Program-made: the position numbers and the translations under genes
The notes under the pieces: model-generated
Seen by the model: only the letters and a program-made list of their open reading frames with translations
What the model was told of the DNA's origin: nothing
Databases searched by the model: none
Part shown: piece after piece, positions 1 through 19,822 of the stretch
Layout: each line of letters starts with the position of its first letter
Numbering within the stretch: position 1 is the first letter of the stretch
From: Ginkgo biloba
Lineage: Eukaryota; Plantae; Ginkgophyta
Length of the DNA stretch: 19,822 nucleotides
Reading direction: 5' to 3'
Assembly: GCA_024626585.2 (NCBI GenBank)
Contig: JANKJI020000004.1
Span: 29,362,318 to 29,382,139 of the forward strand

Positions 1-12
1 ATATATATATAT

Positions 13-150
13 GATCAACTTAAAATTACATTTGCAACTCAATGGGAATCGTACAATTACAAAGTAATGCCATTTGAGTTAACAAATACACTAATAAATT
101 TCTTAAGGATCATAAATATAGTCTTTAAGGACTATTTTGAAAGACTATTT
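13..150 (+). mobile_element. Degenerate Ty3/gypsy reverse transcriptase fragment
   Basis: Frame from 13 reads DQLKITFATQWESYNYKVMPFELTNTLINFLRIINIVFKDYF. This matches the gypsy RT motif D..KT.F.T..G.Y.Y.VMPFGL.NAP..F.R.M..VF. It breaks off before the YxDD motif. Confidence 0.85.
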
Positions 151-186
151 TACATAATTTAGAGCATTGTTTTTTGTTATTTGTCA

Positions 187-1617
187 ACTTTTGACATAAC
201 ACTCCTCTTCCAACATAGAAATAACTCTTTGGTTCTTAGAGCGCACTTGTAGATGCCAATCAACTTGACTAAAATTCTTGCAACAATACAATGACTCTTT
301 CCAAGAATGATTCTTTGCCACTCTTACCCTACAATGGTGATGAGGCTATATTTTTAGGATACACTTTTCTACTTGCTTCTTCCTTGAATAACTTTGCTTT
401 TTCTCTTCTACTAATTCCTTTTGGAGTGTAGGTGTATTTTCTACTTCTTTCCCCTTATTCTTAGCTGCCATATCCTTCCTTTGACTATCTTTTTTTATTC
501 TTAGGATGAAGTTAAGGATGTAGTTTCTAACACTTTACATCATAATTCCCACTAATGTTGTAATGACAACAATAATTCTTACCACTACTTTTAGAAATTG
601 TTTCCTTTACTTCTTAGATAGTAATTCCATTCTTCTTATTTTTCGTACCCTATTCTTCTTATTGGCTCAAAGAGCGGTACTTATAACTCATGTTCTTCTT
701 GAAGTACTTAGACTCTTTAGTGATGGATTATTTCCTCTAACACATGGACACATAATGGTTGCTCTTTCCACAAAAGGAACATGAACAATAATACCAACAA
801 TGGTGTGTTATATGGCCTCTTATTTTACAATGAAAAGAAATAATAAAAGACTTCTTTGCATACCTCCTTGGGTTGCCCTTACTTAAGCTTGTACTTGGGT
901 TGTGGAGTGGTGAACCACTACCTTCTCCTTGTTCCTTGTTTGAAGGATGCCCTTTCTTTGGAGTTGCACTTGAGAATTATCCATTCTCTTTAATGCAATC
1001 AATATATATTAGACCTGTATTATGTTGCATAACATCTACCTCAATGGGATTCTTCATTCCTTGACCATTCTTTCCAAGTCCTTTACCACTANNNNNNNNN
1101 NNNNNNNNNNNNNNNTTTTCAACAACTTAGAGTCAATTCCTTTAATATGCATTTCAAAAATACCAAAGGACTCATCTTGAGAAAGAGAAACTGGTGAGGT
1201 TATTACCATTCTTACCTTTGTCACATTTTGGGCATCTCATGTAAAGGAAGACTTCCTTAGAATGGCTGACTCCTACTTCTTGACCCCTTCATACTCTTCT
1301 TGTAGCTTGGTCAATACTCATTCTTTGTCATCCAACTCTTGTTATAATTTCTCCATGGATTAAGAATTACTATTCTCCAAGTGTTTCAAATGGCTAAGGA
1401 TGGATGCTCCTTCTTGCGAGGAATGAGATTTATATTTCTCTAACTTTTGCATGACACCAATGAGAAAATCTATATGGTTGTCCAAATTATTTTATAGCTC
1501 TTCATTCTCCATTTTTATGTTTTGGATTATCTTCCCCAACTCTTGGTTATTATCACGATATTGTTGGTTGAATGCTTGAAGCTCTTGGACATTCTCTTAC
1601 TTTGAAGCTCTACCCAT
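187..1617 (-). pseudogene. Decayed ORF: coiled coil + G-patch + three CCHC zinc knuckles
   Basis: MGRASK*ENVQELQAFNQQ...(helical, E/K/Q-rich)...SFGIFEMHIKGIDSKLLK[gap]SGKGLGKNGQGMKNPIEVDV (G-patch, ~1170-1000). Then SFHCKIRGHITHHCW (838-794), CSFCGKSNHYVSMC (781-740) and CCHYNISGNYDVKC*KLHP*LHPK (571-500). One frame on each side of the N gap, many point-mutation stops, and a probable frameshift in the A-run near 490. Confidence 0.85.
202..213 (-). other. Polypurine tract candidate
   Basis: Minus strand TTGGAAGAGGAG directly followed by TGTTA, resembling the copia-type TTGAGGGGGAG|TGTT junction. Confidence 0.5.
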
Positions 1618-1654
1618 GGTTAATATATTATAGCCCCACAAGACCTAAAAAAAA

Positions 1655-1666
1655 TTTCAGATACTA
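1655..1666 (-). other. Degenerate tRNA-iMet primer-binding site
   Basis: TAGTATCTGAAA versus TGGTATCAGAGC (8/12). It lies 3 nt after a CA dinucleotide and ~40 nt before the ORF ATG. Confidence 0.45.
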
Positions 1667-2412
1667 AATTGGTATGTAGCTCAGTGGGTGAGTCAAAATA
1701 TCCTAATGTAATTAACTATAGATTATTGAACAAAATTATCTTTAAAGATAATAAAAATATTACTCTGTTTGAAATTGCATGCACTCCTATTAACTTGAAT
1801 CTAAAAAGTCAAGAGTAAATAAAAATTAGAAACACACAATTTTTTACACAAGTATAAAGTTTTAACTAGAGAAACCCTTTTGGGGAATAAAACTCCAAAA
1901 TGGTATTAAATTTCTCTTCAACAAGAATTTAGATTCAATTGTGCCAATGCTTCTATCTAGAGATGCCACTCATAGATCTTTACACAATTACAAACAGACT
2001 GAACAATGGTGTGGAACTTTTCCGTCTCACAAGGACTCTCTCACACTTTGCTTATGCAATTCTTACTGCTTCAGAACTATTCTAGCTTCTCTCTCAATGG
2101 TTGCATTCTCCTTCTGCTTGCCCTCTCTCTCTCTCAATGATTGTCTCTTGCCCCTATTCTTCGTTTTTCCCTTCGAATCCTTTCAGTTACCCTAATTGTT
2201 CGAAGTTGTTGAACCGTCTCAAGGTAGTTGAACGATTTTTGTAACTATCGAAACGACAAAAAATCGAACTACTTAATCATGGGCTACGCACAGGAAAAGT
2301 CAAGGTCAGGGANNNNNNNNNNNNNNNNNNNNNNNNNNNNNNNNNNNNNNNNNNNNNNNNNNNNNNNNNNNNNNNNNNNNNNNNNNNNNNNNNNNNNNNN
2401 NNNNNNNNNNNN

Positions 2413-2890
2413 GAATAAAATTGACCCTATATTTGACTCAAAATTATAACTAATAATCAAGAAACATATGGTGTACTATAATTATGTGAAAGGTTCATTA
2501 CTTGCATATGGACTATATAAAGACAAGTTGTTAATATACTCAAAACTAATATAAAGCTAGCATCCATATTGAGTCACTAATATTAATCTGATCATATTGG
2601 TTTAGAGAAACTCTATTCTATTCTTAGCCATTGAATATGCCTATATAAGTTTTAAAAAATTATGACTTAAATCCTTTAAAATAATAAATTAAAGAACTTT
2701 CTAAGTTTGATGGTTTCATAACATTGATTATTAATGTTGTCTATTATGTCTCAAATAATCATCCACCCTTTATTTAATAAATCTTAATTTTAGAACTTTG
2801 ATAAGGGTTGCTAAGGATTTTTATGAACATGAGTACAACAAGACTATCATGATTATTTGTGGATATATAAGTCTTTATCACATATTATCT
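2413..2890 (+). repeat. Dispersed AT-rich repeat, copy 1 (homologous to 10069-10548)
   Basis: Colinear shared blocks, e.g. ataatcaagaaacatatggt, atggactatataaagacaagttg, atatactcaaaactaata, taaatcctttaaaataataaat, tggatatataagtcttt. Confidence 0.9.
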
Positions 2891-3797
2891 ATCCTATGTA
2901 ACTAAGAAATTTATAGCGAGTGATTGTGCCCCCCCAAAACCATGAATAAAAAAGATGGAGAGAGAAAAATGCAGCTACCAACATAAAATCCATGCCATCC
3001 AATTGGTGCCCCTAGATGTCGTGTCATTAAGAAAAATAATATTTTTAATAAATTTTTTATCTCTCAAAACTCCCTCTTGTCCACTGCTCTCTAAATGTCC
3101 GTGATGTAGAGAATACATAGTCATGATAGCATTGTGGGCATCCACAACACCTACATTTTGGTTGAGAAGGGAAAATGTGAGGATAAACTTAGTGGCAAGG
3201 GAGATCAAGGGAACAAATGAGATGAGAGAGCGCTTAAGTAATATCTGGAACATAATTATTTCGCTGAGAATCATTTTGTTATCCAAGCATTGAATGCGAC
3301 CTCCCAAAGGTAACTTTAATAGGAATATGGTGAACATCCTAAATTTGGTATAAGAAAGGAAATTTTAACCAGAAACCCTTTCTTTAAGTAGTGGAGCTCA
3401 AGCTCTACAGGCATTGCGATAATACTTCATAGAGGAAAGTAAGTTAAAGAGAAAGCCTAAAATTTTTAAAGAAGAGGTTTTAAGGAATAATAAATTGTAG
3501 AAGAGATTTAGGCTATAACGGTGTTAAAATAATGGATGAGACCATTTCAACGAGATCTTGAANNNNNNNNNNNNNNNNNNNNNNNNNNNNNNNNNNTTTT
3601 TCCCACAAATATCTTGGATTTAAAGGATTACAAAATATTAATATTCAACATTTGACAAAAATTTATAAAGTAAATGTTATTGAGCATTCTAAATTTTCTT
3701 AGATTGAGTTCCTGCTACATTAAAAGAGATCCTGACCTATTTCAGTTCAATGTAGTACTCTACTGTATATTAATTTTTCACCAAAATTTTTATTTAG

Positions 3798-3960
3798 ATG
3801 TTGAAGATTTTGCACCGTTGTGATTCATCCCTTGGTTTTAGTAAGAGCCAAAAGCAAAACATTAGCTGTCAAAGCGTCTTGCTGGTCAGACGGAGCTCAT
3901 TGCTTCTTGGAATGTTGTGCAGATTTTACCAACTTAGAGGCCTACTACACTTTAGGAATG
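3798..3960 (+). pseudogene. Orphan exon of an F-box/MYND-type protein (At1g67340/At5g50450-like) with premature stop
   Basis: Acceptor tttag| at 3797 and donor |gtaagc at 3961. Frame from 3799: C*RFCTVVIHPLVLVRAKSKTLAVKASCWSDGAHCFLECCADFTNLEAYYTLGM. This matches the family segment CKR......HP.VL......AV.A.NWS..AHRFLK.CAD.GN.EACYTLGM. TGA at 3802-3804. Confidence 0.85.
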
Positions 3961-4617
3961 GTAAGCTATTAAACATTTTACTCTTTTTTTCCTATATAGT
4001 AAATCTAATTATTTATCACTTTCTTTGAAACATCGAACTTAGATGTCATAAAATATTCACTGCTTAAGATGGCACATCTTTTACGAATTACTAAGGTTGC
4101 GAACTCTTTTATATTTCATATAGATGTCTTATTCCACCAAGATGCAAATGCAAAGTTTATATTATTAGTTATGCATCTTTCTCAATCCTAAAGTAATAAT
4201 ATCATACTATATATCTAAAGCATTTTCCTATCCAAACCCCCAACCCCCAAGGCATAGAACATTAAAAAAGTCAACAAAACTAACTGGCAAATGAACATAG
4301 AAAAGCCTCGACGAAATAAATACAAACATAAACCATATTTACTCATTGTGTTGCGTGTATAAAAACGGAGAGTCTGAGACAAGGATTCTAGAACAATCAC
4401 AATGGTGTGGGGGTGGAGAGGTAGTTCCATATGATGCTATATAACTAGTGCCCCATTAGCGTGACAGCTACAACTGTGCTGATGTTGATAATTTTTGTCA
4501 CTTTCAGCTAGAGCACTCTCTAGCTCTAAATGTATCAACAAATGTGGATTCAATGAGGATGGAAATCTTTTCCTAAGGTCGTTGTAAGCCAAGTGGAAGT
4601 GAGGTTAGAAACACATA

Positions 4618-4850
4618 GGCGAGGGCAATGTCACATGAAGTAATGTCTTTCAAAGTTCATTGAGGAGCCATTTGATGAGCAAGGCGAGGGCAATGTAACA
4701 TGAGCTCTTGCTATAAACTATTTAATGGAAGATGTGATGTTACTTCCACGTACTAGGCATTTGATAAATAGGGCAAGGACGATATCACGTGAGCTATTGA
4801 TGTAAACTATTCAATGGAAGATGCGATGTTGCTTCTAGGTATTGGGCATA
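4618..4850 (+). repeat. Degenerate tandem repeat: one 65-bp partial unit plus two ~89-bp units
   Basis: Units start at 4618 (ggcgagggcaatgtcacatga), 4683 (ggcgagggcaatgtaacatgagct...taaactatttaatggaagatgtgatgtt) and 4772 (ggcaaggacgatatcacgtgagct...taaactattcaatggaagatgcgatgtt). Confidence 0.85.
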
Positions 4851-5361
4851 TATTTTACCTTAAATTTAAGGTTAATTAATTTAATTTTTTTTCCTAAAGG
4901 AATGCGATAATGTTTGTTTTTTAACGAGGTGTATATAATGAATGTGCCTTTGTAGTATTTACTATGGCTGCATTTTTAGTGGTTCTATTCCCTAGAGCCA
5001 AAGATACAGAGCCTAGGTGTAAACCCATGAAGAATTCTAGATATCCATATGGTAACATGGCACTGTGGGTCATAGTTTTAATATAGGTATTTATTGATAT
5101 AGATGTAAGAAAACCTNNNNNNNNNNGATGCTCTGTAGAAGCAATTAGTTATTAATGGTCCGATGCCCTGAATAGTTTTTAATGTGAAACATGTAACAAT
5201 TACTATTGATTGAATGCAAATATAGTAATGGAATCAAGTCATTATCTCTACTTTGTAGAATGTATTTGTCTGTACAGATACCACATGCTTATTATTATCG
5301 CATATTTTAGCCTTTTAGTCTAAAATACCTATGACAATTATTTGCCACAAGTAAAGGACTA

Positions 5362-5388
5362 GTGTGTGTGTGTGTACATACATATATA
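5362..5388. repeat. (GT)7 plus TA/CA microsatellite at a contig end
   Basis: Seen directly; abuts the 100-N gap. Confidence 0.9.
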
Positions 5389-5488
5389 NNNNNNNNNNNN
5401 NNNNNNNNNNNNNNNNNNNNNNNNNNNNNNNNNNNNNNNNNNNNNNNNNNNNNNNNNNNNNNNNNNNNNNNNNNNNNNNNNNNNNNNN

Positions 5489-6106
5489 ATCTTGGCATCC
5501 AACTTCTTCCATAGAGATGGTGATAATCTTATTAGCAATTCCTCTAGAGTGGCATCCTTATATTCTGTTAGCAATATTTTCACTTCCTTTGGAATCTTTA
5601 TCGAATGCTCTCTTTCCATCTCTTTCGCTAACATAGCATAGCATATTCTTGTGACTCATATGCTTTTCATGAATTTCTTCATCAACAAAGTTACTTATGA
5701 TAATTCTTCTTCCTTCATCGACCATTATATGACATTCCTTCTATCTTTTCCAAAAGAGTAGGTGTGTCTTCTCCCCTTGTGCATTTCTCATTAGTCAAAC
5801 TTCTATGGTTATCCCATCAATAAGTGACATGCGTTAATCAACACTATGTNNNNNNNNNNNNNNNNNNNNNNNNNNNNNNNNNNNNACTATAAGACATTTG
5901 TCCTTGATGGTGCTCTCTCCTCCCTTTTTGAACCATGAGATTCTATATGGCATCTCATGTCATTATTGGTGGAATCCCAACTTCTAGACCATTTCCTATT
6001 ATTCCATATTCTCACAACTCCCTCTGTCAATAATCACATCATAGACTCTTCCTCCAGACTTACATCTAGTTTTGAAGATCCTCTTTCTTTGGTCCAAGTT
6101 TCTTGT
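5489..6106 (-). mobile_element. CRM-like chromovirus fragment (copy A): aspartic protease + linker fused to integrase core
   Basis: QRKRIFKTRCKSGGRVYDVIIDRGSCENM...EVKILLTEYKDATLEELLIRLSPSLWKKLDAK. Colinear with 15508-16125 (123/150 identical over 5491-5640, hand count). Confidence 0.9.
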
Positions 6107-6228
6107 NNNNNNNNNNNNNNNNNNNNNNNNNNNNNNNNNNNNNNNNNNNNNNNNNNNNNNNNNNNNNNNNNNNNNNNNNNNNNNNNNNNNNNNNNNNNNN
6201 NNNNNNNNNNNNNNNNNTGTGAGTGTAT

Positions 6229-6260
<32 letters not shown>

Positions 6261-6356
6261 GTGCATGCACATGTGCACGGACACACATACACATAATATA
6301 TTTATATATACACAAAAATATTCTCTCACACACACATATATAGGTGTGTGTATATA
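6229..6356. repeat. (AC)12 microsatellite followed by mixed AC/AT/GC dinucleotide repeats
   Basis: Seen directly; lies in the presumptive intron 1 of the MYB fragment. Confidence 0.9.
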
Positions 6357-6440
6357 ATCAACAATATAATTGAGCCCTTATATTATAGGAAAAATAATTT
6401 TCAAAATACCCTCTAAATATCTGTAATAAGAAATGTATAC

Positions 6441-6573
6441 CTTCTTGTTTTGGAAGTGCACTCCAACTTCCATGACCATGTTTCTGAATATGTTCCATAA
6501 TATTTTGGTCCTCTTCTAACATCCATGGACCTTTCTTCACTCCATTCTTTTCACAGCATGGTGCATGCCCCAT
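6441..6573 (-). pseudogene. MYB: R2R3-MYB transcription factor exon 1 (probably decayed; exons 2-3 not visible)
   Basis: MGHAPCCEKNGVKKGPWMLEEDQNIMEHIQKHGHGSWSALPKQE-G|gt. Exactly 133 bp with a phase-1 GT donor at 6440, the usual R2R3-MYB exon 1 structure. Conserved residues are altered (MGR>MGH, WTPEED>WMLEED, KL>NI, AG>EG). Confidence 0.9.
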
Positions 6574-6631
6574 TCTCACCACACTCAACTACAAGATTTT
6601 GTAATATTATAATCTAGCAACTAAGGTATGT

Positions 6632-6651
6632 TATTTATAGATATTTATATA
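6632..6651 (-). promoter_or_regulatory. Candidate TATA boxes upstream of the MYB ATG
   Basis: TATATAAATA (6651-6642) and CTATAAATA (6640-6632), 60-80 nt upstream of the ATG. The AT-rich background lowers specificity. Confidence 0.4.
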
Positions 6652-7361
6652 AACATTAATAATTGCATTAAAAAGGAGTCATAGATACATCTACAAATGA
6701 TAAACATGAGCTGTAGGTAAAAAAAAAAGGTAAGATTATAAATGATTATTGGCACAAGGAGTGTGTTTGTGTGGGTGTACCGTGTGGTCAACTCTGTGCC
6801 ATTGAATTCTATCAATGTCAAGTGTTAGGCCTCCCATTTAGAGANNNNNNNNNNNNNNNNNNNNNNNNNNNNNNNNNNNNNNNNNNNNNNNNNNNNNNNN
6901 NNNNNNNNNNNNNNNNNNNNNNNNNNNNNNNNNNNNNNNNNNNNNNNNNNNNNNNNATACCTAGGAAAAACTTAGTATTGCATAAATATTTACATATTCC
7001 ATATAAGAATTTAATCACACTCTGAAAAATATCCTGGTCAATTTTTTCATGTAATGATACATATTTCAAGTATAGGATAAAAATATTAAGAAAATCTACC
7101 CAAATATTAATTCAGAGTTACATGGGCTAATTTTGATAGTTAATATTTGGTAAAAGTTTTATAAATCCTCTTACAAGATACTAAAAGTACAAGTAGTTAT
7201 CAATATAATGAGATTGGTATGTTATTTCTTATCTTTCTTGACGACATTACCAACAATTTTTNNNNNNNNNNNNNNNNNNNNNNNNNNNNNNNNNNNNNNN
7301 NNNNNNNNNNNNNNNNNNNNNNNNNNNNNNNNNNNNNNNNNNNNNNNNNNNNNNNNNNNNN

Positions 7362-7667
7362 GAATCACTAAGAGTTGATGACCAGACTGAAGGTGATCTG
7401 CTCCCTAAGATATCAGCAGAAGGAATTAGCTTAGACAAATATCCTGAAGGTGTCTTTGGAGATAAATACTGCACATTTTCACAGCCACTGTTGCATGCAT
7501 TGTCTGAAGTTGTTGAAGGAGAAGAAATCTCCCTGGATACTGTGAAAGCACTCTTAGGAATAAGCCATTTCAGACAAAGATCATTGCACTTGCACAAGGA
7601 TACATGACACGACTCATCATACTTTAAAGTGGGCATTTTCACAATTCTGTTTATAAGCTGTGATGTG
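7362..7667 (-). CDS. Probable internal coding exon of an unidentified protein (3' end in gap)
   Basis: Stop-free ~100 codons (TSQLINRIVKMPTLKYDESCHVSLCKCNDLCLKWLIPKSAF...SPKTPSGYLSKL...), less AT-rich than its flanks. Preceded by a pyrimidine tract and cag acceptors (exon start 7667 or 7657) and by T-rich intron-like DNA. Confidence 0.55.
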
Positions 7668-8073
7668 CTGTGAATTTGAAGAGGAAAAACATATAGAGTT
7701 CTGTCAAGAGAAGGGTTGCCCATAGTACATGAGAGATGCCTAGATAATCTTACTCCGTTCTTAATAAGCTGCACATGACCAAACATAAACTCTTAGTCCA
7801 CAAAAGAAGAAGGAAAATCCCTAAATAACCATCATAGGGTAGTAATGGAAAAGGGTCATTATAGGCATTGTATTCTCACCTAACCCAACCATTGGAGTAT
7901 AAGGGAATGTTACTCCCTAAATTTTCATCAAATTATGATAGACTTCAAATGCAGTCAAGATGGGAAAAATGAACAATTTGCCACATACCAGAGCAGCAGG
8001 AAATCAAGAATAATAATGCAAGAACAACTTATAGAAACCAGCCTTCAATGCTAACACAGAACAGCAATCAAAC

Positions 8074-8131
8074 CTTACGGGAGGGCCAAACAATGGCAAC
8101 TGCAAAGTAAGTACCAACTTCGTCCATCATA
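8074..8131 (-). CDS. Candidate upstream exon of the same unidentified gene (5' end in gap)
   Basis: Donor |gtaagg (exon end 8079, phase 2, YDGRSWYLLCSCHCLALP) fits the acceptor at 7667. Donor aag|gtttga (end 8074, phase 0, MMDEVGTYFAVAIVWPSRK) fits the acceptor at 7657. Confidence 0.35.
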
Positions 8132-8487
8132 NNNNNNNNNNNNNNNNNNNNNNNNNNNNNNNNNNNNNNNNNNNNNNNNNNNNNNNNNNNNNNNNNNNNN
8201 NNNNNNNNNNNNNNNNNNNNNNNNNNNNNNNNNNNNNNNNNNNNNNNNNNNNNNNAAGCATTTATGTGTTCATTTCAGCAATTAATAATAATAATGATCA
8301 ATGTTTGAAATGCAGGAAAAGCAGCTATGAAATATAGAAGCAAGAAAGAATATATCATAAGCTGCAGGCGCAAGCTAAAATAAAGGTTATTTTACGAAAT
8401 GCATCTCACTGAGCAGTAAATACTCTCTTCTCCAATGACTCAAACAAAATAGACATTAATTTAACATTTCCCTCTTGGACCATATAC

Positions 8488-8561
8488 CCTTGGANNNNNN
8501 NNNNGGCTGCTCCTTAGCCCCATTTCTATACATATTGGCAGCCAAAAAACTGGGTTACCTC
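8488..8561 (-). CDS. Candidate small exon of the same unidentified gene
   Basis: ccttctgcag| acceptor and agg|gtatat donor. The only open frame is GGNPVFWLPICIEMGLRSS. Contains a 10-N gap. Confidence 0.25.
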
Positions 8562-8613
8562 CTGCAGAAGGCTACTATATGAAGCTTATATAAGATCCTA
8601 CTACTATTTTTTT

Positions 8614-9063
8614 TGTTGTACATGTGTGTCTAGTTCTGCCACCATGGATGTAATATGTTGCATTCCCATACCTCGACAATGGATAAGCGTGTAGGCAGAA
8701 CTCTTTTCACGTGGCATATGGCAAACTTTTGAAAGCTTTTAAAATTGGCCCAATAAAATGATGGGCATGAATCATCATTCAAGAGAAGCCAGGGGTATAA
8801 AAATCTTCTAATATTATCATTTGTGATCATCTTTGATTTCGTATTGTTCAGCTCCTTTATGGAAATGCTTTTGGGCAATTAACGTGACTTTGACTTGCTT
8901 TTAATATTGAGATTTTATCTTCTTGACTGCTATCATTATTCCCCCAAATATTATATTCATATTGTCCATGGGATTATTATTTATTTCAGACATGCATTCA
9001 TTCGGTATACTTACTGTCCATGTGAATGGTTAGGCTTAATAATGTAACAATGGTATAAGAGCC
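8614..9063 (+). mobile_element. Probable 5' LTR (~436 bp) plus tRNA-iMet PBS
   Basis: ...GTAACA (ends 9049), A, then TGGTATAAGAGCC (9051-9063; 12/13 to TGGTATCAGAGCC). Candidate TGTTG start at 8614 and TATAAAA near 8796. The 5' boundary is uncertain. Confidence 0.6.
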
Positions 9064-10068
9064 TAAGTTCTTGCATTGTGGAANNNNNNNNNNNNNNNNN
9101 NNNNNNNNNNNGCAGAGAAGAAATTGGTGAGCAGTTCAAATTGGAAAGGCACACTGAGGATGTGATGATTAAAAGTTCAATCACTCCAAGTAGCATATAG
9201 ATTATATCAAATCGTAATGGTTGTAAGTTAAATTCATCCAATACGGTCGACCTAGGTTTTTCTCAGCCATCGCCTCTTGCTGTACTTAATAAGCATTGCC
9301 ATTGTATAAATGATGCATGTGCATGATATATTTTAAATAACATTTATCAATTTGATTAACTACAATTTAAATAATTCCATTAGACTATAGATGTACCTTT
9401 AGTGTTTTTCTAAACATAGTATAATGTCTTAATATAATGAGATTTCCTCTTATGATTTTATATCTATATACTAATCTATAGTTTTCCCATTATGATTGAA
9501 TCTTACTTAAATATAAATATATTTGAATCTTTTTTCCTATCATAAGAAGAAAACCAACCAAAGAAAAATAATTGTGACATCATTCTTGTGTCATGGTATC
9601 CCGAGGCAAAGTAAATAAGAAAATAACTTAGAAATATTACATTGTCTTTAAAAATTTTCAAAGTCAATGCTTGATATGCCCTATTAATGTACATGATTAT
9701 GATGTTAATTTTGACTATAAATAGTCTTGATACTTTTCTCTCGTATGATTTCCAAAATTGCAAGATAATAATACATCTTTTTAGTAACAACTTGTATTAA
9801 ATAAAGTGTGTTAGAATGTACTCTATTGAATTATGGAACTAATTAACATAAGTGGAACGGTCCCTGACTCACTAAGATACATGACAAGTAACTTATGTCA
9901 CAACATCATTAACTAATNNNNNNNNNNNNNNNNNNNNNNNNNNNNNNNNNNNNNNNNNNNNNNNNNNNNNNNNNNNNNNNNNNNNNNNNNNNNNNNNNNN
10001 NNNTGAGACTATTATATTACATAGAAATACATTAGAGATATACATAGAAGTGAGAGAGAGTCTTCAAA

Positions 10069-10548
10069 GTACAAAAATGACCCTACATATAATACAAAAT
10101 TATAATTGATAATCAAGAAACATATGGTCCCACCATAATTATGTGTCAGGTTTGTTACCTTCCAATGGACTATATAAAGACAAGTTGTCCATATACTCAA
10201 AACTAATACAAAGATAGCATCCATAATGAGTCACTAATATCAATGGGATCATCTTGGATTAGATGAGCTCTATTGAGATTTATTCTTAGCCATTGTGTAG
10301 ACCTATATGAGTTGATAGATCTTATGATTTAAATCCTTTAAAATAATAAATCAAAGATATTTTCAAGATTAATGGATTCATAACATTGAATCTTAATTTT
10401 ATTTATTATGTCTAAAATAATCATTCACACTTTGTTTAATAATCTCAATTTTAGAACTTCGATAGGGTTTTTATGACAATAGCATGAGTACAATAAGACT
10501 ATCATGTTTTTTTATGGATATATAAGTCTTTGTCACCTATTATATATG
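10069..10548 (+). repeat. Dispersed AT-rich repeat, copy 2 (homologous to 2413-2890)
   Basis: Same colinear blocks as copy 1, same orientation, with small indels. Confidence 0.9.
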
Positions 10549-11721
10549 CTAACAAAAGTAGTATGATCATAAAAATATAAAGGGCATGCATATAAGAAAG
10601 AATGCTCAACTTGTTAATGATTAAGGATGTGAAATTAATATGAGAAATTGAATTGCCATATTTTTTACTAAGGTGAACACACATAGTAAGATTGTAAACT
10701 AATAAAATTCATAGTAGCTAAACTATTACATTAGCCTATTAGACAAAGCCTATTAGTTATGTTATGGAAAATTCCTAGTCCATGTCAAGCATTATAGCCT
10801 AAGTCAATTTAAAATAGTTAGTATTCTTAAGGAAGGAGAAACTTGCATAAATGTATAGAGATCAAATACATGCATATTAATACCGTCCCTAATTTTCTAC
10901 AAGAATGGGATTACAAGGCTCATAGTAACCTATTTTTAAATTTTAATGTCCACATAATAGTTATAAATGTAACTTGATTCAATTGTCATAAGACAAGATA
11001 ATTTATGTACATACACCGATAAAGATTGTTGTAATGAGTCAAACAAAACATGTCACATCATGAAATGTATGACACATTTATATTTATTAAAAGTAGGCCT
11101 AATCAATACACCCAATAAAACTAGACAAGACACATTGAAGCATAGTTTTTAATGAAATATGATTTATATGAAGTGGGTGTATTTTATGGATTTTAAGTTA
11201 ACGCAAAGAAAATAGAAGTAGGAGTAATGCTCCTATACACATTAAGATGCATATTAAGGGAAAGTAGGGTAATAAGAGAATCGTCAAGATTATGATAATG
11301 TGAATTATCACATTCACTCATATATATTTTTTAAATATTANNNNNNNNNNNNNNNNNNNNNNNNNNNNNNNNNNNNNNNNNNNNNNNNNNNNNNNNNNNN
11401 NNNNNNNNNNNNNNNNNNNNNNNNNNNNNNNNNNNNNNNNATGAGAAGATCATAGAGACTATTAGCATTAGAGATAAATTTGATGGTTTCATTGATGATC
11501 AATAAAGTTCTCAATTCATTTGTGTCATGTACGTTATTATTTATTTATTTATGTGTTGGATTCAAGATGAATTTTATTATGAAATTTATGATTTTGTCAT
11601 GTTCCCATGTATCATTCATCATCTGACTCTTATGTATTATCCATTGGGTTCTTGTATACTATTAATTCATCAGGTTGTTCATTGTCATTCATTGTAGTTC
11701 GAGAGAGTTATTTTTAATAAA

Positions 11722-11936
11722 ACAACATTACACATACAATATTGCACTTGCACCATTGCATGTACACCATGATTATAACATTATACATGTACAATATTAC
11801 ACATACAACATTATAATATTATAACATTACACGATTACAAGATTGCACACATAACATGATTACAAGATTGTACATACAACATGATTACAACATTACACAC
11901 ACACCATAGCATGCACATATAACATTGTAATACAAG
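11722..11936 (+). repeat. Degenerate low-complexity minisatellite (acatacaacat / gattacaa units)
   Basis: Recurrent acacatacaa-cat(t/g), gattacaagattg and acattata units. Confidence 0.8.
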
Positions 11937-12207
11937 TTCATAAATGTACATGATGGTGGTTGTAGTATGGGTGGGTAGTGGTGCTCAAGTCCTATATTTT
12001 TCCAAAAATGATTATCTATGCTTATGTAGGGTCATTTGTTGACAATATGACTATTTTCCATGCTTGCCTCTAAGATCTCAGTAAATAGACCCCGTTGATG
12101 GCATTGATGTTATGTTCTCATGGATCTTATGATCTATCATATGGTCANNNNNNNNNNNNNNNNNNNNNNNNNNNNNNNNNNNNNNNNNNNNNNNNNNNNN
12201 NNNNNNN

Positions 12208-14077
12208 CTATTTTCACAAATCATCCAAGGTTTCAAACTCATGTTGGTTCACCAAAATATCCAAGGTTCCATAGTGGCATACCAACCTATGTCGGCGACA
12301 ATCCACCACAAGGATAATAATACAAAGTGCATGAACAACTATCAATCACTGATTGATTAAACTAAGATGATAACTTAACATTACAACTAGGCCTATCAAC
12401 CACTACACACTGTTACTTATAAAAATAACATCCTTATATAGGACCCACATACAAATGAAAGTAAATAANNNNNNNNNNNNCATTATTGAAGGGGATTTCA
12501 CGATTCAAAATTAATGGGATAATATTCAAAGATGTTGTCGATGTTATGCATCATTGCTCTTTCTTTCTCTATAGGCCTTCTTTTGATGAATCTACACAAA
12601 CTCTCTAACTTGTTGATATTCCTTTGTTGACATAATTCTCAATGCCTTGCCTTGACTACCTCATGATTAATGATCTATTTGTCTTACTAAATTTTCTTTC
12701 CAAAGGTCATTGGTGGAACTACCTCTCCATCGACATTTTCCTCAGTGGTTTAGCTTTACAACTAGAAATCTACATGCACTTACTTCACCCCTGTGTATCA
12801 AGTTCATCATCTAAAGTTTCCTCATTATTGATGTTTTCTTATCCTTGTATTTTCCATAAGGTTTTCCTACTATGGGATGCCTTTGCTTTGATGTTCTGCT
12901 CCTTCTCCTTGACTGCATCTCCTTCGCTTCAACTCCACAAAATAACTAAGGAACCAACCCCCTCTACACTAACCAAATAGTTATGGAATTGAATAACCCC
13001 TTCTCTTCCTTCTCTCTAGGATATGCTTCACTCAAATTACTTGGAAGCCATTACTTCCCTCTAATAGTTCAGTTGATGAGGTTCATTATAATTATGATAG
13101 CTCTTTCTATTAATATGCCTTCAACATCCATCTCTTTCTATGGCATATCTTCTTCATTCTCTAGAGTATCTTGGTGGTTTCACCTTCAAGGCCTCTTGAA
13201 TATCCATATCTATCCTCAAGATTCTCCTGCTCTTGTATTGTCTCTTTATTAGAGGTGCAATTACCTGTTGCCATTAATTTCCAAGTGCCACCTTCTTCAT
13301 AACCCTATCTTTATCTATTATATTTTATTGGTATATTATTTGGTGTTTCAAAATGACTCATTTATGGCTTGACATGCCTACCACTTTGTCCCTTCATTGC
13401 TTGTTTTCTAGACATGGTTCTCATTTGTGGTCAACCACCACTCATTGCTCATCTACTAGACATTGGATGTGCTAATGGTTTTCTAACCTTCATCACTCAT
13501 GTGCCAGATATGGGTCTTCCACACTTTATATCATGTCTACCAAACATGGGTATTCCACCCTCTTAGTCTTATCTTATAGATATATATTTTTCACACTTTG
13601 CCACTTGACTTTTAGACATATGTCTATCACCCTTTATCACTCATCTACTATACATAGGTATGCTACCTTTTGTCTATTATCTACCAGACATAGGTTTTCC
13701 ACCCTTCATTGCTTGTTTACCAAACATGTGTTTTCCACCCTTTGTCCCTCATCTTCCATAAATAGGCCTCCCACCCTTTGTCATTCATCTTCTAGACATG
13801 GGTCTACCACCCTTTGTTGCTTATGTACTAGACACGGGTCTACCACCCTTATCCCCTAATAACCCTATTAGTGCTTTGGTTAGTCACCCATTTTTGGTGA
13901 TACTATTCACCTTGGTGACATGCATTGTCCACCCTTCCTCATTATTTTCATTATCGTTCAATCTTATATTTTCTAAAATTTTCCTTGGGACTTATCTACT
14001 ACACCATTCTGGTCGACTCTTCCAAAACTTTATAAAATTTTCACTTTGTCATGTGCTATTGAGATGCTCTTGCATCA
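12208..14077 (-). mobile_element. Long (>=1.8 kb) 3' LTR of chromovirus copy C
   Basis: Starts TGATGCA at 14077 directly after the PPT AAGTAAGGGAGGA (14090-14078). The first ~80 nt are homologous to 14674-14592. Candidate TATA box CCTATATAAGG at 12442-12432. The distal end is not seen (gap), so the extent is inferred. Confidence 0.6.
13369..13863. repeat. Tandem array of 36-bp units (plus 48-, 48- and 39-bp variants)
   Basis: Unit starts at 13504, 13540, 13576, 13612, 13648, 13684, 13720, 13756, 13792 and 13828; variants start at 13369, 13408 and 13456. Consensus approx. c(c/t)agacatgggtcttccaccctttgtcactcatcta. Confidence 0.92.
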
Positions 14078-14491
14078 TCCTCCCTTACTTATAAAAATGT
14101 ATAGGTCCTCTTACATGTGCTCCTCCTTGAATATTTTCTACTTCTCCATATTCAGTCCTCTAAAATCCTTCTTAATAATTCAAGTATTGTCCTCTTGGGG
14201 TAATCCTTCCCATTTTACCAAATATCTAGTGTAGCTACCACATCTAGTATTTATGACCTTTATGTCCAACACTTATTCAATATTCTCTTTCTTCCTTCTT
14301 GGCATATATTGTTTCCAATCAACCACTTATTCATTTGAATATTTATCTCCATGATATTGTTATAAGTCTACGACATTGAATATTGATGAAATTTTATAAT
14401 CTATTAGTAGATCCACCTCACAGGCATTCTCATTTATCTTATTAGTGATCTGAGATGGTTCGATCTTTTTGTATTTTTATGTGTTGTAGGT
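14075..14491 (-). mobile_element. Chromovirus copy C: integrase C-terminus (GPY/F module) + chromodomain + PPT
   Basis: KKIEPSQITNKINENACEVDLLIDYKISSIFNVVDL*QYHG...IE*VLDIKV...YTRYLVKWEGLPQEDNT*. Colinear with 14672-15090. Confidence 0.92.
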
Positions 14492-14591
14492 NNNNNNNNN
14501 NNNNNNNNNNNNNNNNNNNNNNNNNNNNNNNNNNNNNNNNNNNNNNNNNNNNNNNNNNNNNNNNNNNNNNNNNNNNNNNNNNNNNNNNNNN

Positions 14592-17004
14592 TCTGTTATG
14601 ACCTTTCGGTTAGTTCTACCAAAACTTCACAAAATTTGTACTCTAACAATTATGGTTGGGATATTTTTGCGTCATCCTTCCTTACTTACAAAAAAATGTA
14701 GGTCCTCCTACAAGTTATCCTCCTCAAATATTTGCCACTTTTCTTCCTCCAATCTTTTGATTTCCTCCTCCATAATCCAAGTGTTGTCTTCTTGGGCTAG
14801 TCCTTCCCACTTTACCAAATATCTAGTGTAGCTTCCTCCTTTAGTCTCTACAACCTTTCTATCCAACACTTTATCAATTATCACTTTCTTTCTTCTTAGC
14901 ATTTATAATTTCTAGTCAACCACTTCTTTATGTGTCTCTTCATCACCATGATACTGGTATAAGTATGAAAGATTAAATACTGATGAAATGCCATATTCTA
15001 TTAGTAGGTCCACCTTGTAGGCATTCTCATTTATCTTTTTAGTGATTTGACATGGTCTAATCTTTTTGTATTTCATCTTGTTATAGGTTCATGTTGAAAA
15101 CTTATCCTTCCTTAGGAATACCATGACCATATCCCTAACTTTAAATTCTTTATGTCGGTGATGTTTTTTTTCTATCAATTTGTATCCTACATTTCTCTTT
15201 GTCAAAAGTCCTCATGAATTTCTTCATATGTTCTACCATGGCTTTGGCATCATCATTGACCCTTTGTCTTCTTAGAATCTCAACCAACTCCACCACTATC
15301 TTCAAAAACCTTCCATATATGATCTAAAATGGTGTCAACCTTATTGACTTGTTCATCGAGTTTTCGTATGCAAAATCAACTTGTGAAAGTATCATATATC
15401 ACTACTTAGGTTTGTCTCCTGTTAAACTTTGCAATTGATTATTCAACAATCAATTCATCACCTCTTTCTTCCTATCAGTCTATGGGTGGTATGAACTACT
15501 ATACTATAGCTTAGCATCCAACTTCTTCCATAGTATTAACAACAATCTTATTGGCAATTCCTCTAGAGTGACATTCTTGTATTCTATTATCGATATTTTG
15601 ACTTCCTTAGGAATCTCTATCGATTGATCCCTTTTCACCTCATTCACTAACATAGCATGGAACATTCCTATGACTCACATGATTTTTATGAATTGATTCA
15701 CCAACAAAGTTACTTATGATAATTATTCTTTCTTCATCGGATGCTATATGAAATTCCTTCCATCTTTGCCAAAAGAGTAGGTGTGTCTTCTCTTATTGTG
15801 AATTACTTGTTAGTCAAAATGCCATGGTCATCTCATAAATAAGTGACATATGTCCACTGACACTATGTAATACCATGCTTGGCCTTGATAGTTTCCCATA
15901 TAGAATACTATAAGACATCTCTCCTTAATGGTGATCTCGCCTCCCTTCTTGAACCATGAGATTCTATGTGGCATCTCATATCATTGTCGATGGAATCCCA
16001 AATTCTAGACCATTTCCTATTATACTATATTCTCAAAAATGCCTCTGTCAATGATCACATAATAGGATCTTCATCTAAACTTACATCTCATTCTAAATAT
16101 CCTCTTTATTTGGTCCAAGTTTCTTATTAGTATTTGATTATCTATGATATTATCTTGAGCATCTATCATTTGGATTTATTCTCTATCTACCAACTTCCCT
16201 TTATCCTTTGTCTATGGATTTTGTGGGTGTCTCTTACCTATGGTAAACTTTCTCCTTGATGATAACATCATACTTTGAGTTATTGATGTCTCTAACCTAT
16301 TAGTTGTCACATGCTCAAGCTTTGCCTCTTCATGGAGCAATTTGTCCTTTGGCTCCTTAGGTCTTAGTCTATCATCTTTCCTCCTTGGAAATTAAAAGGC
16401 TCTATGACCTTCCACACTACATATAAAATATGTTTTCATCCTTCTATGTTCATAATATGCTCTTTCCATTCATCCTCCTCTCATATGGAAGAATCTACTT
16501 TGCCCTTTTACTCGATAAATATTGAATTCACCTCATAGCCTCAATGGTGCATCATGACCATACCTTATGGTGGTATCACTCCTTGAGCTACCTTCACCAT
16601 TATACCTCTTGATATTTCTTCCCTACATTTGGTATGATGTTCCCATCTCTCTGATGAATGGTCTCTTCCTTGTGTTTCTGGCTATCTTTTCTTTGGCCTT
16701 CATTGCCAACTAATAAGCTTCATCCATAATTTTCACATGATGCATAGAAATTTAGTCTTGAACAAGGTAATTCAAATAATTTTCATATCTTGATATTAAC
16801 TTCTCCTCATATTCATTGTGTCCACTTTGAATGTATAGTTTGAAGAACTCATCAGTGTACATAGGTATAACTTTATCTCTTTGCCTTAGGTTTTAGAGTT
16901 CTCAAAACAACCTCTGACTGTAGTTTGTAGGTAGAAATTTTTCTTTCATCTTGATAACCATCTTCTTACATTTTTTAATGTTCTCTTTGTCTTTATAGGT
17001 TCTT
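14592..17004 (-). mobile_element. CRM-like chromovirus copy B: gag, zinc knuckle, protease, [RT/RH deleted], partial integrase, chromodomain, PPT, LTR start
   Basis: Gag KMKEKFLPTNYSQRLF*EL*NLRQ...YTDEFFKL; knuckle YFICSVEGHRAF*FP (16430-16389); protease VIIDRG (D at 16049-16047) and DICHLFMR*PW; integrase LWKKLDAKL*YSSSYHP*TD...FAYENS...TPF*IIYG; INENAYKVDL; chromodomain IDKVLD...YLVKWEGLAQEDNTW; PPT 14687-14675; LTR from 14674 (TGACGCA). Confidence 0.95.
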
Positions 17005-17874
17005 NNNNNNNNNNNNNNNNNNNNNNNNNNNNNNNNNNNNNNNNNNNNNNNNNNNNNNNNNNNNNNNNNNNNNNNNNNNNNNNNNNNNNNNNNNNNNNNN
17101 NNNNGTATACAAAATAAAATCCAACAATTATTTATAACCCTTTTGTATTTTATTTTCAATATATAATGTAATGAAACTAGGAAAATTATACCCACATTTT
17201 AACACATCTAAGAATTTACTAACCCTAAATAAAAGAAATGTATCTATGGATATTTGATATTATAGAATAAATTATATAATGTCTAGGTGAGGAGATGTTC
17301 ACATCTTTGAATTCATAGGTGAGTGTGTCTTCAAGCCTCATCTCAGTCATTATAGAGGCATCCTCTTCTCCATGCATTTTCTCCTCTAATAATCTAGTCA
17401 CAAACTATTTGTCAAATTCTCTTAACAATAGTCTTGTAGACAAAGGGAAGATGAAGGTAACATTCTCATTTGACACTATTTTAGATTCTAGGAAAGGCTT
17501 CAAGATGATTTCTAATGTTTTAGATCTGCCATAGGTTAGACCTTTGGATGCTCAGTCCTTGAAAGTAGACTAGGTTCACAAGGTAATCAGTTGAGCAGAT
17601 AAGAGGGAGGATGAACCTATTTTTTATTAGAGGAGATCTTAGAGATAACTTTTGGAAGAGAGTTGGATGAATATCAATAGAAAATAATAGTATATATAAT
17701 TTTACAAGAATCCATCAGAGAAAAACTAAGGAAATGACCTCTAAACTCTGGATTCAAGTGCAAATTAAAGACAATACAACTTCTCTTCAACATTGGACAA
17801 CAACCTATGNNNNNNNNNNNNNNNNNNNNNNNNNNNNNNNNNNNNNNNNNNNNNNNNNNNNNNNNNNNNNNNNN

Positions 17875-18704
17875 AAACCAACAATAACATGAGAACTGGC
17901 ACTATTCAAACTAGTAAATTGACACTGACAACAGGATAGAAAAGGTGGTGATTGACAGAGAGCACACGAATAGGGATCATCAAAAATAAAGAAGGATGAG
18001 GGATACCAATAAGTGGAGAGGAAAAAATGTTAATTTCATCATCAAATACCAACAAAGGAAAAATAACACTGACAAGTGATCAAAGAAAAGATTAGGGTTG
18101 ATCGATAACCATTGATCATTGACAGAGGAAACTAATAATAGTGATAGGAGAACACCAACACCAATAATAGAAGCTCATTGATAGAGATAATTAGAAAAAT
18201 TATAGGAAGATGATGAAATGACATGAAGGGAATATCAATAATCAGGAAATAATGGTACTAGTTAGTAGACTTAATGGCAGTATTTGGAAGACACCTACCA
18301 AATGAATCTTCACCTGCAAAGGATGAGTAATGGAAAATTGAATGTCTCACCAACTTAGAGTAGAAGCAAGAAGTTTTAGGTACCAAAGAGAACCTTATAG
18401 AAGGGGGGGTAGGTAAATTAGAGAGAGTGGAGCAGAGTAGAGAAGAACAACTCAGAATAGAGGAGTAGAAAAGAGAAGAAGAAGAGCATGTGACTGCGTA
18501 AGACTAAGGAATTTGTTGATAGCCTTGGAGTGACTCCTTCAGCTCAAGAAGAGTGTATAATGGTGTAAATATACATTGTTGTATTATTCATGTAATCCCT
18601 CTAGGACAATGACTAATGAAAATAATTATGTTCTTTGTGTAAATCGTCTTGTAAGTCTTTACTTCTTTGGTGTTAGATTTGTGGGATAATTTAATCCCAT
18701 TACA
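17875..18704 (+). mobile_element. Possible LTR remnant
   Basis: Purine-rich segment with recurring ca(c/t)tgacag/a motifs, then a T-rich tail ending ...CCCATTACA. No PBS or TSD found. Confidence 0.3.
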
Positions 18705-19270
18705 TCTCGTTCCTCACTACATGTGTTTGAGCTATTTTATTCGATCTTGGATGTGGCATTCATCCGCCACTTTAGTGGGAGTGATCGGGTGACACTATCA
18801 ATCGATATGACAAAATTAGAGATGATGGAAATGTATTAGGGAGGATTTTTATTAGATTTCTCTATGTCTCCTCCATTTACTCCTCCCAAGGGGACATGAA
18901 GCAAGATGATAAACACTCCATGGACTCGAGATGCAGTGAAGTTGTTAACAAGGGGCCCAATATTAAGGACAACAAGCAAGGTTCTCAAGGTGTTGCTTAC
19001 TATACTTCACTTTTGCATGAGAGAGCTTGTATCTAACCACTAAGTTTGCATGTGCACACATCCTCATTTTGTATATTCATTGTTATGAATTTTGCACCTA
19101 CTTATAAACAAATCCATAATGTAATTCAGATGTATTAGACAACTTAATATGCCATGTCTAGCTAGTTTTGGCATTCTAACTTAGTAAACATGGATGTATA
19201 ACTAAGGAGAATTTTCCTCTATTCATTTTAGGCTAGCCTTGTAGAACTCATCCATGTACATATTTACTTT

Positions 19271-19287
19271 AAAAAAAAAAAAAAAAA
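19271..19287 (+). repeat. Poly(A)17 tract
   Basis: Seen directly; no target-site duplication identified. Confidence 0.9.
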
Positions 19288-19704
19288 GGGATTATTAGTT
19301 GAGAGTTTAATTCCTACAGTTATTATAACAAGTGCTAAGGAATTGAAATAGAAGGTAAAGGAAGAGTAGAATGTCAGAAATGAGAGAAGTGGATCTAACA
19401 ACACTAGTGTTGGAAAATAAATTAATTCTAAATTTAATATTCTAGTTAAAGGGCCAGTTAGGAATTCAAAGGGTTAGTAAGTTGAATGTTAAGGGTCACT
19501 TGGAATATAGGGTCAGAACTTAAGAGTCACATTATTATCTTTATATTAGAGGATTTATAATTGTTGTATTATCTGTTCTCAGTCAGAACAAGTTCAGTGC
19601 CAATTCGCATTATGTAAGTTGGTACCACAGTTTAATAAAGAATTTTTCTCCATTATGTAATGTCTCTATTTTGTTATTAATGTTTACCCTTTTCATTTAA
19701 ATTT

Positions 19705-19822
19705 TATATAGAACCTAGAATTCAAGAGAATAAGTAAAATTGGTCATTCATATCAATATCATACAACCACTATAGATTTTTAACTAGGGAAACCATTTGG
19801 GGAGTAAAAGTCTAGATTATTA
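19705..19822 (-). mobile_element. Fragment related to the LTR-like region at 1795-1900
   Basis: tttaactagggaaaccatttggggagtaaaa (19779-19809) versus tttaactagagaaacccttttggggaataaaa (1861-1892). An upstream block gaa(c/t)cta.aa..tcaagag is also shared. Confidence 0.55.

What the first reader, a model, noticed from the sequence alone, without database searches (positions are those of the whole stretch)
150..1671. Pol-less LTR element whose only ORF is coiled coil + G-patch + three CCHC knuckles
Seen: the ORF track misses this ~470-codon reading frame because it is riddled with stops. It runs from ATG 1617 through a helical region, a clear G-patch, two adjacent CX2CX4HX4C knuckles and a third knuckle with the copia-Gag-like C(W)KLHP.L.PK tail. 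It is bracketed by a PBS-like site and a PPT|TG junction only ~1.45 kb apart. Known: G-patch domains activate DEAH RNA helicases. In retroelements I know them next to the protease (betaretroviruses, some plant gypsy polyproteins), not upstream of nucleocapsid knuckles. Known non-autonomous TR-GAG elements keep a capsid domain, and I see none here. Inference: a non-autonomous retroelement family encoding a dedicated RNA-binding, helicase-recruiting protein, possibly to compete for a helper element's particles.
Basis: partly seen in the sequence, partly recalled or inferred. Interest (0 to 1): 0.78.

Follow-up and report, generated by a model that had tools for sequence, protein, structure and literature searches.

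The report
Capsid-less retrotransposon with helicase-recruiting G-patch
This is a dead copy of a many-copy plant jumping gene that has the end signals of an LTR retrotransposon but no capsid or enzyme genes, only one protein with a G-patch and zinc knuckles, which likely recruits a host RNA helicase to the element's RNA so that it can be packed and copied by a helper element, a trick known from a monkey retrovirus but untested here.

Summary
On the minus strand a broken ~470-codon frame (ATG 1617 to 202) encodes helix, G-patch (Pfam E=2e-6) and three knuckles, only one of them perfect in this copy. It lies in a repeat with hundreds of diverged copies. Paralogous contigs hold exactly 10 letters where the 24 N stand, as predicted. 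Intact natural homologues (341-422 aa) are collinear from the first Met: coil, G-patch, knuckle(s), stop; no capsid, protease or RT was found. Related loci put the ORF directly behind a tRNA-Met primer site (3 of 3 with 5' sequence); one contig runs primer site to polypurine tract in 1.8 kb. Repeat boundaries in other copies fall at 201 and 1670, and these ends are complementary (7/8). Codon patterns between diverged copies show constraint. The G-patch is closest to TFIP11/Ntr1, a Prp43/DHX15 activator. Not shown: paired LTRs, target-site duplications, helicase binding, a helper; many paralogues continue past 202 into unknown sequence. Verdict: a non-autonomous LTR family of a type we found no description of, not a TR-GAG. 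The scan's notes held no earlier report of it.

The parts
1670..2312 (-). Visible part of the likely 5' LTR; ends ...ACATACCA at 1670; C-rich stretch at 1692-1684; its start lies in or beyond the N run 2313-2412
   Evidence: High contig depth over 1597-2280, highest at 1597-1938, falling to single-copy level beyond 2413; loose ends at 1683 in 112, 94 and 68 contigs of three runs whose shared letters stop at the place equal to 1670; 7/8 complement to the start at 201
1655..1666 (-). Decayed primer-binding site of tRNA-Met type
   Evidence: 8 of 12 letters as in L001 and L006, which have the full site directly before the same ORF
1117..1617 (-). ORF first part: start Met, predicted coiled coil (about 1617-1240), linker, first third of the G-patch (from 1167); 7 stops
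   Evidence: collinear with intact P0022 from Met1, hhalign probability 94%, E=1e-7
1092..1115 (.). Run of 24 N inside the G-patch; paralogues hold 10 letters here
1004..1167 (-). G-patch, TFIP11/Ntr1-like
   Evidence: Pfam PF01585 E=2e-6; homologues' best solved-structure match is TFIP11 in 3 of 3 single-sequence searches
797..838 (-). Knuckle 1, 3 of 4 zinc ligands in this copy
   Evidence: complete in P0015
740..781 (-). Knuckle 2, exact CX2CX4HX4C
500..571 (-). Knuckle 3 (2 of 4 ligands left) with KLHP.LHPK tail
   Evidence: complete in P0019, P0022, P0027; hhalign probability 97% for 1090-452 against the family
212..499 (-). Basic/charged ORF tail with a frame change near 460; no pol domain
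   Evidence: three frames, no Pfam hit of weight
202..211 (-). Polypurine tract GGAAGAGGAG
1..201 (-). Likely start of the 3' LTR (TGTTATGT...); how far it runs is not known
   Evidence: 59 and 65 contigs begin their match at 201 with unrelated flanks (agreement 0.39-0.42); no match to the visible 5' LTR part

Best explanation
The stretch is a decayed copy of a many-copy plant element with a primer site, a polypurine tract and one capsid-less ORF (coil, G-patch, CCHC knuckles); it is likely a non-autonomous LTR retrotransposon whose protein is predicted to bind the element's RNA through the knuckles and to recruit the host helicase Prp43/DHX15 through the G-patch, which would remodel the RNA for packaging and reverse transcription in particles supplied by a helper element. 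Shown: the repeat, the ORF architecture, intact homologues, constraint on the coding frame, absence of capsid and pol in every sequence examined, primer site directly before the ORF. Inferred: that the two ends are a true LTR pair (about 0.85), that the family moves through a helper (about 0.8), that the G-patch binds Prp43 (about 0.7), that the purpose is packaging or reverse transcription of its own RNA rather than splicing, export or silencing control (about 0.5), that the coil oligomerises or docks on helper Gag (untested).
For: Repeat: summed contig depth 1,500-740,000 over 1-2280 against 83-600 beyond 2413 in run X1, where single contigs have depth about 80 (a rough measure, several hundred copies). 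Termini: repeat boundaries in other copies at 201 and 1670, complementary at 7 of 8 letters, met by 19 of 2437 TG-starting 8-mers. L001, L003, L006 have TGGTATCA(G/A)AGC 20, 182 and 218 nt before the ORF; L006 and L007 have GGGGAGGA(A/G)|TGAT behind it; L006 spans primer site to tract in 1789 nt with ends TGAT...ATCA. Intact ORFs of 341-422 aa (P0022, P0027, P0028, P0029, P0036), Pfam G-patch only; one 90% cluster has 30 members, the 15 listed each on its own contig of 11.7-70.9 kb. 27 of 89 stored proteins hold G-patch and knuckle in one frame and end 6-161 residues after the last knuckle; 0 of 89 have protease or RT motifs; no homologue among 7979 candidates of 740-2110 aa (weak). AlphaFold2 of P0022: one helix 4-80 (pLDDT 96-98), disorder, a knuckle, no globular capsid. 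dN/dS 0.26-0.52 in 14 of 14 diverged pairs; in DNA-only alignments the third codon place is least conserved in 6 of 6 pairs, p<0.01 in 4. The aromatic residue that M-PMV needs for DHX15 binding (Y880, NKRF W564; PMC11459146, passages and Discussion part 1) is Tyr in the first G-patch of 32 of 32 proteins listed (selected by a G-patch profile, so not independent). Best PDB match TFIP11 or Ntr1.
Against: No paired LTR in the window (score of 1-201 against 1668-2312 reached by 53 of 200 shuffles) or in any of 7 loci; no TSD seen. 65 and 67 contigs continue past 202 with one other shared sequence that does not begin with TG (92 in run X2), so this short form may be a minority. L001, L002/L004, L003 and L005 show no clear tract close behind the ORF. 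The inverted repeat described round copia PPT junctions is not significant here (617 of 1000 shuffles). Many homologues have lost the first one or two knuckles, and a few paralogues are 21-27 nt shorter in the G-patch core (table 5c). The one close pair has dN/dS 1.67 on few changes, as expected of dead copies. No helper was identified, and proteins of 612-739 aa were not searched.
Confidence: 0.5

Rival explanations
1. Same element, other job: the protein uses or sequesters Prp43 in the nucleus to keep the element's RNA unspliced, export it, or blunt RNA surveillance and silencing, and never enters a particle.
For: The G-patch is nearest to TFIP11/Ntr1, a spliceosome-disassembly factor; the protein has no capsid domain to co-assemble with; M-PMV's DHX15 binds near the RNA export element (PMC11459146, Discussion part 1).
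Against: NC-type knuckles and the gag position behind the primer site fit a packaging role; no data here on localisation.
Confidence: 0.22
2. The ORF is a part of a longer, autonomous or nearly autonomous element (an extended Gag tail or an extra ORF), and the short forms are deletion products.
For: 65-67 contigs go on past 202. Sirevirus gag carries a CCHC knuckle and a coiled coil (PMC2829016, passage), and the window's LTR end resembles the Sirevirus CA/ATTGG/TATCAGAGC junction and C-rich signal. Tails of L002, L004 and L007 look like gypsy integrase ends and the L003/L006 N-terminus like a gypsy Gag start (recalled; Pfam and local tblastn did not confirm). G-patches occur in gypsy elements of dicots (PMC9289625, passages).
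Against: The ORF starts 20-37 nt behind the primer site with a conserved MG[KR] start, leaving no room for capsid; intact proteins stop without protease; L006 is 1.8 kb from primer site to tract; constraint holds across copies only about 65% alike, so the short ORF is old, not a private deletion.
Confidence: 0.17
3. A captured fragment of a host TFIP11/NTR1-like mRNA rides along without function, as host pieces do in other LTR elements.
For: L001 also carries intron-less callose synthase pieces behind the ORF; capture by LTR elements is well known (Bs1; PMC13317346, passage).
Against: Frame and motif conservation across diverged families, dozens of open copies, a duplicated G-patch kept in frame in six proteins.
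Confidence: 0.08
4. An ordinary host gene or processed pseudogene next to unrelated LTR fragments.
For: G-patch plus zinc finger is a common host combination (PMC13111387, passage).
Against: Hundreds of copies, primer site before the ORF in four independent loci, complementary termini.
Confidence: 0.03

Closest known systems
TR-GAG elements (Chaparro et al. 2015, PMC4350172; abstract and passages)
   Same: Short non-autonomous LTR elements with PBS, PPT and a single ORF at the gag position, with a CCHC finger.
   Different: TR-GAGs are defined by a capsid domain (UBN2 or Retrotrans_gag); here none is found, and a coil and G-patch precede the knuckles.
M-PMV and other betaretroviral G-patches (PMC11459146; abstract, passages, Discussion part 1)
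   Same: A retroelement G-patch with the key aromatic and glycine residues; there it recruits DHX15 for genome packaging and reverse transcription.
   Different: There it sits between protease and RT of an autonomous virus; here it is in a stand-alone ORF upstream of knuckles with no enzyme.
G-patch-bearing gypsy elements of dicots (PMC9289625; passages)
   Same: G-patch in plant LTR retrotransposons.
   Different: Reported in gypsy consensus sequences of dicots, none in copia types; no capsid-less single-ORF form is mentioned in the passages read. Whether the G-patch here descends from them or from host TFIP11 was not tested.
Sireviruses (PMC2829016; passages and sections 7, 8, 12)
   Same: Similar 5'LTR/PBS junction, C-rich signal near the LTR end, gag with coil and CCHC.
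   Different: No AGGGGGAG-AT-TG junction, one tract only, no significant inverted repeat, no capsid or pol.
Bs1 of maize and BARE-2 of barley (passages in PMC13317346 and PMC4350172)
   Same: Defective LTR elements that carry host-derived coding pieces (Bs1) or borrow a helper's capsid (BARE-2).
   Different: Bs1's captured pieces are enzyme fragments; BARE-2 keeps pol. Here both capsid and pol are missing, yet one RNA-processing ORF is conserved.
Host TFIP11/Ntr1/Spp382 (PDB 8ro2_TF, 9esh_m, 5y88_U)
   Same: G-patch including the upstream F-x-x-F/W-E-x-x-T-x-G-I-G stretch.
   Different: Likeness is confined to about 50-70 residues; the host protein is about 800 aa, single-gene and has no knuckles in these alignments.

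Membership tests
LTR retrotransposon (non-autonomous) | Primer-binding site directly behind an LTR end | tested here: met
   Full site in L001 and L006, 11/12 in L003, 8/12 in the window, each behind a CA end
LTR retrotransposon (non-autonomous) | Polypurine tract before a TG LTR start | tested here: met
   Window 211-202, L006, L007; repeat boundary at 201 in 59 and 65 contigs; not seen in L001-L005
LTR retrotransposon (non-autonomous) | Short inverted termini TG...CA | tested here: met
   7/8 in the window (19 of 2437 by chance); TGAT...ATCA in L006
LTR retrotransposon (non-autonomous) | Two paired direct LTRs | tested here: inconclusive
   No pair in the window or 7 loci; the matching parts lie in an N run, off the window or beyond contig ends
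LTR retrotransposon (non-autonomous) | 4-6 bp target-site duplication | not testable with these tools
   Outer ends not held; no genome for this window
LTR retrotransposon (non-autonomous) | Dispersed multiple copies, no pol | tested here: met
   longer paralogues past 202 unseen
TR-GAG | Single ORF, element under 4 kb | tested here: inconclusive
   Single ORF and 1.44-1.8 kb internal region met; LTR length unknown
TR-GAG | Gag capsid domain (UBN2, Retrotrans_gag) | tested here: not met
   No such Pfam hit in 11 homologues or the window; no capsid in PDB profile search or model
TRIM / LARD | No coding capacity | tested here: not met
   Intact, constrained ORF; definition from bioRxiv 10.64898/2026.03.01.708851, passages
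Sirevirus | CA/ATTGG/TATCAGAGC junction and C-rich integrase signal | tested here: inconclusive
   Similar but decayed and one letter longer in the window
Sirevirus | AGGGGGAG-AT-TG terminal junction, multiple tracts, inverted repeat | tested here: not met
   GAAGAGGAG|TG without AT; one tract; inverted repeat not above shuffles
G-patch cofactor of Prp43/DHX15 | G-patch consensus with brace-helix, aromatic residue and GLG | tested here: met
   Pfam E 3e-10 to 4e-21 in intact homologues; aromatic in 31 of 36 parsed stretches, the 5 misses all second copies; Gly after Leu in 35 of 36
G-patch cofactor of Prp43/DHX15 | Binds and stimulates the helicase | not testable with these tools

The most novel reading that the evidence does not exclude
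A portable accessory gene: a TFIP11-derived G-patch fused to nucleocapsid knuckles, carried as the only ORF by several unrelated LTR shells (TGTT...ACCA ends in the window, TGAT...ATCA ends in L006 and L007, different N-termini), with which capsid-less, enzyme-less satellites hijack both a helper retrotransposon's particle and the host's Prp43, converging on the betaretroviral packaging strategy.
Probability: 0.3. Interest if true: 0.86.

Novelty: new variant of a known kind. Interest (0 to 1): 0.7.

Why it matters
Non-autonomous LTR elements are described as non-coding (TRIM, LARD), capsid-only (TR-GAG) or capsid-less but pol-bearing (BARE-2). A family that dropped capsid and pol yet keeps a conserved RNA-processing protein would be a further design, invisible to classifiers that look for Gag, RT or integrase, in very large plant genomes where it has hundreds of copies. 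It also offers a small, stand-alone, naturally intact protein with which to ask whether plant retroelements use Prp43/DHX15 as M-PMV does, and why G-patches were gained repeatedly by retroelements.

Tried and rejected
No own genome. Word-based protein search with the decayed half found nothing. Viral contigs and prokaryotic genome contigs held no relative. The ESM Atlas gave no answer for this family. The complex predictor was not available, so oligomerisation of the coil is untested. No RNA holder was listed; two raw RNA runs gave 11 and 29 reads, none 95% or more alike, from 6% and 2% of the runs: no evidence either way on expression. Pairing of 1-201 with 1668-2312 and the copia-type inverted repeat were tested and not found. 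A first chance count for the termini used an end shifted by one base and was redone. My recalled identifications of gypsy Gag starts and integrase tails in L002-L007 were not confirmed and are kept as leads only. A nested, unrelated insertion starting at 201 was considered because many paralogues continue differently at 202; the purine tract and the 7/8 complement to the 1670 end make it less likely, not excluded. The left half of the window's ORF alone has no significant PDB match. P0006, P0014 and P0016 of the 14 hits were left out of all counts as probable low-complexity or generic knuckle matches (P0006 and P0016 not inspected). Fold search was not run, the model being mostly low-confidence.

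Full report
Observation. The feature is on the minus strand. ATG 1617 opens 167 codons with 7 stops, a run of 24 N follows, a second frame covers 1090-452 with 11 stops, and after another frame change the reading ends at 202, 472 codons in all. The right half scores above Pfam's cut-off for G-patch. One knuckle is exact (781-740); the other two are damaged in this copy. A decayed primer site (1666-1655) and a ten-purine tract before TG (211-202) lie 1.44 kb apart. The window is eukaryotic and plant-like (a MYB exon; callose synthase beside a relative); contig sets of 6-8 billion letters for the same organism point to a very large genome, and a gymnosperm is my guess, not a result.

It is a repeat with defined ends. 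Contigs of four runs laid at 80% likeness cover 1-2280 one to four orders of magnitude deeper than the DNA beyond 2413; with single contigs at depth about 80 in run X1, this means some hundreds of diverged copies, a rough figure. Other copies mark two boundaries: at 201, 59 and 65 contigs begin their match and have unrelated flanks, and at 1683, 112, 94 and 68 contigs share a further 13 letters that end in CA at the place of 1670. The start at 201 and the end at 1670 are complementary at 7 of 8 letters, which 19 of 2437 TG-starting 8-mers achieve. Against a simple picture, 65 and 67 contigs of the internal part continue past 202 with one other shared sequence, so longer forms are common and their content is unknown. 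No LTR pair is visible: the matching parts would lie in the N run at 2313-2412 or off the window, and no genome is held.

The gap prediction. Loose ends of 37 and 46 contigs rejoin the window at 1116 after exactly 10 letters, which puts both halves in one frame, and intact homologues read L-L-x-[KR]-M-G-Y at this place. A few contigs are 21-27 nt shorter across the G-patch core.

Relatives. A full HMMER search gave 14 hits, 11 of them family fragments. A profile search gave 47 proteins of 2797 candidates, with G-patch as the only precomputed Pfam domain. Several are complete: Met, coil, one or two G-patches, one or two knuckles, stop, 341-422 aa. Both window halves align to them from Met1 to the last knuckle (hhalign 94% and 97%). 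One 90% cluster has 30 members; the 15 listed lie each on its own contig of 11.7-70.9 kb. Of 89 stored proteins, 27 join G-patch and knuckle and none has a protease or RT motif; no homologue was found among 7979 candidates of 740-2110 aa (weak; 612-739 aa not searched). AlphaFold2 on 18 sequences gives one long helix, disorder and a knuckle, with no capsid fold.

Seven metagenome loci give context. All three with 5' sequence have a tRNA-Met primer site behind a CA end, 20-218 nt before the ORF; L006 and L007 have a tract before TGAT; L006 holds both 1789 nt apart. The others show no clear tract near the ORF, none shows an LTR pair, and three look chimeric. L003 and L006 have another N-terminus and other termini than the window, which suggests that the cassette sits in more than one LTR lineage; my recollection that these are gypsy-derived was not confirmed.

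Constraint. dN/dS is 0.26-0.52 in all 14 diverged pairs and 1.67 in the one close pair (pairs are not independent and protein-guided alignment lowers dN). In DNA-only alignments the third codon place is least conserved in 6 of 6 pairs, significantly in 4. The ORF was therefore selected as protein while the families diverged, and decays after insertion.

Mechanism. The G-patch's best match among solved structures is TFIP11 in three single-sequence searches and fission-yeast Ntr1 for the profile; the PDB holds few G-patches and no plant or retrotransposon ones, so descent is not settled. In M-PMV a G-patch recruits DHX15, which is needed for genome packaging and reverse transcription, through an aromatic residue and glycines (PMC11459146: abstract, passages, Discussion part 1). 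The aromatic residue is Tyr in the first G-patch of all 32 proteins listed. I therefore infer an adaptor: knuckles bind the element's RNA, the G-patch brings and activates Prp43, the coil oligomerises or docks on helper Gag, and the remodelled RNA is packed and copied by a helper. Confidence 0.5. A nuclear role in splicing, export or silencing (0.22), a fragment of a longer element (0.17), a functionless capture (0.08) and a host gene (0.03) are the rivals.

Comparison and novelty. It works like a non-autonomous LTR element, but fails the TR-GAG test (no capsid; PMC4350172, abstract and passages), the TRIM/LARD test (coding; bioRxiv 10.64898/2026.03.01.708851, passages) and the Sirevirus 3' junction test (PMC2829016, passages and sections 7, 8, 12). 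G-patches are known from dicot gypsy elements (PMC9289625, passages). Ten literature searches found no description of a capsid-less G-patch-knuckle element; those joining G-patch with zinc knuckle, conifer or gymnosperm returned 0 papers. PMC6317226 has no G-patch in its text or in the 5 small supplement files held (passages); its large extra-ORF tables, repeat databases and subscription papers (Aravind and Koonin 1999; Havecker et al. 2005, not held) were not seen and may bear on novelty. The scan's own notes had nothing on it.

Verdict: observation confirmed with a correction on the knuckles; interpretation partly supported; new variant of a known kind; interest 0.7.

Noticed in passing
window 6361-6588 (minus): First exon of a MYB-type transcription factor gene (PDB matches to Myb repeats including plant WER), about 4 kb upstream of the element.
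   Followed up: partly
window 2417-2896 / 10073-10551; 5491-6104 / 15510-16125; 14018-14476 / 14615-15073: Three diverged duplications of 77-81% identity; the last is a tandem repeat of an integrase/chromodomain-like tail (recalled label).
   Followed up: no
window 13390-17000 (minus): Decayed gypsy-like element: gag and protease-like stretch followed almost directly by an integrase-like tail, with no RT seen between (reading by eye), then an array of 36-nt repeats at 13390-13850.
   Followed up: partly
window 1853-1895 and 19771-19812: A 43-nt LTR motif recurs (84%); it has by far the highest contig depth of the region, so it is shared by very many elements.
   Followed up: partly
L001 2290-3050: Intron-less callose synthase pieces directly behind the G-patch ORF, in changed order (Pfam profile 172-295, then 19-94): likely host mRNA captured by the element.
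   Followed up: partly
proteins P0026, P0031, P0042, P0045, P0049, P0052: A subfamily with two G-patches; the first is canonical, the second consistently altered (RMRH..EEELG), yet kept in frame.
   Followed up: partly
L003 781-1200 and L006 6509-6790: A different N-terminal region in place of the coil, an extra knuckle-like motif right behind the G-patch, and TGAT...ATCA termini: the same cassette in another LTR shell.
   Followed up: partly
L003, L005, L006: Contig ends match internal places in inverted orientation at 97%, probably amplification chimeras; flanks of these loci should not be trusted.
   Followed up: no
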